From positions 32,001-96,000 of the IMG/VR virus record IMGVR_UViG_3300047089_000152: a stretch of 64,000 nt of DNA. One strand, written 5' to 3'. Numbering within the stretch: the stretch's first letter is position 1; every line of letters begins with the position of its first letter. Of this stretch, positions 1 to 64,000 are shown piece by piece. The stretch comes from a virus. Under the pieces are notes generated by a model. The model was given only the letters and a program-made list of their open reading frames with translations, was not told the origin of the DNA and did not search any database. The translations under genes were made by a program, and so were the position numbers.

Positions 1-260
1 TGCCCGGAGGTAGCCCGGCAGGCTGACCCGGACCTGCGTCCCATCGACAAGATCGCTGGTGCCGCGTGTTACTGCGCGCACCAGCCCGGTTCGTGCCTGC
101 GCCCGGACCGGCAGGCAGACCCGAGGAGGGGAGCGTAGATGGCTAGGAAAATATGCCCGTACAAGTGGCCCAGCGCCGACGGGAAGCACACGCATTCCTG
201 CAAGTACCTAGAAGGTCACAAGCACGGGCATGAGTGCCTGTGCGGGGCGCTGCCCCGGTG

Positions 261-368
261 ATGGCCACTAAGGATAAATGCTGCCGTGGATGGTACCGGT
301 GCACGTGCGTCAAGACGTGTACCTGCCGGTGCGGGGCGTGCAGATGCTCCACGCGGAGACGCCGGTGA
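261..368 (+). CDS. small Cys-rich protein
   Basis: ATG261..TGA368, MATKDKCCRGWYRCTCVKTCTCRCGACRC; GTGA overlap with the next gene. Confidence 0.4.
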   Translation: MATKDKCCRGWYRCTCVKTCTCRCGACRCSTRRRR

Positions 369-1396
369 ATATCCCCTCGACCGCCGAACTTCTACTCCGC
401 GCCGACTGGGCGCGTCCCCGGTCTCGGCAGACAGCGCTGGGCATGTCCGACCTCGGTGGGTGTCGTCGCCGTGCCGGATATCAGCTGGCCGGTTACCAGC
501 CGGAGAAACCAAGCGGATCAATTCAAGCTGTCATTGGCACGGCAGTGCATGATGCCGTGGATGCCGCGCTGAAAAAGATGCGCGAAGACGGGATCATTCC
601 CGCCGACTCGGTCATCAACGAGGCCGTCTCGTTTGGTGGCGTCGTAGGGCACCCGGACCTTTATGTGGACGGGGTACTCAGGGATGTTAAAACTCTCGGG
701 TATGGGGCGCAGCTGGCGAACGCGAAGCTGTACGGTCCGAAGCGGCAGCATCTGTGGCAAGTCATGACGTACGCCGCAGCCTGTATCCTCGCGGACCGGC
801 CGGTGCGCACTGTCCAGATTGATTACCTTGTCAGGGATTCCGGTGAAAGCTGGATATGGGAAGGGCCGTTCGATTTCGGGCAGGTCCGCGAGGCGATGCA
901 GTGGCTGGAATCGGTGCGGGAAACGCCGCTGGAATTCCTCGCCAGGGATTACGCTCCAGATTCGGCGACATGCAAAGGCTGCCCGTTCTTCAACGCCTGC
1001 TGGGACGGCCACGTGGTCGACCGTGACGAACGATCCGTCCTGCTAGTCACCGATGACGACGCGGTGCAGTGGGCGCTGCGACTGGAAGTAGCCCGGGAAC
1101 GGATCAAGACGGCGAAAGAAGAAGAAGCCCTGTCGAAAGGCGCGCTCGACGGGCTACGCCCTAACGACAAGGGAAAGGCGGAAATAAAATTGACTGGCTA
1201 CCCGAAGACTCTGCGCTGGACAGTCACTACGCGGAAGAATCTGGACACCGAAGTAATAAAGCAAGATTATGCGAGGGGCGGCATTATGCCGCCCCTCGCA
1301 TCGAGCGAAAGCGTCCGGTTGGAGTTGCTCGCGCCGCGGGATGAGGATTTATCCTGCCTATCCAATCCCGGCCGCTCCATGCCAAGCCATGCCTAG
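365..1396 (+). CDS. Cas4-like / RecB-family PD-(D/E)XK exonuclease
   Basis: GTxxH, GHPD..DVKT, QxxxY motifs; Fe-S cysteines (GGCRR ... CKGCPFFNAC); GTG365 start. Confidence 0.85.
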   Translation: MNIPSTAELLLRADWARPRSRQTALGMSDLGGCRRRAGYQLAGYQPEKPSGSIQAVIGTAVHDAVDAALKKMREDGIIPADSVINEAVSFGGVVGHPDLYVDGVLRDVKTLGYGAQLANAKLYGPKRQHLWQVMTYAAACILADRPVRTVQIDYLVRDSGESWIWEGPFDFGQVREAMQWLESVRETPLEFLARDYAPDSATCKGCPFFNACWDGHVVDRDERSVLLVTDDDAVQWALRLEVARERIKTAKEEEALSKGALDGLRPNDKGKAEIKLTGYPKTLRWTVTTRKNLDTEVIKQDYARGGIMPPLASSESVRLELLAPRDEDLSCLSNPGRSMPSHA

Positions 1397-1413
1397 CCGC
1401 GCCTATCCCTTGC
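1351..1413 (-). ncRNA. satellite pentamer guide array S1 (11 pentamers + GGCA)
   Basis: minus strand GCAAG GGATA GGCGC GGCTA GGCAT GGCTT GGCAT GGAGC GGCCG GGATT GGATA GGCA; TATGAT -10 at 1426-1431(-). Confidence 0.7.
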
Positions 1414-1462
1414 TACGTTCATGGTATCATATAGGACGGGGAACGCACAAAAGGAGGTCGCT

Positions 1463-1690
1463 GTGGACGAGAGGGATGACTGGCTGGACCTGCCGCTGTC
1501 GGCTGAAGCGAAGCGGTTCATCGAGGCCACCCGGCAGGCCAGCATGACAGAACGCGAAACGATGATGGAATTCGCGGCCATCCTGTGCCGCTGCACTCCG
1601 TGGTATGACTACAGGAATCCGCGGGCTCCGCAAGAATCTTGCGTCGTGCATACAACAGTCATGTTTGACATGAAAGGCGGCTGGACGTGA
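1463..1690 (+). CDS. hypothetical protein
   Basis: AAGGAGG RBS before GTG1463. Confidence 0.6.
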   Translation: MDERDDWLDLPLSAEAKRFIEATRQASMTERETMMEFAAILCRCTPWYDYRNPRAPQESCVVHTTVMFDMKGGWT

Positions 1691-1800
1691 AATGCAGGCA
1701 CGAGAAGTGCGGCATCTGCGGGAAATGCTTCATCCGCAGGTGCCCCGCCCGGGGCTGCACGTGCAACGTGCCGTGGCCCGGAGGTACGTAACCTGCTTTC

Positions 1801-2139
1801 TCACGCGGGATTACCCCCGATCTTCGCCATGAATTCCTTGATGCCCCGGGCGGCCTTGTCTCGTCCCGACTCCGTGTCGAGGTCAGCGACGATGACACCC
1901 GTGGCGATCTTCCATATCCCCGGGGGGACGGGCGTGCCGGGCTGGACCAGGGCGAGTATCGGCTTATCCAGCATGATCGCCATGCCCAGCTCGACCGCGA
2001 ACTTGATGTCGACCTTCCCGGCTTCGGGGATCAGGGACATGACGTACGCGGATTCCTGCATCGCCTTGACGGTGTGCTCACGCTGGTGGGCGACGAATCT
2101 GTCCCATTCTGGGCCCTGCGCCCAGTCGCCGTCGTTCAT
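1801..2139 (-). CDS. hypothetical protein (possible nucleoside deoxyribosyltransferase-like fold)
   Basis: VELGMAIMLDKPI motif; GGAGG RBS. Confidence 0.5.
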   Translation of the reverse strand: MNDGDWAQGPEWDRFVAHQREHTVKAMQESAYVMSLIPEAGKVDIKFAVELGMAIMLDKPILALVQPGTPVPPGIWKIATGVIVADLDTESGRDKAARGIKEFMAKIGGNPA

Positions 2140-2155
2140 TGTTCCTCCGCTTGTT

Positions 2156-2497
2156 TCACCGTGTCAGGATTGAGACGGCCAGCGCGACCAGTACCAGGGT
2201 TACCGCCAGGGCGATGATGATGACAGCGAACGTCAGTGCGCGTGTCAGCGGGGGGGTGTCCGCGCTGGACCTCTTCCCGAGGATGGGCAGCCCCGACGCT
2301 GGCGTGGCGTTGGTGGCGACGGTCACGAAATCTTGCATTTCCTGTTCGGTCGGCGGGTCGTTGTTGAGCCGTTCCAGCGTGCGGACCACGGTGGGCTGGG
2401 ACACGCCGACCTCACTGGCGACCCGCCGGCCGGGCCATCCCAGGACCTTCGACAGAAGCCAGATGCGCATATCCACGGGGGAGGGCATCGTAGTCAT
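2156..2497 (-). CDS. HTH protein with C-terminal transmembrane helix
   Basis: RRVASEVGVSQPTVVR HTH; hydrophobic C-terminus. Confidence 0.6.
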   Translation of the reverse strand: MTTMPSPVDMRIWLLSKVLGWPGRRVASEVGVSQPTVVRTLERLNNDPPTEQEMQDFVTVATNATPASGLPILGKRSSADTPPLTRALTFAVIIIALAVTLVLVALAVSILTR

Positions 2498-3072
2498 TCA
2501 CCCTCCTGCTTTCCGCCTTCGGTGGCGTAATAGATGTCGTTTGAAGCTTCCTGGTACGCGGCGATTGCCTCGGCTTCTTCGGCTTCGCGGGCGAGGATGT
2601 CCCGTACGGGTTCGCCGTCGCGTGCTTCGGGGATGAGGACTTCGCCGGGTACCTGGAGGTCTTCGATGTCCAGGTTTGGTTTACCGCGTTCGGTGCGGGC
2701 ATAGTTCAGCGCGTCGATCAGCTTCCGCAGCGTGGTGATCTTCGGTCGTTTACGACCGCCGGTTTCCAGCTTGGCGATTTCGTCGCGGGACACGCCGATA
2801 CGCAGGCCGGGTTTGCTGAGGTCGACACCGGCTGCGGTGAGCATGGTGCGGAGGGTCTGGACGGCCTGGCCGGGGTGTTCAAGTACCTGTACCTGGTCTC
2901 CAGGCTTCACGTCGTGGGCTGCGGCTAGCTTGGCCAGGTCCAGTGCCTGGGATAGGTGTGCTAGCTCGATACGTTCAAGCATGGCGCTTTTACGGGCGGC
3001 AGCCATCCGTTCCGGGTCTACCATGACACCGATGGCTGGCCGGGTCAGGCGGGGCGCGTCTGGCTGTGTCAT
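2494..3072 (-). CDS. XRE-like HTH DNA-binding protein
   Basis: GVSRDEIAKLETGGRKRPKITTLRKLIDAL. Confidence 0.65.
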   Translation of the reverse strand: MTQPDAPRLTRPAIGVMVDPERMAAARKSAMLERIELAHLSQALDLAKLAAAHDVKPGDQVQVLEHPGQAVQTLRTMLTAAGVDLSKPGLRIGVSRDEIAKLETGGRKRPKITTLRKLIDALNYARTERGKPNLDIEDLQVPGEVLIPEARDGEPVRDILAREAEEAEAIAAYQEASNDIYYATEGGKQEGE

Positions 3073-3190
3073 CCTTAAATGGTACCAGGTTGGACGGGGA
3101 CGGTACACGGCACGGTTTCCCTACCCTAGGACAGCGTGATACAGTAGAGGTACAAGACGGTATCCGCTACCGAGGAAGAAACCAACCCAC

Positions 3191-3565
3191 ATGGCACTCA
3201 CAAACGCCGCGTCCGGTGCAGACCACCTCGTCTCCCTAGACGACGAACGGCTGTCCTGCAAAGGCGACCGGCACAACTTCCCCAAACTCCGCGTCGGCAC
3301 CCTCCCCGCAGGGATGACCGCGCGAACCGTCCGCAGCGGCGTCTACCAGCTCACCTACATCTGCCCCGACTGCGGGACGGTACGACAGAAAACCACGCAG
3401 CGCGGCGGCCTCGTCGGCAACGCCAAGTACACCTACCAGCACCCCCCAGGCTACCTCGCCCCGAAAGGCGCGGGCCTCACCAAAAGCGACTACACCGCGG
3501 AACTCGCCCGCCGCGCAGCCCCCTACATCCGCGAAGCCGGGCGGCGTGAACAGGTGACAGCATGA
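3191..3565 (+). CDS. hypothetical Zn-ribbon protein
   Basis: CxGxRH and CPDCG motifs; upstream TGA-TACAGT promoter-like site. Confidence 0.6.
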   Translation: MALTNAASGADHLVSLDDERLSCKGDRHNFPKLRVGTLPAGMTARTVRSGVYQLTYICPDCGTVRQKTTQRGGLVGNAKYTYQHPPGYLAPKGAGLTKSDYTAELARRAAPYIREAGRREQVTA

Positions 3566-3969
3566 GAGAACTACAGCTCATCCTGTCCGACGACCTCACC
3601 TACGCGCAAACCGGTGAGCGGGTCCCCGCCGACGAAACCGTCGTGCTCGCTTTCGACGGGAAAACACGTGAACTGGACCTCACCAGCGAACACGCGAAAG
3701 AACTCCGCGACCTCATCGGCCCGTACCTCGAAGCCGGGCACCACCCCACCCCGCAGGCTTCCAAACCCCCGCCCGGCGTCGAAAGAGAAGAAAGTTCCAT
3801 CACCGTGGCCCGCGCCCGGCAGCAGCTCATCCGCGACTGGGCCGACGCCCGCGGGATGCGATCCCCCGACGGGAAACGACCCGTCTACCGGACTGAAAGC
3901 GGTGGATATTATTATTCGTATCGGCTGATGCGGCAATACGAAGCGCACCTGGCATCGCAAGGCGAATAG
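3562..3969 (+). CDS. lsr2: Lsr2-like nucleoid-associated protein
   Basis: DDL..ADETVVLAFDG..ELDLTSEHAKELRDLIGPYLEAG dimerisation domain; IRDWA..G. Confidence 0.8.
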   Translation: MRELQLILSDDLTYAQTGERVPADETVVLAFDGKTRELDLTSEHAKELRDLIGPYLEAGHHPTPQASKPPPGVEREESSITVARARQQLIRDWADARGMRSPDGKRPVYRTESGGYYYSYRLMRQYEAHLASQGE

Positions 3970-3971
3970 CG

Positions 3972-4184
3972 TCAGCCGAACACGGCTGAGCGGGCGCGGA
4001 GAAACTTGCGGGCGCAGAGTACGGGGTCTTTACCGATGCGGGCGAAGCCGATCGCAAGGTCGGCGGCTTTCTGCGGTGCGACTCCTCCCGCAACGAGCAC
4101 ATCGTATGCTTCTTCGACGCCCGGGGCCGGGGTGAGTATTGTGATGCCGCTCACCCCGGCCACGAATATCCGCATCCCGTCCAT
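3972..4184 (-). CDS. hypothetical protein
   Basis: compact ORF in a minus-strand run. Confidence 0.45.
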   Translation of the reverse strand: MDGMRIFVAGVSGITILTPAPGVEEAYDVLVAGGVAPQKAADLAIGFARIGKDPVLCARKFLRARSAVFG

Positions 4185-4363
4185 CAGAACAGTGGCGTCT
4201 CTTCGTACCCTGGCATGACAGAGTTGACCCGCACCAGGTCCCAGCCGCCACCGGCGTCTATCTCAGCCTGGGCGGCCTCGTCGGTGACCGGTATCCACAC
4301 GTGGCCGGCGACACGGTACCAGCCGTCTTCCCGGGGAGCCTCGGGGATAGTCATGGGCCGATA

Positions 4364-4789
4364 CTACTCCGTCACCACGATCTGAATACCCGCACACTCG
4401 TCAGTCAACAGGACTGGCCCGGCAGGCCACAAGGTGTGCGCTACGGGTATCTCGGCTGGGTCCTGGTAGCGGCCGGTCAGCCACCCTTGCTCCAGCGCCT
4501 CGGCGGGATGACCATGAACCCACCTGTGACACGCCGCGCACAACGTGACACGGTTGCAGGCGCGTTCGTCGCTGCCCGCCGACCTGAGCATTCTGTGGTG
4601 CACGTGCAGGTCGCGTGTGCTCCCGTCACGTGCGCACCGGTTCCCGTCGCGTTGGCGAATCTCCGCGTCGGGCACGTTCACCACAGCGTAACCACCCCGT
4701 CGCAGGTTATCTGTATAATGGTATGTATGAGTACCAAAGAAATCTGTGTGCGGAAGGCACGCTATTCTTCCGTGCTCAGCTGCAAGCAC
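4364..4789 (-). CDS. HNH endonuclease (start may be downstream, ~4684)
   Basis: RDGNRC...HVHHR...N.VTLCAACHRWVH. Confidence 0.8.
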   Translation of the reverse strand: MLAAEHGRIACLPHTDFFGTHTYHYTDNLRRGGYAVVNVPDAEIRQRDGNRCARDGSTRDLHVHHRMLRSAGSDERACNRVTLCAACHRWVHGHPAEALEQGWLTGRYQDPAEIPVAHTLWPAGPVLLTDECAGIQIVVTE

Positions 4790-4795
4790 TACGTT

Positions 4796-5158
4796 CTAGT
4801 CGGCCAGCCTATCTTCCGTGTCGAGGGACGGTGGATCTGCAAGGAATGCTTCTGGGTGTAACCGGCCCACAGCCCGGTGCCGGGCGTCATCTGACGCCCG
4901 GTCAACGATGACCGCCAGCTGGTCTACGACTTTTTGCTGCGCGATCCTGGCCCGTTTGGCTTTACGCCGCTTACCGATCTCCACCCACCGTTCCCGTTCC
5001 TGTTCACGTGACCTGTCCATCGAAAGGGTCGACCGGCACTGCCCGGTGTGACCGGCGGGCCGCCCGCACGCGGGCGGGTCCAGGAGTGCACCCCAGATTT
5101 TTTCGTAACGGATCATTTCCCGGCCGCACCGTGGTGTCACGCCGTGCTGGTTGGGCAT
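4796..5158 (-). CDS. hypothetical protein
   Basis: CGRPAGHTGQC motif; ATG5158. Confidence 0.5.
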   Translation of the reverse strand: MPNQHGVTPRCGREMIRYEKIWGALLDPPACGRPAGHTGQCRSTLSMDRSREQERERWVEIGKRRKAKRARIAQQKVVDQLAVIVDRASDDARHRAVGRLHPEAFLADPPSLDTEDRLAD

Positions 5159-5589
5159 GCGCACCCCGCGACGTGAACCATGCCACCCAGCGGAGACCGG
5201 TAACACAACCGGTGCGGCTCCAACCGGGTCCAGTCCGGGCGGCCCGAAACCGCGGGGCGGGGAAGCGGAATACCCGGCCTGGCGTGCCGGTCACACTCCG
5301 CGAAATCCCACTCGTACACGGTGGCATGACACAACGGGCATTTGCGGTTCTGCCGCAGCTGCTGGTACCGCAGCGGGTGGCATTGCGGGCAGCGGGACAC
5401 CGTGTGCCCCATGTCGATCAGCCTGGTGGCCTCGTCACAGTACGAACACCAAGTTTCGGGTGCGCCGCGCGGGGTAGCCGGTGGTCGCGGTGCCTCGCGT
5501 GGCCTGGTGACCTCCTGCTGTTTCGCCTGCAACCGGGGGCAGTTCTTCCCCATGTGGTCGTCTTCGCCGCAGTAGAAACAGTTCGTCAC
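5137..5589 (-). CDS. zinc-knuckle / Cys-rich protein
   Basis: CFYCGEDDHMGKNC (CCHC) plus several CxxC; GTGA overlap with upstream gene. Confidence 0.65.
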   Translation of the reverse strand: MTNCFYCGEDDHMGKNCPRLQAKQQEVTRPREAPRPPATPRGAPETWCSYCDEATRLIDMGHTVSRCPQCHPLRYQQLRQNRKCPLCHATVYEWDFAECDRHARPGIPLPRPAVSGRPDWTRLEPHRLCYRSPLGGMVHVAGCACPTSTA

Positions 5590-6233
5590 AGGCTGGTCCC
5601 TCCGGGCTCCGGGTGGTACGGCGTCACGTGCCTGGGGCATTTGCACACGCCGGGCCGGATACCCTCCATGATCTGCCGGACCCGTTCCCTGGTCACGTCG
5701 AAGACCCCGCCGATCTCGTCCAGGGTACACCCCGCGGCGCGCAGCTCCCTGATCACCCGTTCCCGCACGCACACCGGCGTGGTAGCCGGTTCATATTCCA
5801 CGTAAGCCTGCGTGATCAGCAACTTCTGACCCCGCCGTTTCTCCCGCAGCTCCGCGTTCCGCTGGGCCACCTCCGCGTCCCGGGCTGCCCGCAGCCCCTC
5901 GGCCATACCCGACGCCAGGTACCCGACACCCTCCTCGGTGATGAACCACCGGTAGGTGGGAACGTTGTTGTAGTACGGGGACGGTTCCTTACCCCCCCGA
6001 CGGGTGCGGCCACGGCCGGTCTGCCGTTCCAGGATCTGATTCGTCCACGTCAACCGGCGTTGCAGGTTCGACATCGACGGGGTCGTGACCTTCCCCTTGA
6101 CCGGTTTGAACGGCGGGTCGGGGATGGTGAACTGCCGGGCCATGTCACCAGCGAGAAGACCCTGTTCGCCTGCTTCCTTCAACAGTTCCAGGACGCGGCG
6201 GGGGTTGGGTGGGTTGTGCGTTGACTCTGACAT
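5586..6233 (-). CDS. DNA-binding protein with sigma-70 region 4-like HTH
   Basis: TLDEIGGVFDVTRERVRQI. Confidence 0.7.
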   Translation of the reverse strand: MSESTHNPPNPRRVLELLKEAGEQGLLAGDMARQFTIPDPPFKPVKGKVTTPSMSNLQRRLTWTNQILERQTGRGRTRRGGKEPSPYYNNVPTYRWFITEEGVGYLASGMAEGLRAARDAEVAQRNAELREKRRGQKLLITQAYVEYEPATTPVCVRERVIRELRAAGCTLDEIGGVFDVTRERVRQIMEGIRPGVCKCPRHVTPYHPEPGGTSL

Positions 6234-6485
6234 ACCGTTGACCGTAACCTCACCATGCTGGTCGTGTCAACCGGACGGGAACCGTAGCAGCGAAGAGAGG
6301 TAGCAGTGAGTACGAGAGAGTGTCTCAGCAAGAGCGGACAGTGCCTGAAATCCGTCTCCGCGAACGTCAGGGATCACCCTGCCTGCGTGGACGGGTGCGA
6401 GATGTTCCGGCATGTCCACGACGAGAACCTGAACTGCCTGGCCTGCTATTACGGTGAGCCGCCCCAGTTCTCGGACGACCCCCAG

Positions 6486-6635
6486 TTACTTGTCCTTGGG
6501 TTTCTTCTCCTGCGCAGGTTTGGCATGCGGGCCCTTCGGGCTGTCCGCGTCACGACGCCGCTGGAGGTAGCTGCCGCGCGTTTTCCGCGTGGACGCGCCT
6601 CCCTTGGTCTGCTTCCCCTTCTTTTTCTTACCCAT
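6486..6635 (-). CDS. small basic protein (49 aa)
   Basis: MGKKKKGKQTKGGASTRKTRGSYLQRRRD...KKPKDK; AAGGGAG RBS. Confidence 0.5.
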   Translation of the reverse strand: MGKKKKGKQTKGGASTRKTRGSYLQRRRDADSPKGPHAKPAQEKKPKDK

Positions 6636-7082
6636 GAGACCGCGCTCCCTTCCTGCGGCGGTGACGGATGACGACCCGGGCGTGCCAGCGGTTCATCTTC
6701 CTCCGCAGCCTGCGTTTCTCCGCTTTCACCCTGACTTGCCGAGCGTAGACGTAGCCTTGCATCACAACCTCCATGTACGTTGGTCCCCTGGTCCAGGTGT
6801 CCACCGTAACCCGAATCCTACGTTGACCTGGGTTTTCGCAAGTAAGCAACGCTCTTTGTTGCGCTGCTCTTAGGACCTTGACCTTGATGGTCAGCGGAGC
6901 TGACCGTTAGGGCAGAGCCGCGGCCCGCTGTTCAGTTGTCCAGGCATGGTGATCTGAGACACGGTGGCCGTCTCTTGTCCGTTCCGTGTCCTACGTGATA
7001 CTATGGGCATGCCGAAGTGCCAGCCCCATCTTCGCACGGTCCGGGGGCGCCCCGCAAGGGGTTCGGGCCGTGCTTCAACTTT

Positions 7083-7119
7083 TGGCAGGATCTCACGGTC
7101 GTGGCAGGATCTCACGGTC
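7083..7119 (+). repeat. tandem direct repeat TGGCAGGATCTCACGGTC x2 upstream of a promoter
   Basis: copies at 7083-7100 and 7102-7119, just before TGG-TACACT. Confidence 0.6.
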
Positions 7120-7143
7120 AGACGCCAGTGGTACACTAAAGGT

Positions 7144-7740
7144 ATGGCCGACGACTATGAGTTCTACAGGCGGGAAGGTCGACTCGATCACGCACAGCAG
7201 GTACTGCTTGGTGACCTAGAAGCGCGGCGAGAACTTCAGGAGTCGATCAACGATCTCCGCCGTGAGCATTGGGAGCTAAAAAAGCAAGTCACCGAAGCTG
7301 CCGAACAGCTGAGGCTGACACAACTCAAGTATCACACCGTCAGCACCGAACTTGCGATACGCATGCAGCTTGCTGACGAGCTACCACGCTACGAGCACTG
7401 GGCCATCGACCTGATCAGGTCGATGGCAACATTCGACCGGCGTCACCAGAAGTGGGAAAATTGCCCGGAGATCGAAGGTGTCTACGTCCTATACCAGGAC
7501 GAAGAACTACTCTACGTCGGCGAAGCCGCTAACATCCGCAAGCGACTGCGGAACCACCCGCAGCGCGGGTTCACGACAGTAAGGTACTGCGAAGTGCTCG
7601 GCGGCAAAGACGCTCGCTGCGCGACCGAAACCAAGCTTGTCAGAGCGCTGAACCCTGCTGGCAACGGTCGGGAGACCAGAGGCACTGTGATAGTTAAGCC
7701 CCTGGATGTTACGAGCGGTATGCGTATCCCAGTTCGCTGA
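7144..7740 (+). CDS. coiled-coil + GIY-YIG nuclease domain protein
   Basis: GVYVLY...LLYVGEAANIRKRLRNH...E.KLVRALNP.GN; ATG right after a -10 box. Confidence 0.75.
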   Translation: MADDYEFYRREGRLDHAQQVLLGDLEARRELQESINDLRREHWELKKQVTEAAEQLRLTQLKYHTVSTELAIRMQLADELPRYEHWAIDLIRSMATFDRRHQKWENCPEIEGVYVLYQDEELLYVGEAANIRKRLRNHPQRGFTTVRYCEVLGGKDARCATETKLVRALNPAGNGRETRGTVIVKPLDVTSGMRIPVR

Positions 7741-7768
7741 GTTTCTTGTCCCGCGTAGGCTGACCCGC

Positions 7769-8149
7769 ATGAAAACCTTGCTTCTCGCCGTCATGGTCAC
7801 GGTGTCGGCCGCTGCATGCTCCAGTAGCAGCACGACAAGCACCCCGCCACCAGCACCGACGTCCGCGACACCAAGCCTGTCGTCAGCGGCACCGTCGCAC
7901 ACCAAGACGCCCACACCGGCACCAACGCATACCCGCGCGGCAACTCCACCACCGACACGGACACGTGCCGCAGCGCCGCCTCCGGCCCCAGCTCCAGTGT
8001 CCTGCCACCCCACCAGCAGCACCGGGCACTGCTACAAGCCCGGCCAGTTCTGCCCGCAGGCTGACCACGGACTGACAGGAAATACCGCGTCCGGTGAGTC
8101 CATCACCTGCCGGTACGTCAGCGGCCGGTGGCACTGGGAACCATCCTGA
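7769..8149 (+). CDS. lipoprotein, Pro/Thr-rich
   Basis: signal peptide with SAAAC lipobox; C-terminal CY.PGQFC domain. Confidence 0.75.
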   Translation: MKTLLLAVMVTVSAAACSSSSTTSTPPPAPTSATPSLSSAAPSHTKTPTPAPTHTRAATPPPTRTRAAAPPPAPAPVSCHPTSSTGHCYKPGQFCPQADHGLTGNTASGESITCRYVSGRWHWEPS

Positions 8150-8236
8150 GACAATGATGGTACACTGTAGGTACGACAAGGGGTAAGTAGGTCGCCGCAG
8201 GGTGGCCGCATGCCCCCGGATCTGGAGGAAAAAAAG

Positions 8237-8656
8237 ATGGTGCGTGTATGGCAAGTTCGTCACACCTTCACATCCAGTAATGGTGAGACATACCGTAATG
8301 AAAAGGGAGGCGAGGTCGGTATAGAAACAAAGCCCGGAAGTCCGATCTGGGTCAAACCAGATGACCTCGATGAATTGATCGAGTCGCTCCTGGAAGTAAA
8401 AAACCATCCTGTGGAGCCATACAAGGCACCGGGATTCAGAGAAAGAACCAGCAGTGACGAGCAGATCGTGCGAGTGGATGGTGGTTACGCCTACACATGG
8501 CCAGGCGAGCCGCTCGCGATCGGTGACCGTGTACTGCTTCCCGAGAACTGGCTCAGTGCCGTGAAACACGGTCACGGACCGTTCCAGGGAACGGTAACAG
8601 GCTTCGGCACCGACTACGACGGTGTAATGTCAGCCGTTATCAAAAAGATCGACTGA
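8237..8656 (+). CDS. hypothetical protein
   Basis: GGAGG RBS; upstream TGG-TACACT-GTAGGTAC promoter. Confidence 0.6.
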   Translation: MVRVWQVRHTFTSSNGETYRNEKGGEVGIETKPGSPIWVKPDDLDELIESLLEVKNHPVEPYKAPGFRERTSSDEQIVRVDGGYAYTWPGEPLAIGDRVLLPENWLSAVKHGHGPFQGTVTGFGTDYDGVMSAVIKKID

Positions 8657-8682
8657 CGGGGGCGGCGGGGGGCCTTACTTGC

Positions 8683-8730
8683 CTTGTGCGAAGCAACTAC
8701 CTGACCTGGGACGCTAAGCGTACACCTGTG
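8683..8730 (+). repeat. 48-bp direct repeat, copy 1
   Basis: 45/48 identical to 9818-9865. Confidence 0.85.
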
Positions 8731-8748
8731 AAGGGGTATGCTGGTGAC

Positions 8749-9078
8749 ATGGCCAAAGGAAACCTCCCGTTCGAGTCCCTCACCGCGGCGACAGCCGCAG
8801 GTCCCGGAGCTGTGAACGACCTGCAAGACACCCTCGCGCTGCATTCGCTGACAGCCCAGATAACCGACTTTGCCGGTACAGGAAACTGGACGATCAGGCT
8901 GGAAGCCTCACTTGACAACGTAAACTTCGTGGCATTGCAGAGCCAGACCCTCAACGAAGACGTCAACATTCACTTCGTCGGCGTGGTCACCTTCCCCGCC
9001 CGGTACGTCCGCGCTAACCTACTCCTAGACTCCGGGGTGACGAGCATCACGGTTACCGCCTGGGTGGCAAGCGCCTGA
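8749..9078 (+). CDS. hypothetical beta-rich protein
   Basis: LEASLDNVNF..PARYVRAN pattern. Confidence 0.55.
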   Translation: MAKGNLPFESLTAATAAGPGAVNDLQDTLALHSLTAQITDFAGTGNWTIRLEASLDNVNFVALQSQTLNEDVNIHFVGVVTFPARYVRANLLLDSGVTSITVTAWVASA

Positions 9079-9081
9079 GCT

Positions 9082-9795
9082 GTGATGATCGCCCACTTCT
9101 ACCACACGTGGGTCGACGGCGAATGGGAACGCCCCGCTGCCGCGCATGTGATGGCTATGGGTGCGGCCGGTTTGCGCCCGGACGTGTTCGCGGTCGGGGT
9201 TGTGGGTTCGGCGGAACGACGTAAGGCCGCGCGGGGCTGGTGGCGTAAGGCTGCCGTGGCTGATTCGGTTGAGTTCACCGAAGCCGACGCCGGGTACGAG
9301 CAGGTGACGTTGCGGCGGTTGCGGGAATGGGTGGCTACAGCGGATCCGGCCACCCCAGTGCTGTACGCGCATTCTAAGGGTGCATACAACCTGTCACCGA
9401 TCACGGCGGTACACCGGGACGCTATGACATCAGGTGTGGTACGGCGATGGCGTGGAGCCGTCGCCGCGCTGACGGACCACGACGTGGCAGGCTGTTTCTG
9501 GAGCCTGGGGACACAGCCGCATTTCACGGGGAATTTCTGGTGGGCGCGGGCGGGGTATCTGGCTGGCCTGCCGGTGGTCGCGGATACGGACCGGTTCGCG
9601 GCGGAGTTGTGGTTGGGTCAGGATGACCCGGCTTGGTGTGAGCTGGGGGAATTCACTTATGCGGAGATGTGTGAAGCGGTGCTGGGGCGGCCAGAGTTGG
9701 ACGCTCCGGGGTTGGTGATGCCTCCGGGCGTGTCCCTGCTGGGGTCTCCGGCACCTGCCGCAACGATTCCGTATGGCCGGGCCGAGCGTATGTGA
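9082..9795 (+). CDS. glycosyltransferase-like protein
   Basis: YEQVTL..LYAHSKG..HFTGNFWWAR..RF.AE.W pattern typical of viral GT-like proteins. Confidence 0.55.
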   Translation: MMIAHFYHTWVDGEWERPAAAHVMAMGAAGLRPDVFAVGVVGSAERRKAARGWWRKAAVADSVEFTEADAGYEQVTLRRLREWVATADPATPVLYAHSKGAYNLSPITAVHRDAMTSGVVRRWRGAVAALTDHDVAGCFWSLGTQPHFTGNFWWARAGYLAGLPVVADTDRFAAELWLGQDDPAWCELGEFTYAEMCEAVLGRPELDAPGLVMPPGVSLLGSPAPAATIPYGRAERM

Positions 9796-9817
9796 GGTGC
9801 CAATAGTATTTGCTTTG

Positions 9818-9865
9818 CTTGTGCGAAGCAATTAACCGACCTGGGACGCTAAGCGTACACCTGTG
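9818..9865 (+). repeat. 48-bp direct repeat, copy 2
   Basis: see copy 1; runs into TGG-TACAAT promoter. Confidence 0.85.
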
Positions 9866-9878
9866 GTACAATAGACCT

Positions 9879-10706
9879 ATGGCCACCTACAAGACGCTGC
9901 GCAGTGACGACCCGAAAGTCCAGCAAGCCCGGCAACGCGCCGGGAAAATCGTCGGGGCGATGAACGACCTCGCCGCCCTCGTCCAACAGTCGTGGGACGC
10001 GAAAGACTGGCGCGTCCTCGGCTATGACTCCTGGCAGAGTTACACGGTCGGGGAGTTCGGCCACGGCGACACCGCCATCAAAGCCCGGCAGGTCATCGTG
10101 TCCATGCTCCGAGGAACCGGACTGTCCCAACGCGCCATCGCCGCGGAGACCGGCGCGTCCGTCGCGACCGTCAACAACGACATTGCCGACCTGTCAACCG
10201 CACCCCCGGAGGGTGACCCTACGACGATCGACCGGCGACCCCGGCCGACTGTTCAGGAACCTGAACAGTCACTCAGAGTAACCGGGCTGGACGGTAGGAC
10301 ACAACCCGCCAGCAGAGGAGGCATGACAGGAGACCAGCGCAGAGAACGGGACCGGCTACTGCGGGCGCAAAGACGGCAAAGAGAAGCGGCCCTCCGCGAA
10401 ACCCACGCCGCCGACGCCGCCCGGCCGGTACCTGACATGATCCACGGTCACCCCGTGACCGTCACCTGCCCGATGTGCGTAGAACTGGCACGCCCAGCCC
10501 GCGAAGCACCCGTTGAACCACTAGCTGGACATTCCGTCGAAACCCGGCTTCGGCTGCTGTTCGCCGGGTTCCTCGACGGTCTCACCCCCGACCAGCTCAC
10601 CGCCCTGCACGACCACTGGGACGAGATCATGAACGAAACCGTCACAGACCGGATCACTAGCTGGGCCGCCGTCGGCCGTACCGTCGCGCAGGAAAGGGCA
10701 AGCTGA
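9879..10706 (+). CDS. HTH DNA-binding protein
   Basis: W..LGYDSW..Y...EFG and GLSQRAIAAETGASVATVNND. Confidence 0.7.
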   Translation: MATYKTLRSDDPKVQQARQRAGKIVGAMNDLAALVQQSWDAKDWRVLGYDSWQSYTVGEFGHGDTAIKARQVIVSMLRGTGLSQRAIAAETGASVATVNNDIADLSTAPPEGDPTTIDRRPRPTVQEPEQSLRVTGLDGRTQPASRGGMTGDQRRERDRLLRAQRRQREAALRETHAADAARPVPDMIHGHPVTVTCPMCVELARPAREAPVEPLAGHSVETRLRLLFAGFLDGLTPDQLTALHDHWDEIMNETVTDRITSWAAVGRTVAQERAS

Positions 10707-11125
10707 TGAACGGTCAGACTGTCCCCCGGCCCCGGCCGTGCGCGTCGTGTCCGTACCGTAGAGACGTGCCGTCCGGTGTGTGGGCCGCGGAAGAATATGA
10801 CAAGCTACCCCGCTACGACGGGGACACGGGTGAGCAGGCGATGGCCGGGGCGTTCGGCGTGTTCATGTGTCACCAGGCTGACGGGCACCTGTGTTCAGGT
10901 TGGGTAGCCGCCCACGACATGCAGCACAACCTGGCGATACGCATGGCCCGCGACGTGGACATGCCAGCGGTCCTGTCGTACACCACGGACGTGTCGGTGT
11001 TTGGTTCCGGTGCGGAAGCCGCGGCGCACGGCAAGGCCGACATCGAGACCCCGGGGCCGGAAGCTATGCGGACCGTGGAGAAGATCACCGTGGTACGCGG
11101 TAGGCGCGGGAAAGGGAAAGGATGA
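10706..11125 (+). CDS. DUF6283-like protein
   Basis: PCASCPYRRDVPSGVWA.EEY.KL..YD...F.CHQ....CSGW. Confidence 0.7.
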   Translation: MNGQTVPRPRPCASCPYRRDVPSGVWAAEEYDKLPRYDGDTGEQAMAGAFGVFMCHQADGHLCSGWVAAHDMQHNLAIRMARDVDMPAVLSYTTDVSVFGSGAEAAAHGKADIETPGPEAMRTVEKITVVRGRRGKGKG

Positions 11126-11319
11126 GGCGGCCTAGGACGGAGCTGGAAGCGTACCGGTGTCCTGATTGCGGGTACACGGCGTTGATACAGCGGCTGGCTA
11201 GCCGGAGGAAGCTGACGGGGCATTTGAAGTGGTTGTGGTGTGTGCGGTGTGAGGTGCCCACGAATCATGTACTGGTCCCCTAGCCTGGACGGTTGTGGTA
11301 CGCTGTGGGTACAGCAAAC

Positions 11320-11453
11320 GGACCGGAAGGGAAAGGCTGGGCGCGGCAGGCATCGCAGCGGCCGGGATAGCAGCGGATCGGAGCGGCAGGACAGGATTGG
11401 CAGGGCACGGCTGGGCTAGGTGTGGCTGGGCTGGGAACGGAATGGATTGGACA
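11320..11453 (+). ncRNA. satellite guide array S2 (13 pentamers, GGCA, 13 pentamers)
   Basis: 5-nt periodic GG(C/A)NN; TGG-TACGCT -10 at 11296-11304. Confidence 0.75.
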
Positions 11454-11520
11454 CTAGCCGCACCGCATGCTACAGTAGAGGTATAGTCAACGGACGAGGG
11501 CATGAAAGGAACAACGCACC

Positions 11521-12186
11521 ATGCCACCACGCAAGACCACCACAGGCGGACCAGTCCAGCTCACCAGGCTGGCAGAAGAAGTCGCCCAAATCCACATCGC
11601 CGGGGCTACGCCACTTATTATTCATAAATGGTCGGAAAAGGCGCTCAACCAGATGCGGATCGCCCAGTCCGGGGCAATTAAGCCGCCCCGCGAACCCAAG
11701 AACGCCGAAGAAAACGCCCACGCGGCAACATACTGGGTCGACGTCGCCGAGACGATCCCCGGCATCCCCAGCGTCTCATTCAAGGCCGCCATGGTCGGAG
11801 CCTGCCGGTTCTTCGACGGCCTCCCCATGACGACAGCAAAATTGCTGTTCTTCGTCGACGGGGTCGTCAGCGAAGCCAAGGGCGACGCGCCAGCACGCGA
11901 CCTGCTCGTCCCGATTATCTCCGGCCCTGGGGAAATGCGGGAAGACACCCCGCGCAACGACAACGGAAACCCGGACCTCCGGTACAGGAATCAGTTCTTC
12001 CCGTGGAAAGCCGTACTCAACGTGCGGTTCATGCCCGCGAAGATCGCCCCCGAATCCGTCATCGCGCTAGCTGACGCCGCCGGTCGTGGCGGTGTCGGAG
12101 AATGGCGTCCATCCGCACCGAAAAGCGCGACTGGCACATACGGCCAGTTTCGTGTCATCACCCGGAAGGAATGGGAGTCGGCCTAA
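11521..12186 (+). CDS. stand-alone Cas7/RAMP-like RNA-binding protein (Vipr-like effector)
   Basis: I.G.TPLIIH start, PGIPSVSFKAAM..AC, C-terminal Gly-rich loop GRGGVGEWRP...GTYGQFRV; flanked by guide arrays. Confidence 0.8.
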   Translation: MPPRKTTTGGPVQLTRLAEEVAQIHIAGATPLIIHKWSEKALNQMRIAQSGAIKPPREPKNAEENAHAATYWVDVAETIPGIPSVSFKAAMVGACRFFDGLPMTTAKLLFFVDGVVSEAKGDAPARDLLVPIISGPGEMREDTPRNDNGNPDLRYRNQFFPWKAVLNVRFMPAKIAPESVIALADAAGRGGVGEWRPSAPKSATGTYGQFRVITRKEWESA

Positions 12187-12187
12187 A

Positions 12188-12745
12188 ATGGCGACCATCA
12201 CCGTCGAACAGCAGTGGGCGTTCAAATCGGGTGCGCGTGTCCCGGGTGGCGTCCACGCCGAGGATGTGGTGCGTGAGAAGGAACAGATGGAAGACCACCT
12301 GGGCCGCCTCGCCACCACGGAGGAAGCCGCGGAAATGGTCCTCCGCTGGCCTACCAAGTACAAGGCGCACCGGGCGTTCGCACCGGCAACCGAGAAAGAA
12401 GCACTCCACGAAGCAGTGGTACGCGGTGTTCGGAGCGCCTGGAGTTCCGTGATTCAGGTCGACGTCGAAATCACCGAGGTCACCAACCGGATTTCCGGTG
12501 ATATCGAGATCGCAACCAGGCGTGTCGACGCACCCGAAGTGAGATGGTTTCACGCCGTGCCAGCACGCGTCGGCGACACGCAACGAGTTTATGACTCGTT
12601 GCCGAATATCGCAGCCGATGCTGACAAGGAAGCGGCGCTGTCCGAAGATCTCGCCACGCAAGCACGCAACTTCTCCGCAAAAGTAGCCAGCGTCACTGGC
12701 GAGCTGGCGCGGTTGCACAAGTTGCGCAGCACCGCCGGAAATTAG
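12188..12745 (+). CDS. accessory protein of the RAMP/array locus, function unknown
   Basis: starts 2 nt after the RAMP stop, ends immediately before the array leader hairpin. Confidence 0.7.
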   Translation: MATITVEQQWAFKSGARVPGGVHAEDVVREKEQMEDHLGRLATTEEAAEMVLRWPTKYKAHRAFAPATEKEALHEAVVRGVRSAWSSVIQVDVEITEVTNRISGDIEIATRRVDAPEVRWFHAVPARVGDTQRVYDSLPNIAADADKEAALSEDLATQARNFSAKVASVTGELARLHKLRSTAGN

Positions 12746-12790
12746 ACCACCAGGTTCCGGCCGGGGAAACTCGGCCGGAACCTGGTCGGT
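12746..12790 (+). other. array leader hairpin with GAAA tetraloop
   Basis: ACCAGGTTCCGGCCG-GG-GAAA-CT-CGGCCGGAACCTGGT: 15 perfect pairs plus G.U and G-C. Confidence 0.85.
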
Positions 12791-12794
12791 AAGG

Positions 12795-14073
12795 GGAGTG
12801 GAGGGGCAGGGACTGTCGTGGCAAGGAACGGCAGGGCACGGAGTGGATTGGCAGGATAGGCTCGGCGCGGCCAGGCGGGGAGCGTTTCGGAGTGGCATGG
12901 ATTGGCTGGGACTGGCAGTATCGGATCGCAGTGGTCAGGGTAGGCAAGGCCCGGCCAGGCGGGGCTCGGTATGGCCTGCACTGGCGGGGAACGCAATGGA
13001 GTGGCAGGACCGGTGTGGAATGGCTGGGACGGGAACGGCGCGGTAGGGAATGGAGTGGCAGGAACGGTGGGGCCGGGCGCGGCGCGGCTAGGCTCGGCGC
13101 GGACGGGCATGGATTGGCTGGGCAGGACAGGATCGGAGAGCAGGGGGCTGGCGCGGCATGGCACGGAGAGGCAGGAGAGGAACGGTCGGGACAGGAGCGG
13201 CAAGGAGCGCACCGGCAGGCAGCGGCAGGGAATGGCATGGAACGGACTGGATTGGCAGGACAGGACCGGCATGGCCAGGAGGGGCATGTCCTGGAATGGA
13301 ATGGCAGGAATGGCTGGGTACGGCGGGGCCGGGCGAGCATTGGACAGGACCGGCAGTCGCGGAAGGGCTCGGCAGGGACCGGATTGCAGCGGCGAGGATG
13401 GGCTAGGCAGGAGCGGAACGGCAGGGCATGGCCTGGATCGGAGCGGCTGGGCAGGATAGGCATGGATCGGCCTGGGTAGGCAAGGAGGGGCTGGGACGGG
13501 ACCGGATTGGCAGGGCAGCAGTGGAGAGGCAAGCCGTGCAATGGCGGGGCGGGGCGTGGCATGGACTGGACCGGCAGGACTGGACTGGACTGGATTGGAG
13601 AGCAGGGCAGTGGCAGGGATCGTAGGGGTTCGGACGGGCAGGTTAGGCTTGGACGGGCTAGGCGTGGCATGGGCCGGCAAGGAACGGCTCGGAGCGGCAG
13701 GGATTGGCACGGCTCGGAGTGGCAGGACCGGACGGGTACGACGTGGCGTGGCTGGCATTGGCAAGGACTGGCAGGAGTGGATTGGCAGGGCCGGGCTTGG
13801 CATGGCGTGGCTGGGAATGGCGTGGCAGGACAGGTGGGGCTTGGCGGGCCGGGGATCGGCACGGATGGGCATGGCATGGCCCGGTAGGGCATGGCAGCAT
13901 TGGACTGGACCGGACCGGCAAGGCTTGGCTTGGCTGGGATCGGATGGGAACGGCAGGAGCGGAGCGGACTGTCGTGGCATGGCATGGCCTGGCGTGGCGC
14001 GGATCGGACGGGCAGGATAGGTCGGGCGTGGAATGGAACGGACGGGCTGGGCATGGAACGGCAGGATAGGAGT
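12795..14073 (+). ncRNA. main guide array: 237 GG(C/A)-NN pentamers in 21 GGCA-delimited segments
   Basis: 237x5 + 21x4 = 1269 nt accounts exactly for 12795-14063, then GGATA GGAGT; segments of 8-17 pentamers. Confidence 0.85.
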
Positions 14074-14279
14074 GACCCGCAGGGCTACTGTCGGGGTGGG
14101 CCGCGTGCCCCGGCAGAAGTTCGGCGGTGGATGATCTTGTGCTCGTGCGGCCATCCTGCGGTCGAGCATGACCTGAACCGTTCGGAGACTAAGCGAACAG
14201 TTTGCCTGACCACCGAACGGACTACGAAATGTCCGTGCGTGCTATATTCACCAGACCTTCGTGATACACTAGAGGTACA

Positions 14280-15149
14280 ATGAACGAGACCATAGAACGA
14301 GAAGACCGCAGGGCCGTCACCGCGCTCACCTCCGGGGAAAACGCCACGAAGGTCACCGTCAAAACAAGCGACGGCAACTACGAAGAACGACAGCTAACCG
14401 TCCACGGGCTCGCACGGCTGATTCCCGTGATCGCACTGGGCGACATGGACCGGCTGATAGACGACGTGCGCGAACACGGCGTCCTCGAACCCCTGATCAT
14501 GTTCCAGGGACAAGTCCTTGACGGACGCAACCGGCTCGCCGTAGCTTCGGTCGTCGGCGTACCCGTGCAGCTCACCGAATTCGACGGAGACGAAGCCGCA
14601 GCCAGAAACTTCGTCTGGTCCGCGAACGCTGCGAGGCGGCACCTGTCCGTCCCCCAGATCGCGCTGGCCGCTGAACGGTTCGGTTTCGTCGACGCCGCCA
14701 AAGCCGAAGCAGGCCCCGACGACCCCAACCTGGATATCCGCTCGACGGTCGCACCATGGGCGCGAATCGCCGCGCGAAAGGTCGGTGCGATCACCCCGGC
14801 TACACTGGAACGGTTCCAGCAAGCCAGGATCCCCGAGGCACCCGACACGATGCGCCGGGTCGATTCCGGTGAGATCCGCCGGGTCGACGTCGCGGTCAAG
14901 GAAGCGGTCGCGGAGCGGACCGTGCTCACCGGCCGTCTCATCCAGGTTCCACCCCCGGTTGCGCGTACCGCGTGGGACCGGCTGGGCTGCGCGCGGGGTG
15001 ACGTTCTCGCCGCGGAACGCGCCATCCTGGCAGGGGACTGGGGTGGGATGGAAAGGGACCAGTTCGCTGTCCGCGCCCGTGAAATCCAGGGAGCCCTGAT
15101 CAGGATTCAGAATTTGTATCGTTATGGATCGGGCGGCAGGACCGGTTAG
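14280..15149 (+). CDS. ParB N-terminal domain protein
   Basis: L..DVREHGVLEPL...GQVLDGRNRL...SANAARRHLS. Confidence 0.8.
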   Translation: MNETIEREDRRAVTALTSGENATKVTVKTSDGNYEERQLTVHGLARLIPVIALGDMDRLIDDVREHGVLEPLIMFQGQVLDGRNRLAVASVVGVPVQLTEFDGDEAAARNFVWSANAARRHLSVPQIALAAERFGFVDAAKAEAGPDDPNLDIRSTVAPWARIAARKVGAITPATLERFQQARIPEAPDTMRRVDSGEIRRVDVAVKEAVAERTVLTGRLIQVPPPVARTAWDRLGCARGDVLAAERAILAGDWGGMERDQFAVRAREIQGALIRIQNLYRYGSGGRTG

Positions 15150-15207
15150 GACGGGCTAGGAATGGCTGGGCTGGGCATGGACTGGAATGGCAGGAATGGA
15201 ATGGCTA
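15135..15207 (+). ncRNA. satellite guide array S3
   Basis: GGCA + 10 pentamers (15139-15188) + GGCA + 3 pentamers; overlaps the ParB stop and the next ATG. Confidence 0.8.
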
Positions 15208-15473
15208 AGCCGGATTTCGCCCACGGCGTGCAAGGCTACAACTGGCACAAGTGCCGGTGCGAACAGTGCCGGGCGGCTAACTCCGCCCGGTCCCGTACCT
15301 CCCGCGCTGCCCGCAAAGCACGCACCGCGGCGGGTGACCCCGCCGTCCCGCACGGGACCAGGGGCGGGTACACCAACTGGGCGTGCCGGTGCCTGCCATG
15401 CTCCCAGGCCAACAGCGAGGCGTGCCTGGAATACCGGAACGCCCACAGTAACCGTCAGGACATCGTGACCTGA
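15201..15473 (+). CDS. small Zn-binding protein
   Basis: two HG..GY...CRC..C..AN repeats. Confidence 0.7.
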   Translation: MAKPDFAHGVQGYNWHKCRCEQCRAANSARSRTSRAARKARTAAGDPAVPHGTRGGYTNWACRCLPCSQANSEACLEYRNAHSNRQDIVT

Positions 15474-15549
15474 CACCGTGGCCAGCCCCGTACCACTGGT
15501 GTAGTGTGACCGGGGTACGTTCAATGCTGGCGGAAACAGAAGGGCATAC

Positions 15550-16194
15550 ATGTTTACTTCTCTACGGCGCGGCCTCCTGGTCGCTGCTGCTACCGCTGTC
15601 GCGCTGGGTGGTTACGCCCTGAGTGCCAGCGCTGCTACACCTGGCTGTACCGCAGTGGCGGGGAACGCCTGCGGGTCCTGGAACACTGAGGTGCCGGGAC
15701 TGCCCGACCTCGACGTGCAAGGCGGCGCAGCGGTCAGCGGCAACAGCCTGATCGTCTTCACCCGCAGCAACCATGACAAGGCCGAGGATTTCATGGTCCA
15801 GATCGTCGCACCGGGAGCGACCTCTAAGTACACGGTTGGCGGCTTCACGGCCGGGGTCACCACTCCTCCCGCTGGCAGCGTGGCTATCCGCTACGCGCCC
15901 AATGGCGTGGACTCCGGGCTTTGCGTCTCGACGGTCAACCCGAACGGGCACGCTGCCGCGCAGCTTCGCGTGTGCAGCAATAACACCACCCAGTTCAACC
16001 CGTTCCAGACTTTCACCTCGCCTGTGGCGTCTGGTGACTTCACGGCGGTTCAGTTCACCGAGGTGATCCACGGCTACGTGATGACCGACCCCGCCAACAA
16101 CGGCTCGATTGGCGTCAAGGGCGCTCGCGTCCAGGTGATCTTCGCCAACAACCTTCATCACACCGGCCAGTTCTGGGGACAGAACGGCGCATGA
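15550..16194 (+). CDS. secreted protein
   Basis: signal peptide ending SASA; Cys pairs, beta-trefoil-like. Confidence 0.6.
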   Translation: MFTSLRRGLLVAAATAVALGGYALSASAATPGCTAVAGNACGSWNTEVPGLPDLDVQGGAAVSGNSLIVFTRSNHDKAEDFMVQIVAPGATSKYTVGGFTAGVTTPPAGSVAIRYAPNGVDSGLCVSTVNPNGHAAAQLRVCSNNTTQFNPFQTFTSPVASGDFTAVQFTEVIHGYVMTDPANNGSIGVKGARVQVIFANNLHHTGQFWGQNGA

Positions 16195-16320
16195 CGAAAC
16201 GGCAGGCGGCAGCCGGCGTGGCCTACGTGCTCTGCGCGTTCCTCGCCATCGCCGGCTTCTGCCTGCTCATCGCCGCGCTGATCATCGCCATGCCCGGCAT
16301 CGACTAGGAAAGGTTCACGC

Positions 16321-16935
16321 ATGAGATTCAGGAAACGTATTCTGGTAACCGCGGCGGCCCTGGTAGCGTTCGCCGGCCTGGCGCTGTCCAGCCCAGCTGC
16401 CCACGCCTCGACACCGTCGATCTGCGGGAACGGCGGCACCGGGTACTGCCTCAACGCCTGGGGTGGCGGCGGCACCGACCTGCCAGTCAAGATGTACAAC
16501 GGCGGGGTAGCCAACGACGCCTACAACTTCCAGCAGATCGTGTTCATGTGCCACGACGGGCACGTCCACGCAGCCGCCCCGTACGGCCCGTGCCCGTTCA
16601 ACAACAGCAGCCTGGACTCGCAGATGAACGGCGCGGTGATCTTCGAGATCGCCTCTGGCAGGGACGGCCTGTGCGTCGGTTCAACGTCCTCAACTGTCGG
16701 CTCGACGGAGGAAGCCTGCCCCGATAGTTTCGGTAACTTCGGCGGCTGGGGCACGATCTACGCGCAGGCGGGTAACTCCAGCTGTCAGAGCCCGAAGTTC
16801 TTCGCGGAAAGCCGGTACTGGTCAGACGCCTACGGCGGGCTGTCCAGCCTCGCGTCCGGAGGGAACGTAGGCAAGCAGGCGTTCACCTCCCCGAACACCT
16901 CGGGGGCGACCTGCTGGGGATGGGTCAACACCTAG
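16321..16935 (+). CDS. secreted Cys-rich protein
   Basis: signal peptide ending AHA; many Cys. Confidence 0.6.
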   Translation: MRFRKRILVTAAALVAFAGLALSSPAAHASTPSICGNGGTGYCLNAWGGGGTDLPVKMYNGGVANDAYNFQQIVFMCHDGHVHAAAPYGPCPFNNSSLDSQMNGAVIFEIASGRDGLCVGSTSSTVGSTEEACPDSFGNFGGWGTIYAQAGNSSCQSPKFFAESRYWSDAYGGLSSLASGGNVGKQAFTSPNTSGATCWGWVNT

Positions 16936-16948
16936 CCCACGACACAAC

Positions 16949-16982
16949 GAAGCCCCGCCGGTGGGAACACCGGCGGGGCTTC
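16949..16982. terminator. hairpin terminator between convergent units
   Basis: GAAGCCCCGCCGGTG-GGAA-CACCGGCGGGGCTTC. Confidence 0.8.
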
Positions 16983-17016
16983 ACTGTGTCAGAGGTCGCG
17001 CTGTACAGGGTTCACC

Positions 17017-17490
17017 CTACCAGACGCGGAAGAACATGGTGGGCCCTCCACCCCACCAGCCTATCCACCCGATCTGCTGCCCGGTGGAGTGCGCACCGAA
17101 AGTCTGATGCCACCACGCGGTCACCAGCTCCACGTGACCCGACCCGTAGAACGCCAAATCTCCACGCTGCGGGGCATACACGCGGTGCAGGTGCCCGGAC
17201 GCCAGCATCGAATACGTCGAATGCGGCAGGGAGATCCCCGCGTGGGCGAACGCGACCATCACCAGGCCGGAACAGTCGTAAGACGGCCCGGTGCCACCCC
17301 ACGCATACCAGTGGCCGTAAGCGTTGGCCGTGGCCCAGTTCAACGCCACGTTCCCCGCATGCGAACCGCCCAGCACCATCGCATGCGACGTGGCCGCGTG
17401 GGCTGGCGGGGCCAGTGCCGGGGTGGCGAACAGCAGCCCACCCAGTATCGCCGCGACAGCCAGCAGCCGGCGCGTCACTTGCACACCCAC
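17017..17490 (-). CDS. NlpC/P60 peptidoglycan endopeptidase
   Basis: Y.WGGTGPSYDCSGLV..AF...GISLP...GDLAFY...HV. Confidence 0.9.
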   Translation of the reverse strand: MGVQVTRRLLAVAAILGGLLFATPALAPPAHAATSHAMVLGGSHAGNVALNWATANAYGHWYAWGGTGPSYDCSGLVMVAFAHAGISLPHSTYSMLASGHLHRVYAPQRGDLAFYGSGHVELVTAWWHQTFGAHSTGQQIGWIGWWGGGPTMFFRVW

Positions 17491-18296
17491 TGGGCGAAGG
17501 TGTCACCGGACGCCTTGAACTTCGCGACGGCGTTGAGGGCGTTGACGTACGGGTTGTAGAGGTTGCCCGGCACCACCTGGCCCAAAATTTGCCAAAGCGA
17601 GGTCGCCCCGGAGGGGTTGTATGCGTAGACGTTCCCGCCTGATTCGCATTCGGCGATCTCCGCGGCGTGCGCCGCCGCCCATGCGGGGCCGCCAGCGCTG
17701 ATCCACAGGGCTTCCAGCCCCGCGTAGGAGTAGTGCAGCGAACCGGTCACCGCGGACCGGCGGACACTGGACTGTCGGGCTACCGCGTGGGCAGCGGCGT
17801 GGCACGGCACGTCCCAGCCGTCCCTGTCGTTGTCACCGCACTCGTTGGGGTAGCCGTACGTGATACCCCACACCTTCCCGTTGCGGGTCACAGCGTGCCG
17901 TACAGCGGCATGCGGGGCATGGTAGGTGGACCCGAGGTGGAGCAGCTTCGGGGGGTCGGTGCACCGGGTCAGGTTCAGGACCTGGCCGGGGAAGATCAGG
18001 TTCGGGTTGCGCCCGATGGTCTTCTCGTTCTGGTGGTAGAACCCGGTCCAGTCGTTCGCGACCCCATGGCAGTACTGTACGGCCAGGCCAGCGAGGGTGT
18101 CCCCCGCCCGGACGGTGTGCTGTACGGGGAGTCCCGCGTGGACGGGCAGCGCAGCGACTGCCAGCCGCAAGCCGACAGTGTCCGGTGCAGGTCGCACAGC
18201 TACCGCCGCGGGCGACGCATACGCGGCCGGGATCAGGGTAAACGTGCTAACAGTGGTGAAAGCGAGGGCGAGTGCACCCGCCAGCATACGTTTCAT
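17475..18296 (-). CDS. LysM + lytic transglycosylase-like protein
   Basis: HTVRAGDTL...NPNLIFPGQVL; IAECESGGN..AYNPSGATSLWQI. Confidence 0.85.
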   Translation of the reverse strand: MKRMLAGALALAFTTVSTFTLIPAAYASPAAVAVRPAPDTVGLRLAVAALPVHAGLPVQHTVRAGDTLAGLAVQYCHGVANDWTGFYHQNEKTIGRNPNLIFPGQVLNLTRCTDPPKLLHLGSTYHAPHAAVRHAVTRNGKVWGITYGYPNECGDNDRDGWDVPCHAAAHAVARQSSVRRSAVTGSLHYSYAGLEALWISAGGPAWAAAHAAEIAECESGGNVYAYNPSGATSLWQILGQVVPGNLYNPYVNALNAVAKFKASGDTFAQWVCK

Positions 18297-18458
18297 CGGT
18301 GAGGTTTTCCTTTCGGGAAAGGTACCTCGCTGAAACGTAGACCAGCGCTCCCCTCGCTGTCACCGTTTCGTGATGAGTCTTCCTGATTCACCCGATAGTC
18401 CACGATTCACGCAGGTCAGCCGTCTGGGTGAATCGCCGCGGTTCGGTTACAAGACGAG

Positions 18459-18493
18459 AAAATACCCCGCAGCGCAACGCTGCGGGGTATTTT
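18459..18493. terminator. bidirectional intrinsic terminator
   Basis: AAAATACCCCGCAGCG-CAA-CGCTGCGGGGTATTTT. Confidence 0.85.
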
Positions 18494-18526
18494 CAGGGAG
18501 CCCAGGGGCAGCCCTTTTTTCGAGTA

Positions 18527-18790
18527 CTAACGCAACCCGCTGAGTGGTCCGCCGGTCACCCCTGTCACGTCCGGGGTGTTGACACGAGGTCTCAGTCCCG
18601 GACGGGAAGTGTGCGGGGCCATGTATGCGGCCACGGTGTGACCGATCCAGGCGAGCGCGAACGGAAGCACGTCCAGGACCGGCTGCGGGACCCCGTTATG
18701 GAACGCCGGGATGTACGATACAAGCGCCCACACGACCAGCCCCGTCACGCCCCCTGCAACAGCCCCCGCCTTGACCTTGGTCTCTACCAT
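18527..18790 (-). CDS. holin-like membrane protein
   Basis: VETKVKA...two TM segments...AYMAPHT.RP. Confidence 0.7.
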   Translation of the reverse strand: MVETKVKAGAVAGGVTGLVVWALVSYIPAFHNGVPQPVLDVLPFALAWIGHTVAAYMAPHTSRPGLRPRVNTPDVTGVTGGPLSGLR

Positions 18791-18797
18791 GGGCGCA

Positions 18798-19583
18798 TCA
18801 TAACCCGTGCACGAGGGTAATGATAGAGACAATCACCCCGGTAGCGACGATAAGCGCTACGACGATCGACACGACCGCGTTCTGAGACAGCCGCTGGTCG
18901 GTGCGCGCCTCCGTGTGTCCCCTGTCTGAGCCCTCACCCCGGTCGATGCGTTCTTTCAGTTCACTGATCCGGTCGGTGAGACTCTTATCCAGCGCGGTGA
19001 TCTGCGTCCCCACCAGGTCGATCTGCTTGGTGAAGTTCGTCTCCGTCTTCGTCGCGGCGGTGGTGTTCGCGTCGTTCTGCTGGGACACGGATTCTTTCTG
19101 GGCGAGGAGCGCAGCGTCCAGAGCCTCCTTGCTGGACTTCTTGTCTTGCTCGCCTCGCGTGTCCCGTTCGGTGAACTGCTGCTGGATCGCGTTGAACCGC
19201 TCCTCGTGGAGCTGACGCAGCCCTTCGACGGCGATCTTGATGTCTGTCTGGAGCCGTTCCCGCAGCGCGTCGGACTGCTCAGGGCCCTGGTTGATCACGC
19301 CATCCAGGATCTTCATGATCTTCTCAAGCCCGGCGATCCGCTGGGTCAGTAGCGCTTCCAGGGAGTTGACTGAGTTCGCGATGTCGATCTGCCGCTGGGT
19401 GGCACCTTCGCGGATGGTGACCTCGTTGCGGCCGATCCGGGCTTCCAGGATTTCTTTGACGGAAACCAGTTCGCGGCGCAGGTCATCCTTGGCCTGGGAG
19501 ACTGCGTTGTTGGTCAGCTCGGTGGGGTCCTGCGTCACCCACCAGCCTTGCCCCGGCGGTGGGCTTTGTCCCGGGTCGGTCAT
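18798..19583 (-). CDS. coiled-coil membrane protein (lysis region)
   Basis: heptad-rich, C-terminal TM. Confidence 0.65.
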   Translation of the reverse strand: MTDPGQSPPPGQGWWVTQDPTELTNNAVSQAKDDLRRELVSVKEILEARIGRNEVTIREGATQRQIDIANSVNSLEALLTQRIAGLEKIMKILDGVINQGPEQSDALRERLQTDIKIAVEGLRQLHEERFNAIQQQFTERDTRGEQDKKSSKEALDAALLAQKESVSQQNDANTTAATKTETNFTKQIDLVGTQITALDKSLTDRISELKERIDRGEGSDRGHTEARTDQRLSQNAVVSIVVALIVATGVIVSIITLVHGL

Positions 19584-19628
19584 GCTTTTATTATCAGGGA
19601 CCAGCAGTCACGGCGGTGTAACGAAATT

Positions 19629-19934
19629 TTAGGCGGGGCCGCGGACACCAGCCAGCGCGGAATCGAAGTTGAACGTCGCGGGCTGCGTACCCACCCCGTA
19701 GTACACCTGAGCGACCGCGAACAGGTTGTTCGACTTCGTCCAGAACGTCGCCGCGTCAGCGGAGGAGAACCCGAGCGTTACCAGCGCCGCGGTCTGCGCC
19801 GCCTGGTCCGCGCCGAGCGTAGCGATCCAGTTCCACAGCTTCACGACAGCCGACATGTCGGCCTGCATCCCCTTCGCGACGCTGGTGAGGATGTTGTTGG
19901 CCTGGTCGCTGCTCGTAGTGACACCTACGGTCAT
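19629..19934 (-). CDS. hypothetical tail-region protein
   Basis: abuts the minor tail gene. Confidence 0.6.
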   Translation of the reverse strand: MTVGVTTSSDQANNILTSVAKGMQADMSAVVKLWNWIATLGADQAAQTAALVTLGFSSADAATFWTKSNNLFAVAQVYYGVGTQPATFNFDSALAGVRGPA

Positions 19935-22900
19935 TCAGTTCCTCCTCGTTTTCCTCGTACGGTACACGATCGCGGAGTGTCCGGTACCGACAGTGCTGGA
20001 CCAGTTGCAGTACATCGCGATGGAGTGGCTGGCGGTCGTGTCGAACGCGCAGTTGACGGCCACGTTGTTGATGGTCGCGAACTGGTTGGCGATACCGCCG
20101 ATGTTGACGCCTTTCCGTGTGACCCCGCCGTCTAGCGCGCAGTTTACGGTCCCACCGGCCCCGGTCGTCTGGACGGTGGCGCGGAGCCGCAGGCAGAACG
20201 CGTAGGTCAGTCCCGTCTGGTTGATGACCGTCCCGACCGTGACAGAAGACGTACCGCTGAACGCCACACCGTCAAGGAAAAGGTCCAGTGTGAAGGTGGC
20301 CGACGTTCCAGCCGGGGTCGTATACGTCCCGTCGCATTCAAGCTCAAACTCGGACCCGGCGATGGCCTCATTCGCCACGTAGTTCAGGGTGCTCGACAGG
20401 ATGTGCGGGATCGTCTGCGTGTTCATCGTGAAGTTCGTCAGGTCGACCACGCACCGGTCGATGATCAGGTCGTTCCCGGCGCTGGACAGGTACCGGAGCC
20501 TACCCTGCGAGCTGGTATACAGCTGGCTGGCCCCGGACAGCGCCGCGGGTGCGCCGGACTGGCTGACCAGGGTGAGCTGCTGACCCATGATCCCGACCGG
20601 GTAATTGTTCCCGACCGTGTCCGTGCCCGCGACCGGGGCGATCGACGTAATCAGGTTCCCCGCCCCGACCGAACCGGTGTAGGCCAGGTAGTCGGGGAGC
20701 GTGTCGGTGCTGACCGACAGGAATTCCGCCGCCTGGATGATCGTCGCGTCGACGAACCCGGCGTAGACCTGCCCGGCGGCGATCAGCGACGCGGTGAGCG
20801 TGCCAGTGGCGATGTTGGACGCGACGATGGTGCCCGCCGCGATCAGCGAAGATATGATCGTCCCCGCCTGGATCGTGTTCGTCGCGTTGAACGTGATCGG
20901 GTTCCACGCCGACCCGTTCCACTGGGAGATCAGGCCGGTGGCCGAGTTGATCCAGATGTCGTTCAAGTTCGGGTTGGCGGGGGCGTTCACGGAGATCGTA
21001 ACGGCGTTCCCGCCCAGGGTGTGGATGGTGATCCCCTGGTTCAGCATCGACGGGGTGATCGACCCGTTCGCGATCAGCCCGGCCAGGCCCAGCGAGCCCT
21101 GCGCCTGGGAGGAGACGGGGCTCCCACCGGGGATCTGCGCGGTCTGGATGGTCCCCGGGTTGAAACCGGTCTCCCACGGGGTTTCGGGGACTGCGTTGAA
21201 CGCGAACGTCCACTCCTTCGCGTTCAACGTCTCGTTGTAACCCCACACCAGCTGCTTGATGACCGTGCTGGTCAGGAACGACGGGGGGTTCGTGATCTGG
21301 AAGTAGTCACCCAGGTCAAGGTTCGGGAGGGTGGAGAACAGGGTCGCTGACGTCGACCTGATCATCTTGACGGACACGACCGGGAACCGGACCTCGTCGA
21401 CAGCCCCGACGTTCAGGAGGAAATTAGCTATGCCAGGGCATTGCGTGTCAACCGCCGCGTTGACGCTGCGCGTGTACCCGTAACCGTTCCCGATACCGTT
21501 TGGCGGGTTCAATATCGACATCGCACCGGCCGTCAAAATAGCCTGCTGCGTGTACCCCGTCCAGTTCGTGATCGTGATATTGTTCCGGGTCATCTGGTCG
21601 TCATACGCCGGGGCGAGGGACGCGTCGATGACCGCCGCGGTGTAGTTGAACGTGACCGACACGACCTGGTTCGCCATCGACGCGTTCGTCCGGTACCCCA
21701 GGCCGAACTGGTCTTTCGTCTCATACAGCAGCCCGCAGTCGGTGTCCTCAATCGACTGGAGCACGTTGGAGATCGTGTCGTCCAGCTGGGGCCCCAGCGA
21801 AGCTGACGCGGAACTGGTCCCGATCGTCTCCGTTGCTATGCCCTGCTCGGCGCAGACGCGGGTGAACCTGTCCAGCGCCTTCTCACCCACATACCCGTTC
21901 AGGGCTGTAGCAGCCGCGACCATCGACGTGGGGGCACCGTAGTTGACGTGGAGATGCCCGAACGCCGTGTCCATCAGCGCGAACGCACGCGAAACCTGAA
22001 TCCGGGTGACCGCGGCGATCGTCGCGGTGGTCAGCGTGCCCGTCACCGACTCGGTGATACCGGAGGCTCCCTGCTGGATAATCCTGAGCGCGAAGTTGAT
22101 GTTACCACCGGAAGGGACAAGTTCCATGGACACCAGGTACGATGCGCCTTTGACGTTCGTCGTGGTCGTCCCGGAGAACACCACCGCCCCACCGGAGTTC
22201 ACCCCCTGCATTTGCAGGGTCCCGGCCGCGTTCAGGTACAGCTCGAACTTCCGCACCGTCCCCGACGGGGAGTCGATCTCGACCAGGTTCCAGTTCGTGG
22301 TCCCAGAACCTGAATCACCCGCAGGGGGCACGGTAAGCAGGAACCGGGTCACGTTATTCGTCGGTGTCCCACCGGCAGGGACAGTCGCGATGATAGAAGC
22401 CCCGTTAAGGACCGGGATCGCGTCGCTGCCGTGGAACGACTCACTCGACGCCAGCGACAGTCCCGCCTGCCCCCCCACGAACTGCTGCAACGCGTTTGCT
22501 GTGCCAGCCGGTGACCCGAACGGTACCAGCTGCCCCGACCCTGTCCCGTCCTCGCACGGCCAGTACGCCTGCACCGCAGGGCCCGTCAGGTTGTCCACGT
22601 ACCGGCGGAACGCAGAACCTATCGTGGTCAGCTGCTGGGAGATGCGCCGCCAGATCCCCGACGCGACCACGTCCACGGACACGTCCCGGCCGGACGGGTC
22701 CCACCGGGGTGGCCACTCTGACACTTCACCCCAGAACCGGAAACCGGCATAGTTCTGACCCGCCGTCGACGTGGCCGACAGGAATACCCTGATCTGCGTG
22801 TTCCTAGTGATGTTCGGGAAATACGCCCCGGCGCTGTTTTTCGGGGTGAACCGGCCGTCCCGGTCGTTCAGGGTCAAAGTCAGCTGCGCGGGCTGGATTG

Positions 22901-23177
22901 TCGACGTCCAGTCCGCCCGTCCCATCCCCGTGATCTGCACCGGGTTCCGCTGGTACACGTACTGGGTGACGTCCGTCCACACACCGCCCAGCAGCAGGTC
23001 AACCCGCAGCCCAAGCCGCTGCGCGGGGAACGTCGACGCTGTGACAGTAGTACCCGGGATCCCCGCCAGCCCCGACGCGGTAGCCAGCTGAGCCAGCACA
23101 GCCGTGGTCGACACCGTCGACTGGAGGGCGGTACCCGCACCGGAAGCGAGCTGCGCGGGGGCATTGGTGGCTGGCAT
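19935..23177 (-). CDS. minor tail protein
   Basis: follows tape measure; WTDVT.YV..R..V.I..GR pattern. Confidence 0.8.
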   Translation of the reverse strand: MPATNAPAQLASGAGTALQSTVSTTAVLAQLATASGLAGIPGTTVTASTFPAQRLGLRVDLLLGGVWTDVTQYVYQRNPVQITGMGRADWTSTIQPAQLTLTLNDRDGRFTPKNSAGAYFPNITRNTQIRVFLSATSTAGQNYAGFRFWGEVSEWPPRWDPSGRDVSVDVVASGIWRRISQQLTTIGSAFRRYVDNLTGPAVQAYWPCEDGTGSGQLVPFGSPAGTANALQQFVGGQAGLSLASSESFHGSDAIPVLNGASIIATVPAGGTPTNNVTRFLLTVPPAGDSGSGTTNWNLVEIDSPSGTVRKFELYLNAAGTLQMQGVNSGGAVVFSGTTTTNVKGASYLVSMELVPSGGNINFALRIIQQGASGITESVTGTLTTATIAAVTRIQVSRAFALMDTAFGHLHVNYGAPTSMVAAATALNGYVGEKALDRFTRVCAEQGIATETIGTSSASASLGPQLDDTISNVLQSIEDTDCGLLYETKDQFGLGYRTNASMANQVVSVTFNYTAAVIDASLAPAYDDQMTRNNITITNWTGYTQQAILTAGAMSILNPPNGIGNGYGYTRSVNAAVDTQCPGIANFLLNVGAVDEVRFPVVSVKMIRSTSATLFSTLPNLDLGDYFQITNPPSFLTSTVIKQLVWGYNETLNAKEWTFAFNAVPETPWETGFNPGTIQTAQIPGGSPVSSQAQGSLGLAGLIANGSITPSMLNQGITIHTLGGNAVTISVNAPANPNLNDIWINSATGLISQWNGSAWNPITFNATNTIQAGTIISSLIAAGTIVASNIATGTLTASLIAAGQVYAGFVDATIIQAAEFLSVSTDTLPDYLAYTGSVGAGNLITSIAPVAGTDTVGNNYPVGIMGQQLTLVSQSGAPAALSGASQLYTSSQGRLRYLSSAGNDLIIDRCVVDLTNFTMNTQTIPHILSSTLNYVANEAIAGSEFELECDGTYTTPAGTSATFTLDLFLDGVAFSGTSSVTVGTVINQTGLTYAFCLRLRATVQTTGAGGTVNCALDGGVTRKGVNIGGIANQFATINNVAVNCAFDTTASHSIAMYCNWSSTVGTGHSAIVYRTRKTRRN

Positions 23178-23185
23178 CTAACGGC

Positions 23186-26100
23186 TCACCTTTCCTGTAA
23201 GTGACTGCCCCAGGCGCGCTGGACCGATCCGCCGCCCTTGACCTTGACGTTTTTCTTCAGCCACGAGATCAGGAACGCGTCGAACGCGTTCCCCGACGGG
23301 GTGATCTCGAACGTGACGGTGGGGCCACCTGAAGCGCTGACCGCCTCATTCCGCCCGGTCCCGTTGTACGCCATCGTCAAACCGGGTTTCAGCCATCCGC
23401 CCCGGTCATAATTGACCATCCCGCCCAGCATGAACGGTGCCACCGAGGAGATGAAAGCCCCCAGGTTCCCGGCGACGTCACCACCGTACGTGTGGGTCAC
23501 CGGGGGTAGCACCGGGCCGGGGGGCGGGGGAGTCACCCCGGGGTGCGCCGCGATGAACGCGTTCGAGTAGCCGAGCATCTTGGAGATAGCGTTGACGGTT
23601 GCCTTGTCCCTGCCTAGTTGCGCTTTCCAGCCCTTCACCGGCCCGGCCAGGGATTTCAGGCTGCCAGCCGCGCGGATCTCCTTGTCCAGGCCGAGTTCGT
23701 TCACGCCCAGCTGGCCGCGCCACGCACGTTCAACGGTCAGCTCGCTGCCCAGCACACCCAGACGGCGGGTCTCATCCGCGGCTGTCGCGGCCCAGAACTT
23801 GTGCTGCCCGGAGGATAGTCCCTTAGCCCCGGCCAGCGCCTTGGCCCGGCTGACCGCTGCTTGCATCGCTGCTATCTGCTGGTTCACCACGACCGGACCC
23901 CACGCGGCGCCGAACCCGCCCCCACGCTTAGACTGCCATGCCCTCAGATACGCGGACCCGCGTGACGCGACCGACCCGCCGGCAGCGTACCCGGGGACCA
24001 TGCCACCCGAACCGTAATATCCGACACCGCCAGGGTGCGCGTAATACTGGTTCCACGCGTTCACCGGGTTGCCGTACCGCTGCGCGATGTACGCGTACAT
24101 CCAGGACAGCTGCGGGCCTGCGTGCGACCCTCCAGCAGCCTGCGCGGCGAACGGCATCTTCGTCGGGGGCAGCGCCTGCGGGATGCCGTACGCACCCGAG
24201 GAGGGGTTCCGCGCGAACCGGTTGTATCCGGCCTCGTGCATTTCCAGGGTGTTGAACGACGGCCACATCGACGAAGGCCACGGGAACATGCTCCTGGCTA
24301 TGGCCAGGTTGGCTGCCGCATCCCCGCCGGTAGGCCCAGCACCGGACACACCCCCTGAAGCAGCCGCGGCAGCCGCGGCCTTCACCGCGGCGGCCTCGGC
24401 GGCTTTCAGCGCGGCCCGCATCATCGACACCATCGACGCTTGCATCGTGGTGCTGAACTGGTGGTACTTATTCACCGCGTACTGGCCGGAAAGCACGGTC
24501 CGGTCACCGGCCTGGACCAGGCCACCACCTGAGAACCCGGGTAGCATCCCCCGCAGGTGATCAACCGCACCGGCGTTGACCATCTTCGTCGGGACGACCA
24601 CCTCACCGGGCATCAGCATCGCCGCGACACTATCCTTACCGGGCGTACCCCCGGTGACATACCAGCCCGCCGCGGCCTGCTTCTGCTTCCCTGTCGCCGC
24701 GTTGATCTCCGACAGGGAAAACGAACCCTTACCCGTCATGAGCAGCTCGAACGCCGCGGACTTAGGTATCCCCAGCACCTTCGCGATCATCCCGGCGATC
24801 TTTCCGGTGCTGTCATTCGCGGCGCGGCCAGCGGTGACAATCTTGTTCGCCGTGTCCACCAGCGCCTGCGACCCGCTATGCGCGGCTGCGGGCAGCTTAG
24901 AACCAAGCCTCTGATCCATAGCGTCCAGGACCGCTGTCGCCTGCGGCCCCTTGATACCCAGGTCTGCGAGGTCTTTCAGCAGGGTCTGGCGGGCCCCGTG
25001 CCCGGCCGCTGTTGCTTGCGTCCCGTGAATGACAGATTTCGCGTACGCGTTCATCGCGCCCTGCAACCCGACCGCGTTCTCCACCGCGACCGCCATGTCC
25101 TTCGACAGGTCCTGAGCCAGCGTCGCACCCAGCTTCTGCGCGTCCAGGGACATGTTCGAGAACGAGATCGCCGCTGCCGCGGCGGCCTTCTGAGCCGCAC
25201 CCAGCGGGTCCTTCGTTTTACCCGCCCATTTAGATAGCAGCTGAAGGTTCGTGGTGGCCGGACCCCCCGCTTCCTGCGCCAGAGCAGAGATCTCCGCCGC
25301 GGCCACCTTCGATGTCCCGGCCATCGGGATCATCACCTGCACGACTTCCTTGATCGCCGCGATCTGCTGAGACGAAGCAGTCCCGGTCAGCCGGAACGCG
25401 TCAGCCATCTGCGTCGCAGCGTTGAACGTGTCCTGGAAGTCGGTTTGCAGCTGCAACGACGCGTCCGTGACCCTGCGGGACACACCCGTCAGGCCGGTGC
25501 CCAGCCCGGAAATCGCCGCGCCCGCCACACCCGCGTCGTTGCTGAACCGTTTCAGCGTGTTCGCGAACGTCAAGAACCCGGATACGGGGCCCGCCACGAT
25601 CTTGTCGAAGGTGTCAAACGCCGTGTTCAGCGACTGGACGTTCTTCAGCTGGTCGGACTGCGCGATAGTCAGCACGTTGATCGCGCTGCCCAGCTGGGTC
25701 GCGCCCACCCCCATGTTCGCGTAACCCTGAACGACACCGTTGATCTGAGTAAGTGCCTGCGTCCACTGCTTGCTGTTCCCCAGGAAATCGGAGACCTTCA
25801 CCCCGGCCAGCGCCGCCAGGGCCATCGCCCCGGACAGCCCGTCAGTCCCGAACGCGTGCGTGATACCAGCTAGCCGGCCCGTCACCAGGGTCAGCTGGCC
25901 CGCCAGCTTGTTATGCTCCTCAGCTAGCCGCTGCACGTCCTGCGCCGCGTTGGATATGCCGCTAGCCTGCAACGCGATCTGCAACGCGGCCAGGTTACCC
26001 CCGGACGTTTTCAGCGCGCCGCTGAGCTTGCCCGTCTCATTCGACAGTTTCGCTGTCGTCTGCGACAGGGCGTTACTGAGCGTGTTGATGAGATTCAGGG

Positions 26101-27928
26101 GGGTCGCGTGGGCGACCAGCCGGTCCATTGACTCGTTGAACCTGTCAACCGCCGACTTGCCCCGGCCCAGCCACAGGTACAGAGCCGTCAGCGCCGCGAC
26201 CGCGACCACCCCGATCGCGATCCACGGGTTAGCGGCGATCAGCCCCCCGAAAGACTTCGCCAAAGCAACCACCCGGCCCGGGAGAGCCTTAAGGTTGTTA
26301 CCCAAGTCGCGGAACGTCGCCCCGAGGACAGCGAATTTCGTCCCCCCGCCCGCCGCTGCCAGGTCCTTCACAGCGGTCCCGGCCAGTCTCGTCCCCACCG
26401 CCGTCGCGGCGAGCTGTTCCAGCGGTCGCAGCAACCCGATCAGCGCGGTTGTTGCCAGCCCTGACCACAACCAGATCCCGTGGACAGCCACGACCACCGC
26501 GAGTATCGGCAACGGCAGTTTCGTGAAAATGTCGAAGAGTCTCGCGGCGGCACCGACGATGCTCAGCAGAGCCTCAGCGATACCGGTCTGCTGGGTGACC
26601 CGGATCAGTCTCCCGAACGCGTCACCCAGCGACACGGCGATACGGCCGAACTCTTGCAGGTCACGCTTACCCGCGGCCAGGAAGTTCGACAGGCCGGAAC
26701 CGCTAGTCGTAGCCAGGACGGTGATCTTAGCGGCCAGCCGGTCGATGAAAGCGCCCGTATCGACGGCGAGCTTGTTGAAAAGCCCGGTCTTGGTCCCTAC
26801 GATCGCGATCGCGTCACCGTACAGCTGCCACACCTGCGGCCGGACCGTGTTGTGAAGCTTCTCCAGGTTCCCCGTCATCGGCGGGATCGTCGCGTTCAAA
26901 GCGTCGGAGACCGTGTGAATGTTCTGGAGCCTGTTGAACACTGCGCGGGCCGCGTCAGCCCCCGCGATACCGAACGCTGCCAGCCCCGCAGCTGCGGTGA
27001 CCAGCGCCGGGATGATCACGGCGAGGGTTTCTATAACGGTATCCAGGGCGATATGCCACCCCGACACGGCGGACAGCCCCCCGAACAGCGCCACCCGGGC
27101 GGTCAGCGCCCCGATACCGAACCGGCCGAACGCCCCAGCCCCCTGTATCAGCCTGTTGTTCGTCGCCGCGACCACAGGGTTGAGCCGTTTAAACGCCTCC
27201 TCCAGCCCGAGGAGCTGCCCCTCAGCCGCGGCTAGCCCCGCCAGGTCGACCTTCCCGCCCAGCTTCAGGTCAGCGGCCTCACGTTTAAGCTGATCTATCG
27301 CCCCTTCAGACACCGCGATAGCCGTTATCAGCGCCTTGGCGTCGGCGCCCACCACGATTTTCCTCGCGTAACCCTTCAGCAGCGCGATCTGCGCGAGGAC
27401 AGCGTCGAGTTCCTTCTCAGCCTTGTTCCTGTCGACGTCCAGGGGCAGACCTTCAGGGTCACCCAGCGAAGCGCGCAGGTGGAACGCTTTTTGTTCCAGC
27501 CTCGCGATCTGCAACAGGGCCTGCTTCGCGTCCGCGTCGATCTTCAGACCCGAAGCGTCCTCCCGCAGCTGCGCCAGGTTCGCGCGTTCCTTCGCGATCG
27601 CAGCGTCTATCTTCCTGGTGTCCGCGTCCATCGCGATTTTCGCGACCGTATCCGCTAGCCCCTTAAGTTGCAGCTGCAACTTGCGGATAGTAGCCTCTGC
27701 GGGTTTCCCGTTCGCCCCGATCTTAACCTCGGCGAGCTGCCTGTTCAGGTCAGTCATCCGCGCTTTCAACGCGGCTATCTGCCCGCGGGCCTGCGTGGTG
27801 TCCGCGGTGACAGGGATTTTCCCCTCAAGCCCCGCCAGGGCCTTCGTCACACCGGCGATCGCCTGGCTGCGGAACATCTTCGTGTCCGCCTCAATCGAGA
27901 CGAACACCTCACCGATACGGCTAGCCAC
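23186..27928 (-). CDS. tape measure protein with C-terminal transglycosylase domain
   Basis: 1580 aa, Ala-rich; HEAGYN..ARNPSSGAYGIPQALP; YDRGGWL.PG...AYNGTG. Confidence 0.9.
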   Translation of the reverse strand: MASRIGEVFVSIEADTKMFRSQAIAGVTKALAGLEGKIPVTADTTQARGQIAALKARMTDLNRQLAEVKIGANGKPAEATIRKLQLQLKGLADTVAKIAMDADTRKIDAAIAKERANLAQLREDASGLKIDADAKQALLQIARLEQKAFHLRASLGDPEGLPLDVDRNKAEKELDAVLAQIALLKGYARKIVVGADAKALITAIAVSEGAIDQLKREAADLKLGGKVDLAGLAAAEGQLLGLEEAFKRLNPVVAATNNRLIQGAGAFGRFGIGALTARVALFGGLSAVSGWHIALDTVIETLAVIIPALVTAAAGLAAFGIAGADAARAVFNRLQNIHTVSDALNATIPPMTGNLEKLHNTVRPQVWQLYGDAIAIVGTKTGLFNKLAVDTGAFIDRLAAKITVLATTSGSGLSNFLAAGKRDLQEFGRIAVSLGDAFGRLIRVTQQTGIAEALLSIVGAAARLFDIFTKLPLPILAVVVAVHGIWLWSGLATTALIGLLRPLEQLAATAVGTRLAGTAVKDLAAAGGGTKFAVLGATFRDLGNNLKALPGRVVALAKSFGGLIAANPWIAIGVVAVAALTALYLWLGRGKSAVDRFNESMDRLVAHATPLNLINTLSNALSQTTAKLSNETGKLSGALKTSGGNLAALQIALQASGISNAAQDVQRLAEEHNKLAGQLTLVTGRLAGITHAFGTDGLSGAMALAALAGVKVSDFLGNSKQWTQALTQINGVVQGYANMGVGATQLGSAINVLTIAQSDQLKNVQSLNTAFDTFDKIVAGPVSGFLTFANTLKRFSNDAGVAGAAISGLGTGLTGVSRRVTDASLQLQTDFQDTFNAATQMADAFRLTGTASSQQIAAIKEVVQVMIPMAGTSKVAAAEISALAQEAGGPATTNLQLLSKWAGKTKDPLGAAQKAAAAAAISFSNMSLDAQKLGATLAQDLSKDMAVAVENAVGLQGAMNAYAKSVIHGTQATAAGHGARQTLLKDLADLGIKGPQATAVLDAMDQRLGSKLPAAAHSGSQALVDTANKIVTAGRAANDSTGKIAGMIAKVLGIPKSAAFELLMTGKGSFSLSEINAATGKQKQAAAGWYVTGGTPGKDSVAAMLMPGEVVVPTKMVNAGAVDHLRGMLPGFSGGGLVQAGDRTVLSGQYAVNKYHQFSTTMQASMVSMMRAALKAAEAAAVKAAAAAAASGGVSGAGPTGGDAAANLAIARSMFPWPSSMWPSFNTLEMHEAGYNRFARNPSSGAYGIPQALPPTKMPFAAQAAGGSHAGPQLSWMYAYIAQRYGNPVNAWNQYYAHPGGVGYYGSGGMVPGYAAGGSVASRGSAYLRAWQSKRGGGFGAAWGPVVVNQQIAAMQAAVSRAKALAGAKGLSSGQHKFWAATAADETRRLGVLGSELTVERAWRGQLGVNELGLDKEIRAAGSLKSLAGPVKGWKAQLGRDKATVNAISKMLGYSNAFIAAHPGVTPPPPGPVLPPVTHTYGGDVAGNLGAFISSVAPFMLGGMVNYDRGGWLKPGLTMAYNGTGRNEAVSASGGPTVTFEITPSGNAFDAFLISWLKKNVKVKGGGSVQRAWGSHLQER

Positions 27929-27931
27929 AGG

Positions 27932-28369
27932 TCACACCTGACCCTGGAGAGCCCACAAGGACTCCATCAAGAACGGGTACGGCCTCGCACCAGGATGATG
28001 CACGAGCGGCCCGAAATACCCCGTCGCGTAATTCGACAGCGACCAGGCCCCAGACGATTCGATGACGTGCGGTTTCGTGCCCCTCTCCAGGAACTGCGCC
28101 GCACCCGACGCGGACACCTCAGACCACGGCGTATCCGAACCGATCGCATGCAGATACGAATGGATCGAAGCGGCCGTCCCACCCGGTGGGGTCGACGTCC
28201 CCGGCCGCCCGCTCTTACCCGGCGACCCCACCACCCGCTTACGGACCTTCGCCCGGGCATACACCGCCGCCCGGCCACCCAGCTCCTGCATCAGATGCGC
28301 GACAGGGCCAAGAGGGTCATTCAGGAAAGCGCGGATCTCAGCCTCGCTGAACTTCACGCGTACACCCAT
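27932..28369 (-). CDS. HK97 gp10-like tail/neck protein
   Basis: FLE.GTKPH.I...V.HPG.RPYPFL. Confidence 0.75.
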   Translation of the reverse strand: MGVRVKFSEAEIRAFLNDPLGPVAHLMQELGGRAAVYARAKVRKRVVGSPGKSGRPGTSTPPGGTAASIHSYLHAIGSDTPWSEVSASGAAQFLERGTKPHVIESSGAWSLSNYATGYFGPLVHHPGARPYPFLMESLWALQGQV

Positions 28370-28647
28370 CAGACCTCCCCGTCCCATTCGACACCCAGCG
28401 AAGCCATATGCTCGCGGAGCTGATCCTTCGCCGTCGATTCCGCACCCTGATCTGCGTACAGCTCGTCCATGAACTGCTTCTTCTGCTCCTCATCCAGCGG
28501 GTTAGTGATACACGCCAGGGCTAGGTTGCACGCTTGCCGCGGGGTGAGCGACGTGATACCGCGGCCTGTCTTGTAGATCTGACCGCCGTCGATTTCCGCG
28601 AAGTGCTCTGCCGCCCAGCCGAGGAGCTGGAAGGCGACTCGGTAGGG
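28369..28647 (-). CDS. -1 frameshift extension of tail assembly chaperone
   Basis: start-less 92-codon frame PYRVAFQLLGW...GEV* beginning at CGC CCT A; TGATG overlap with the next gene. Confidence 0.75.
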   Translation of the reverse strand, partial: PYRVAFQLLGWAAEHFAEIDGGQIYKTGRGITSLTPRQACNLALACITNPLDEEQKKQFMDELYADQGAESTAKDQLREHMASLGVEWDGEV

Positions 28648-29084
28648 CGCGCCGCGATCAGCTTGATCGCCTGGGCCACCACATCCATCAGTTCCTCAGC
28701 ATCAGCCTTGCACCGCACCGCATGATCCTGGAACCTGTCCCAGTCACCTTCACCTGCGAACGCGCAGTCCCGGGCAGCGGCACTTTTCCCCGCTTCCTTA
28801 CAGCCAGGGCAGTTACCGCACGGATCCTCATCTTCCAGGATCACGTCCCGCAGGATCTCATACATCGCCGCGTACGCCCGGTCATCATCGGTCCGCAGGT
28901 TCGCCGCGTGGCTGAACTTCAGCAGCGGCATCAACCCGACCTTCTCCGAAACGCGGAAAGACTCCCCGGCCAGCGTGATAACCCTGGCCGGGGAGATGAC
29001 TTCCCCGGACAGCTCCGGGTCTGTTGCCTGCTGTAGCTCGATCGCGCCGCGTTCCGCAGCGTCGTCCATCTCTTCGTAGTCCAC
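28521..29084 (-). CDS. tail assembly chaperone
   Basis: position after major tail gene; ARPT + Ser-rich tail. Confidence 0.75.
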   Translation of the reverse strand: MDYEEMDDAAERGAIELQQATDPELSGEVISPARVITLAGESFRVSEKVGLMPLLKFSHAANLRTDDDRAYAAMYEILRDVILEDEDPCGNCPGCKEAGKSAAARDCAFAGEGDWDRFQDHAVRCKADAEELMDVVAQAIKLIAARPTESPSSSSAGRQSTSRKSTAVRSTRQAAVSRRSPRGKRAT

Positions 29085-29175
29085 CGGGACAGAACCTCCT
29101 TGCCTGAGTAGCATGAATGGTGCCGTTCCCCAGCGGCGTGGCAGCGCCCCTTACCGGGGCGCTGCCACTTACGGA

Positions 29176-29634
29176 TCAGGTACCAGCGATACCGGAAGAC
29201 GGGTAGCGGATGATCGGCGTTGCAGCATTCCACGTCGACTTCAGGCTGACCGCAGCGGAGACACCACCAGCAACCGAGTAGTCCGGCAGGACCGCGCCGA
29301 AGAAGTACTGGCCGGGGGCGGTGCCCTGCGCACCGATAGTCGACGGGTACAGGTACATGTTCCGCGAAAGACCATCCGTCGCAGCCACATACGTCTGCGC
29401 CGTGGCCGTGTCATAGAACCCCGAGAAGTCACCCGACGCGTCGGGCAGGCCAGCGACCCAGATCAGGTTCGGGTCACCCATCGCGGTCACGTCAACCTTG
29501 TTCACCACGAAGTTGATAGACCAGTCAGTCAGAAACGCCATCGGCGACGCGATAGCCGTACCGGTAGCGAGACCACCACCGGGACCGGTGACCCCGACGT
29601 AAACGATCCCGTTACGACCGTGGATACGTGACAT
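29176..29634 (-). CDS. major tail protein
   Basis: RIHG.NG...WSIN...VDVTAMGD...AGLPDASG.FSGFYD. Confidence 0.8.
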   Translation of the reverse strand: MSRIHGRNGIVYVGVTGPGGGLATGTAIASPMAFLTDWSINFVVNKVDVTAMGDPNLIWVAGLPDASGDFSGFYDTATAQTYVAATDGLSRNMYLYPSTIGAQGTAPGQYFFGAVLPDYSVAGGVSAAVSLKSTWNAATPIIRYPSSGIAGT

Positions 29635-29652
29635 TTGCTGTGCTCCTTCTAC

Positions 29653-30708
29653 TCAGTGTTCCAGGAGTTCCAGCAGGCGTTTCGCGTTGCTGGTGAACGT
29701 GCGGTCAGCGATAGCCTCACGCGCTTTGTATGCCGCCTGTTCCCGTTCACTATCGTGGGCGAGCCACCAGCGGATCTGATCCCCTGCCTCTTCCGGGCTG
29801 GAGAACGTAGGGAGCATGTCCAGCACCGAATCCCCCTCCGCGCGGGGATCGCGGAGGTAGAAAAGCCCGCACGCCGCTTGTTCCACCTCACGGGGCCCCA
29901 TCGCCCACGGGACGGCGGTGCTGTCAGCGTCCGCGTCGTCGTATTCGCGGCGGTAAAAGTTGATGCCGCACTTCGCGTTGCGGTACACCTCGGCCACTTC
30001 GCTGTTGTCGACACAGTCGTCAATGTCATGGCCCATGAACCTGCGCAGCGGAGACTTCGACGCCCCCGGCCAGCAGCCCCCCAGCAGCACGTCCAGGCCG
30101 TCCAGGTTCATCCGCTCGAAAAAGTCGATGCGGGACTGGAACCCCGTCCCGATGAACGCCAGGTCCGCCGCGAGGTCCACGTTGACAGGGCCCGTGCGAG
30201 GGTAATGCACGGAAGGCCGGTACGCGTGCGGCGCATACTCCGCGACGGCACCTAGCTCCCGGTACTGCTCAATGTTCACCGGGTCGTTCAGCAAGACGAT
30301 GTCGCTGCATTCCGCGCGTTCCAGCTGCATCTTTTCCTGGTACGGCGACTCGGTGGCGAGCAGGACAACTTTCATCCGCCGCTGCTGAAGCAGGGCCATC
30401 AGCCCCGGGGTGACGAAGAAACCGGAAACGAAAATAACCGCGTCTGGCCAGAACGTGAAAGCCGCATGAGAGATGCCCTGCATCGCCATGCGCAGCGCGT
30501 CCTCGTCGTTCATCGCCCGGCGTACCAGCGGGTGCCCCGACTCGTCCACGTCCCCCGTGGAAATCAAAGCATGACCGTAAAATTGTATACGATCATCAGA
30601 ATTAAAACTGGCAACTTCACACCCAAGCTCCCGCAGCGCCTCACACCAACCGTCATGCACATCAGCCACAGAAAAATTTGGGCCTGGATGTACCACTAGT
30701 ATGCGCAC
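29653..30708 (-). CDS. glycosyltransferase (CgeB-like, GT-B)
   Basis: FIGTGF.SR...VYRNAKCGIN...R.VE.AACG...RT; GTG30708. Confidence 0.75.
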   Translation of the reverse strand: MRILVVHPGPNFSVADVHDGWCEALRELGCEVASFNSDDRIQFYGHALISTGDVDESGHPLVRRAMNDEDALRMAMQGISHAAFTFWPDAVIFVSGFFVTPGLMALLQQRRMKVVLLATESPYQEKMQLERAECSDIVLLNDPVNIEQYRELGAVAEYAPHAYRPSVHYPRTGPVNVDLAADLAFIGTGFQSRIDFFERMNLDGLDVLLGGCWPGASKSPLRRFMGHDIDDCVDNSEVAEVYRNAKCGINFYRREYDDADADSTAVPWAMGPREVEQAACGLFYLRDPRAEGDSVLDMLPTFSSPEEAGDQIRWWLAHDSEREQAAYKAREAIADRTFTSNAKRLLELLEH

Positions 30709-30748
30709 GGAAGCATCATCCTGTCCTAAGTGTGGTAGGATAGTAATT

Positions 30749-30864
30749 GCATTGGAGGGGCATGGCATGGCACGGCCCGGAGTGCTGGGGTGGGGAACGG
30801 AATGGATGGGCAGGATAGATCCAGGTTGGTGCGCATCTTTTACAGGTGCGCACCAACCTGGATC
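30749..30864 (+). ncRNA. satellite guide array S4 plus 18-bp hairpin
   Basis: 12 pentamers 30749-30808, GGCA, GGATA; TGG-TAGGAT -10 at 30733-30741; inverted repeat 30818-30835/30847-30864. Confidence 0.8.
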
Positions 30865-31250
30865 AGAAATGAGCATCCCATGTATTGCTGGCCGGCGTAT
30901 TCGGTGAGTCCGTAGGTCATCACCTGCAATACGACCGTGAACTCCACCGCCCCGCCCAGGGTCGGGTCAGCCTGCACCGCCGCGTTGATGCTTTTAGTAC
31001 CGGACGTGGACACGTAGTCGTCGATTACGTCCTGGCCGGAAGCGTCGTTCGCGGCGGATACCAGCACGACGGCGAGGAGATTGACCTGGGTTTCGCCGTC
31101 CATCGTGATGCCGTAATTGACCGCTGGCCGGTTCGGGATTATGACCGCGCATGGCGGTATGACCTGCCCGGGTGCGATCGCGTGTACGTTCAGCCCGGTG
31201 GTGGATAGCCGGGTTGCGAGCGCGACCCTGATCGCTTTGACGTTAGCCAT
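30840..31250 (-). CDS. tail terminator / completion protein
   Basis: SI.AA..ADPTLGG motif; position. Confidence 0.7.
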   Translation of the reverse strand: MANVKAIRVALATRLSTTGLNVHAIAPGQVIPPCAVIIPNRPAVNYGITMDGETQVNLLAVVLVSAANDASGQDVIDDYVSTSGTKSINAAVQADPTLGGAVEFTVVLQVMTYGLTEYAGQQYMGCSFLIQVGAHL

Positions 31251-31331
31251 CTACGGGCGGTCCTTGCATGTATGGCCCTTCTTGGTCCAGTAGACCTTCC
31301 CGCATATGCCGCACGCTTTCGTCATCCCCAT

Positions 31332-32267
31332 CTATACGCCGACTTTCCCGCGGCCTCTGATGTAGCAGCGGAGCTGCTCCGCGATCCACGGGTTAGGATT
31401 CAACCGGACAATGCCGAGGTCAGCCATACCCATGACACCCCAGGGGGCGTCTTTCAGCTTGAACCAGTCCGAGGCGATCAGCAGCGCCGCCTGGGTAACC
31501 ACGGGCGGGACCTGCGGCCAGCCGAACACGCCGGTGATCTGGACCCGGTCGAGGTGGACGAACGGCCAGATGAACGGGAACCAGTTCGACTGCCCGATCA
31601 CCTGAACCTGCGTGTACGGTTTCGGTTCACCGGAGGCGAGCTGGTTGAACTGGCCGTCGCCGACGCGGAGCATGTAGTTGGTGTTCTGCGTCCATGTCGT
31701 CTCGTACACCCCGTCCCCGTCACTGTCGATTTTCAGGGACGTGACGGACACCAGGTCATCGACGGGGAGCAGCCAGATGTCCTGCGGCTGGTATGTGCGC
31801 GTGTCGGTGAACCGGAAGAAATGCCTCCCGCAGTACGTGTCAATCCACCGTGACGTCGCCAGGCAAACCGAAGCGATCACCGAATCGGTGGCAGGGTCGG
31901 TTTGCCCGAGTCGGTCTTTCAGCTCCTCGGGTCCCACGTACCAGCGTGGCTGGTCCAGCGCCAGTACCCGCCACGTTCCGGGCTGCACATCTGATGCGGT
32001 ACCAGTGCCGATGAAGGCGTAAGACCAGAGGCCGTCGATGTTTGCGACCGCGGGGGAGCACGGCACGATCAGCTGGTACACGCCCGTGCTGGTCTTGGTG
32101 ATGTCAGCCGGGGCAGTGCCAGCGAAGGTGTGGATTGTCTGGGTTGCGGCCGGGTCGGTGATTACGCACGACACGGCGGTCGGGTCGGTGGGGGTGCCGG
32201 ACACGGTGAATGTCGCGACGATCGTGGCAAGCTCGTTCACATTGTCGTAAAACACCGTCGCAGTCAA
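31332..32267 (-). CDS. head-tail connector (gp6/gp15-like) with extra N-terminal domain
   Basis: YV..EELK.RL...SRWID.YCGR.F...GWP.VP..V.QA. Confidence 0.8.
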   Translation of the reverse strand: MTATVFYDNVNELATIVATFTVSGTPTDPTAVSCVITDPAATQTIHTFAGTAPADITKTSTGVYQLIVPCSPAVANIDGLWSYAFIGTGTASDVQPGTWRVLALDQPRWYVGPEELKDRLGQTDPATDSVIASVCLATSRWIDTYCGRHFFRFTDTRTYQPQDIWLLPVDDLVSVTSLKIDSDGDGVYETTWTQNTNYMLRVGDGQFNQLASGEPKPYTQVQVIGQSNWFPFIWPFVHLDRVQITGVFGWPQVPPVVTQAALLIASDWFKLKDAPWGVMGMADLGIVRLNPNPWIAEQLRCYIRGRGKVGV

Positions 32268-32279
32268 ACGTGCCTCCTG

Positions 32280-33989
32280 TCAGGTCACTGATCCTGTTCC
32301 GGTATTCCCGGTCACCTTCGTCGTGCCATCTCTCGGGTCGCTGACCCCGCTGACGCCCGCCTTTCCGGTGACACTGCCCGCACCAGAATTACCGGTGACG
32401 GTGCCCGCACCGGTCTGACCGGTCACCGTTACTGTCACCTCGGCGCTTACCAGCAGCGGAGGCGGTATGAAAACGTACGTCCCGGCTCGCCATTCCGCCC
32501 GCCCTGTGAGGACCGGTTTCTGCGGCTGCGCGCGGAGCGCGTGACCGAGTGGCCTGACGGGTGGCCCGGTCTGCGCGTACGGGCCACGCTGCGAACCGAC
32601 ACGACCCCGGGTGGGTGGCGGCGGCTGCCTGCGGTAGATCCCCACAGGACCGGACTGCGGTTTGACCGGTGGCCCGGCTTGCGCATAGGTTCCTGCGGCG
32701 CGGATTACCCGTCCGCCTGCTGTCGGGAACCTGCGGGCTACGACCGGATGCCCAAGCGGGTATATCGGGGGCCCGGCTTGTGCTGAGATCGCGGTGAACG
32801 TCCCGGCCCGGCTGGATACCCGACCGTGCGGTAGTAGCGGCTGCCTGGCCTGGACCGGACCCGTAGCGGGCTTGACCGGTGGCCCGGCCTGCGCGAAGGT
32901 TCCGCGCCGTGTGGAGGTGACACCGCCACGGGTCGGGAACCGTCGTGCCTGAACCGGGTGACCCAGCGGGTAGACGGGTGGCCCGGCACCGATGATGACC
33001 AGGGTGAACGTGCCTGCACGGCTGGTGGTGCTGCCACCGCGTCGTGCTGCTGGCTGCGCCCGCACCGGACCCGTAGCCGGTTTGACGGGTGGGCCGAGCT
33101 GAGCGTATGTTCCGTGCTGGGATGCGACCCTGCCCCGGACGGGCAGCGGTGGCTGCCTGCGTCCCAGGCCGACAGGCCCAGATGCGGGTTTTACCGGTGC
33201 ACCCAGCTGCGCGTAGACGCCAGCCCGGGTGCTGGTACTACCACCACGTACCGGGAACCTGCGCGCCGCAACAGGATGACCCAGCGGATAGACCGGAGGG
33301 CCGAAACCGGTGACGACCGTGGTGAACGTGCCGGCCCGGTTAGCTACCCGGCCGACACGCTGTGCCGCTGGTTGCGCGCGGACTGGCCCGGTAGCGGGTT
33401 TAATCTGCGCACCTAGCTGCGCGTAAACACCAGCGCGGCTGCTGGTGCGGCCACGTGGCGGAAGCCCGCGTAGCTGTGTTGCGACCGGGGCAACCAGTCG
33501 CCGTACAGGTGCGCCGAGTTGGGCGTAGACCCCGGCGCGGTTCTTGACGCGGCCGGTCAGGAACGGGACAGCGGGTTGCGCCTTGACGGGGCCGCGTAGC
33601 TGCCTTACTGGGGCACCCAGCTGGGCGTAAACCCCGGCCCGGCTGGTGGTGCTGCCACCGCGGGCCGGGAGCCTGCGTGCCTGTACCGGCCTCCCGGTCG
33701 GATAGACCGGTGGGCCCGCCTGCGCTGCTGTAGCGGTGAACGTCCCGTCGCGGGACAGTACCCTGCCACCGGCCTGCGCGCCCGGCTGAGCCTTTACTGG
33801 TGCGCGCAGGACCCGTACTGGTGCGCCCAGCTGGGCGTAGACACCGGCACGGTTCGCGACCCTGCCGCCACGGGCGGGTAGCTGTACTGGTGCGCGGACC
33901 GGCTTATGGAGAGCGCTTGCGGGTGCGCCGGGTGGCTGCGCCCGGATCAGTACCGGCTGGATTGGCTGGCCGCGCCCGAGGATAGCCAT
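32280..33989 (-). CDS. repeat-rich putative virion protein
   Basis: recurring RAG(V/T)YAQLG(A/P)PV and GPPVYPLGHPV units. Confidence 0.65.
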   Translation of the reverse strand: MAILGRGQPIQPVLIRAQPPGAPASALHKPVRAPVQLPARGGRVANRAGVYAQLGAPVRVLRAPVKAQPGAQAGGRVLSRDGTFTATAAQAGPPVYPTGRPVQARRLPARGGSTTSRAGVYAQLGAPVRQLRGPVKAQPAVPFLTGRVKNRAGVYAQLGAPVRRLVAPVATQLRGLPPRGRTSSRAGVYAQLGAQIKPATGPVRAQPAAQRVGRVANRAGTFTTVVTGFGPPVYPLGHPVAARRFPVRGGSTSTRAGVYAQLGAPVKPASGPVGLGRRQPPLPVRGRVASQHGTYAQLGPPVKPATGPVRAQPAARRGGSTTSRAGTFTLVIIGAGPPVYPLGHPVQARRFPTRGGVTSTRRGTFAQAGPPVKPATGPVQARQPLLPHGRVSSRAGTFTAISAQAGPPIYPLGHPVVARRFPTAGGRVIRAAGTYAQAGPPVKPQSGPVGIYRRQPPPPTRGRVGSQRGPYAQTGPPVRPLGHALRAQPQKPVLTGRAEWRAGTYVFIPPPLLVSAEVTVTVTGQTGAGTVTGNSGAGSVTGKAGVSGVSDPRDGTTKVTGNTGTGSVT

Positions 33990-33992
33990 GGC

Positions 33993-34850
33993 TTACCAGA
34001 CCGACCCGTCCATGCCAGCGGTCGTCGGCGTGGACAGAAGTTTGGGTATCGCGGTTGTGGCCGGAGGTATCGTAGCCGGCCAGGGTTCCTGCCTGCGGCT
34101 ACGGCGGCTACGGCGGCTACGTCGGCTCACCACGAATGGCTGCGGCGAGTTCGGTGCGGACTCTGTGACGCGGACAATAAAGTCCATCGCGTCGATGGCG
34201 ACGCTCGATGTTCCACCACCGGGCGCTGACTGATTCGTGCCCCAGCCCATGCCGATTACGCCGCCATTACCGCTAAGCGTGTTACACGTAGCTGGGAAGT
34301 TAGATAGGGCGCTGGGCCCCGTACCCGTGATGTTCTCCGTGCCAGACAGGGCCGCGTTCTGCCCGCCGTAACCCCACACAGTCAGGTCGGTTGCGTTCCC
34401 GGCCAGCGAGGCGTCAGGGAGTGCCGTGGTGTAGGTCGCCTGGGTGTGGACATTGCTGCTTACTACACCGGCCCCCACCGTGGACCGCAAGGCCATGATG
34501 TCGAATTCAGCCCACGTGGTCGCGCCGAACGTGACAGTGAACGTACTGTCCGAGGTGGCCGAGCCGACCGCACCCGCCGCTACCCGGTAGCCAAGCCAGA
34601 ACGCGTCGTTGGTGCTGGCCCCGCCGACGATCTGGTTTTGCAACGCGGTGAACCCGGCCACTGTGCAGGTTGAGTGCCCGGAGCCGGTGGTGTTCGGGAT
34701 GGCGATGACGATGAAGTCGCCGCCGTTGACGGCGCTGCCGGTCCAGGTGACCACCGTGCTGCTGGTGATGATTCCTGCGGTGCCCGTTAGGCCGCCGTTG
34801 ATAGTCCAGCCGGTGCCGGCGGTCTGCCTGCCGATAAAGGACCAGCTCAC
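33993..34850 (-). CDS. putative virion protein, Thr/Gly-rich
   Basis: in late operon; beta-rich composition. Confidence 0.55.
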   Translation of the reverse strand: MSWSFIGRQTAGTGWTINGGLTGTAGIITSSTVVTWTGSAVNGGDFIVIAIPNTTGSGHSTCTVAGFTALQNQIVGGASTNDAFWLGYRVAAGAVGSATSDSTFTVTFGATTWAEFDIMALRSTVGAGVVSSNVHTQATYTTALPDASLAGNATDLTVWGYGGQNAALSGTENITGTGPSALSNFPATCNTLSGNGGVIGMGWGTNQSAPGGGTSSVAIDAMDFIVRVTESAPNSPQPFVVSRRSRRSRRSRRQEPWPATIPPATTAIPKLLSTPTTAGMDGSVW

Positions 34851-34916
34851 GTGGGCTCACCCCCTCCGATCAGGCGGGTGGCCCGCGACGGCTGGCTTTC
34901 TTCACCTAACTGCTAG

Positions 34917-35402
34917 TTACGGGGCGTCAGGAGGTAGCGCATAGGCGTCGAACGGGAACCCTACGGTACCCGGAAGGCTCCCAGGCTCCCAGGCTGCCAG
35001 CATCCCCCAGAACCCGAGAGGCAGAGAGTGGCTTAGCCCGGAAGTGGCCAGCCGGGCCCTGGCGAGGATACCGGAACCAGTATCTGCGATAGTCACTCCT
35101 GTGACGTCCGTCGATATGAAGGCCACGATGCCGCCTGCTGGTGACAGCTGAATACCTCCTGAGAAGGTATTCCCTGCTGTGGCCGGTGTCCAGGTGCTGC
35201 CGCTATCGTTGGAAAGGTCGATGCCCAAAACCACGTGCACCGAGGCGTCCTGGTAGTTAATCCCGTTGACTACGTTCTTGTCTATGAGTATTGCGATCAA
35301 TCCGGTGGTAGCGGAGATTGTTAGTGCATCAGAATCAAAGGTAGGAGAATGTGCGGTTACCTGATTGTACTGGATAGTAAGACGGTAGTCAGCGGTACCC
35401 AT
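34917..35402 (-). CDS. putative virion protein
   Basis: in late operon; lower GC. Confidence 0.55.
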   Translation of the reverse strand: MGTADYRLTIQYNQVTAHSPTFDSDALTISATTGLIAILIDKNVVNGINYQDASVHVVLGIDLSNDSGSTWTPATAGNTFSGGIQLSPAGGIVAFISTDVTGVTIADTGSGILARARLATSGLSHSLPLGFWGMLAAWEPGSLPGTVGFPFDAYALPPDAP

Positions 35403-35405
35403 TTC

Positions 35406-36014
35406 TTAGCTCTCTCCGTAGAGTTTCGCATAGTTCGTAATGACCGTGTTACCCGCTGTCGCTGCACCGAGAGACAGGGCGGGCCACAGCGTGTACGACT
35501 GGCTGGTGTCGTAGGTGGCAAATGTGGACGTGCCCGCAGGACCCGGCATCAGGACCGTGTTGGTTGCTACGACGTTGTACGCGGCGGTGACGAACGCATT
35601 GGAGATGTACCGGCCGAACGTCACCAGGGTACTGCCCGTACCGAGCGCCAGGGTTCGTATCCCGATGTTGATAATGGCATCCCACGCCACGGTGGTCGCG
35701 GCCTGCCCGGGGGTGAAAATTGCTGTGCTACCCAGCGTGCTCGTCGTGGCGAACGCAGGGTTAGCGACCAGCGGTGTGGTGTATAGGAAAAACTGCCACG
35801 TCGGAATTGTCGCTGTCGCTGTCGCTGTCCCGCCCATTTCGAGTTTCAGCGACGATGACCAGCTGCCCACCTTGTCGAAGTACCCGGCGGGGATGATGAT
35901 CGGCGGGTATGTCAGGATCATGGATGAGCCCGGCGTGGTCGTCGGTGAGGACACCGTGGCCGCTCCGAAGAAAGCGTACAGCAGCTCGACGCCGACAGGC
36001 TTGTAACCGGACAT
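35406..36014 (-). CDS. putative virion protein
   Basis: in late operon. Confidence 0.6.
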   Translation of the reverse strand: MSGYKPVGVELLYAFFGAATVSSPTTTPGSSMILTYPPIIIPAGYFDKVGSWSSSLKLEMGGTATATATIPTWQFFLYTTPLVANPAFATTSTLGSTAIFTPGQAATTVAWDAIINIGIRTLALGTGSTLVTFGRYISNAFVTAAYNVVATNTVLMPGPAGTSTFATYDTSQSYTLWPALSLGAATAGNTVITNYAKLYGES

Positions 36015-36027
36015 TCAGTGTCCCTTC

Positions 36028-36498
36028 TTACTCGTGCCAGCTCAGGTTGAACGCCAGGTTCGGGGACACCCCGGCCGTGGTCGAAGCCCGCACACCAGTC
36101 CACACGTTCGCCCCGGACACAAGGTAATCCTCACGGGACAGCGGCCACTGTATCAGCACCCCCCCGGTCGGGGGCAGATACCACGTCTTCGTGACGACCG
36201 GGCCAGTATTAGCCCCGGGCGTGATAGGCGGCACCCACGCGATCATGGTGGCCGCGACCGCCTGCGCAGCCGCGGACAACCTGTTCGGTGTGTACGTCGT
36301 GTTGGTCGGGGGACCAGCCGTGTACCGGACCAGGTCGATCTTCACGCCCTGCGCCGGGGTGGACGCGTCCATCGTGACATCCAGCCACGTGATAATCGCG
36401 TCGCTAGTAGAACCGGCGGACACCACGGCGCAGACAAGCTGGTTCGCGGTGTTCGCAGTCAGCGCCAGCGACCCCGTGATCCCGTAGATGGCACCCAT
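36028..36498 (-). CDS. putative virion protein
   Basis: in late operon; TGATG coupling. Confidence 0.6.
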   Translation of the reverse strand: MGAIYGITGSLALTANTANQLVCAVVSAGSTSDAIITWLDVTMDASTPAQGVKIDLVRYTAGPPTNTTYTPNRLSAAAQAVAATMIAWVPPITPGANTGPVVTKTWYLPPTGGVLIQWPLSREDYLVSGANVWTGVRASTTAGVSPNLAFNLSWHE

Positions 36499-36764
36499 CA
36501 GGCGCTCGCACCCCACACAAGGAGCCAGCCAGCATCAGCAGCCAGCCCCGCCGGGATCGTCAGGACCGTCCCGGTGATCGTGATGAACGCAGCCGTGCCG
36601 ATCACCGTCGCACCCATGATGAACGCCTGCTTCGGGGAAGAAAAATCAGCCGACAAGTCGACAGTGTCAGCGCTAGTGACCTTCCGCAGCGCATACAGGC
36701 AGCACCGGTCCGCTTCCCCGCTGGAGAACGCCTTGACGACCTGCGAGCCAGTCAGAACAGCCAT
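36498..36764 (-). CDS. putative virion protein
   Basis: in late operon. Confidence 0.55.
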   Translation of the reverse strand: MAVLTGSQVVKAFSSGEADRCCLYALRKVTSADTVDLSADFSSPKQAFIMGATVIGTAAFITITGTVLTIPAGLAADAGWLLVWGASA

Positions 36765-36803
36765 CGCGTACCCCTCTCGTTTCTCGGAACCGCGCGGAAA
36801 GGG

Positions 36804-37319
36804 TTACTCGGTGAACTCGATTTCCCCGGTGAACGTCGTAGCCGTGCCCGCCGAGGACGCGGTGACGAAAATCCCGAACTGGGTCGAGATCGGGATGTTG
36901 ATCTCAAAGCTGGGCGTCACCCATTCACCCCAGTTGGAGCCCGCGGTGAACGGCACCGGCTGCGACCACCATTCCGTGGTCGCAGTCAGGCCAGTGATCG
37001 CCGCGGCTGACGTGCCACCAGCAGTGAAAAACGTCGTAGCCGCGGCACGTGCGACACCGGACAGCTGCTTAGCGACGGCTGCCTGACCACCCGCCTGCGC
37101 GCCGGTGTTCGTGTTGATGGAGAACACGACGGAGGCGTTCGCAGGGAACGAAGCAGCACCCATCACGCCACAGCGGATCGCGGAAATGTTACAGTCAACA
37201 GTCGCCGTGGTCACCCCGTACAAGATCGGGATCGGGGTCGCCACCGTGGAGGTAGCACCGGTAGGAAGCCACGTCGACGTGTCGAAAACGCCGATCTTGT
37301 AAGCGCGCGCAACAGCCAT
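36804..37319 (-). CDS. putative virion protein
   Basis: in late operon; GGAG RBS. Confidence 0.6.
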   Translation of the reverse strand: MAVARAYKIGVFDTSTWLPTGATSTVATPIPILYGVTTATVDCNISAIRCGVMGAASFPANASVVFSINTNTGAQAGGQAAVAKQLSGVARAAATTFFTAGGTSAAAITGLTATTEWWSQPVPFTAGSNWGEWVTPSFEINIPISTQFGIFVTASSAGTATTFTGEIEFTE

Positions 37320-37378
37320 CTTGTTCTCCTACTAGGTGGTTCCGAGCAGATGGCAACCGCCATGCCGCCGTTTTAGTG

Positions 37379-37897
37379 TCAGACCGTGACGTTGAACACG
37401 GCTGTGACAGCCCCGCCAGCTGGCGTAGGCCAAAGGATCGTGAAAGTCCCCGCGGTGACACCCTGAGCCCCGCCGAAGTAGTTGAAGCACAAACCCTGCT
37501 TCGCGACCGTGCCCGCGGTGATCGTGGAGTCGTACACGAAACACCCGAACACGTTCGCGAGGGTGACGTTACCGCCACCGGCGAGGTTCGCCCCGCTGAA
37601 ACAGACCGACGAGGAGCCCGTGTCAATCGCGAACGTCTTCGTGCCCAGCGCCCGGCCGCCGGAAACCCAGTTGGTTACGTCGGTGACCTCGTTGGTGGTC
37701 GTCCAAGTCCCGGTGTTGAAACCGGTCGAGCCGACCGCGGCTGTCTTGTCCGGGGCTGTCGTGTTGTTGAACAGGGCCACGTTGATCGTGTCAGCGCTCA
37801 GGTTCGCGAATGTGGTCGGCGCGGCGGTCGTCCACAACCTGCCGAGCATCGGGTTGAGCATCGCCTGCTGGAAGATGCCGCTCACGGTCCAGGCCAC
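37379..37897 (-). CDS. putative virion structural protein
   Basis: DTINVALF...NEV..NW.SGG..L...F.I.W pattern; GAGGAG RBS, GTG37897. Confidence 0.65.
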   Translation of the reverse strand: MAWTVSGIFQQAMLNPMLGRLWTTAAPTTFANLSADTINVALFNNTTAPDKTAAVGSTGFNTGTWTTTNEVTDVTNWVSGGRALGTKTFAIDTGSSSVCFSGANLAGGGNVTLANVFGCFVYDSTITAGTVAKQGLCFNYFGGAQGVTAGTFTILWPTPAGGAVTAVFNVTV

Positions 37898-38035
37898 GTC
37901 ACTCCTCGTCTTCCTGTTCGGGGGGTGGTGGCACGCCGCCGGTCGCTGTGGCGAGCTGAGCCTGAACCATGACACCCGGCGTGTGCGTTTCCCCGGTGTC
38001 CCCGCCGTATTCGTGGGTGACTTCGGGTAGTTCAC

Positions 38036-38368
38036 TCACCGGGCGTCTCCTAGCCGGGCCTGCGCGAGCCCTGCGTTGACCGCCACGTCCGTTCCGTCGC
38101 GTCTGGTGGTCCGGACCGCCATGTACGGTTTCCCGTCGTCTCCGCGCGACTGGACCTCACAGGCGAGGTAGTCGGCGCGTTCAACCGCCTCAACCTTGCA
38201 GTCGGTGCCCACCCGGACCAGGGGGGCTGTCAGCGCGTGCAGACCCGGGCAGGTGTGGAACCGGGACCCGTTCGGTGGCAGCGCCGGGGTCCGCTCAGTC
38301 AGGTCACAGTTCGGGCAGAACCAGTCATCGAACGTGCGGAGCAGCGGGACGGTCACAACCGCAGCCAC
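38036..38368 (-). CDS. hypothetical Zn-ribbon protein
   Basis: W.CPNC...RFH.CPGL..LTAPLV. Confidence 0.6.
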   Translation of the reverse strand: MAAVVTVPLLRTFDDWFCPNCDLTERTPALPPNGSRFHTCPGLHALTAPLVRVGTDCKVEAVERADYLACEVQSRGDDGKPYMAVRTTRRDGTDVAVNAGLAQARLGDAR

Positions 38369-38883
38369 ACACCCCGCCGCGACTCCCAGTCATCCGTGAC
38401 AACCAGGTACTTCTCCGCTGGCGGCTGGGTTTCCAGGTTCATGCAGATGATCACCGCGCCACGGCGCACCTTGGAATACACCAGCCGTTCCAGGTCACGT
38501 TGCACCTCACGGTCCCGGAACGGCCGGTTGAAAAACACGATGTCGAACTTGCCGTAAGCCTGGAAATCAAACGCGTCACACTCCGCCACGTTCAAGCCCT
38601 GCCCCTTAGCGGCCTGCACGAACTCCGCGACCCGGTCGAACCCCGTCACATCCAAGCCGAACAGGTCCCGGGCCAGCATCATCTTCGTACCCGGGCCGCA
38701 CCCGACCTCAAGGAACCCCGCACCCGGAGCCTCCGCGATCGCCTCGATCAGCAGCACCAGGTACTGCGCCACATCCGAAGGCATCCACCCGGCGAACATT
38801 TTCTCGTCGCCGATATCAACCTTCTTCTGCCATTCCCGTTCGATCTGCCGGACGCTGGTCAGCAGGCCACGAACGTCGCTCAT
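38353..38883 (-). CDS. class I SAM-dependent methyltransferase
   Basis: FLEVGCGPG. Confidence 0.85.
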   Translation of the reverse strand: MSDVRGLLTSVRQIEREWQKKVDIGDEKMFAGWMPSDVAQYLVLLIEAIAEAPGAGFLEVGCGPGTKMMLARDLFGLDVTGFDRVAEFVQAAKGQGLNVAECDAFDFQAYGKFDIVFFNRPFRDREVQRDLERLVYSKVRRGAVIICMNLETQPPAEKYLVVTDDWESRRGVWLRL

Positions 38884-39013
38884 TCCGCGTTACCCTCCGG
38901 GGTGCCGTACCTGTCCTTGATGTACGCGATCATCACCGCGATCTGCGCTGACCTAGCCGCCGCTTCACCCGACACGTGCCATTCCCCTGGCTGTTCCCCG
39001 CCACGGGTCTCGG

Positions 39014-40027
39014 TCACCGGAACAGGTTCTGGTACGTGGTCTCCCACAGCTTCCAGCCCTCCTCTATGGTGTACTGCCGGGCCTGTTCACGGGCCGCCGC
39101 GCCCATCTTCTCCCGCAGCGAATCATCGGAGGCCAGCTCCGACATGTAACCCAGCCATTCGTGGTCCCGTTTCACCAGGAACCCCGTCTCGCCGTGCTTC
39201 ACGAAATCACGGTACGGATGCCAGTCCGACGCGATCACCGGGATACCCAGCGCCCCGTACTCCAGCGCTTTCAGGTACGACTTGGACGCGTTAAACCGGG
39301 TAGGCGCGACCGGGGCCAGGCCGATGTCCCAGTCCGGGGACGTGTAAAACCCCCGCGGGTTATCAGTGACATGCACCCACGGGGTGAACACCACCCGGCC
39401 CCCAGCCTTGAACGTCGGCCGGTAATCAGTGCCGCCCAACCGCAGGTCCCAACCGGGGAACCGTTTCAGGAAACGGCGGACCGCGGGTGACACCAGTCCC
39501 ACATCCGCGCCGTGAGAAGCACCACCAGCCCACCCGACCGCAGGACGTTCCCGCCGTTTCCGCGGATAGTCACACACCCATGCGGGGATGTGGTTCGGCA
39601 AGACCACGACGTTACTGTTGTACTCCGACAGGACCTCCGCCAGCGGCTCCGTGGAACACGTCACCACATCAGAAACTTCCACCGCGTGGATGGCCGCGTC
39701 CAGAATGTCCGGGCGCTGCCACATGTGGTATGCGACGAAATTCTCCGGGGTGACATGGAACACGTCGTCGTCCAGCTCATACACCAGCCGGGTAGCGGGC
39801 GTGCGGGCGTCCCGGAAAATATGCACCCCACCCGGCTTGTTGAACCTCTGCCCCACGATCACGTCATGCCCGGCCATCGACGTGGCGTTGATTCCCACCC
39901 CGCCGTCGTCGACGCTCCCAGACGTTGTCGTCACGTCGTAGCCGTGCGCTGCGAACTGCTCCATCGGCAGGATCATCCGGTACCAGGCACACCCAGAACC
40001 ACCGTCGTGACCCGCGAAGATCCTCAC
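39014..40027 (-). CDS. glycosyltransferase (GT-B)
   Basis: DIGLAP...FN..KS.LK.LEY.ALGIPVIAS. Confidence 0.85.
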   Translation of the reverse strand: MRIFAGHDGGSGCAWYRMILPMEQFAAHGYDVTTTSGSVDDGGVGINATSMAGHDVIVGQRFNKPGGVHIFRDARTPATRLVYELDDDVFHVTPENFVAYHMWQRPDILDAAIHAVEVSDVVTCSTEPLAEVLSEYNSNVVVLPNHIPAWVCDYPRKRRERPAVGWAGGASHGADVGLVSPAVRRFLKRFPGWDLRLGGTDYRPTFKAGGRVVFTPWVHVTDNPRGFYTSPDWDIGLAPVAPTRFNASKSYLKALEYGALGIPVIASDWHPYRDFVKHGETGFLVKRDHEWLGYMSELASDDSLREKMGAAAREQARQYTIEEGWKLWETTYQNLFR

Positions 40028-40193
40028 TCCCCGTCAGTGTCCTTCCACCAGTGGTTATTCTCGCATTCATAGTAAGGCTGCTCGGTATTGTCGTCCTGGC
40101 TCGTCGCTGTCGGGGGAAGACCGCACGACGGGCACACAGACACGACGCTAGTCCTTCGGCTTCTTAGGCTTAGGCTTCTTCTTCAAGATCTGC

Positions 40194-40418
40194 TTACCCA
40201 CGCTGCCCCTCCTGCGCCTCGGCTATGGTGTACCTCACGTAGGACTCGTCCAAGCCCACGTCAATACCAGCCTGGGCGACCTTCGCCACCTCAGCCGGTG
40301 GCAGCCCAGACTCAGCCGCGGTCGAAGCAGCCCAGAAAAACCCCTTATGCCGCTCCCCCACGGGCAGCCCCGCCACGAACGCGGCGAGACCATCCGCGTT
40401 ACGCGCCGGCGTCGTCAT
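40194..40418 (-). CDS. hypothetical protein (primase C-terminal-like fragment)
   Basis: GERH..FFWAA...E...A...GL. Confidence 0.45.
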   Translation of the reverse strand: MTTPARNADGLAAFVAGLPVGERHKGFFWAASTAAESGLPPAEVAKVAQAGIDVGLDESYVRYTIAEAQEGQRG

Positions 40419-41019
40419 CCGGTACCAGACCCCAGGCCAGGCAGCCGATCACGTCGGTGACCCCGAACTCATCCGCGACACCCGTGATCTCAAACCCCGG
40501 GTGTCCCGTGCTACCCGACCGGCCATAGTCGTGGAACGCTATCCACCCGCCCGGCTTCACCAGCATCAAAGCCAGCCCCAGATCGCGGGTCACGGACTCC
40601 GCGGAATGGTGACCGTCCAGGAAAGCACCGTCGACCCGGACGCCGTTAGCGGCCAGCTTCGGGACCTCTTCCTCGAACCGGCCCCGGATCGCGACAACCC
40701 TGTCGTCAACCTTGTAACCGATCAGGTTCGCGATGAAACCGTCCCACGTTTCGTACGGCCCGGCATGGTCATCGCCCATGTGCCAGTCGACGGAGTAGAC
40801 CTTCTCAGCGACGCTGGCCATAACGATCGTGGAGTAGCCGTAAAACGAACCCAGCTCCAGGACCGTGCACCCCGCGGCGAGGCGGGCCAGCTCCGCAGCC
40901 TCCGTGATAGTGACCGCGGACTGGAGGCCCCCGGCGGGGAAGATCGGGGTCCGGTCAGATTCCCCACGTGCTGCGGCCCGCCACCGTCCAGTACGAGATA
41001 CCCGGTTCGGCGTGCTCAT
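40399..41019 (-). CDS. class I methyltransferase (Methyltransf_24-like); start uncertain
   Basis: VLELGSFYGYST...FLDGHH...D...LVKPGG.IAFHDY. Confidence 0.75.
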   Translation of the reverse strand: MSTPNRVSRTGRWRAAARGESDRTPIFPAGGLQSAVTITEAAELARLAAGCTVLELGSFYGYSTIVMASVAEKVYSVDWHMGDDHAGPYETWDGFIANLIGYKVDDRVVAIRGRFEEEVPKLAANGVRVDGAFLDGHHSAESVTRDLGLALMLVKPGGWIAFHDYGRSGSTGHPGFEITGVADEFGVTDVIGCLAWGLVPDDDAGA

Positions 41020-41626
41020 GGTACCAGCGTAGCTCCTCATCCAAGTCGGAGTAATCCTCGTACCAGGCGACGTGATCCGCGACGTACGGGTGCCCCGTGC
41101 GGATCGCGGACAGCGTGATGTCGAATCCTTCTTGCAACGGCCGGTACATCGCCAGGGTCGTGTCGACCGGGGCCTTGTACACACCGTCATCCAGGGGGGT
41201 GTCCCAGAATTGCTGTTCCCACTTCAGCACGTGGTCCTTGCGCTGGTACGTATCAGGGATGCGGTCCAGTCGCAATCCCATCCCAGCTTTGCCGTACTCC
41301 GGGTAGGCGTCCAGCAGCCGGTACAGCCTGTCGGGCCAGTCCAGCGGGCAGTCATCAGACGGGATCACGTCACAGTCGGTGACCACGTACAGGTCGTCGC
41401 TGCACAACTGGCGGAACGGCTCCCAGCCCCACAGGCTCCTCGGGTGGCCGCCACCGTGGAGCAGTATCTCCACCCCCGCAGCGTTCATCGCTTTCAGCCA
41501 GTCCCCCGCGAGGGGCCAGCTGGATCCCATGTCGATGATGACAGGTTTCAGTCCGGCTTCGGTCATCGCGGTCAGGCACAGGTGGGCGTATGTCACACGG
41601 TCCCGGCAGATAATGAAGGCGCGCAT
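40955..41626 (-). CDS. glycosyltransferase family 2-like
   Basis: IIDMGS, VVTDCD, APVDTTLA. Confidence 0.75.
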   Translation of the reverse strand: MRAFIICRDRVTYAHLCLTAMTEAGLKPVIIDMGSSWPLAGDWLKAMNAAGVEILLHGGGHPRSLWGWEPFRQLCSDDLYVVTDCDVIPSDDCPLDWPDRLYRLLDAYPEYGKAGMGLRLDRIPDTYQRKDHVLKWEQQFWDTPLDDGVYKAPVDTTLAMYRPLQEGFDITLSAIRTGHPYVADHVAWYEDYSDLDEELRWYHEHAEPGISYWTVAGRSTWGI

Positions 41627-42251
41627 ACCGGCATTGTAAGCGGAACACGGACGGATAGACATCGCTGGTTTCCGCGTCGACGTTCGCGTACTTCACTCCA
41701 GCGTCAAGCCACTTCTCCACCAGGTTCCAGTCTTCAATCCAGCTTGGCGGTCCCCACGTCCCGTATTCCAGCGTCGACCTGCGGTGCATGATCATCGGTG
41801 AACCAAGATTCCCGCAGGCCAGCGGGCCCCAGCCGAGCACGGTCTGATGGGCGTGGTGGGATACCATCCTGGATACCGCGAATCCCGCTTCCGGGTCCGC
41901 TTCCAACGCGGCGACCAGCAGCGAGCAGTGTTCCGGGCGCAAAGCGTCGTCATCGTCGCAGTAGGTGATGTACTCGCCTGCTGCGGCTTCGACCCCGTGG
42001 ACCCGCGCCCAGTGGCCGTAGTTTTCTTGTTCGTTGGTGACGTGGTAGTCCATCTGGTAGTACGCAAGGTTCCGCCACCCGGCCAGCCACGGCTTGCGGA
42101 GCTGCCCGCCGAGTATCTCGTCGGGCCCGTCGGAGACCACGATGTGTTCCACAGCCGGGTATGTCTGGGCTTGCACAGCGGGGACGCACCGGCCGAGGAG
42201 CAGTTCATGCCTGCGCCACGTCGGGGTGATCACTGAGACCAGAGGGATCAT
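41370..42251 (-). CDS. glycosyltransferase family 2
   Basis: VSVITPT..R...QTY..EHIVVSDG...YCDDDD; 3' end overlaps the next gene by ~250 nt. Confidence 0.8.
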   Translation of the reverse strand: MIPLVSVITPTWRRHELLLGRCVPAVQAQTYPAVEHIVVSDGPDEILGGQLRKPWLAGWRNLAYYQMDYHVTNEQENYGHWARVHGVEAAAGEYITYCDDDDALRPEHCSLLVAALEADPEAGFAVSRMVSHHAHQTVLGWGPLACGNLGSPMIMHRRSTLEYGTWGPPSWIEDWNLVEKWLDAGVKYANVDAETSDVYPSVFRLQCRYARLHYLPGPCDIRPPVPDRDDRSRTETCHHRHGIQLAPRGGLAESDERCGGGDTAPRWRPPEEPVGLGAVPPVVQRRPVRGHRL

Positions 42252-42910
42252 GCCAGGGATGCTAGCAGCCGTGGCAGGTCTGCGGGCCACTGATTGTTCA
42301 GGAACTGGGAGTAGGCGATCTCATCCCGTGAGTACGCTTCGATGCAGTTGGCCTTCTCGTATCCCAGGTCCCATGCGCCTTTACCGGCGGAGGGGTGCAT
42401 GTGTTCCATGATCACCCCGGGGCAGTATGCGAGGTGGGTTGCCTGCCCGAGGACCTTCCAGAAACAATCCTGGTACAGGTGCTCAACATTAGGCGGGACC
42501 ATGTAACCCAGTCCGAGGATCAGGTTGGATGTCATGACGCACGCGGTCGGGACTTTCGCGGACTGGAACAGGTCATCCCCGTACGACACGCCCGGCCACC
42601 CGCCCAGCGCCGCGGTCAGGATCACATCCCACTTAGGTGTCCTGGGACGGTGGTCGTCGCCGAGGAAACCGATGAACTCGTACTTCGGGGCGTATTCCAC
42701 GGCGAGCACGTTGATGATCCGGCCCAGGCCGCGGGGTTCGGAAAGAACCCGCACGTCACCTGCTTCAAGATAGCCGGGTAGTTCCGGGTCGTCGTCGTCG
42801 ACAGCGACCAGCAGCTCAGCGTCGACGGTCACATCCCCCCACGTTTCGCGGAGCTGCTTGATGTTACCGGGCCGGCCCCGGGAAGGGCACAGCATCAAGG
42901 TGCTAGCCAC
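42248..42910 (-). CDS. glycosyltransferase family 2-like
   Basis: PSRGRP...VDDDD...FLGDDH. Confidence 0.75.
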   Translation of the reverse strand: MASTLMLCPSRGRPGNIKQLRETWGDVTVDAELLVAVDDDDPELPGYLEAGDVRVLSEPRGLGRIINVLAVEYAPKYEFIGFLGDDHRPRTPKWDVILTAALGGWPGVSYGDDLFQSAKVPTACVMTSNLILGLGYMVPPNVEHLYQDCFWKVLGQATHLAYCPGVIMEHMHPSAGKGAWDLGYEKANCIEAYSRDEIAYSQFLNNQWPADLPRLLASLA

Positions 42911-44246
42911 GGATACCCTCGGGGACGCGGATTGTACCCAGCCCGTAGAACGGCCGTCCTTCAGCGGGTGCGGGGCGTTCCGTCTGCCGTTCCCACGCAA
43001 GTCCCGTCTCGGCGCAGTAGTCGTCCAGCGCCGCGGCTACAGGGAAGTCGGGGCCGCCCGCTACCTGCGCGACCCACGGGGCACCCATCACGTAGTCGCC
43101 CTTGGACAGCTCCGGGTCGTGACACAGGATCGTGCCGCCCGGTTTGACGCGGGGCGCGTACCGTCGCAGCTCAGCCATCGTATGGTCGTAGGTGTGGGAC
43201 GTGTCGATGAAAAGCACGTCCAGCACGCCGGGGATGAAATCGGCTGCTTCTTCGCTCATGTCGTCGCCCGGCAAGAACGACCATAGCTCAGTGTCAGCCC
43301 ACCAGGGCGGCACCATCACCGGGCCGATGTCCATGCTGTACACGTGCCCGCCGGTGGCGCTAGCACCGGCTAGGAGAGCGGAGGTTGACTGTCCCGTCCG
43401 GGTTCCCAGCTCCGCTACGACCGGCTTGTCATACTGGCGGACCGCTTCGCGGATCAGGGGCATCTGCTCTACGATGTCGGACCATTCGACCATACGAGCC
43501 TGGTATTCCGCTTCGAGTTCTTTATGCCACTTCAGGGCCATGGTGTCCTCTCGACGCCACCCGGTGTACGGCTCCCGGTGAAAAGCCTGGTCGTTCAGGT
43601 TCATGCTGGCGCGCCACCCGCCGCCACCTTCAACGTAAGTCTGGTCGGGCGGGAACCCGTTGATGTCCGGGCGGTCCTGGTGCACGTAAATACCGGGGTA
43701 GACCAGGACTCGCGCTTCCCGCCCCGCATACTCGAACCAGGTATCCAACGCTGGCAGCGGTGTCAGCCTCCCGACCGCACCCAGCGCGTCGGCGTGGACG
43801 GCAGGGAAACACGTCAGCCCCGGGTAGTTCCCGTCCAGGTAGGCGATGCTCCCCGGGGGCTGGGCGCGGAGCAGGTCATCCCACCCTTGCGTCTGCATGG
43901 TCGCGTCGTCGGACCACGTCGGGAGAAACCATTCCCCGGTCGCGCGTTCACACAGAGCCGCCCAGTAATGCGCCGACCTCGCATACCCGTACCGTTCGGG
44001 CGACTCCCAGACAAGGTCGGCTTTCAGCTGGAACGCAGCCGCCGCGGTCGGGAGGTCGTCGGGGTCGCGGGCAACCAGGATTTCCAGCAGGTCCGGTCGT
44101 TTCGCTGCTTCCCGCAGCGACAGTATCGAAGCGGTCAGCCTGTCCGGGCGGCCCCGGGACGGTACCGTCACCGAGATCACCCCCGGCCGCCGCCGCGCCG
44201 GGGGGCACAGCCGCAGCGGGATCATCGGCTCGTCAGTCACGGACAA
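42903..44246 (-). CDS. glycosyltransferase-methyltransferase fusion
   Basis: N-terminal PSRGRP..WSDD; C-terminal ELGTRTG.ST..FIDTSHTY..KPGG.ILCHD. Confidence 0.8.
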   Translation of the reverse strand: MSVTDEPMIPLRLCPPARRRPGVISVTVPSRGRPDRLTASILSLREAAKRPDLLEILVARDPDDLPTAAAAFQLKADLVWESPERYGYARSAHYWAALCERATGEWFLPTWSDDATMQTQGWDDLLRAQPPGSIAYLDGNYPGLTCFPAVHADALGAVGRLTPLPALDTWFEYAGREARVLVYPGIYVHQDRPDINGFPPDQTYVEGGGGWRASMNLNDQAFHREPYTGWRREDTMALKWHKELEAEYQARMVEWSDIVEQMPLIREAVRQYDKPVVAELGTRTGQSTSALLAGASATGGHVYSMDIGPVMVPPWWADTELWSFLPGDDMSEEAADFIPGVLDVLFIDTSHTYDHTMAELRRYAPRVKPGGTILCHDPELSKGDYVMGAPWVAQVAGGPDFPVAAALDDYCAETGLAWERQTERPAPAEGRPFYGLGTIRVPEGIRG

Positions 44247-45387
44247 TCCTCGGTTCGGGTAGCGGCACGATGAACGTGCCCGTGTACCCGCGTTTACGCA
44301 GCACCGGTATCAGGCCGCCCGCGATGTCCCACGCCAGGATCAGCGCGTGGGGTGGCTGATCGGTGAACAGCCGTTCCTCATCCACGATCGGCACGTCCGT
44401 GCCGGGGATGACAGCCCCGATCTTCTCACTACCGGCAATCTCACACGCGCACGTCAGGTACCTGGCTATGTTCGCGTAGTTGATTAGCGGGGTGGCGCGG
44501 GTCGGGGCGGTGACGGCGTAGACCGGGCCGTCTTCCGCGGCCCGCTCCAGTATTTTGTTCAACGCCAAAGCCAAATAGCCTGCGCGTTCTTCAAGGTCTG
44601 CTTTTTCCCACCGGGCAACCACGCGGAACGAACCACCGTGCATCCCGATCCGGTTCCAGGACACCACCAGCAGCCCATGCTGTGCCAGCAGCCACGACAG
44701 GGAAGCCGGCGAGAAATACCGCAGGTGCTCATGGTAGATCGTGTCGATCTGAAGGTCCTGGACGACGTTGTGCCAGTCCTGGTTGTCGATGATCAGCGTC
44801 CCGTCAGGGGCGAGTAGTTCTTCCACCCCGTCCAGGAAATCGTGCGGGTCACCGACGTGCCCGAACACGTTCGACGCGGTGATCACCTTCGCGACCCCGT
44901 GCTCCTCGGCTATCTCCGCGGCCAGCCTGTCAGTGAAATATGCCTGGACCACTTTGATTGACGTGTCGTCGCACCGTTTCGCCTGGTCCGTCGGTTCGAT
45001 TAGCATCAGCCGCGGTTCGGGGTCGATCTTACGCAACGCCCGTAGCATCGTCCCGTCGTTACCGCCGATGTCGATGACAAGATCACCCGGCATCACCAGA
45101 TCCGAAACCGCGCGGGCCTGTTCAGCGAAATGGTCCCGCAGCGCCCCCGTGTTCCCCGTGATGTACGGGTAGTCGGCGGGGAAACGTTCTTTCTCCAGCA
45201 CGATGTAGTCCAGCTGGACCAGGGTGCACCGCCCGCAGCGGACCAGCCGCAGCGGGTACCGGCGGGACGTGTCCTTGCCGGGCATCGCCTGTGGTAGCGG
45301 CTGCTCCCCCATGTCCAGGACCGGGCCCAGGTAAGGGCTGCCACACGACCCGCACTCGGTGACCGGTCCCTCATGCACGGTCCGCAC
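44233..45387 (-). CDS. NDP-sugar C-methyltransferase
   Basis: CxxC..LDMGEQP..YPL.L..CxxC.LVQL; DIGGNDG; DTIYHEH.RYFS; HGGS. Confidence 0.85.
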   Translation of the reverse strand: MRTVHEGPVTECGSCGSPYLGPVLDMGEQPLPQAMPGKDTSRRYPLRLVRCGRCTLVQLDYIVLEKERFPADYPYITGNTGALRDHFAEQARAVSDLVMPGDLVIDIGGNDGTMLRALRKIDPEPRLMLIEPTDQAKRCDDTSIKVVQAYFTDRLAAEIAEEHGVAKVITASNVFGHVGDPHDFLDGVEELLAPDGTLIIDNQDWHNVVQDLQIDTIYHEHLRYFSPASLSWLLAQHGLLVVSWNRIGMHGGSFRVVARWEKADLEERAGYLALALNKILERAAEDGPVYAVTAPTRATPLINYANIARYLTCACEIAGSEKIGAVIPGTDVPIVDEERLFTDQPPHALILAWDIAGGLIPVLRKRGYTGTFIVPLPEPRIVRD

Positions 45388-45506
45388 CCCGCAAATCTGC
45401 CAGCATCTCCGCGATCTCGCGCCGCTCCACGCCGGTATCTGTTGCGTAACTCAGCTGCGACAGAGCCAGCCTGGCTATCGTAACCTGTCGACAATCCCAG
45501 ATCAGG

Positions 45507-46469
45507 TTAACCATCGGGGTGCTCCCGGTACCAGTCAGACGTCAATGCCAGCCCAGCTTCAAAGCTGACCTGGGGTCCGTCGTAGCCCAGTGCCATGATC
45601 TTCCCGATGTCCGGTAGCCGCCGCGAAGGACTGCCCTGCGGGAGGATACCAGTCTCGATTTTGATCCGCCGGAAATACCGTTGCGCCACGGCGTAGGCCA
45701 CATCCGCGACAGTCCGCTCATCCATCGTGCCCAGGTGGTAGATCTCCGCGCCACGCGGCGACTTGTCCAGCAGCGTCACGAACTGTTCCACGCAGTCACT
45801 GATGTAGCAGAACGACCGGGTTTCCTCACCGCTACCCTGGATCAGGAACGGGACCGGGTCCAGGGTGGAATTCGCCAGGCCGTTCATGCGCTGGCAGAAC
45901 TCCGGTATCACATGCCGGGTGCCCATGTCCGGCCCGTAAATGTTGTGGGGCCGGACGATGATCAGCCGGTCCAGGATCCCGGTCCGCTGCCACGCCAGCG
46001 CGGCCAGCTCGGAAGCGATCTTCCCGCCCCCGTAGGAGTAGCGGGGGTTCAGCGGGTCAGGGACTACCAGCGGCACGGTCTCCGGGGTCGGCCACACCGG
46101 GGGTGTCTCGTACGCCTCGGAAGAGGAGACCAGCAGAAGTTCCCGGCAGCCCGTCACCCGGCACGCTTCCAGGACGTTCACGATGCCGCGCAACGCCACG
46201 TCCAGAACCTGCCGGGGTTCAGAATAGAAAGTCTGGGTGCCTTGCAGATACGCCAGGTGCAGGACCCGTTCACAGCCGTGCATCGCCCGGGTCACCACGT
46301 CAGGGTCGCGGACATCACCGTTGACGATCTCGCAGGCTACCCCCGCCAGGCGGTCCGGCCGGCCGCGGCTCATGTCATCCAGCACCACAACGTCGTGGCC
46401 GTCACCGGCAAGCCGCCGGGTCAAAGCCGAGCCGATGAAACCGGCACCGCCGGTAATCAGGTATCTCAT
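45507..46469 (-). CDS. NAD-dependent sugar epimerase/dehydratase
   Basis: TGGAGFIGS, SSSEAY, YGGGK, NIYGP. Confidence 0.9.
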   Translation of the reverse strand: MRYLITGGAGFIGSALTRRLAGDGHDVVVLDDMSRGRPDRLAGVACEIVNGDVRDPDVVTRAMHGCERVLHLAYLQGTQTFYSEPRQVLDVALRGIVNVLEACRVTGCRELLLVSSSEAYETPPVWPTPETVPLVVPDPLNPRYSYGGGKIASELAALAWQRTGILDRLIIVRPHNIYGPDMGTRHVIPEFCQRMNGLANSTLDPVPFLIQGSGEETRSFCYISDCVEQFVTLLDKSPRGAEIYHLGTMDERTVADVAYAVAQRYFRRIKIETGILPQGSPSRRLPDIGKIMALGYDGPQVSFEAGLALTSDWYREHPDG

Positions 46470-47257
46470 CCGGTCATGCTATCCGCACGGGGACGGAACC
46501 AGCCAGCCGGGCAACGTCTTTCATGGACCCACCGGGGCCACGTATCGTCCACGTCCACCGGGATCATGCCGCCCTGATACCCGAACCGGCCGAACGGGTT
46601 CGCACCGTCATGGTAGAACCGGTCATCTTCGTACCCAGCCGCCAAGTCGGGGTTGCATTCGACATGACAGTGCGCGTCCATCTTCGCGGCGATACTATCC
46701 CGGCCGCCCAGCCACGTCAGGTGGTGACCAGCATCGGGGATCACCGGGCCGCGGCTCCACGTGTCCCGACGCACCGACGACAAAGGCCCCGTAATACCGG
46801 CAGGGCACAGCGTGGACGTGCGCAGCGGCGCACCCCACAGCCAGTCGACCGCGAACATGCAGCAAGCCATTTCCAGGACACCCGTCCTGTGTTCTCCCAC
46901 CGCGCGCATCGCCGCGTAGTTCGGTATCTCATCGACGTCAGCCAGGATCAGCCAGTCATCAGCAGACGCCCCGTCCAGCCCAGCCCGGATAGCGTCACGC
47001 TGCGCAGCCTCACGGTCCATCGGGGCGGCCCCTGCCATCCCCGGGAGGCTGTCAGCGACCACGTGGACGATGCGGTCTTTCCACGGCGCGAACCGCTCCT
47101 TATTCGCCGCGTAAACGAGAGGTTTCGGGTGTCCCTGATGGTCGACCCTGGCCTCAACCAGGACGTGCCGGTAGATAGGCCAGTCTTCCATCTGCACCAG
47201 CCGGCATTCCAGCACGTCCAGCTCGTCGCGGAACAGGAACGTGTCCCAGATTTTCAC
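46466..47257 (-). CDS. glycosyltransferase family 17-like
   Basis: KIWDTF.F.DELD.LE.RL...G.PKP...RE..QR...DVDEIP. Confidence 0.75.
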   Translation of the reverse strand: MKIWDTFLFRDELDVLECRLVQMEDWPIYRHVLVEARVDHQGHPKPLVYAANKERFAPWKDRIVHVVADSLPGMAGAAPMDREAAQRDAIRAGLDGASADDWLILADVDEIPNYAAMRAVGEHRTGVLEMACCMFAVDWLWGAPLRTSTLCPAGITGPLSSVRRDTWSRGPVIPDAGHHLTWLGGRDSIAAKMDAHCHVECNPDLAAGYEDDRFYHDGANPFGRFGYQGGMIPVDVDDTWPRWVHERRCPAGWFRPRADSMTG

Positions 47258-47501
47258 GCCGCCCATGACCTCCGGTCGTGCCGGGCTACAGCGGGACCGC
47301 GCCCACCGGGACACGCACCGCGTGCACATGACGGTCGGGTCGTACGGGTCCAGTCGCGTCCATGCGCCACACCAGAAACAGTACCCCACGGCATAAGCCC
47401 TCCACGGACAGGCTGCCGGGGTCTAGGACAGCGGTTATGTATAACCCTGACCGTCGTTAGCATCATAGCGTCCCATGTGGTACGCTTAGAGTCCGAGCCG
47501 A

Positions 47502-47610
47502 GGCAGGATGGGATTGGCATGGCGCGGCAAGGTAGGGCTCGGATCGGCAAGGAATGGATAGGAACGGCAGGAGTGGCAGGGTGCGGTCCTCTCGTATCGG
47601 GAGGACCGCA
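47502..47610 (+). ncRNA. satellite guide array S5 plus hairpin
   Basis: GGCA, 12 pentamers 47506-47565, GGCA, 2 pentamers; TGG-TACGCT -10 at 47478-47486; hairpin 47582-47610. Confidence 0.85.
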
Positions 47611-47627
47611 TCTCCATTTTCCAACCG

Positions 47628-48911
47628 TCATCCTGCCGCCATATGTGAGTCGAAGAAATTATCCTTCGGGCCGATATGGGAACGGAACTTGTACTTACGG
47701 ATCAATTCCTCGCGGATTCCCACGAGGTCTTCTGAACTGAGTTCCGCCGTGCGGACCACGGAATCGGTACCCATGTTCTTTTGCCCGTAGGCGCCAAGTC
47801 CTTCTCCAGTAAATATCAGGTCGGTAGCTATTCCCTCGTCCATTTCCCGCCTGAATTCTGTGCCGCGATAAGGATAATAGATAGCAATCTGCGCATCATC
47901 TATCCCTGACGTGCAGATGAACCGTTCAGTCTCCGCGATCGTAGCGCGTGTCTCGCCGGGTAGCCCGATCATCACGAATGCTTTCACGGTGATGCCCGCA
48001 TCCTTGCAGTACCGGACACAATCGTAATTCTGCGTGGCGGTTGTCTTCTTATCCATCCGGTCTAGCATCTGCTGCGACCCGGATTCCGCACCAAACGCCA
48101 CCTCGACACACCCCGCATCGGCTAGCGCCGCGGCGAACTCCGCGGTCATGAATTTCGCGTGCACATTGCAGCGAAATCTTAGCCCGGAGCGCTTGAGTAG
48201 GTCCAGGTACGGCTGGCACTTCCCCAAATTAATTGCAAAAAGATCATCATACAAATACACGCCCTCATACCCGAGCGTCACGATGTCGTCCAGTTCGGCC
48301 TCGGCGTTGCCCAGCGAAGTCCACCTGGTCAGCGTCCGCGCGTCTTCACAGAACTTGCACGCCATCGGACAGCCCCGGCCGAGCATCATCGTGGTCGAGT
48401 TCAGCCCGGCCAGGGTGTACGAGTAGTTTTTCAGGAACCCAGGCTCACCCAGCCGGTCCGGGCGGGGCATCGCCGCTAGTTCCTGCCGGGGGATCTGGTC
48501 GTTGCTCATGACAGGAACCGTTTTGTTCTGCACGATGCCTGGCAGTGCCCGCTCCCCGTCGCCTGCCACCAGGTAGTCCCACAGCCCGGCCTGGTCGTCT
48601 GCGTTCATCTCCCGGCCGTAATGCCGGACGTGCGGGCCGCCTGCCACCAGAACTTTGGACGGCCAGCGGCTCCTGATCGCGCGGGCTATCCGGTTAGCCT
48701 CGGCGCGCTGCGGTGTCATCACCGAGACGCCTACTATGTCAGCGTCCGCGAACTGGTCCAGATCCTCGACGTCGTATTCGTCTACGACGCTGATCTTAGT
48801 ACCGGGGGCCTGCGCGGCCACCGCGGATTTCAGGTACAGCAGGCCGAGGGGCGGGTAGATACGGTCGTCGTCCAGGAACGGGGACCGGCAGGAAACCAGG
48901 GACAGTTTCAT
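47628..48911 (-). CDS. B12-binding radical SAM enzyme
   Basis: PPLGLLYL..GGPH; RGCPMACKFC; GAESGSQ; IGLPGET. Confidence 0.9.
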   Translation of the reverse strand: MKLSLVSCRSPFLDDDRIYPPLGLLYLKSAVAAQAPGTKISVVDEYDVEDLDQFADADIVGVSVMTPQRAEANRIARAIRSRWPSKVLVAGGPHVRHYGREMNADDQAGLWDYLVAGDGERALPGIVQNKTVPVMSNDQIPRQELAAMPRPDRLGEPGFLKNYSYTLAGLNSTTMMLGRGCPMACKFCEDARTLTRWTSLGNAEAELDDIVTLGYEGVYLYDDLFAINLGKCQPYLDLLKRSGLRFRCNVHAKFMTAEFAAALADAGCVEVAFGAESGSQQMLDRMDKKTTATQNYDCVRYCKDAGITVKAFVMIGLPGETRATIAETERFICTSGIDDAQIAIYYPYRGTEFRREMDEGIATDLIFTGEGLGAYGQKNMGTDSVVRTAELSSEDLVGIREELIRKYKFRSHIGPKDNFFDSHMAAG

Positions 48912-48923
48912 GCACGCAGACTA

Positions 48924-49103
48924 CTATGTCTGCTTCCACACGCCAGGGCCGGACTCGAAATCGGACGTGGCGTGACCTGACATGTCACACGGGCCACCCT
49001 CGATCGCGTCGTCCCATCCTGCCACGGAACCCTCCGCGGTAGCGTCGTAAGGCTGGCCGGGCACGTTAGGCGGTGACGTGATCGGGTCCGGTGCTTTAGC
49101 CAT
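48924..49103 (-). CDS. small acidic protein
   Basis: MAKAPDPITSP...WKQT. Confidence 0.5.
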   Translation of the reverse strand: MAKAPDPITSPPNVPGQPYDATAEGSVAGWDDAIEGGPCDMSGHATSDFESGPGVWKQT

Positions 49104-49107
49104 AGTT

Positions 49108-49380
49108 TCAGACTCCCTTCCATCGGGAAGCGTCAGAGGTTCCGTCTGGCGCCCACCCGGCGCCTGTCGGCTGGCCGCTGTCCATGTTAGCGGCCCCGCC
49201 GTCGATTGTTTTACGCCACCGGTCCCACGTGTAATTACTTCCCGGTGTCGCGTCGTAGGCATGTTCAGGTTCGGACTGCTCGGCGGGGTCCTGCTGACCT
49301 TCCGCCGTAGGGTCGTAGCCTTCCTCATCCTGGTACGGCTGAATGTTCGTGTCAACAACCGGGAACTGGACGTACGGCAT
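49108..49380 (-). CDS. small acidic protein
   Basis: ORF in late operon. Confidence 0.5.
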   Translation of the reverse strand: MPYVQFPVVDTNIQPYQDEEGYDPTAEGQQDPAEQSEPEHAYDATPGSNYTWDRWRKTIDGGAANMDSGQPTGAGWAPDGTSDASRWKGV

Positions 49381-49386
49381 GGCGTA

Positions 49387-49713
49387 TCACTTCTCCCGTA
49401 CAACTTCAGGTACGGTCGTGGGTTTCCACGAAGGGGCACCCGGGGGTGTCCAGTTCTCACCCTTGGCTTGCGGTTTGCCGTCCTCACCGGGCTGGACTGA
49501 CTGCTGCGTCTCCACTACCGGGGCTTTCGACACGACCGGGGCACCCACGTTCCAGCCCAGGTCACCCGACGCGCCACCCGGGGCGGTCATCGCGTTGTTC
49601 TCGAAGATCTGATCCCCGGCATGCTGAGACGTGGGCACCAGCACCGACACCGGGTCTGGTTTCAGCGCCCCTGACAGGTCAGCGTAGCTGCCCTTGTTCA
49701 CCCAGTCAGCCAT
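49387..49713 (-). CDS. hypothetical protein
   Basis: GGAGG RBS. Confidence 0.55.
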   Translation of the reverse strand: MADWVNKGSYADLSGALKPDPVSVLVPTSQHAGDQIFENNAMTAPGGASGDLGWNVGAPVVSKAPVVETQQSVQPGEDGKPQAKGENWTPPGAPSWKPTTVPEVVREK

Positions 49714-49735
49714 ACGGCCCTCCTGTGGTCCCTTT

Positions 49736-50014
49736 TCACCCGCGGCCCGGCTTGTCCCCGGTATACAAGTGGTAGTGCTCGCGTATGCTGTCGCGTTCCG
49801 GGGGGTCCGGGTGGTGCCGGTGACAAGCCACCCACGCGGTGCCCTCCACCGGGAACCGTCCTATCCGCAGGCACCGGGGTTCGTGGCAGTTGTTCTTCCG
49901 CACATGCACGTACACGTTCGTCACGATACCCACCGTGAACACTGTCACCGCGAAAAAACCCGACCAGAACAAATACCACGGGCTGTTCGCGCTGTCCAGG
50001 CCCATCCAGTGCAT
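49736..50014 (-). CDS. small membrane protein
   Basis: WY.FWSGF TM segment, then NCH...C.RIG. Confidence 0.6.
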   Translation of the reverse strand: MHWMGLDSANSPWYLFWSGFFAVTVFTVGIVTNVYVHVRKNNCHEPRCLRIGRFPVEGTAWVACHRHHPDPPERDSIREHYHLYTGDKPGRG

Positions 50015-50183
50015 GACTACTTGGTCCGGTCATCCTTGTAATCATGACACTTGTCGCCGTTAGCGACAGTGGCCAGTTCCTTACCTGCCTGCGCCACCAG
50101 CCCCGCCCCGGCCGTGTTCGACGCTGCCGTCCCGGAAATCAGGCCCGGCGCGCTAGCCGGGGGGTAGACACGCGCCAGGTCAC

Positions 50184-50732
50184 TCACCCGTGATACCTGC
50201 CACCGCGCAGCACCCGGCCCGAACCCGGCTGGAACTTCCCGCCAGGAACCGGTTCGTTACCCGCGATGCCGGGCAGCTGCGGGCCACCCGTCCCGTACCC
50301 CTGGTCGTTGGCCTGGGTGGAATCGTGCGGGCCTTCCAGGTCATCGGAGACCATGTCGGACTTGTACGTCCCCGAAAACGGGGAACCCGGCCTGGTGTAA
50401 CTCACCGAAGATGCACCACCCGCATTATTCGGGGTCGTGCCGGTACCCGGAGCACCCGTCTGCGTGATCTCCGCGTCGGTGATACCAGTCAGCCCGTCAA
50501 CCAGCTGACCCGGTTCGACCGTCGGGTCGGTGTCACCGGCCCCGCCAGTCGTCCCCGGCGCGCCCGTCCCAGTAGGCAGCGGCCCACCGAAAATCGCTGC
50601 GCCCCAGTCACCAACCGGGTACTGTCCCGGCTCGTTCGTCGGGTCATTCGACGCCGACGTCCCCGACTGCCTGTTTCCCTTACCGGAAACCTGGCCGCCA
50701 CCGTCAGGAGTCTGACTCGGCTCAATAGGCAT
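50184..50732 (-). CDS. Gly/Pro/Thr-rich protein
   Basis: GGAGG RBS; low complexity. Confidence 0.6.
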   Translation of the reverse strand: MPIEPSQTPDGGGQVSGKGNRQSGTSASNDPTNEPGQYPVGDWGAAIFGGPLPTGTGAPGTTGGAGDTDPTVEPGQLVDGLTGITDAEITQTGAPGTGTTPNNAGGASSVSYTRPGSPFSGTYKSDMVSDDLEGPHDSTQANDQGYGTGGPQLPGIAGNEPVPGGKFQPGSGRVLRGGRYHG

Positions 50733-50780
50733 AACTGCCTCCTTCTGCCCCCCGAAGGGAGCGACCCTTTTGATCTGCTT

Positions 50781-51077
50781 TCACCCCTGGCGGGGCAGCC
50801 CGAACTTCGCGTTACCGAACTGCACCGCAACCGGCGAGCACGCCACGCACTGCTTCGTACTGTGATCGTCGCTGTCCGTGCTGACCAGCTGCCCGGGCAG
50901 CGCGTAATGCCCGCACGCCAGCCGCGGTATCTCACCGAACTGGCGGCACTTCGGGCAGATCACCTGACCGGTCCGCAACCTCAAAGCGTCAGCCGTAGCG
51001 CCGATGCGCCGCCCGCAGGAAGTACAGCGTTCCGCGGGCGTCGTATCTGCGCCCTTCAGCTTCCGCTTGTTACTCAC
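50781..51077 (-). CDS. Zn-finger protein
   Basis: multiple CxxC. Confidence 0.55.
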   Translation of the reverse strand: MSNKRKLKGADTTPAERCTSCGRRIGATADALRLRTGQVICPKCRQFGEIPRLACGHYALPGQLVSTDSDDHSTKQCVACSPVAVQFGNAKFGLPRQG

Positions 51078-51457
51078 GGACGCTGACCGTATGTCTCCAT
51101 CAGCTGCTGCTTCGTCGACCCGGCCGCCTCATCCGGGTCCGCTCCCTGAGTAACCGCATGGTCGACCCAGTCCTGCTTCGGTGCCGCAGGGCGTGGCGGT
51201 CCGTCCGCCGGTGCAGGCTCAGGTTCCTCTTCTTCAGTATCCACGGGGCCCGCACCAGTATTCGCCGGTTCCGAAACGGGCACCTGCGGGGGAACGTATG
51301 CAGGCGGGTCATCTGAATCCGACACCCACACTGCCAGGCCACCCCGGATCAGGTCCGCGCCCTCAGCCGCCGAAACTTCCAGCTGCCCGTACGGGGGCTG
51401 CGGCCACGCCGCGTCGTTACGGCTCCCCGAAATCCCGACAATCATCCGCACAATCAC
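51074..51457 (-). CDS. capsid-adjacent small protein
   Basis: directly after capsid; P...APK.DWV..A...TK..L motif. Confidence 0.6.
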   Translation of the reverse strand: MIVRMIVGISGSRNDAAWPQPPYGQLEVSAAEGADLIRGGLAVWVSDSDDPPAYVPPQVPVSEPANTGAGPVDTEEEEPEPAPADGPPRPAAPKQDWVDHAVTQGADPDEAAGSTKQQLMETYGQRP

Positions 51458-51529
51458 GATAAGACTCCCTCAGCGACGGCCCCGTTGAAGCCAGGGGAGC
51501 GGGCTGCTGCCCGCCCCCCTGGACGTATA

Positions 51530-52771
51530 CTACGTGGCCGCGCCAGCGAAGTACTTCAGAGCACCGGTCTGGTCCACGAGGACCCCGTCACCACGCAGGA
51601 TGGCGCGGAAGGTCACCAGGTCGGTGGAGAACGCGAAGTCGTCGGACCGCTCGAACCGGACCCCGCCGACCAGACGCACGAAGTACTGCGAGAAGTCACC
51701 GAAAACAATGGACTTCGCGGACAGCGCCTGCGCGGGCATGAACGGGTCAGCGACCAGCGGCTTACCCAGCAGAAGGTCCGGGGACCCGAGCACCGCGGAA
51801 GGCTCCCAGATGGGGCGGCCGACAGTGTCGGTGATCTTCCTGAACCCGCCGATCGTCTTGTCAGCCGCCAGCCAGTAGCAGCTGCGGGACTGACGGTACG
51901 GGGCGATCACGGAGTATTCCAGGTCGACCAGGTTCGCATAGCTGGGCGCACCGGAAACACCGGTCGTGGTGCCGGTAACGCCGAGGGTCGCACCGGTGAT
52001 GACACCACCGGATACACCGTTGATGCCGTTGACCAGAGACGTGCCGAACACGTTACCGATCGCCCGCCCGGCCTGCATCGCGAGATAACCCAGCAGGTCA
52101 ACCGCGGTGTCGTCGATCAGTTCACGCGCCGCCTGGATCATGATGCCGAACTTCACCGCACCGAGGGTCTGCATCGAGAACGCAGGGTCGGACAGGGGAA
52201 GCGCGGAAGCCTGCGAAGCGGTCAGCGCCGTCGAATGCGCAGTCGTCTTCGGAACCTGGAGCGTTTCACCACCACCAGTGTTCAAAACGGTCGGCCCGCA
52301 CTGCATGACACCCGAAACCTCAATGAGGTGGGAAATCAGCTGGTCGTAGAAGTCCGTCGGGATAATACCCGAAACGGCTCCCTGCGTGGACTGCAAAACA
52401 CGGTAGTTGATCGGACCCGGCGCCTGCCGGCGGATCTCCAGCGCCCGCGGGGCACCTTCCTCACCACGCGCCCACTTGCGGATCTCATCGTTCATGTTCC
52501 GCTGCGCCGGGCTACCAGCACCACCCTCACGCGGGCGGCCCTCAAGGTCGTTGAACGCGTCGTCGGCGGCCTTCGCGCGCTTCTCCGTCTCCAGAACCGC
52601 GCCGATGCGCGTGTCCAGCGTGCGCATCTCCTCCTGCATCGCGTCCCACTTACCCTGCTCCTCCGGGGTAAACGAGCGGTTCTCCGCAGCGGCGTCCTCG
52701 GCGATCTTCTTCGCCTCGTTCCACACGCCGAGCCTGCGGTCACGCAGCCTCTTCGCGACTTCACTAGCCAT
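51530..52771 (-). CDS. major capsid protein, HK97 fold
   Basis: N-terminal coiled-coil delta domain; ELIDD..DL; D..GRPIW..LLGKP; FGDFS.Y; R.DG. Confidence 0.95.
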   Translation of the reverse strand: MASEVAKRLRDRRLGVWNEAKKIAEDAAAENRSFTPEEQGKWDAMQEEMRTLDTRIGAVLETEKRAKAADDAFNDLEGRPREGGAGSPAQRNMNDEIRKWARGEEGAPRALEIRRQAPGPINYRVLQSTQGAVSGIIPTDFYDQLISHLIEVSGVMQCGPTVLNTGGGETLQVPKTTAHSTALTASQASALPLSDPAFSMQTLGAVKFGIMIQAARELIDDTAVDLLGYLAMQAGRAIGNVFGTSLVNGINGVSGGVITGATLGVTGTTTGVSGAPSYANLVDLEYSVIAPYRQSRSCYWLAADKTIGGFRKITDTVGRPIWEPSAVLGSPDLLLGKPLVADPFMPAQALSAKSIVFGDFSQYFVRLVGGVRFERSDDFAFSTDLVTFRAILRGDGVLVDQTGALKYFAGAAT

Positions 52772-52953
52772 GACTGGCCCTTTCCCTTGGTACGGACAGA
52801 TCTGTAAGAACCTGCTCCGTCCGCACCCGGGGAGGGTGGCTACGGCCGAGGTAACAATATTCAGTTGTACGTCATCTACCGCACATGGGGCATTTGCCCA
52901 CGGGCGGGTAACACTGGAGGTGCCCGCATTTACTGCATCTCCAGTGCCTCATG

Positions 52954-53166
52954 TCACACCGGGTTGGGTCGGCCCACGTCGGTGTGCGGGTCGCTGCCCG
53001 CGAACCCGGCGTCGGTGTGGTCGACGTGCTCCGCCCCGATCCCGGACGTTTCCGTTCCGAGGACGACACCCAGGTTCCCGGGCTCACCGATTTCCCCTTT
53101 CGGGTCGGTGCCGGTGAACACGTTCGTGTCCGACGTCGCCGGATGCGGTACCCCCACGTCAGGCAT
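52954..53166 (-). CDS. small acidic protein
   Basis: ORF between protease and capsid. Confidence 0.5.
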   Translation of the reverse strand: MPDVGVPHPATSDTNVFTGTDPKGEIGEPGNLGVVLGTETSGIGAEHVDHTDAGFAGSDPHTDVGRPNPV

Positions 53167-53172
53167 GGCCGG

Positions 53173-54168
53173 TCACTCGTCGTTGGCGTAGGGGTCTTCG
53201 GCGTTGTCCAGCAGGTCCAGCATGGCCAGCGCACCCGTCAGGGTCTTCTTCCGCTCCTGCTTGGCCTTCGCCTGCCGCGGGCCAGTATTGTCGGTCCGCT
53301 TGAAGAACTCCATCGCCCTGTTCTCGACCAGACGCTCCCGGACCTCTTCCGGTTCGGCCTGCGCCCACTGAGCCAGCGAGTACACGGCACCGTTGATAGC
53401 CCGCGCCGCCGCTGTCGCGTCCGGATAGGCAGGGTCCAGTACCGGGGCCACGTCGATCAGCTGCACCGCGTGCAACGTCCGCATCGGATACCCGAACTGG
53501 TCCGAAACCCCCCACTCATCCCCACCCGGGAACACCCGGAAAGCGAAAGACGAGTGGCAGATGTCGCCGCGCTGCACATATTCCAGCACGTCCCTGCGGG
53601 CCTGCGGGGGTTCCACGTCATACATCAGCCCGGTCGAGTCGATACCCAGCTTCAGCGTGTTCGCCCGGGTAGTACCCAGCAGCGCGTCGTCGCTGTGGTT
53701 GTACCGGCACACCACATCCGGCCACCCGTCCTGCTTGGATTCATCGAACGCGTTCCGGTTCACCTGCTCCACGAAACCGCCCAGCTTCCTGGACAGCTTA
53801 TCGAAACACGCCGCGTAACCCCAGATGTGCTGCGCCTTGTCCTGTTCCGTCCGCACTTCCAGCGGGAACCGGACGAACCGCCGCTCAGGGAACGAACCAG
53901 AATCCGGTTCCATCCCCCCGAACGCACGCGCCGCGCCCGTCACGTTCACGCCATGCTTACGCGCAGCACCGATGATCGCCGGCATCGCGTCCTTACCGAA
54001 CGGCGAATTAGGAGCCTGCGACAGCGATAGCCGCACCGCGGCGGCATCGTGTATCGGGAAGTGACGCTTGTCCCGCGGCGTTGTGCGCCCGCTCATGTCA
54101 CGCATCCCGCCAGGCTCAATCAAAGCGAACTGACTGTCAAGCAGGTTGTGGGTGTCCAGCTCAGCCAT
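53173..54168 (-). CDS. HK97-type prohead protease with N-terminal extra domain
   Basis: GYAA.F...LGGFVE...NH...LLG...RGD...SSFAF..DV.PV..PAY. Confidence 0.9.
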   Translation of the reverse strand: MAELDTHNLLDSQFALIEPGGMRDMSGRTTPRDKRHFPIHDAAAVRLSLSQAPNSPFGKDAMPAIIGAARKHGVNVTGAARAFGGMEPDSGSFPERRFVRFPLEVRTEQDKAQHIWGYAACFDKLSRKLGGFVEQVNRNAFDESKQDGWPDVVCRYNHSDDALLGTTRANTLKLGIDSTGLMYDVEPPQARRDVLEYVQRGDICHSSFAFRVFPGGDEWGVSDQFGYPMRTLHAVQLIDVAPVLDPAYPDATAAARAINGAVYSLAQWAQAEPEEVRERLVENRAMEFFKRTDNTGPRQAKAKQERKKTLTGALAMLDLLDNAEDPYANDE

Positions 54169-54199
54169 GTCTCCTGTCCTTCTCTTTGTACTACGCCGG

Positions 54200-54556
54200 T
54201 CAGGATTTCCTGGCGGGCCGGGCCTTATTCATAGATTTCGCGGGCTTTTTAGCCGCGGGCTTAGCCGCAGCAGGCTTCGCTTCGGCAGCAGGCTTCGCGG
54301 TCTTCGCGGCAGCTGAATCGCCCTTACCCTGCGAGGATGGCAACTCCGGGTATTTCCGACGGACCGCTGCCTGAACTTTTGCCTTCTCCGCAGGCGTCCC
54401 ATTCGCCGCAACTCGTGACAGGGCGTTAGCGCCCCGTGCCTTAGAGTTAATAGGGTATGCGTCAGCACCACCAGGACCACCACCAGGCAGCGCATACGAC
54501 CCAGCCGGCGCGGCAGTATTAGGCGCAGGCTTACCGGTCTTCTTCCTCGGTGGCAT
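54200..54556 (-). CDS. small basic head-region protein
   Basis: YPI..ARGANALSRV...V.RKYP plus Lys/Ala tail; GGGAG RBS. Confidence 0.7.
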   Translation of the reverse strand: MPPRKKTGKPAPNTAAPAGSYALPGGGPGGADAYPINSKARGANALSRVAANGTPAEKAKVQAAVRRKYPELPSSQGKGDSAAAKTAKPAAEAKPAAAKPAAKKPAKSMNKARPARKS

Positions 54557-54575
54557 ATAATCTCCCTTAGTGCCA

Positions 54576-54685
54576 GGTATGGAGGGGTGCGGCTTGGCGT
54601 GGCTTGGCGGGGCGCGGCGGGGATTGCATTGGATTGGATTGGCAGGAACGTCACTGACCTGCACCTACGCGGTGCAGGTCAGTGA
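54576..54685 (+). ncRNA. satellite guide array S6 plus 15-bp hairpin
   Basis: 13 pentamers 54576-54640, GGCA, GGAAC; TATAAT at 54556-54561; inverted repeat 54651-54665/54671-54685. Confidence 0.85.
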
Positions 54686-56314
54686 TTCCCGTTGTGTCCG
54701 TTTGAGCTGGCCTTCGGCGGAATCCACGGCCCGACGAACTCGGGGCCAAGCGCATCATCACGTTCCGCCTGGCGGACCGCTGCGACAATCTTCGCGAACA
54801 CTTCCGGGTGGACACTGGAACCATCGCCGCGCACGGACGTGATCTCCTTGACGATCTCCTGGAGAACATTCGGCGGGACGAACCCGCCCGCACCCGCAGC
54901 ACCAGCCGCACCCGCCACGGCAGGCCCGTTCGCGCCCAGAGCACCAGGCACGTTTATCCCAGGCGGGGCGTTCCCCGCACCAGGCCCCGACGGCTGACCC
55001 GTACCCGGCGGCAACCCCACCGGCTCCTGACCAGCCTGGAGTTCTTGCAGATACTCGACCAGCAGCCGCTGTTCCAGGGTGACCTGCGGGAGGAACGAAT
55101 TCGGGATCGCCCGCGTCGACCGGGCCATCGCGACAATCGCGTCCAGCGGGATCGTGTCCTTACCCATCTGCTGCGGCAACGGCTCCAGGTCCTCCGTGTC
55201 ACGCATCTCATCAATCGACTTGAACCCGATGTCCCGCCACGTCTTGTAAATGTTCGCCCGTTCAGCCAGGTCAGCTTTCAGCAGCGCGTCAGTAGCGAAC
55301 CGGGCGTAACGGTTCGCCGGTAGCAGCTTGAAGAACGCGGTCTCCAGCCGGACCAGCCACGGGCGCAGCGCCTCGATGATCTGCAACGCACCCTGCTGCA
55401 CCGTGGAATACGTCAGCGAGTCGCCACGCTTACCACCCACCCGGTCAGGAGGCAATCCATAAACAGCGGCGAGCTGCGTCGCGTTCATCTGCATCGCCTC
55501 AATAAACTGCGCCTCCGACGGCGGAACAGTCACCGGGTGATAATCCCAGTCACGACCGTATACCAAGGGGGTCCTGTTGCGAATCGACTGGTTCAGTGCG
55601 CTGCGGATCTCCGCAGCCTGCGACGGGTCGATCTCGATCTCGTTGTTCTTGAACGTACCCGGAGGGAACCCGCCGGCCTTGAACCAGTCCGTCCCGAACC
55701 GGGTAGCCTCCAGGCCATTCAGGATCGTCAACGCGAACGCGCGCAGCGGAGAGATACCCTCCGTGCGGCCAGCAAGACTGAATGCCTTGATGTGGAAATA
55801 TTCGTCGCGCTGCATCAACCGCCCGTAAAAATACACGCGGGACCGAAGCGGATTGTACGGCTGCGACTCGTCGTCAATGACCGTGATCATCTCCGGGGGC
55901 ATCCACTGGATCTGCGTCGGATACCCGTACCCGTCACGCCCCAGAATGTATCCCCACGCGTTACCGTGCAGCAAAAGCGCGGTCAAGCATTCATAAAGCC
56001 AATCCATAAGATTTGTTGACGGGGACGGGTCGTCGAATATCGACGGGCCATCCCACTTCTTCTGCCCCGCACCCGGCGTTTTAATGTAAACTTTCAGCGG
56101 CAACGACGCGATGTACTCAGCGATCATCCGCACGCACGCGTACAGCGGTGTCAGTCTTAGCGCCTCGTCGGCCCCGTAAAACGAACGGGACGGATGCGCA
56201 GGGCCACCAGCACTGAAGGGAAAGTAAATACGGCGAGTCCCACGGCCTCCAGGGCACGCCAGAAATAACACGACTCTCAGTTTTACTCGCCAGTACCCGC
56301 TCGACCAGACCCAC
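54679..56314 (-). CDS. HK97-type portal protein, with an apparent frame break near 56225
   Basis: ACV..IA..IASLPL, LLL.GNA, G.SPL, AQFIE...A..YG.PP; the RBS-supported N-terminus is in another frame. Confidence 0.9.
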
Positions 56315-56371
56315 CAGATCACCCCCCTTCTTTATCTTGCGTTCCCTGCTAGATACCCTTATTATTGATTC

Positions 56372-57067
56372 ATGTCACGAACAGCGATAGACCTCACTGG
56401 GCAACGCTTCGGGCGTCTGACCGTACTGATACGCGACCGCACACGCCGAGGAGCTACATACTGGCGCTGCCTCTGTGATTGCGGCAACGAAAAGACCGTC
56501 GCTAGTGCTTCGCTACGCCGTAGCGCCACGACAAGCTGCGGCTGCGCCCACCGCGAGATGCTGATAGCGCGCAACACCGGGCGCTGGCCCGAGCCGTTCT
56601 CAGTCCCTGGATCGCCATCCGCGCCGAAACCAGGATCAGGGCCGAAACCAAGCGTGCTGCATAAACCGACGTACCACTCCTGGTACGGCGCGGTCCGTCG
56701 ATGCACCAGACATGACGACCCTGGATGGCCACGATACGGAGGTCGCGGTATCACGGTCTGCGAACGCTGGCTCGATTACAAAAACTTCCTGGCCGATATG
56801 GGCGAGAGGCCCCCCGACAGGACACTCGACCGGATCAACAACGACGGGGACTACGAGCCAGGCAACTGCCGCTGGGCCACGATCCAGCAGCAGTCCCGCA
56901 ACACAAGCACCTTCAAGCTGACCCCTGCCAAGATCAGAGAGATACTGGACCTTAGCAAGGCAGGTCTGGGTCCGGGGCAGATCGCCATACAGACGGACAT
57001 CAGCTACAGGAATACGCGACTCGTCATCTCGATCGCGGAGGTTGTACGGGCGGCCTTGGTCGCGTAG
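56372..57067 (+). mobile_element. free-standing HNH homing-type endonuclease, antisense in the late operon
   Basis: DLTGQRFGRLTV..W.C.CDCG; YGGRGITVCERW..F.ADMGERP..TLDRINNDGDYEPGNCRWAT. Confidence 0.85.
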
Positions 57068-57270
57068 TATGTCCGTGCCGGGTTACCTCACGGAAGTCAC
57101 GGTAGCCCGGCTCAGGCCCCCGCCTGTATGGGTACACGCGTATCCCGAAGCTTTTAAACGGAGGGAACGGGCGTGGTCCGCCGTCACACGCGGAGGGGGC
57201 ACAAAGCTTTAACGCGGGTCCCAGTGCTCGTAGTATCCGCGTGACTGGTCGGCTAGCGTGCAGGTCATGG

Positions 57271-57510
57271 TCAGCCCCGTTCTGGTTGCGGTGCGGGTGT
57301 GACGGTCACGTGCGCGCCGACACGGTAGCCGTACCGGACGGCGAGGCAGCAGAACACTACGCTGCGCCACAGCGAACCCGTCAGCCAGCCGATCGCGAAG
57401 AAAAACGCCGTGACCAGCGTGATGATCATCACGCCCGCGCGGACCTGGCTGGCGTGTTCAGCTATCTGCTCGACGGGTACGGCTGATAGTGGCCGGGTCG
57501 CGGTTGCCAT
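57271..57510 (-). CDS. small membrane protein
   Basis: two hydrophobic segments; AVR.GY motif. Confidence 0.6.
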   Translation of the reverse strand: MATATRPLSAVPVEQIAEHASQVRAGVMIITLVTAFFFAIGWLTGSLWRSVVFCCLAVRYGYRVGAHVTVTPAPQPERG

Positions 57511-57517
57511 GTTCCTC

Positions 57518-58417
57518 CTACAATCCCTTGTCGGTCATCCACGTCTGCGCGGCCTTGGCTACCTTCGCGTTTCCGCCGATGTGGTGGAGCTGCACCCACG
57601 GGTGGAGCAGCGTGGCGAACGCGACGTCGTCGGTGTTGTGACCCGGGACAGGCACCGGGGGTACCGGGACAGGGACGGGTGCGGGGGCGGTCAACGGCAG
57701 GGACACGGTCGCGTCACCCTGTTCGGCTAGCAGCCGTTCCAGTGTCGCGTAGGAGTAGCAGAATGAGCCGTCGACACCGAACCCTGTGCCCCACGAATTG
57801 TCCAGGAACAGGATCTTCTTGTCGACGTCCTTGCCGCGGCACAGATATTCGTGGCCACCCCGGATCTGCGCGCCAGGGCTGACGGCTACGAGGCCGCTGC
57901 TATCGGGTCGGTCCATCGAGTCATACCAATTCGACCCGATGCCTACCGGGCCTGCTTCCAGCGCGTCGAGGACGTCTGCGAGGGAGAAGCAGTGCAGGTA
58001 CCCCGAAATCCAGCCCATGTTCTTCGCGACCTGCGCCGCCGACGGCCCCGACGAACCATTGTCGTTGGGAGGGTAGGGACCATCCCCGTCGATGGTCTCA
58101 GCCCCACTGTAGATCCGCAGCGCCAGCGGCTCATCCAGAGGGATGTGACCGGCTGGTAGCGCGTCGAACAGGGGTCCCGTGCCGAGCGCACCAACCTGCT
58201 CGTTTCCGGTGCAGGACCCGACGTTGCCCTGATCCAGGATGGGGATCTGCCGGGGCCACAGCTGGGTCGTTAGCCCCGCCGCGGTCCGCTGCCACGGATA
58301 TGCGCGGTTCCGCTCGTCATGATACAGATTCCGCCCCAAGGGCAGGGGGTTCTCGGCTGATGCAGCCTGCCAAGGGATGCGGGCACGCTGGGTGGACCAT
58401 GCGGTCACTACAACCAT
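57518..58417 (-). CDS. papain-like (C1) cysteine peptidase
   Basis: LDQGNVGSCTGN, GGHE, NSWG. Confidence 0.85.
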   Translation of the reverse strand: MVVVTAWSTQRARIPWQAASAENPLPLGRNLYHDERNRAYPWQRTAAGLTTQLWPRQIPILDQGNVGSCTGNEQVGALGTGPLFDALPAGHIPLDEPLALRIYSGAETIDGDGPYPPNDNGSSGPSAAQVAKNMGWISGYLHCFSLADVLDALEAGPVGIGSNWYDSMDRPDSSGLVAVSPGAQIRGGHEYLCRGKDVDKKILFLDNSWGTGFGVDGSFCYSYATLERLLAEQGDATVSLPLTAPAPVPVPVPPVPVPGHNTDDVAFATLLHPWVQLHHIGGNAKVAKAAQTWMTDKGL

Positions 58418-58453
58418 GAGTCTCCTACGTGGTACACTGTAGGTACAGAAAGG

Positions 58454-58509
58454 GGATAGGAGCGGCAGGGCTTGGCCTGGAGAGGATCGGCTGGGATTGG
58501 ATTGGCAGG
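58454..58509 (+). ncRNA. satellite guide array S7
   Basis: 10 pentamers 58454-58503, GGCA GG; TGG-TACACT-GTAGGTAC promoter 58430-58446. Confidence 0.8.
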
Positions 58510-58512
58510 CTT

Positions 58513-60084
58513 TTAGCCGATAGATCGCAACGGGTTATAGCCTCGCCTCAGTCTGTTATATGCCCAGTGGGCGATGGTCGCGGAGGTCAGCGCGGTGATG
58601 TTTGACGCGCTGTTCTTCCGCGACCATCCTCGCATCCCGTCGCCGATGTCCCTGGTCTCCGCGCGGGCCACAGCGGACCGCAGATAGGGTGCCTCGTCGG
58701 GTCCCAGCTGCCCGAGCTGTTTATCGCGGATCGCGGTGACCATCAGGGTGAACGCCTGCGCCTCCTCAGCGGAGGTCACCTTCATCAGCTCGATCCCGCG
58801 GTTTTCCGCGTCGTCCATCAACGCGGAGGCGGGTGCTGTCTTCGGGATCGCGATACCCAGAGGCCGCCACTTCTTCCGCAGCTCCATTAGTTTCGGGACG
58901 ACCCACGCGGTACCGGGCCGGAAGCAGTCCTGGGGTTGTTCCACGATGACGATCCCGTCGGAGGGACGCATCCACGCCACGGAGATACACGCGGCGGTCA
59001 GGTCTGGTGTCACGTCGACAGCGAAACATACCGGGGTCGCGGTCCCGCCGAGGATAGACGTTTCGCATGCGTTCCACTGGTCCTCGGAGACGGCCAGCCA
59101 TCCTTCTTCGTCGGTGGGCCAGTGTCCCGCGCCGAGACGTTCCACGTTGAACGCGTCCTCGGGCATGCTATTCAGTTCCCACGCCACATGCTCAGCGGTG
59201 ATCCGGTAGCCCAGAGCGGGGTTCGCTTTCGCCCAGGACAGCGGGTCGTCCCGGTCGTCATGCTCGGGGCAGACGATGAACTCGTTGGACCGGCGTCCGG
59301 TCCGCTCGTCGCGGGGGCATAGCTCGTTGTGCGGCCGGATCGACCACTCGAAGTAGGCGAGCCGTTCATCGTCGCCGCGGATACCGCGCCTGCGCACGGA
59401 TGCTAGCTGGGTGGAGTCAGGGTAGCCAGCCGAGGCAAGGTACCACAGTTGCGGGTTCGGGACCGCGGACATGGTAGGCATAGAAGCGCCGACCTGGTCG
59501 ACTGTCAAAATCATCGCCTCGTCCCAGACCAGGCAGTTACACGTAAACGAACGGCCTGAACCACGGGACCGGGCGAGGAACCGGAGCCGGGGCGCGACTG
59601 TCTTGCGGATCAGTTTCGCGCGGGACCCGAAGATCAGCGCGGGGGAGGGTCGTAGCAGGACCGCTTCCTCACCGTGTGAGGTGATCACCGATTTGATCCG
59701 GCGGGACAGTTCCTCGGAGTTACTGATCCGGTCTTTCAACCGGAGGAAATGCTCGTTGGACGCCTTGAATTCGTGGGCCGTGTGAATGATCAACGGCTCC
59801 GATAGCTCGAACAGGCCGAATAGTTCCCGGCCCTCCACGATGGCGTTTTTCCCGTTCTGCCGGGATAGTACCTCGGCGACTTCTTTCGCCGCCCATGTCC
59901 CGTTCGGTCGGGTGCCGAGCGCGTTTTCCAGTGACCAAGCCTGCCACGGGTCCCACTCGAAACCGACCGATTCGCAGAACTCGACGCACTCCAGCCCCGT
60001 CTGGTTCGAGGCGCTGACGGGCAGTGAGGAGATCCTTGGTTCCTGCACCCCGTACAGTTCGTCGGGTAGCGCGGGCATTGCCAC
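58513..60084 (-). CDS. terL: terminase large subunit
   Basis: RQNGK Walker A, GRS...LVWDEA Walker B, ANPALG, AVDV. Confidence 0.95.
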   Translation of the reverse strand: MAMPALPDELYGVQEPRISSLPVSASNQTGLECVEFCESVGFEWDPWQAWSLENALGTRPNGTWAAKEVAEVLSRQNGKNAIVEGRELFGLFELSEPLIIHTAHEFKASNEHFLRLKDRISNSEELSRRIKSVITSHGEEAVLLRPSPALIFGSRAKLIRKTVAPRLRFLARSRGSGRSFTCNCLVWDEAMILTVDQVGASMPTMSAVPNPQLWYLASAGYPDSTQLASVRRRGIRGDDERLAYFEWSIRPHNELCPRDERTGRRSNEFIVCPEHDDRDDPLSWAKANPALGYRITAEHVAWELNSMPEDAFNVERLGAGHWPTDEEGWLAVSEDQWNACETSILGGTATPVCFAVDVTPDLTAACISVAWMRPSDGIVIVEQPQDCFRPGTAWVVPKLMELRKKWRPLGIAIPKTAPASALMDDAENRGIELMKVTSAEEAQAFTLMVTAIRDKQLGQLGPDEAPYLRSAVARAETRDIGDGMRGWSRKNSASNITALTSATIAHWAYNRLRRGYNPLRSIG

Positions 60085-60086
60085 GG

Positions 60087-60380
60087 TCAGCCCTGACCGC
60101 CGTGTTCGCGGAGTAGCCGTTCCTCGCGCTTCTTGCGCAGCTCGTCGATTTTGTCTCCCTCAGCGCCGGGTGGTGCCATCTCGCGGAGCTGTACGGAGCA
60201 GAGCCGTAGTTCGCGGAGGATGACGGACAGGTCGCGGGGTTCGAGGTGCCGGGTGTCTGCTTCGGCGGCGAGGGTGAGCATGGCCTGTGCCACGGTGCCG
60301 CTGGCTACGGTTTCGGGGAAGGTGCGGAGGTCTCTGCGTACGGCTCGTTCGATCGCTCCGATTTTGCGTCTGGCTGGCAT
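60087..60380 (-). CDS. terS: terminase small subunit
   Basis: directly upstream of terL; IDELRKKRE.R tail; ATG60380. Confidence 0.75.
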   Translation of the reverse strand: MPARRKIGAIERAVRRDLRTFPETVASGTVAQAMLTLAAEADTRHLEPRDLSVILRELRLCSVQLREMAPPGAEGDKIDELRKKREERLLREHGGQG

Positions 60381-60531
60381 GCCCCTCCCCCGGTCTCCGG
60401 TGATACACTGTAGGTAACGGCGAGTGGTGCACGCCCCTACCAGGTGCACGAATGTGAGACTCATAGAAGGGCGCTGGCAACCCTGGACCTCGCCAGAAAC
60501 CAGCACTTATTCGCTGGTAAAGGAGTGTGCG

Positions 60532-60888
60532 GTGGCTAAGGAACACGAACAGTACCTGCGTGAGCTGCGACGACAAGGCTACATCACGGTCCGTAAGACA
60601 CGCAGCAACCACCTGCGTATCTTCTGCCCGTGCGGGTGCCTCGTCTCGACCCACTCCGTGAACGGCGGCACCGACCACCGTGGCCTGCTGAACTTGAAAT
60701 CAGAGGTCAAACGGCACGAGCTACGGCATCGCGACAGCGACAGCCAGGCACAGCAAACCGGTCGGGGGAACCCAGTCGGGGATAGTGAAACCGGACGCCA
60801 CGACCGAGATGAACCACAACGCGCCGAACACCAGCGCCGCGACGATCAGCACCCAGCGAAGCAGATTACGGTCGAAAGCCACTGGTAA
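60532..60888 (+). CDS. HicA-like protein
   Basis: L..LRRQGY.VRKT.SNH.RI..P.G...TD.RG..N. Confidence 0.55.
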   Translation: MAKEHEQYLRELRRQGYITVRKTRSNHLRIFCPCGCLVSTHSVNGGTDHRGLLNLKSEVKRHELRHRDSDSQAQQTGRGNPVGDSETGRHDRDEPQRAEHQRRDDQHPAKQITVESHW

Positions 60889-60912
60889 CCACCACCTATA
60901 GGAGAGAGCTAC

Positions 60913-61260
60913 ATGAGCGTCAACCTGAGCGGAGCACTCCCGTCCGGCGACGGGAACGGGCTGTCAGAGATCGTCTATGACCTGAACGACGCCGGGAAGA
61001 TTCACGTGTGTATCTGCCTGGTCTCCGGTAAGAAAGCCACCACGGACATCGAGTCGGGTGACACGGTGACGACGGCGCGTATCCGCCGGATTGAGGTGAT
61101 ACGCGACGAGGAAGACATGCGGCTAGCGGAGAACCTGATGCGGCGGGCGCTGGACCGTCGGACCGGTCGTGAGGCCCTGCCGTATGACCTGGAAGAGGAA
61201 ATCCGGGGGGCGTTCCCTGAGAATGTCGAGGATCTGTCGTCTGAAGACCCGGGTCAGTGA
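60913..61260 (+). CDS. hypothetical protein
   Basis: GGAG RBS; LP.GD.NGL. Confidence 0.6.
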   Translation: MSVNLSGALPSGDGNGLSEIVYDLNDAGKIHVCICLVSGKKATTDIESGDTVTTARIRRIEVIRDEEDMRLAENLMRRALDRRTGREALPYDLEEEIRGAFPENVEDLSSEDPGQ

Positions 61261-61326
61261 CCCTAAGACAGACTCCTCCAATGCCACAATAATCCACGGA
61301 AAAAAGAAATGCAAGAGGTGAGGCGC

Positions 61327-61623
61327 GTGAGTTCAGAAGATCCTGGGCAGATCTCTCTGCTTGACGCGATGTTCGGGTCGAATACCGTCCTGATCCACAA
61401 GTCCGGAGAGTCCGCGCCGGGTGATTACGCCCGGGCGCTGCTCGGCCAGCAGGTCCGGGTAGTGCTGGGCTACGAAGACAGCGAGGGTGACGTGGACCGC
61501 GGTATCCCCGTGATCACCGAGGGGCAGCTGCTCGGGTTCGGGCAGGGCGGCGATTTCGAGATCCTCGAAGATGACGGTTTTGTGCATTACTGCTGGCCGA
61601 TGCTGAAGGTCGAGCGGCGCTAG
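61327..61623 (+). CDS. hypothetical protein
   Basis: GAGGTG RBS, GTG61327. Confidence 0.55.
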   Translation: MSSEDPGQISLLDAMFGSNTVLIHKSGESAPGDYARALLGQQVRVVLGYEDSEGDVDRGIPVITEGQLLGFGQGGDFEILEDDGFVHYCWPMLKVERR

Positions 61624-61650
61624 ACTGTCGGTAGCCATTGGGGAGGCACC

Positions 61651-62238
61651 GTGAGACAGCCGAAGCATAAGCGGACAGTGGCGCAGGCAGCCGCGGCGCA
61701 TAAGTTCGCAGCGGCGGGCCGCGCGTCGCAGGCTAGGACACGGGCGGCTGCGATCGCGAAGACGGGTAAGCCGCCGCCCGTGTCGAAGAAACGGCATCAG
61801 GCCGCGTTGAAGTGGGCTGCTGCGGGACGCGCGTCGCAGGCCCGGGCGCGTGCACATCTCAAACCGCTGCCGAAGAAGCAGCCGACGCTGGGTGAGTTGC
61901 CGTGCGCACCGGCCGCTATCGCGGAGCACCTGTTCGCCGCTACCGGTGTGGCCGTGCCGGACGCGGATATACTGGCGTTGGGTGAGAACATGCCCGGTGG
62001 CTGTCTCTGGGAGTACCTGGAGGCAGCCGCCACAGCCGGGCTGGGCGGTGTGCGGCTGGCCGGTTTCTGGCAGTGTGACGAGGATCTTTTTATCCCTGGC
62101 CTGGTCTACGGGGTGGGGATGCTGGGCGGGTATCACGCTGTTCTGTCTCACCCGCGCGGGCTGGTTTCGTGGGGGCTGCTACTGCCCCGGCTGGGTGTCC
62201 CGCGTGAGGCGTGGCACCTGGAGTGGGCCACCGCATAG
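61651..62238 (+). CDS. hypothetical protein, basic N-terminal repeats
   Basis: two K(F/W)AAAGRASQAR repeats; GGAGG RBS. Confidence 0.55.
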   Translation: MRQPKHKRTVAQAAAAHKFAAAGRASQARTRAAAIAKTGKPPPVSKKRHQAALKWAAAGRASQARARAHLKPLPKKQPTLGELPCAPAAIAEHLFAATGVAVPDADILALGENMPGGCLWEYLEAAATAGLGGVRLAGFWQCDEDLFIPGLVYGVGMLGGYHAVLSHPRGLVSWGLLLPRLGVPREAWHLEWATA

Positions 62239-62265
62239 CTGCTACACTCGTGGTACGCTAAGCGT

Positions 62266-62511
62266 ATGACGAATCCTTCGTTGTTCACTGCGCGGCCAGC
62301 GAACCGGCCACCCCCACCCGGCCCCCGGCACGACCCCCTCCACATGGCCGAAGGGCTGAGATACTGCTGGTGCATATGCCCCCGCTGCTTCATCCGGTAC
62401 GGAGAAGGTCACGGGGGCATCTGCTGCTGCCGGGAATGCCCCTGCGCCGCATCCTACGAGGCCACCAAACCCATGTACGTCCCGCGTAAGACCGGAGAAT
62501 CCGATGGCTAA
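62266..62511 (+). CDS. small Cys-rich protein
   Basis: CWCICPRC..CCCRECPC; follows TGG-TACGCT. Confidence 0.5.
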   Translation: MTNPSLFTARPANRPPPPGPRHDPLHMAEGLRYCWCICPRCFIRYGEGHGGICCCRECPCAASYEATKPMYVPRKTGESDG

Positions 62512-62761
62512 CCCGAACTCAGTGCTGACCCGGGCCCGGTTCATTATCGCCCAGTGGCTTGACCCGTACCCGGACCGGGGTGAAGCATGGTGCATGGACT
62601 GTGAGCTGAACGGCGGCCGGACCCTGATCCTGAACGCCGCCGGGCACGTGAACCACGTCGAGAAGCACCGCGAAACCAGCGTCGACGGGACCGCCAGCAG
62701 CATCGGCATGCGCGTCAACTGGGGTAACGTAACCCCCACCGAAGATGAGGACCTTTTGTGA
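62504..62761 (+). CDS. hypothetical protein
   Basis: overlap-coupled to both neighbours. Confidence 0.5.
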   Translation: MANPNSVLTRARFIIAQWLDPYPDRGEAWCMDCELNGGRTLILNAAGHVNHVEKHRETSVDGTASSIGMRVNWGNVTPTEDEDLL

Positions 62762-64000
62762 GAGTCGCTGCTGTCGTCATCCGCGGTGACGCCCGGAACC
62801 TGCCCCTGCCCGATGGCAGCGTCGACCTGATCGTCACGTCCCCGCCGTACTTCTCGCTGCGTTCCTATATCGACGCCGACGGGATGCACTATGACGGGCA
62901 GATTGGGTCGGAGACGACACCCCGCCAGTTCATCGACGCGCTCCTTGCGTGCACGGTGGAGTGGCGGCGGGTGCTGAAACCGTCCGGGTCGATGTTCATC
63001 AACCTGGGCGACACGTACTCGTCGTGGCAGGGGGAACGCAAACACCACCCGCGTGACCTGACAGGGGAACGTGCCTCACGCGGGGAAGGTGGCGGGAACC
63101 TGCGCAGCGCCCCCGGGGTGTGGGGTGTCCCGGCGAAGTCGCTGATCGGGGTTCCGTGGCGGTACGCGCTGGGCTGCGTCGACGAACTCGGGTTGATCCT
63201 GCGGCGGGACATCATCTGGTCCAAGTCCAACGGCATCCCCGAATCAGTCAAAGACCGGGCCCGGACCGCGCACGAATACATCTTCCACCTGACCAAGCAG
63301 CAGCGCTACTTTTCGGCGGTAGATGAGATACGGGAGGACCACGCCCCGGAGTCGTTCGCGCGGTTCGCGCCCGGGCAGAAGCAAGCGGGGCTGTCCCGTC
63401 GCAGCAACTACGGGGGGCAGCCAGCTCACACGCTGAGCCTGGAAAATAGCCTGCACCCCCTAGGCCGGCTACCAGGGTCGGTGTGGGAGTTCCCGGTGCA
63501 GCCTCTTGTCGGCCCGGCCTGCCGGATAGTGTGGGACGGCCGGACGATCCGCTGGTTCGGGACGTGGGCTGAGGGTGAGAAGCACATGCGGATGCTCGCC
63601 CGGGAATGGTGGTCGTGGCCGCCCGGGTCGGGTCGTCCCAGCCTGCGCAGCGAGGCTGAGCATTTCGCTGCGTTCCCGATGGAGCTGCCCCGGCGTATCA
63701 TCCAGGGCTGGTCCCCGGACGGTATCTGCGTCGCGTGCGGGCAGGGCCGCCGCCCGGTCAGTGTTGTCACGGATAAGAAAGCCACCGGCTACGACACGCG
63801 CATCGTTCCCATGTCACGCGACACGGTCCACGGCCACGACGGCAGGGGCGGGAAGAAAATCCTCACCACCCGGGGTATTACCGGGTATGCGTGTGACTGC
63901 CCGGACACGTCCGCGCCGACCCGTCCCGCTGTGGTACTCGACCCGTTCGGTGGTACGGGGTGCACCGCGATGGTCGCCGCGGCGAACGGCCGCATCGGTA
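62758..64000 (+). CDS. DNA amino-methyltransferase, beta class (partial; runs off window)
   Basis: GTG62758, VDLIVTSPPY (N4-C type), IIWSK.N, HFAAFP.EL, VLDPFGGTG in the same frame. Confidence 0.9.
   Translation, partial: MRVAAVVIRGDARNLPLPDGSVDLIVTSPPYFSLRSYIDADGMHYDGQIGSETTPRQFIDALLACTVEWRRVLKPSGSMFINLGDTYSSWQGERKHHPRDLTGERASRGEGGGNLRSAPGVWGVPAKSLIGVPWRYALGCVDELGLILRRDIIWSKSNGIPESVKDRARTAHEYIFHLTKQQRYFSAVDEIREDHAPESFARFAPGQKQAGLSRRSNYGGQPAHTLSLENSLHPLGRLPGSVWEFPVQPLVGPACRIVWDGRTIRWFGTWAEGEKHMRMLAREWWSWPPGSGRPSLRSEAEHFAAFPMELPRRIIQGWSPDGICVACGQGRRPVSVVTDKKATGYDTRIVPMSRDTVHGHDGRGGKKILTTRGITGYACDCPDTSAPTRPAVVLDPFGGTGCTAMVAAANGRIG

Follow-up and report, generated by a model that had tools for sequence, protein, structure and literature searches.

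The S4 cassette and its surroundings

The stretch of DNA analysed here (the window, 64,000 nt) is part of a 104,150-bp virus record of high GC content that comes from a soil phage. Two genes on the minus strand frame the locus. The tail terminator gene (30840..31250; 136 aa) was assigned to phrog_17840 with an E-value of 1.4e-27 and has 41 homologues; the glycosyltransferase-like gene (29653..30708; PF13524, E = 8e-13) lies directly downstream of the slot that holds the cassette. This cassette, S4, is situated antisense within the ∼130-nt spacer of the tail operon that separates the two genes. The sole cellular relative of the tail terminator was found in a Micromonosporaceae MAG, and a megablast comparison of 8 kb with GenBank phages produced no match. 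Between the head-tail adaptor gene and the tail terminator gene there is a small Cys-rich ORF coding for 33 aa (31243-31344, minus strand); in two of the relatives considered below, L002 and L003, a comparable one flanks the tail terminator on its opposite side.

The S4 guide tract (30752..30811, plus strand) has a five-letter rhythm and is 60 bases long; it reads as 12 NNGGN pentamers, all in one register. The earlier note had set its start at 30749; the tract actually begins at 30752, and positions 30747-30751 (TTGCA) make up a preceding non-GG unit. The list of NN pairs given in that note was reproduced exactly: TT GG AT AT AC CC GT GG GG AC AT TG. GG is present in 11 of the 12 units, with unit 7 (GTGCT) being broken. 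The third scaffold base is A, C or T (GGH), not Y, and the last three scaffolds, GGA, GGA and GGC, are followed by AGGATAG. The resulting 3′ punctuation, GGC|AGGATAG (30809..30818, plus strand), is common to the array guides described below and to the other solo guides; GGC is followed by AGG at each of the 21 guide ends identified in the window. Across these 21 guides the NN entropy is ∼3-3.6 bits and the NN positions vary up to the last unit. The grammar of S4 is the same as that of the 20 other guides of the window, in the main array and in the other solo tracts.

Next to the punctuation is a perfect hairpin of 21 bp with a 5-nt loop (30818..30864; z = −4.6), the right arm of which is formed by the last seven codons and the stop codon of the tail terminator gene. 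As orthologs conserve QxGAHL at the C-terminus, the left arm must be the added inverted copy. Homologous hairpins are present in the relatives L001 and L003. The hairpin is likely to serve as a two-way terminator and as the vrRNA 3′ tail of S4. Ten nucleotides 5′ of the first guide unit we observed an extended −10-like element, TGGTAGGAT (30733..30741, plus strand). A TGGTA..AT element also precedes the syntenic cassettes of L001 (TGGTATTAT) and L003 (TGGTATGAT), and this conservation across three cassettes suggests a promoter role for TGGTAGGAT. A generic sigma-70 promoter and terminator scan detected no full promoter and no other signal, and no Rfam family was matched.

A VIPR system in the same phage

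VIPR was first described in 2026; the natural targets reported to date comprise satellites, regulators of prophages and further VIPR loci. The Vipr RAMP polymerises on vrRNAs made of GGY/NN units, the NN pairs of which read double-stranded DNA with every third base skipped; natural targets were called at NN identity of at least 80%, and no self hits at or above 80% were reported (2026 preprints). The published outcome is transcriptional silencing. In the type II VIPR of Escherichia phage SUSP1 a vrRNA comprises 9-16 units of five bases, in each of which two G are fixed and two bases are free, vrRNA arrays may be staggered (fig. S18), and a change of GGY to GGA was one perturbation tested (bioRxiv 10.64898/2026.04.26.720920).

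In the window the ORF at 11521..12186 (plus strand, 221 aa) codes for a RAMP/Cas7-like protein, whose family profile has only one PDB match, to SUSP1 Vipr (36pp_D, E = 3.8e-12). The family profile was needed to see this similarity, as comparison of the single sequence with SUSP1 Vipr gave E = 0.56. The AF2 model of the protein (pLDDT 94) has its best fold matches among Csm3, Cmr4 and type VII Cas7. The gene, which we designate vipr, occurs only once in the 104,150-bp genome. The ORF 3′ of it (∼12188-12745, plus strand; ∼185 aa from MATITVEQQW), a candidate vap, had no Pfam or PHROG match. Many tracts with the five-base rhythm occur in the window; one of them (12793..14062, plus strand; 1.27 kb) is the main staggered vrRNA array with about 20 guides and a register-shifting GGC|AGGA between guides. 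Several guides of this array, too, contain single non-GG units.

Because S4 shares the pentamer grammar and the GGC|AGGA end with the array, and because a Vipr homologue is encoded in the same genome, S4 is, by sequence criteria, the gene of a solo vrRNA that belongs to the VIPR system of this phage. What the earlier note had described as a RAMP protein with its satellite is recognised here as the published pair of Vipr and vrRNA. With 12 tandem 5-nt units S4 falls in the range of 9-16, its deviations being the GGH scaffold and the one broken unit; it also carries a structured invariable 3′ tail, GGC|AGGA with the 21-bp hairpin, the structure of which is unlike the SUSP1 pseudoknot. As a whole, the system of this phage resembles SUSP1 VIPR type II in having a Vipr RAMP, the same unit plan, skips that fall on wobble positions and staggered array guides. 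It differs in that the scaffolds are GGH rather than GGY, the tail is GGC|AGGA with a plain hairpin rather than a pseudoknot, and the Vipr protein is only distantly related to SUSP1 Vipr.

Solo vrRNAs were reported earlier in SUSP1-family phages and in F5 satellites, with an identity cut-off of 0.8; for those that target vrRNAs, the self scores were below the scores against rival phages (bioRxiv 10.64898/2026.10.15.759431). Like these, S4 is a stand-alone pentamer-coded guide located off the vipr locus, with targets predicted by one-base skips and a self score below that on rival phages. The published solo vrRNAs, however, occur in VIPR-null phages and satellites, where they stand in for the vipr-vap1 locus or are directed against vipr genes, other vrRNAs, satellites and host REP decoys, whereas S4 is carried by a VIPR-positive phage inside its tail operon, adjoins the phage's own copy of the target gene and appears to have a core structural gene of sibling phages as its target.

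Matches of solo guides in this phage and its relatives

The best S4 match in the genome, on either strand of the 104,150 bp, is at 31132..31166 (plus strand), 321 bp from the guide; it covers codons 29-40 (QVIPPCAVIIPN) of the tail terminator gene, and the runner-up has a score of 17. As the earlier note had claimed, the NNx reading of this site yields the listed pairs, with 19/24 bases and 8 of 12 whole pairs in agreement; the mismatches are in 4 of the 12 units (6, 7, 10 and 11). The skipped base coincides with the wobble position of the minus-strand codons QVIPPCAVIIPN. When the pairs or the bases of the guide were shuffled, a score of at least 19 turned up somewhere in the genome in 0.37-0.57% of 3000 trials, and never (0 of 3000) at less than 1 kb from the guide; therefore, the match exceeds chance. 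Simple duplication was rejected as the origin of the match, since a 3-nt period cannot become a 5-nt period by copying. The target motif is conserved in tail terminators, with P32, P33 and P39 nearly invariant. We saw no wobble recoding at the site (3 of 12 codons A/T-ending, P = 0.61). Its identity to the guide, 79.2%, is only just below the 80% that the literature uses by convention, and becomes 19/22 (86%) if the broken unit 7 is left unread; the same omission gives 21/22 for L001.

To place this score we compared 14 IMG/VR loci and 35 metagenome loci containing relatives of the tail terminator, with 41 homologous proteins. For the homologues P0003-P0014 the scores were derived from peptides, using residues with unambiguous codon prefixes, and the cut-off for a natural target was the literature convention of 80% NN identity. 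The S4 score at the orthologous site reached 22/24 (92%) in L001, the closest relative (82% identical protein) and a potential competitor, and 20/24 in both the L002 group and L019, while for P0008 (QIVPPAAVIIPN) and P0014 the peptides implied 22/24 and 21/24, respectively. Most other relatives scored 15-19/24. The self score of 19 is the median of the 40 homologues scored from peptides; the resident site is thus neither conspicuously 'escaped' nor unusually divergent. In 10 of the 39 scored relatives the S4 score is at least 83%, with the alleles of L001 and P0008 at 92%.

The decoded peptide departs from the self peptide by I at position 2, V at 3, T at 6 and G at 7. Each of these residues is found in some natural ortholog, never all of them in one sequence; the Gly at position 7 is common to the S4 guide and L001, with most homologues having Ala or Val. 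The exact decoded peptide was in none of the 40 scorable homologue peptides. Searches of IMG/VR, JGI metagenomes and GTDB genomes for the exact decoded target (24 specified bases) returned no match, and a search with its 18-base sub-pattern was likewise empty. Therefore, a perfect S4 target is either unsampled or non-existent. Nor did we find matches to a rival guide that would code for this phage's own tail terminator allele, or to the S4 guide itself in other phages.

These data bear on the proposal of the earlier note that S4 encodes an ortholog variant of the adjacent gene, the differences being ortholog divergence rather than random guide decay. Random derivatives of the own site with five substitutions reached 22/24 with any sampled relative in only 0.036% of 200,000 cases; S4 is thus not a randomly decayed copy of the self sequence, which upholds the second half of the proposal. 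The first half was borne out in that two relatives fit the guide better than self does (22/24 versus 19/24) and in that the alignment of orthologs shows every differing residue to be natural; it was not borne out as to the full variant, which is absent from the orthologs, and as to the self score, which is no lower than their median. The ortholog-variant proposal is, then, partly supported: S4 represents a natural-looking allele of the tail terminator motif, closest to those of two relatives.

The slot occupied by S4 is not empty in some relatives. L001 and L003 have antisense cassettes there, with NN content that makes their guides different from S4; these cassettes share the TGGTA..AT element, have GCA ahead of their first unit and contain a tail-terminator 3′ end in their hairpin. 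In L004 and L007 there is almost no spacer at this position, and the cassette is therefore a presence/absence polymorphism. A Vipr search in the records of five relatives, which are fragments 9-49% complete, found none; among these five only L001 has the cassette. The L001 cassette (L001:1062-1200, minus strand) begins with six NN pairs identical to those in the L003 guide, which are followed by a 6-nt unit that shifts the register and by a shortened second half; its guide looks like one in decay. Its broken unit GTGTC is homologous to GTGCT of S4.

The guide of L003 (L003:2760-2844, minus strand), in the same slot as S4, has 17 units and spells MKVVLLATESPYQEK of the adjoining glycosyltransferase-like gene. 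The corresponding site (MKVVLLATESPYQEK) in the glycosyltransferase-like gene of our phage (30329..30378, plus strand) scores 32/34 (94%), so that, at the threshold used in the literature, an L003-type phage is predicted to target our phage. The L003 guide scores 33/34 in L004, 29-31/34 in the closer relatives L001, L002, L005-L013, L019 and L022, and 22-25/34 in the distant relatives L014 and L025-L049. On the site of L003 itself (L003:3224-3273) the score is only 27/34 (79%). Three of the mismatched pairs at this site result from synonymous switches, Leu CTN to TTG (twice) and Ser TCN to AGT; 8 of 15 codons are A/T-ending versus a background of 17% (P = 0.0015), and none of the codons that end in C in the relatives' versions is retained. 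Such recoding is the footprint that one would expect if selection acted on the resident copy to avoid its own guide. In guide sense there is no G at the skip positions of the L003 site versus 5-6 G in relatives, a loss which hints that the 'skipped' base may not be neutral for recognition.

Near-targets next to guides are seen elsewhere in this genome. Along with S4 (P = 0.005 for its genome-wide best match), the solo guide at 15137-15191 has its best genome-wide match 38 bp away (19/22, P ≤ 0.005), the one at 47504-47568 has it 655 bp away (21/26, P ≤ 0.005) and the one at 54574-54643 has it 73 bp away (20/28, P = 0.08); the guides at 58452-58506 (plus strand) and 1356-1410 (minus strand) are without self near-matches. 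Hence, among the six solo guides there are three or four with an own near-target next to them. For 14 array guides no significant self match was found in the genome. Two of the other solo guides match neighbouring own genes at 0.81-0.86, above the 0.8 convention, and so self matching below the threshold is not uniform among the solo guides of this phage. At the self site of the 47504 guide 9 of 12 skip bases are A or T despite the GC-rich genome.

A guide linked to a mismatched resident allele

We consider it reasonably probable, at roughly 60%, that S4 serves to silence the matching tail-terminator alleles of sibling phages while the mismatched resident allele is spared, so that guide and immunity are linked. 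S4 would be transcribed from its own extended −10 promoter, antisense to the operon, as far as the 21-bp hairpin, and Vipr protomers would coat the GGN scaffolds, exposing the 12 NN pairs. In a mixed infection the Vipr-S4 complex would bind the matching allele of a related phage and block transcription of the rival tail operon; the resident allele would be spared through its four mismatched units. With the guide placed beside a resistant allele, recombination between related phages could not part the weapon from the immunity. The basis of this scheme is a set of sequence relationships, from which we infer transcription, loading, binding and outcome.

Several observations could be accounted for otherwise. 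The best genome-wide match of S4 is, after all, the adjoining own gene, and one could think that S4 binds its own tail terminator gene despite five mismatches, tuning or timing transcription of the phage's own tail operon. This agrees with the two solo guides that match neighbouring own genes above the published 0.8 and with the 86% self match that S4 attains when the broken unit is ignored; moreover, we found no published data on VIPR mismatch tolerance. Yet the alleles of two relatives fit the guide better than self, in the published systems there are no self matches of 80% or more and self scores are below non-self ones, and in L003 synonymous Leu and Ser switches together with wobble recoding have reduced the match of the own site, the opposite of what self-regulation predicts. 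We regard such a role as improbable. Little different in our estimate, and unlikely too, is that S4 is a decaying or orphaned guide with no present function, whose target allele became extinct or was never sampled, the near-match being a leftover. The broken unit, the failure to find a perfect target in IMG/VR, JGI metagenomes and GTDB genomes, and the visibly degenerate homologous cassette of L001, where a 6-nt unit shifts the register, are what a relic would show. Still, S4 keeps one register over 12 units, the full 3′ grammar GGA GGA GGC|AGGA and a perfect hairpin, single non-GG units also occur in several main-array guides, and with two natural alleles at 92% and 10 of 39 scored relatives at 83% or more it has matches above the natural-target threshold.

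A fortuitous likeness of a G-rich repeat to a stretch coding for many Pro, Ile and Val residues is very hard to believe. The GG GG and AT AT pairs are of low complexity, and several tracts and registers were available for choice when the earlier note was made; against this stand the composition-preserving shuffles (0/3000 within 1 kb and ∼0.5% genome-wide), the three other solo guides with like adjacency and the orthologous site in relatives with up to 22/24.

Returning to silencing of siblings by a guide tied to a spared allele, a known arrangement offers itself for comparison. Free-standing homing endonucleases of T-even phages, which are responsible for intronless homing and marker exclusion, lie beside resistant target genes. 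They and S4 alike are small selfish cassettes between conserved genes, with an apparent action on the neighbouring gene of relatives, a linked own allele resistant via sequence differences and a presence that is polymorphic among relatives. Unlike the endonucleases, S4 would recognise its target by RNA guidance, and the published outcome of VIPR is transcriptional silencing. We rejected the idea that the S4 cassette is itself a homing endonuclease, as it is ∼130 nt of repeats and a hairpin without a nuclease; what is shared is the linkage logic only. The phage ICP1 directs a phage-encoded CRISPR-Cas system at the rival element PLE. Both this type of system and VIPR are phage-borne, RNA-guided and directed against competing mobile elements; VIPR differs in having no spacer-acquisition genes and in its non-contiguous code, and in this phage the guides are dispersed across the genome instead of being confined to a single array.

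More tentatively, and with more doubt than belief, one may extend the reading of S4 to solo VIPR guides in general. They would be linked modules of a weapon and an immune allele, held in small reprogrammable cassettes beside the gene attacked in siblings, an RNA-guided counterpart of free-standing homing endonucleases that would bias the survival of alleles in mixed infections. VIPR itself, solo vrRNAs and the pattern of self scores below non-self scores for vrRNA-targeting solos are already published. In the VIPR papers searched there is no mention of solo guides that lie in the structural operon of a VIPR-positive phage beside the phage's own near-targets, of guide exchange at a conserved slot, of a target that is a core structural gene of siblings, or of GGH scaffolds; the three preprints searched are likewise silent on guide-target adjacency or linkage. 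If the silencing of siblings is true, VIPR would also drive allele-level competition of close phages over core structural genes, and the positions of solo guides would find a simple evolutionary explanation in the linkage between guide and immunity. The loci described here are natural sets of matched, mismatched and recoded sites for the study of tolerance to mismatches and skip bases, which is undefined in published work.

Some observations concern the movement of the cassettes. The glycosyltransferase-like gene has its 5′ part beside the cassette, and there the segment 30560-30700 stands out by an AT content markedly above that of the neighbouring DNA; the identity of this segment to L001 is 86-90% as compared with 69-84% in the flanks. 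The identity and AT content of this segment are weak evidence that cassette and flank travel together; a recent horizontal transfer of the cassette, considered on the strength of the local identity, was rejected as too weak to claim. In L003 the hairpin (L003:2722-2761) includes a tail-terminator 3′ end coding for EYGAHL-stop, while the tail terminator gene of L003 itself ends with ECGAHL-stop, and a small Cys-rich ORF separates the hairpin from the end of this gene. Such an arrangement suggests that the L003 cassette may have moved together with a fragment of another tail-terminator allele.

Follow-up and report, generated by a model that had tools for sequence, protein, structure and literature searches.

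VIPR is a CRISPR-like DNA silencer, published in 2026, that combines a RAMP protein, Vipr, with RNAs made of 9-16 GGY/NN units (bioRxiv 10.64898/2026.04.26.720920). The NN dinucleotides pair with DNA, one target base, usually the wobble, is skipped, and the effect is the transcriptional silencing of competing phages (bioRxiv 10.64898/2026.04.26.720920). The skipped target base is flipped into a protein pocket (bioRxiv 10.64898/2026.04.26.720927). For the third base of the unit, the pocket of the solved type II Vipr is reported to exclude purines (bioRxiv 10.64898/2026.04.26.720927). Targets were called in these papers at a threshold of 80% NN match (bioRxiv 10.64898/2026.04.26.720920, methods), and solo vrRNAs have been found to match their own genome less well than non-self sequences (bioRxiv 10.64898/2026.10.15.759431, section 8). 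In the VIPR papers, the system is described mostly from enterobacterial and Pseudomonas phages, with targets that lie outside the carrier genome.

The locus described here, S5, is carried by a high-GC, soil-type phage, represented by a virus record of 104,150 bp with 63.6% GC. The window, the whole stretch of 64,000 nucleotides that was analysed, comprises bases 32001-96000 of this record, and positions below are those of the window unless stated otherwise. A megablast search of GenBank phages returned no relative of this phage, and the sole match at the protein level was a weak one to Streptomyces phage SF3. Judged by its parts, S5 is a predicted solo vrRNA gene of a VIPR-positive phage.

The VIPR machinery of the carrier phage

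A vipr locus is present in the window, with the following features:

11521-12186, plus strand: vipr, a 221-aa Cas7-fold RAMP protein (AF2 model and Foldseek)
12188-12745, plus strand: candidate vap accessory gene between vipr and the array, assigned by position alone, with no family found
12785-14079, plus strand: main staggered array of vrRNAs, with 21 guides (8-17 pentamers per guide), GGCA tetramers between them and 0 indels

The vipr open reading frame has 607 homologues and falls into no Pfam family. Its AF2 model (pLDDT 85.9) has the fold of a RAMP protein: the top Foldseek matches listed are mainly RAMP backbone subunits (probability 1.0, E = 5e-6) from type III and type VII CRISPR effector complexes (Csm, Cmr, gRAMP). 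GG-period-5 arrays flank the vipr homologue in 28/33 viral loci, and contig P0002 carries a vipr that is 93% identical. No nuclease domain was found in the neighbours of vipr. Arrays across the genome, such as those at 12785-14079 and 47506-47565, consist of GGM units whose third base is A about as often as C. Since the type II pocket excludes purines, these purine third bases lead us to expect a different pocket, and this Vipr family should differ in that respect from the solved type II protein.

When tested on the phage's own genome, on three relatives and on fetched loci totalling 1.26 Mb, the 21 guides of the main array gave background scores only. A self-match scan of the main arrays in 33 other vipr loci yielded four matches of 17/20, three of them in a single locus (L049). 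In this distant locus, two array windows (L049:9336-9390 and 10670-10720) match sequences located 1-2 kb downstream at 17/20, which are possible near-self targets beside a main array.

Organization of the S5 locus

S5 occupies a 238-nt gap between two late genes (46466-47389 and 47628-48911). It lies 35 kb from vipr, apart from the vipr-vap locus, and comprises the following elements, listed together with the gene that it adjoins:

47460-47486, plus strand: putative promoter-like region, with GCATCAT at 47460-47466 and an extended -10, TGTGGTACGCT, at 47476-47486; predicted start at about 47493
47502-47505, plus strand: 5' GGCA tetramer, the punctuation mark of staggered arrays
47506-47565, plus strand: S5 guide of 12 GGMNN pentamers
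47566-47578, plus strand: 3' handle GGCA-GGAGT-GGCA, after the guide
47579-47613, plus strand: terminal hairpin (stem of 16 bp, loop of 3 nt), after which comes CCATTTTCC, with a short T run
47628-48911, minus strand: B12-binding radical SAM gene, 427 aa (PF04055, 2.4e-18; PF02310, 8e-11)

The grammar of S5, with its GGCA marks and five-base units, is that of the main array. The pentamers of the guide are, in order, GGATG GGATT GGCAT GGCGC GGCAA GGTAG GGCTC GGATC GGCAA GGAAT GGATA GGAAC. The GG is constant and the 5-nt register perfect, while the third base is A in 6/12 units, C in 5/12 and T in 1/12. Guides in the main array and in other satellites likewise end in junctions of the GGCAGGA type, and a GGCAGG junction followed by a hairpin is common to the satellites, although the hairpin sequences differ. 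For the complete RNA of 139 nt, the predicted folding energy is -55.5 kcal/mol (z = -2.9). Neither Rfam nor tRNA scans gave a match in the window.

The extended -10 motif and the hairpin that the original prediction had attributed to S5 are both present; a simple scan with the sigma-70 consensus, however, calls no promoter here. The promoter assignment therefore rests on a motif common to other satellites: a GTGGTA-type -10 precedes satellites S4 and S7, the array upstream of vipr, and the satellites of two related contigs (L085 and L087). The radical SAM gene, in turn, belongs to a block of late and glycosylation genes on the minus strand.

The S5 guide matches the neighbouring radical SAM gene

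Bases 4-5 of the 12 pentamers are identical to the 12 NN pairs that had been read from this guide in the original prediction. When this series is laid on the plus strand with every third base skipped, it matches a site located 0.66 kb from the array:

48226-48260, plus strand: own near-target site, codons 218-229 (VYLYDDLFAINL) of the radical SAM gene, 20/24 to the S5 guide

This two-in-three reading reproduces the 9/12 pairs and 20/24 nt claimed earlier for the site. In the minus-strand gene, the bases passed over fall on the wobble positions of codons 218-229. The code by which S5 is read is not new, being the published VIPR rule with its 1-nt skip (bioRxiv 10.64898/2026.04.26.720920).

In the 104-kb genome, both strands included, the runner-up site for the guide reaches 15/24. 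None of 3000 single-base shuffles scored 20/24, and pair-order shuffles reached at least 20/24 in 2/3000 cases in one run and in 0/500 in another. The guide NN bases and the site are both AT-rich, and the approximately 400 pentamers in the arrays of the genome bring in some look-elsewhere effect, which would be expected if an AT-rich series of dinucleotides merely happened to resemble an AT-rich patch. We consider such a coincidence extremely improbable. The boundaries of the guide were preset by the array grammar and the reading rule by the published code, the shuffles that so rarely reach the score genome-wide keep the composition, and the match lies close to the array. Furthermore, GC-rich orthologues match even better, and a local match of the same kind is found for three other satellites (see below). 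The gapped match between S5 and its own neighbouring gene is thus confirmed as exact and not due to chance. A protein-binding repeat RNA or DNA (a TRAP- or CsrA-like sponge, a centromere or a G-quadruplex) was also considered, and it was dropped in view of the outlying gapped match and the VIPR papers.

With 83% of its NN positions matched, the own site lies above the 80% threshold used for calling targets (bioRxiv 10.64898/2026.04.26.720920, methods), and guide and site lie in cis. Both points would suit a role in self-regulation, in which the S5 complex binds its own radical SAM gene and serves as an adjustable roadblock, timing or damping the expression of the downstream glycosylation genes. 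Nothing, however, would keep a regulatory guide from mutating to a perfect match, whereas S5 has four mismatches, and we regard this role as rather unlikely.

Orthologous alleles fit the guide better than the own allele

Radical SAM orthologues were found on 6 IMG/VR contigs at 75-78% identity, and 6/6 score 22/24 at the homologous codons. A search with a 21-base target pattern returned 6 matches in IMG/VR, on these same contigs, and 8 in JGI metagenomes, all of them orthologues at 22/24, and 0 among 185,579 GTDB species genomes. Every orthologous DNA in this set (14/14, that is 6 from IMG/VR and 8 from JGI, with the closest radical SAM relatives, P0122 and P0123, lying outside it) therefore beats the own copy on the S5 guide, with 22/24 against 20/24. 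The original prediction had named as its decisive test whether any orthologue would surpass the phage's own allele in its match to the guide, and it came through this comparison, as every orthologue found does so.

The difference can be traced to few changes. The motif YLFDDLFAI(N/H)L is carried by 58/58 other protein clusters, and among the 59 clusters the own copy alone has the F of VYLFDDLFAINL replaced by Y. At the NN positions, three changes separate the own allele from the common one: this F->Y replacement at pair 9 and Leu CTG->TTG switches at pairs 1 and 10. Two of the three reduce the match to S5 and 0 improve it. The unique F->Y change and the CTG->TTG switches thus bring the own site down to 20/24. 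At the sequence level, the S5 guide reads the invariant motif VYLFDDLFAINL, as present in relatives that score 22/24 and in whose DNA such arrays were not seen.

The two mismatches that remain against the orthologues fall at pair 1 and pair 10, and at these pairs the guide departs from all known alleles. A perfect allele, with I or M as third residue and Q or H as last, had been predicted for related phages, but none turned up in the IMG/VR pattern search or in the 58 other clusters. Since no I/M or Q/H allele is among those sampled, we read the guide as fitting the common allele with two mismatches. The claim that S5 encodes a non-self variant of its neighbour gene hence holds insofar as the orthologues fit better, and fails insofar as it called for an exactly matching allele: the exact 22-base pattern (pairs 2-12) has 0 matches in IMG/VR, and an allele at 23/24 or 24/24 was not found in any collection searched.

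The lack of such an allele in these collections would also be expected of a decaying relic, a former guide against the common allele that now drifts without present effect, and drift would explain the two mismatches to every known allele. S5, on the other hand, has retained a perfect register and a GGCA mark on either side, along with a strong hairpin and the promoter motif common to other satellites, and its match of 92% to the orthologues lies well above the published calling threshold. A relic is in our view quite unlikely. As for self-regulation, it is hard to reconcile with two findings: the own allele departs, towards a lower match, from a motif that does not vary among the 58 other clusters, and a better match is seen in relatives where such arrays were not found.

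The distribution of the cassette among relatives was also inspected. In the orthologous loci fetched from relatives, no array was found 3' of the gene, so that loci orthologous to the S5 site but free of the cassette exist. A period-5 GG scan of 5 related IMG/VR records gave no match in 3 of them and a single one-mismatch match in G002; in the fifth, G004, a G-rich tract with period 5 but another motif stands at the end of the contig. In G002, the one relative checked for this (97% complete), neither vipr nor its partner gene is present beside the ParB-like gene. G-rich period-5 tracts with GGTTC and GGGTT units also occur near contig ends at 103820-103879 of this genome (outside the window) and at G004:59519-59580; they do not follow the grammar of GGCA marks and are unlikely to be vrRNAs.

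These observations suggest that S5 is an allele-specific weapon against relatives that carry the F allele, kept beside the phage's own resistant allele, and we consider this reading likely.

The own site is shifted towards A and T

The segment 48226-48260 has the highest A+T content (27/35) of any 35-nt stretch in the 104-kb genome and coincides exactly with the footprint of S5. At this site, 9/11 skipped bases are A or T, compared with 0-3 in the GC-rich relatives, and GC3 is 3/12 across the site vs 0.73 for the gene as a whole. For the A/T figures of the own site, which was fixed beforehand by the guide, a binomial worked out by hand gives approximately 2e-4. Relative to the GC-rich orthologues, every G at a skipped position (in guide sense) has been lost from the own S5 site, and the same is seen in the own allele of L087, described below. 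The shift is not general, being absent from the own sites of S4 and S6.

Such recoding of the wobble towards A and T is not predicted if the skipped base is irrelevant. In both cases, the own S5 allele and the own L087 allele, the comparison suggests resistant alleles in which the protein motif cannot change and the skipped bases have been shifted to A/T. The flipped-out base may contribute to recognition in the protein pocket; alternatively, chronic near-cognate binding may leave a deamination footprint. A direct pairing between the third base of the guide unit and the skipped base was rejected, as the two agree at only 4/15 positions in the perfect L087 case. Under self-regulation, the same AT-richness would be welcome, as the most AT-rich 35 nt of the genome should unwind easily.

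Other satellites and a reciprocal case

Besides S5, the window contains further satellite arrays:

1342-1426, minus strand: satellite A, with the promoter, array and small-hairpin build of the other satellites
15139-15192, plus strand: satellite S3, 10 pentamers between GGCA marks; best match at 15099-15127, 3' end of the ParB-like gene, 18/20
30749-30812, plus strand: satellite S4, 12 pentamers and GGCA; best match at 31132-31166, tail terminator gene, 19/24 on the own copy
54576-54644, plus strand: satellite S6, 13 pentamers and GGCA; best match at 54504-54541, first codons of the neighbouring gene, 19/26 on the own copy
58454-58507, plus strand: satellite S7, with the promoter, array and small-hairpin build of the other satellites

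In 4/6 satellites, the best match in the whole genome is local: it lies 0.04-0.7 kb away and antisense to a coding sequence, with the wobble as the skipped base. For satellites A and S7, searches of this genome, of three relatives and of fetched loci totalling 1.26 Mb gave no target above background. The S4 guide finds 22/24 in its closest orthologue, on L085 (82% identity), vs 19/24 in the own copy, and for S6, relatives score up to 23/26 vs 19/26. The match of S3 to its own neighbour, at 18/20 and with no better foreign allele known, would fit self-regulation, which the lower match of the own than of the foreign alleles in S4, S6 and L087 argues against. The S3 site is situated about 10 nt upstream of its array, where it overlaps the array's own promoter region. 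In G002, the sole relative with the ParB-like gene, no S3 site could be aligned.

A reciprocal case was found in a related contig, L087 (IMG/VR 3300017791_000225), which carries a satellite of 16 pairs with the same promoter type in the slot taken here by S4:

L087:2044-2153 and L087:2518-2571, with 30329-30375 in this phage (guide sense plus): coordinates of the reciprocal case

The L087 guide matches this phage, two other contigs (L088 and G001) and G002 at 32/32. Its target in this phage, 30329-30375, spans codons 1-16 of the gene that lies downstream from the S4 slot. The own allele of L087 reaches only 26/32, having been recoded at two Leu codons, at one Ser codon family and at one residue, with its skipped bases shifted to A/T. 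The phage studied here is thus itself a predicted target of the L087 guide, and the L087 case provides direct sequence evidence for what appears to be allele-specific targeting between related phages with the own copy protected. On L085, the homologue of the L087 array (L085:1114-1173, minus strand) is broken by a 1-nt register shift and looks like a decaying guide, while the own allele of the L087-type target scores 30/32 and is partly A/T-shifted. That satellite arrays can decay in this manner is in line with the relic explanation discussed for S5.

Discussion

We propose that S5 would function as follows. Transcribed on the plus strand from its own extended -10, the RNA would end at the hairpin, and Vipr protomers supplied from the locus 35 kb away would coat the 12 GGMNN units. 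The GGM bases would be held by protein, leaving the 12 NN dinucleotides to pair with two bases in three of the DNA. In a mixed infection, the complex would bind the late-operon gene of the rival and block its transcription, whereas the linked own allele would be bound less, to the benefit of the carrier. Guide and resistant allele would be inherited together, like a poison with its antidote.

Several observations weigh on this weapon reading from either side. The gap between self and non-self amounts to only two bases and the own site still exceeds the 80% NN threshold; moreover, two guide positions mismatch every known allele, and A as third base stands against a pocket that excludes purines. 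In its favour, the lower match of the own than of the foreign copy is repeated in direction by S4 and S6, and L087 supplies the reciprocal case. A wider reading, in which related phages exchange linked poison-antidote cassettes and aim them at one another, and in which the skipped base may not be neutral, is put forward tentatively, as a possibility that we hold to be somewhat doubtful.

The alleles described here form natural pairs of putatively sensitive and resistant sequences, with F vs Y, switches of Leu and Ser codon families, and A/T vs G/C at the skipped base. Such pairs could be used to measure the tolerance of mismatches and any role of the skipped base. The linkage of weapon and antidote is also suggested to shape phage mosaicism at gene junctions.

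Comparable arrangements exist outside VIPR. Viral CRISPR mini-arrays are aimed at related viruses, and free-standing homing endonucleases of phages bring about marker exclusion; in the latter case, the weapon adjoins its target gene and the own copy is protected by polymorphisms. Like both of these, S5 would be a nucleic-acid-specific viral weapon against near relatives. Unlike them, it has no evident repeat-spacer structure or nuclease, and binding and silencing are expected of it.

The closest described system is the staggered-array VIPR (bioRxiv 10.64898/2026.04.26.720920, fig. S18). As in that system, a Cas7-fold RAMP protein adjoins arrays of five-base units, each with a constant GG and two variable bases, one base is skipped on the wobble, the 12 units of S5 fall within the published 9-16, and the predicted targets lie in competing phages. 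S5 differs in its distance of 35 kb from vipr, in having A as third base in half of its units where the published rule is GGY, and in its tail, a simple predicted hairpin in place of the pseudoknot of SUSP1. The VIPR papers report no self match of at least 80%, whereas S5 matches its own genome at 83%.

The solo vrRNAs of F5 satellites and SUSP1-like phages (bioRxiv 10.64898/2026.10.15.759431) resemble S5 in being stand-alone genes with their own expression signals. They are likewise wobble-aligned and aimed at close relatives, with a self-match below the match to rivals, avoiding autoimmunity. The published solos, however, occupy the former vipr locus of VIPR-null phages or reside in satellites, whereas S5 is found in a VIPR-positive phage. 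Their targets are vipr, other vrRNAs, satellites and host decoys, while S5 would read the allele that relatives carry of its neighbour gene. Its position sets S5 apart as well, since it is wedged 3' of an enzyme gene of the late operon that is itself the carrier's recoded version of the target. Solo vrRNAs with a low self-match are already in print, as are the code and the protein; what the cited VIPR papers do not contain is the arrangement seen here, in which guides are scattered among the late genes of a VIPR-positive phage and each one adjoins a recoded version of its target in the carrier itself.

What the first reader, a model, noticed from the sequence alone, without database searches (positions are those of the whole stretch)
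54507..54685. Satellite S6 matches the first codons of the divergent head-region gene
Guide NN pairs (54581-54640): GG GC TT GT TT GG GC GG TT TT TT TT. Plus strand 54507-54541 gapped: GG GC GC GT TT GG GC GG TT CC GT TT. That is 9/12 pairs. Decoded KKKKPAPNTKAP versus own KTGKPAPNTAAP. The guide's TATAAT box (54556-54561) overlaps that gene's start codon, and the site lies upstream of the protease and capsid genes, where a transcription roadblock would be polar.
Basis: partly seen in the sequence, partly recalled or inferred. Interest (0 to 1): 0.82.

Follow-up and report, generated by a model that had tools for sequence, protein, structure and literature searches.

The report
Solo VIPR guide beside resistant allele
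S6 is a stand-alone guide-RNA gene of the recently described phage VIPR silencing system; its two-letter code spells the start of the neighbouring head gene as rival sibling phages write it, while the phage's own copy carries a unique change, so it looks like a weapon kept next to its own antidote.

Summary
The 12 NN pairs of S6 (54581-54640) match 54507-54541 at 9/12 pairs (19/24 bases), with every skipped base on a codon wobble position. This is the single best site on both strands of the 104-kb phage record; the next best is 6/12 pairs. It lies 40 bp from the array.

S6 has the build of the phage's other VIPR guide RNAs (vrRNAs): a -10 box, a first unit GGA-NN, a last unit GGCAG followed by GA, then a hairpin. 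The phage encodes a Cas7-like Vipr protein beside a 1.3-kb staggered vrRNA array.

The guide reads KKKKPAPNTKAP. Related soil phages carry KGKK/KRKK/AKKK-PAPNTKAP (22/24 bases, 92%). Of 120 homologue clusters, 65 match at 10/12 pairs or better. The phage's own allele has Ala where 97 of 120 have Lys and none has Ala, which drops self from 21/24 to 19/24 (79%).

Relatives lack the roughly 120-bp S6 cassette. One relative carries a similar cassette whose guide fits this phage's peptidase allele (25/28) better than its own (20/28).

Best reading: a solo vrRNA aimed at sibling phages' head operon, linked to a resistant self allele. VIPR and solo vrRNAs are in 2026 preprints, so this is a new variant of a known kind. 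This scan has noted the same pattern on at least 8 other genomes. Expression and silencing are untested.

The parts
54556..54561 (+). -10 box (TATAAT) of the S6 cassette. It shares base 54556 with the start codon of the divergent small gene.
   Evidence: Sequence. It ends 19 nt before the first GGA-NN unit, within the 12-19 nt spacing seen at the other solo cassettes, which have TGGTAnnnT boxes. The sigma-70 scan found no -35 partner.
54562..54580 (+). Putative 5' leader, including a non-matching GGTAT unit. It is antisense to the small gene's ribosome-binding site (GGGAG).
   Evidence: Adding GGTAT to the guide gives no extra match.
54581..54640 (+). S6 guide: 12 pentamers of form GG-N-NN. 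The NN pairs read as KKKKPAPNTKAP on the opposite strand.
   Evidence: The first unit is GGA-NN, as in the phage's other vrRNAs.
54641..54647 (+). Terminal GGCAG unit plus GA, the boundary motif shared by all vrRNAs of this phage.
   Evidence: It matches the 1-nt-overlap 'staggered array' boundary described in fig. S18 of 10.64898/2026.04.26.720920.
54651..54685 (+). 16-bp perfect hairpin closing the cassette. Its distal arm is made of the last codons and stop codon of the portal gene.
   Evidence: MFE -68.6 kcal/mol for 54562-54705, z -3.5. No T run follows.
54557..54678 (.). Cassette of about 120 bp present here but absent from relatives, where the small gene follows the portal stop within about 0-30 nt.
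   Evidence: comparing L003-L007, L014, L018-19, L022-23, L052 and L078.
54507..54541 (-). Near-self target site: codons 6-17 (KTGKPAPNTAAP) of the small gene. It matches the guide at 9/12 pairs (19/24 bases). It also lies 15-50 bp upstream of S6's own -10 box.
54200..54556 (-). Small conserved head-region gene (118 aa) of unknown function, the family targeted by S6.
   Evidence: phrog_16160, weak; no Pfam hit; 181 homologues.
54679..56322 (-). Portal protein gene, directly upstream in the late operon.
   Evidence: phrog_12, E 1e-63.
53173..54168 (-). Head maturation protease gene, downstream of the target site.
   Evidence: phrog_80, E 3e-29.
51530..52771 (-). Major head protein gene, further downstream.
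   Evidence: phrog_10, E 2e-55.
11521..12186 (+). vipr: a Cas7-like RAMP protein, the presumed partner of S6.
   Evidence: the only PDB sequence hit is SUSP1 Vipr (E 0.56), aligning GVGEWRP with its G-loop GVGDWRP and a thumb Arg; model pLDDT 87.6; top Foldseek hits are all Cas7/Csm3/Cmr4 subunits; 607 homologues.
12188..12745 (+). Candidate vap (accessory gene), function unknown.
   Evidence: pLDDT 94. Searches gave no informative fold or sequence match.
12795..14064 (+). Main staggered vrRNA array of about 20 guides, each ending in GGCAG.
   Evidence: Its guides have only chance-level self matches.

Best explanation
S6 is a solo vrRNA gene of this phage's VIPR system. It is a cassette of about 120 bp (a -10 box, 12 GG-N-NN units, a GGCAG-GA end and a hairpin) inserted between the portal gene and a small conserved head-region gene, and it is transcribed antisense to the late operon.

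Inferred mechanism: the RNA is coated by the phage's Vipr protein, one protomer per pentamer. The NN pairs then base-pair with codon positions 1-2 of the sense strand of the target, skipping each wobble base.

The guide spells KKKKPAPNTKAP, the near-invariant N-terminal motif of this gene family as related phages carry it. Its effective targets are therefore co-infecting or resident sibling phages. A Vipr filament at the 5' end of that gene, just after the portal gene, would block transcription into the protease and capsid genes.

The phage's own copy, 40 bp away, is partly protected by three mismatched codons. One of them is a Lys-to-Ala change found in no other homologue. Keeping the guide beside the resistant allele stops recombination from separating weapon and immunity.

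Shown here: the repeat anatomy, the match statistics, the better fit to relatives, the uniqueness of the self allele, the Vipr fold, and the absence of the cassette in relatives.

Inferred, not shown: transcription of S6, loading by Vipr, silencing, and that 79% identity spares self while 83-92% does not.
For: (1) The near-self match is the unique genome-wide best (9/12 pairs against 6/12 for the next) and is wobble-aligned.

(2) S6 has the same build as the phage's other vrRNAs. The boundary motif fits the published staggered arrays.

(3) The cognate protein is present. It has a Cas7-like fold and aligns with the G-loop of SUSP1 Vipr.

(4) Relatives found through the portal gene carry alleles at 22/24 (KGKK, KRKK, AKKK) and 21/24 (PDKK), against 19/24 for self. 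Scrambled guides never exceed 20/24 on the same 211 kb. None of the phage's other 25 guides scores above 0.83 there.

(5) Of the 120 homologue clusters listed, 16 match at 11/12 pairs and 49 at 10/12. Positions 4-12 are almost invariant. At position 10, 97 clusters have Lys and none has Ala as self does. The self-like allele KTGKPAPNTKAP exists (P0034). It would score 21/24, so the self-specific change takes self from 0.875 to 0.79, across the 0.8 line used in the preprints.

(6) In 15 distinct DNA alleles, codon positions 1-2 of the last 9 codons are 99% conserved against 63% for the wobble position.

(7) Four of the phage's seven solo arrays have their genome-wide best hit 12-656 bp away, whereas the main-array guides do not.

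(8) Relative L015 carries a cassette of the same build. Its guide fits this phage's peptidase allele at 25/28 but its own at 20/28.

(9) Precedent: solo vrRNAs whose self-match is lower than their non-self match are described in 10.64898/2026.10.15.759431.
Against: No perfect 12/12 target exists in IMG/VR. The best natural allele still has one mismatched pair, near the 3' end of the guide.

43 of 120 relatives score 9/12, the same as self. The count alone therefore does not separate self from many non-self alleles.

The mismatch tolerance of any VIPR system is unpublished, and 0.8 is only an informatic cut-off.

Two other solos of this phage match self at 0.83 and 0.90, so self matches above 0.8 are evidently tolerated or used here.

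The four 3' units (GGATT GCATT GGATT GGATT) could have arisen by repeat homogenisation rather than by selection for a KKKK target.

No expression data exist.

The guide's third base is A in 5 of 14 units, whereas the SUSP1 pocket excludes purines.
Confidence: 0.6

Rival explanations
1. Self-regulation. S6 is a genuine vrRNA, but its relevant target is the phage's own site. The partly matched Vipr-S6 filament would bind 54507-54541 in cis. That would throttle or time the small gene, protease and capsid genes, and would feed back on S6's own promoter, whose upstream region the site covers.
For: The best site in the genome is 40 bp away and overlaps the -16 to -50 region of S6's -10 box. Two other solos match self at 0.83-0.90, and one of those sites abuts its own cassette. 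No perfect foreign target was found for three solos.
Against: A regulator has no reason to keep mismatches. The guide holds the family consensus where self is uniquely changed. It also fits relatives better than self. Relatives run the same operon without any cassette. L015's guide fits a foreign allele much better than its own.
Confidence: 0.15
2. RNA-guided homing or marker exclusion. The targeted sibling allele is damaged or stalled rather than only silenced. Repair from this phage's DNA then copies the resistant allele together with the adjacent S6 cassette, so the cassette spreads as free-standing homing endonuclease genes do.
For: The guide lies within 12-656 bp of a resistant self allele at four loci. 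The cassette is present here and absent in relatives at the same junction. An orthologous cassette position with different guides occurs in L015 and at 58454. Some VIPR types carry nuclease vap genes.
Against: The accessory protein here shows no recognisable nuclease. The studied VIPR systems repress transcription.
Confidence: 0.08
3. Relic or decaying guide. S6 was once a perfect copy of a local or ancestral sequence and is now drifting, with unit homogenisation at its 3' end and no present function.
For: Only 9/12 pairs match self. One unit is degenerate (GCATT). There is a run of near-identical GGATT units. No perfect target was found.
Against: The -10 box, the first-unit rule, the GGCAG-GA end and a perfect 16-bp hairpin are all intact. 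The guide's state at the mismatches equals the family majority at positions 3 and 10. Matches to relatives of 22/24 were never reached by scrambled guides.
Confidence: 0.07
4. Decoy or anti-VIPR RNA. S6 mainly soaks up or redirects a competitor's Vipr protein, as satellite solo vrRNAs do, rather than arming the phage's own Vipr.
For: Solo vrRNAs that redirect a helper's VIPR are documented. Vipr homologues are common in this phage group.
Against: The phage has its own vipr and a large array. The S6 target is a single-copy phage gene, not a multi-copy decoy. The match pattern follows a homologous gene family.
Confidence: 0.05

Closest known systems
VIPR systems (Vipr RAMP protein + vap + vrRNA), type II of Escherichia phage SUSP1 and a P. 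fulva prophage (bioRxiv 10.64898/2026.04.26.720920; structures in 10.64898/2026.04.26.720927)
   Same: Pentamer repeats with two variable bases. The 1-nt-skip pairing is aligned to the codon wobble position. The guide has 12 units. A small Cas7-like protein with a G-loop GVG(D/E)WRP is encoded beside an array. The system is phage-borne and aimed at other mobile elements.
   Different: The third repeat base is C, A or T rather than a strict pyrimidine. There is no conserved pseudoknot tail of about 40 nt. Instead there is a GGCAG-GA end and, in solos, a non-conserved hairpin. The phage group is of actinobacterial type (a 48% identical Vipr occurs in Mycobacterium phage Florinda). The accessory protein has no recognisable fold.
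Solo (orphan) vrRNAs of F5 satellites and VIPR-null SUSP1-like phages (bioRxiv 10.64898/2026.10.15.759431)
   Same: A vrRNA gene encoded away from the vipr operon with its own promoter. The guide is aimed at close competitors. The self-match is lower than the non-self match, which avoids autoimmunity.
   Different: Here the carrier is VIPR-positive. The solo sits inside the late structural operon, directly beside the phage's own homologue of its target. The target is a structural-module gene rather than vipr, a vrRNA, a recombinase or host REP elements. That preprint's ancestry control reported no target covered by the phage's own homology, which is the opposite of this case.
Staggered vrRNA arrays (fig. 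S18 of 10.64898/2026.04.26.720920)
   Same: Successive guides overlap by one nucleotide. Here this is GGCA(G)GA, and S6 ends with the same motif.
   Different: Only a figure legend is available, so type assignment and processing of this phage's array could not be checked.
Virus-borne mini-CRISPR arrays and solitary repeat units aimed at related viruses (from my own knowledge: Medvedeva et al. 2019; Faure et al. 2019; not re-read here)
   Same: A virus carries a minimal guide cassette that targets a gene of its close relatives for superinfection exclusion, while its own allele differs.
   Different: The effector and code differ: CRISPR spacers pair contiguously. Those arrays are not placed beside the self allele as a rule.
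Free-standing homing endonucleases of T-even phages, marker exclusion (from my own knowledge)
   Same: A selfish cassette lies between conserved genes. It acts on the neighbouring gene of relatives that lack it, and the self allele is resistant through sequence polymorphism.
   Different: Those are protein nucleases that cleave DNA. Here the element is an RNA guide for a silencing complex, and no nuclease was found.

Membership tests
VIPR vrRNA | Tandem 5-nt units with a fixed GG(Y) scaffold and two hypervariable bases, at least 4 units (typically 9-16) | tested here: met
   There are 14 units at 54576-54645. 13 of the 14 start with GG, and the NN pairs vary. The third base is C or T in 9 units and A in 5, so the strict Y is not kept. 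The preprint allows 'a related consensus' in other types.
VIPR vrRNA | NN pairs match a target under the 1-nt-skip rule, with skips on codon wobble positions, at 80% NN identity or more | tested here: met
   The best natural alleles score 22/24 (92%) in relatives, wobble-aligned. Self scores 19/24 (79%). Scrambled guides reach at most 20/24.
VIPR vrRNA | A cognate Vipr (RAMP) protein is available in the same element | tested here: met
   The ORF at 11521-12186 has a Cas7/Csm3-like fold (pLDDT 87.6; Foldseek E 1e-5, prob 1.0). Its only PDB sequence hit is SUSP1 Vipr, over the G-loop and thumb Arg, at a weak E of 0.56. It lies next to a 1.3-kb array.
VIPR vrRNA | A conserved structured 3' tail (pseudoknot in the SUSP1 clade) | tested here: not met
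   No shared tail of about 40 nt exists. What is conserved is GGCAG followed by GA. Each solo is then followed by a different hairpin. This fails for the SUSP1 clade but is consistent with the staggered-array types.
VIPR vrRNA | Transcribed as a small RNA that co-purifies with Vipr and directs repression | not testable with these tools
   No sequencing run could be listed. The region has no Rfam family.
Solo vrRNA (10.64898/2026.10.15.759431) | vrRNA encoded apart from the vipr-vap operon, self-contained | tested here: met
   S6 lies 42 kb from vipr. It has its own -10 box and closing hairpin.
Solo vrRNA (10.64898/2026.10.15.759431) | Self-match score lower than match to competitors | tested here: met
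   Self is 0.79. Relatives reach 0.83-0.92 in 65 of 120 homologue clusters and in several IMG/VR contigs.
Homing-type selfish cassette | An associated nuclease that cuts the cassette-less allele | tested here: inconclusive
   The accessory protein gave no Pfam or PHROG hit and no informative fold match. No assay was possible.

The most novel reading that the evidence does not exclude
Solo VIPR guides in this phage group are selfish 'weapon plus linked immunity' cassettes. Each sits beside a recoded self allele and attacks the common allele in sibling phages. Either recombination cannot unlink guide and immunity, or the cassette actively spreads by co-conversion. [quoted passage not shown]
Probability: 0.12. 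Interest if true: 0.85.

Novelty: new variant of a known kind. Interest (0 to 1): 0.6.

Why it matters
VIPR was described only in 2026, and its natural targets are known mainly for enterobacterial phages and their satellites. Here a VIPR-positive actinobacterial-type soil phage carries a solo guide inside its own head-gene operon. The guide is aimed at the consensus form of the very gene it sits next to, and the phage's own copy has a unique amino-acid change at a guide-read codon.

That arrangement is a guide linked to a resistant homologue, and the preprints held in the library do not describe it. It suggests how phages could discriminate self from sibling with a code that ignores wobble changes, and why escape has to go through amino-acid changes.

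It gives a clean experiment: four alleles differing by one to three codons, tested against one guide. A close Vipr homologue in Mycobacterium phage Florinda offers a culturable system for testing this VIPR type.

Tried and rejected
- **Chance match:** rejected by the genome-wide scan and the shuffle controls.
- **Exact 12/12 target in IMG/VR:** none found. Exact targets for two other solos, at 47506 and 15139, were also not found.
- **Portal relatives in GTDB genomes:** none found, so no host was assigned.
- **RNA evidence:** no sequencing run was listed for 54300-54900. This says nothing about expression.
- **Known RNA families:** Rfam gave no match in 54000-55200.
- **Promoter and terminator scan:** no full -35/-10 promoter and no T-run terminator were found. 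The -10 box and hairpin rest on reading the sequence and on comparison with the other solos.
- **Vap function:** Pfam, PHROGs, the ESM Atlas, Foldseek, a PDB profile search and VIA-align gave nothing informative beyond a long C-terminal helix. Silencing and cleavage therefore could not be told apart.
- **Lifestyle:** no integrase or large serine recombinase was found in the record, which is only about 81% complete.
- **Early ideas dropped once the VIPR papers were read:** I had considered TRAP-like or CsrA-like protein-binding repeats, G-quadruplexes, rut sites and centromere-like repeats for the GG-period-5 arrays.
- **Off-family hits:** an unrelated low-complexity protein (NANKPAPNTNAP) in 11 IMG/VR contigs also scores 22/24. 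In very large databases this K/N-degenerate guide is therefore not family-specific on its own.

Full report
**What is there.** The window is bases 32001-96000 of a 104,150-bp linear IMG/VR phage record estimated at about 81% complete. At 54576-54645 the + strand carries 14 head-to-tail pentamers of the form GG-N-NN. The + strand at 54507-54541, read two bases in three, gives the second string. Nine of 12 pairs agree (19 of 24 bases). The skipped bases are the wobble positions of codons 6-17 (KTGKPAPNTAAP) of a minus-strand ORF, 54200-54556, whose ATG shares base 54556 with a perfect TATAAT at 54556-54561. PHROGs confirms the late-operon order on the minus strand: large terminase, peptidase, orf130, portal (54679-56322), the S6 cassette, the small gene, head maturation protease (53173-54168), major head protein (51530-52771).

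**Is it more than chance?** Yes. I scanned the guide under the NNx rule over both strands of the whole record. The adjacent site is the single best hit; the runner-up has 6/12 pairs and 17/24 bases. Scrambled versions of the guide reach 19/24 anywhere in the genome in only 1/200 runs (bases shuffled) or 7/200 runs (pairs shuffled). The real hit is in addition 40 bp from the array.

The rule is general in this phage. Four of its seven dispersed mini-arrays (15139, 30754, 47506 and S6) have their genome-wide best hit 12-656 bp away, at 0.77-0.90 identity (S6: 0.73 for the 13 units scanned there, 0.79 for the 12-unit guide). The roughly 20 guides of the main array have only scattered chance-level hits.

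**What kind of thing it is.** The window holds a 1.3-kb run of the same pentamers at 12795-14064, plus smaller runs.

VIPR systems consist of a small RAMP protein (Vipr), an accessory gene (vap) and vrRNAs made of alternating GGY/NN motifs. The NN bases pair with DNA while every third target base is skipped, usually the codon wobble position. The outcome is transcriptional silencing on either strand (10.64898/2026.04.26.720920; structures in 10.64898/2026.04.26.720927).

The ORF at 11521-12186, just upstream of the main array, has 607 homologues. Its only PDB sequence hit is 'SUSP1 Vipr protein'. That hit is weak (E 0.56), but it aligns GVGEWRP with the G-loop GVGDWRP and an Arg with the thumb Arg. 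The ORF folds with pLDDT 87.6 into a structure whose best matches are all Cas7-type backbone subunits, namely type VII Cas7, Csm3 and Cmr4.

In the main array each guide ends in GGCAG, and the last G starts the next guide (GGA-NN). This is the 'staggered' 1-nt-overlap architecture of the preprint's fig. S18.

S6 obeys the same grammar:
- Its first matching unit is GGA-GG.
- Its last unit is GGCAG, followed by GA.
- A 16-bp perfect hairpin follows at 54651-54685.
- A -10 box ends 19 nt before the first unit.

The other solos have the same layout, with TGGTAnnnT boxes 12-19 nt upstream and a different hairpin each. S6 is therefore a solo vrRNA gene, 42 kb from vipr. Departures from the SUSP1 type are the third base (A in 5 of 14 units) and the lack of a conserved pseudoknot tail.

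**What it is aimed at.** Read on the gene's strand, the guide spells [K/N]x4-P-A-P-[K/N]-T-[K/N]-A-P.

I collected relatives through the portal protein: 24 IMG/VR loci and 18 soil-metagenome loci at 52-87% identity, with none in GTDB genomes. In those that keep the small gene, it follows the portal stop within about 0-30 nt. The roughly 120-bp S6 cassette (54557-54678) is therefore an insertion peculiar to this phage among those sampled.

Their alleles fit the guide better than self does:

| Allele | Bases matched | Loci |
|---|---|---|
| KGKKPAPNTKAP | 22/24 | L004-L007, L014, L066 |
| KRKK... | 22/24 | L068, L074 |
| AKKK... | 22/24 | L051 |
| PDKK... | 21/24 | L022, L036 |
| self (KTGK...NTAAP) | 19/24 | this phage |

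Scrambled guides never exceed 20/24 on the same 211 kb. None of the phage's other 25 guides gives a comparable hit there.

A protein search returned 181 homologues. Of the 120 listed, 16 match the guide at 11/12 codons, 49 at 10/12 and 43 at 9/12. Positions 4-12 (KPAPNTKAP) are almost invariant. At position 10 the counts are Lys 97, Pro 11, Glu 7, Gln 3, Arg 1 and Asp 1. None has Ala, which is the state of this phage's own gene.

An allele identical to self apart from that residue exists (P0034, KTGKPAPNTKAP). It would score 21/24. The self-specific AAG-to-GCC change takes self to 19/24, from 0.875 to 0.79. That crosses the 0.8 line the preprints use to call targets and to report the absence of self-targeting.

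At the DNA level, across 15 distinct alleles, codon positions 1 and 2 of the nine conserved codons are 99% conserved against 63% for the wobble base. This is the logic the October preprint proposes for VIPR.

**Independent support from a relative.** Locus L015 (81% portal identity) carries a cassette of the same build: TGGTACGTT, then 14 NN units, GGCAG and a hairpin. It is the positional orthologue of this phage's solo at 58454-58508, with homologous flanks but different NN pairs. Its guide matches this phage's peptidase gene at 58056-58096 with 25/28 bases (TIDGDGPYPPNDNG). It matches its own allele (MIDGGAGYPPEDEG) with only 20/28. Sibling phages of this group therefore do carry solo guides that fit each other's alleles better than their own.

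**How it most likely works.**

Shown:
- the anatomy and the statistics
- the better fit to relatives
- the unique self substitution
- the presence of Vipr
- the cassette being present here and absent in relatives

Inferred from the published SUSP1 and P. fulva work:
- S6 is transcribed from its -10 box.
- It is bound by one Vipr protomer per pentamer.
- The filament pairs with the sense (non-template) strand of the small gene in a sibling phage and forms an R-loop triplex.
- That blocks RNA polymerase coming from the portal gene, so protease, scaffold and capsid genes are starved.

Self is spared, at least in part, by mismatches at guide pairs 3, 10 and 11. Two of these lie near the guide's 3' end, where SUSP1 filaments begin DNA engagement. 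Placing the guide 40 bp from the resistant allele keeps the two together when mosaic phages recombine. I put this reading at 0.6.

**Rivals.**
- **Autoregulation (0.15).** This is the main rival. The self site overlaps the -16 to -50 region of S6's own promoter, and two other solos match self at 0.83-0.90. No perfect foreign target was found for three solos. Against it, a regulator has no reason to keep the family consensus exactly where self is uniquely changed, and relatives run the operon without the cassette.
- **Homing-like spread (0.08).** This fits the geometry, but no nuclease was found. The candidate Vap (12188-12745) folds confidently (pLDDT 94) yet matches nothing informative.
- **Relic guide (0.07).** This is suggested by the GCATT unit and the GGATT run, but every other cassette feature is intact.
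- **Decoy for a competitor's Vipr (0.05).** This is possible by analogy with satellite solos, but it does not explain the family-specific match.

**Caveats.**
- 43 of 120 relatives score 9/12, as self does.
- Mismatch tolerance is unknown for any VIPR system.
- No RNA data could be had.
- The K/N-degenerate, proline/alanine-rich guide also hits an unrelated low-complexity protein at 22/24 in IMG/VR.

**Comparison with what is known and novelty.** S6 is a member of the VIPR vrRNA kind and of the 'solo vrRNA' class (10.64898/2026.10.15.759431). That paper describes self-match below non-self match for vrRNA-targeting solos.

What I did not find in the four papers held in the library is:
- a solo in a VIPR-positive phage
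- one embedded in the structural operon
- one sitting directly beside the phage's own homologue of its target
- a self allele carrying a unique change at a guide-read codon

That preprint's ancestry control in fact reports no target covered by the phage's own homology. I therefore rate S6 a new variant of a known kind.

This scan has already noted the same 'solo guide beside a resistant self allele' pattern on at least eight other genomes. Those are unchecked AI notes, and I did not use them as evidence.

Noticed in passing
L015:62-136 (minus strand of the locus); window 58056-58096: A relative (81% portal identity) carries a solo vrRNA cassette whose 14-NN guide matches this phage's peptidase gene at 25/28 bases but its own allele at 20/28. 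This looks like reciprocal sibling targeting. The cassette is the positional orthologue of this phage's solo at 58454-58508, with conserved flanks and different NN pairs.
   Followed up: partly
window 15099-15127 and 48226-48260: Two other solos (15139-15193 and 47506-47570) match adjacent self genes at 18/20 (0.90) and 20/24 (0.83). Both exceed the 0.8 cut-off under which the preprints saw no self-targeting. Exact-pattern scans of IMG/VR found no perfect foreign target for either.
   Followed up: partly
window 58454-58508 and 1354-1408: Two solo vrRNA cassettes have no self match above chance (0.65-0.70) and no hit in the relatives' portal neighbourhoods. Their targets are unknown.
   Followed up: partly
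L001 (Mycobacterium phage Florinda, NC_028889.1) locus 2480-2745 and 2868-3467: Florinda has a GGC-NN pentamer array with GGCAG punctuation, annotated as a hypothetical protein CDS (gp59). It lies directly upstream of gp60, which is 48% identical to this phage's Vipr (hhalign prob 100%, E 7e-87). Quico, Philus and Gordonia phage Ecliptus show similar arrays. Cultured actinophages therefore probably carry this VIPR type, with the array mis-annotated as coding.
   Followed up: partly
window 54507-54541 relative to 54556-54561: The near-self target of S6 covers the region 15-50 bp upstream of S6's own -10 box. Any self binding would also repress S6 itself.
   Followed up: no
L040:812-876; window 56286-56312: A relative (87% portal identity) has a vrRNA-like array just upstream of its portal gene. 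An 8-unit sub-guide matches the N-terminal codons of this phage's portal at 15/16, against 14/16 in its own locus. The guide is short, so the significance is borderline. The site coincides with a 14-nt tandem repeat called by TRF.
   Followed up: partly
L037:34-201: A relative (73% portal identity) carries three consecutive vrRNA-like arrays ending in GGCAG followed by TC, upstream of its portal region. This may be a different boundary motif (GGCAGTC). No significant match to this genome was found.
   Followed up: no
window 12188-12745: The candidate vap folds with pLDDT 94 into a helical bundle, a small sheet and a 40-residue C-terminal helix. It has no Pfam or PHROG hit and no PDB fold match, and only about 20 detectable homologues among 1.8 billion representatives.
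   Followed up: yes
window 11465-11490 and 14258-14280: A shared promoter-like motif lies just upstream of vipr and of the ParB-like gene (TACAGTAGAGGTATAGT and TACACTAGAGGTACAAT). It differs from the TGGTAnnnT boxes of the vrRNA cassettes.
   Followed up: no
L045, L047, L055-L059, L061, L063, L070, L079: Eleven IMG/VR contigs encode an unrelated low-complexity protein (NANKPAPNTNAPTPVN...) that matches the S6 guide at 22/24. This is an off-family hit that shows the limits of the K/N-degenerate code in very large databases.
   Followed up: no
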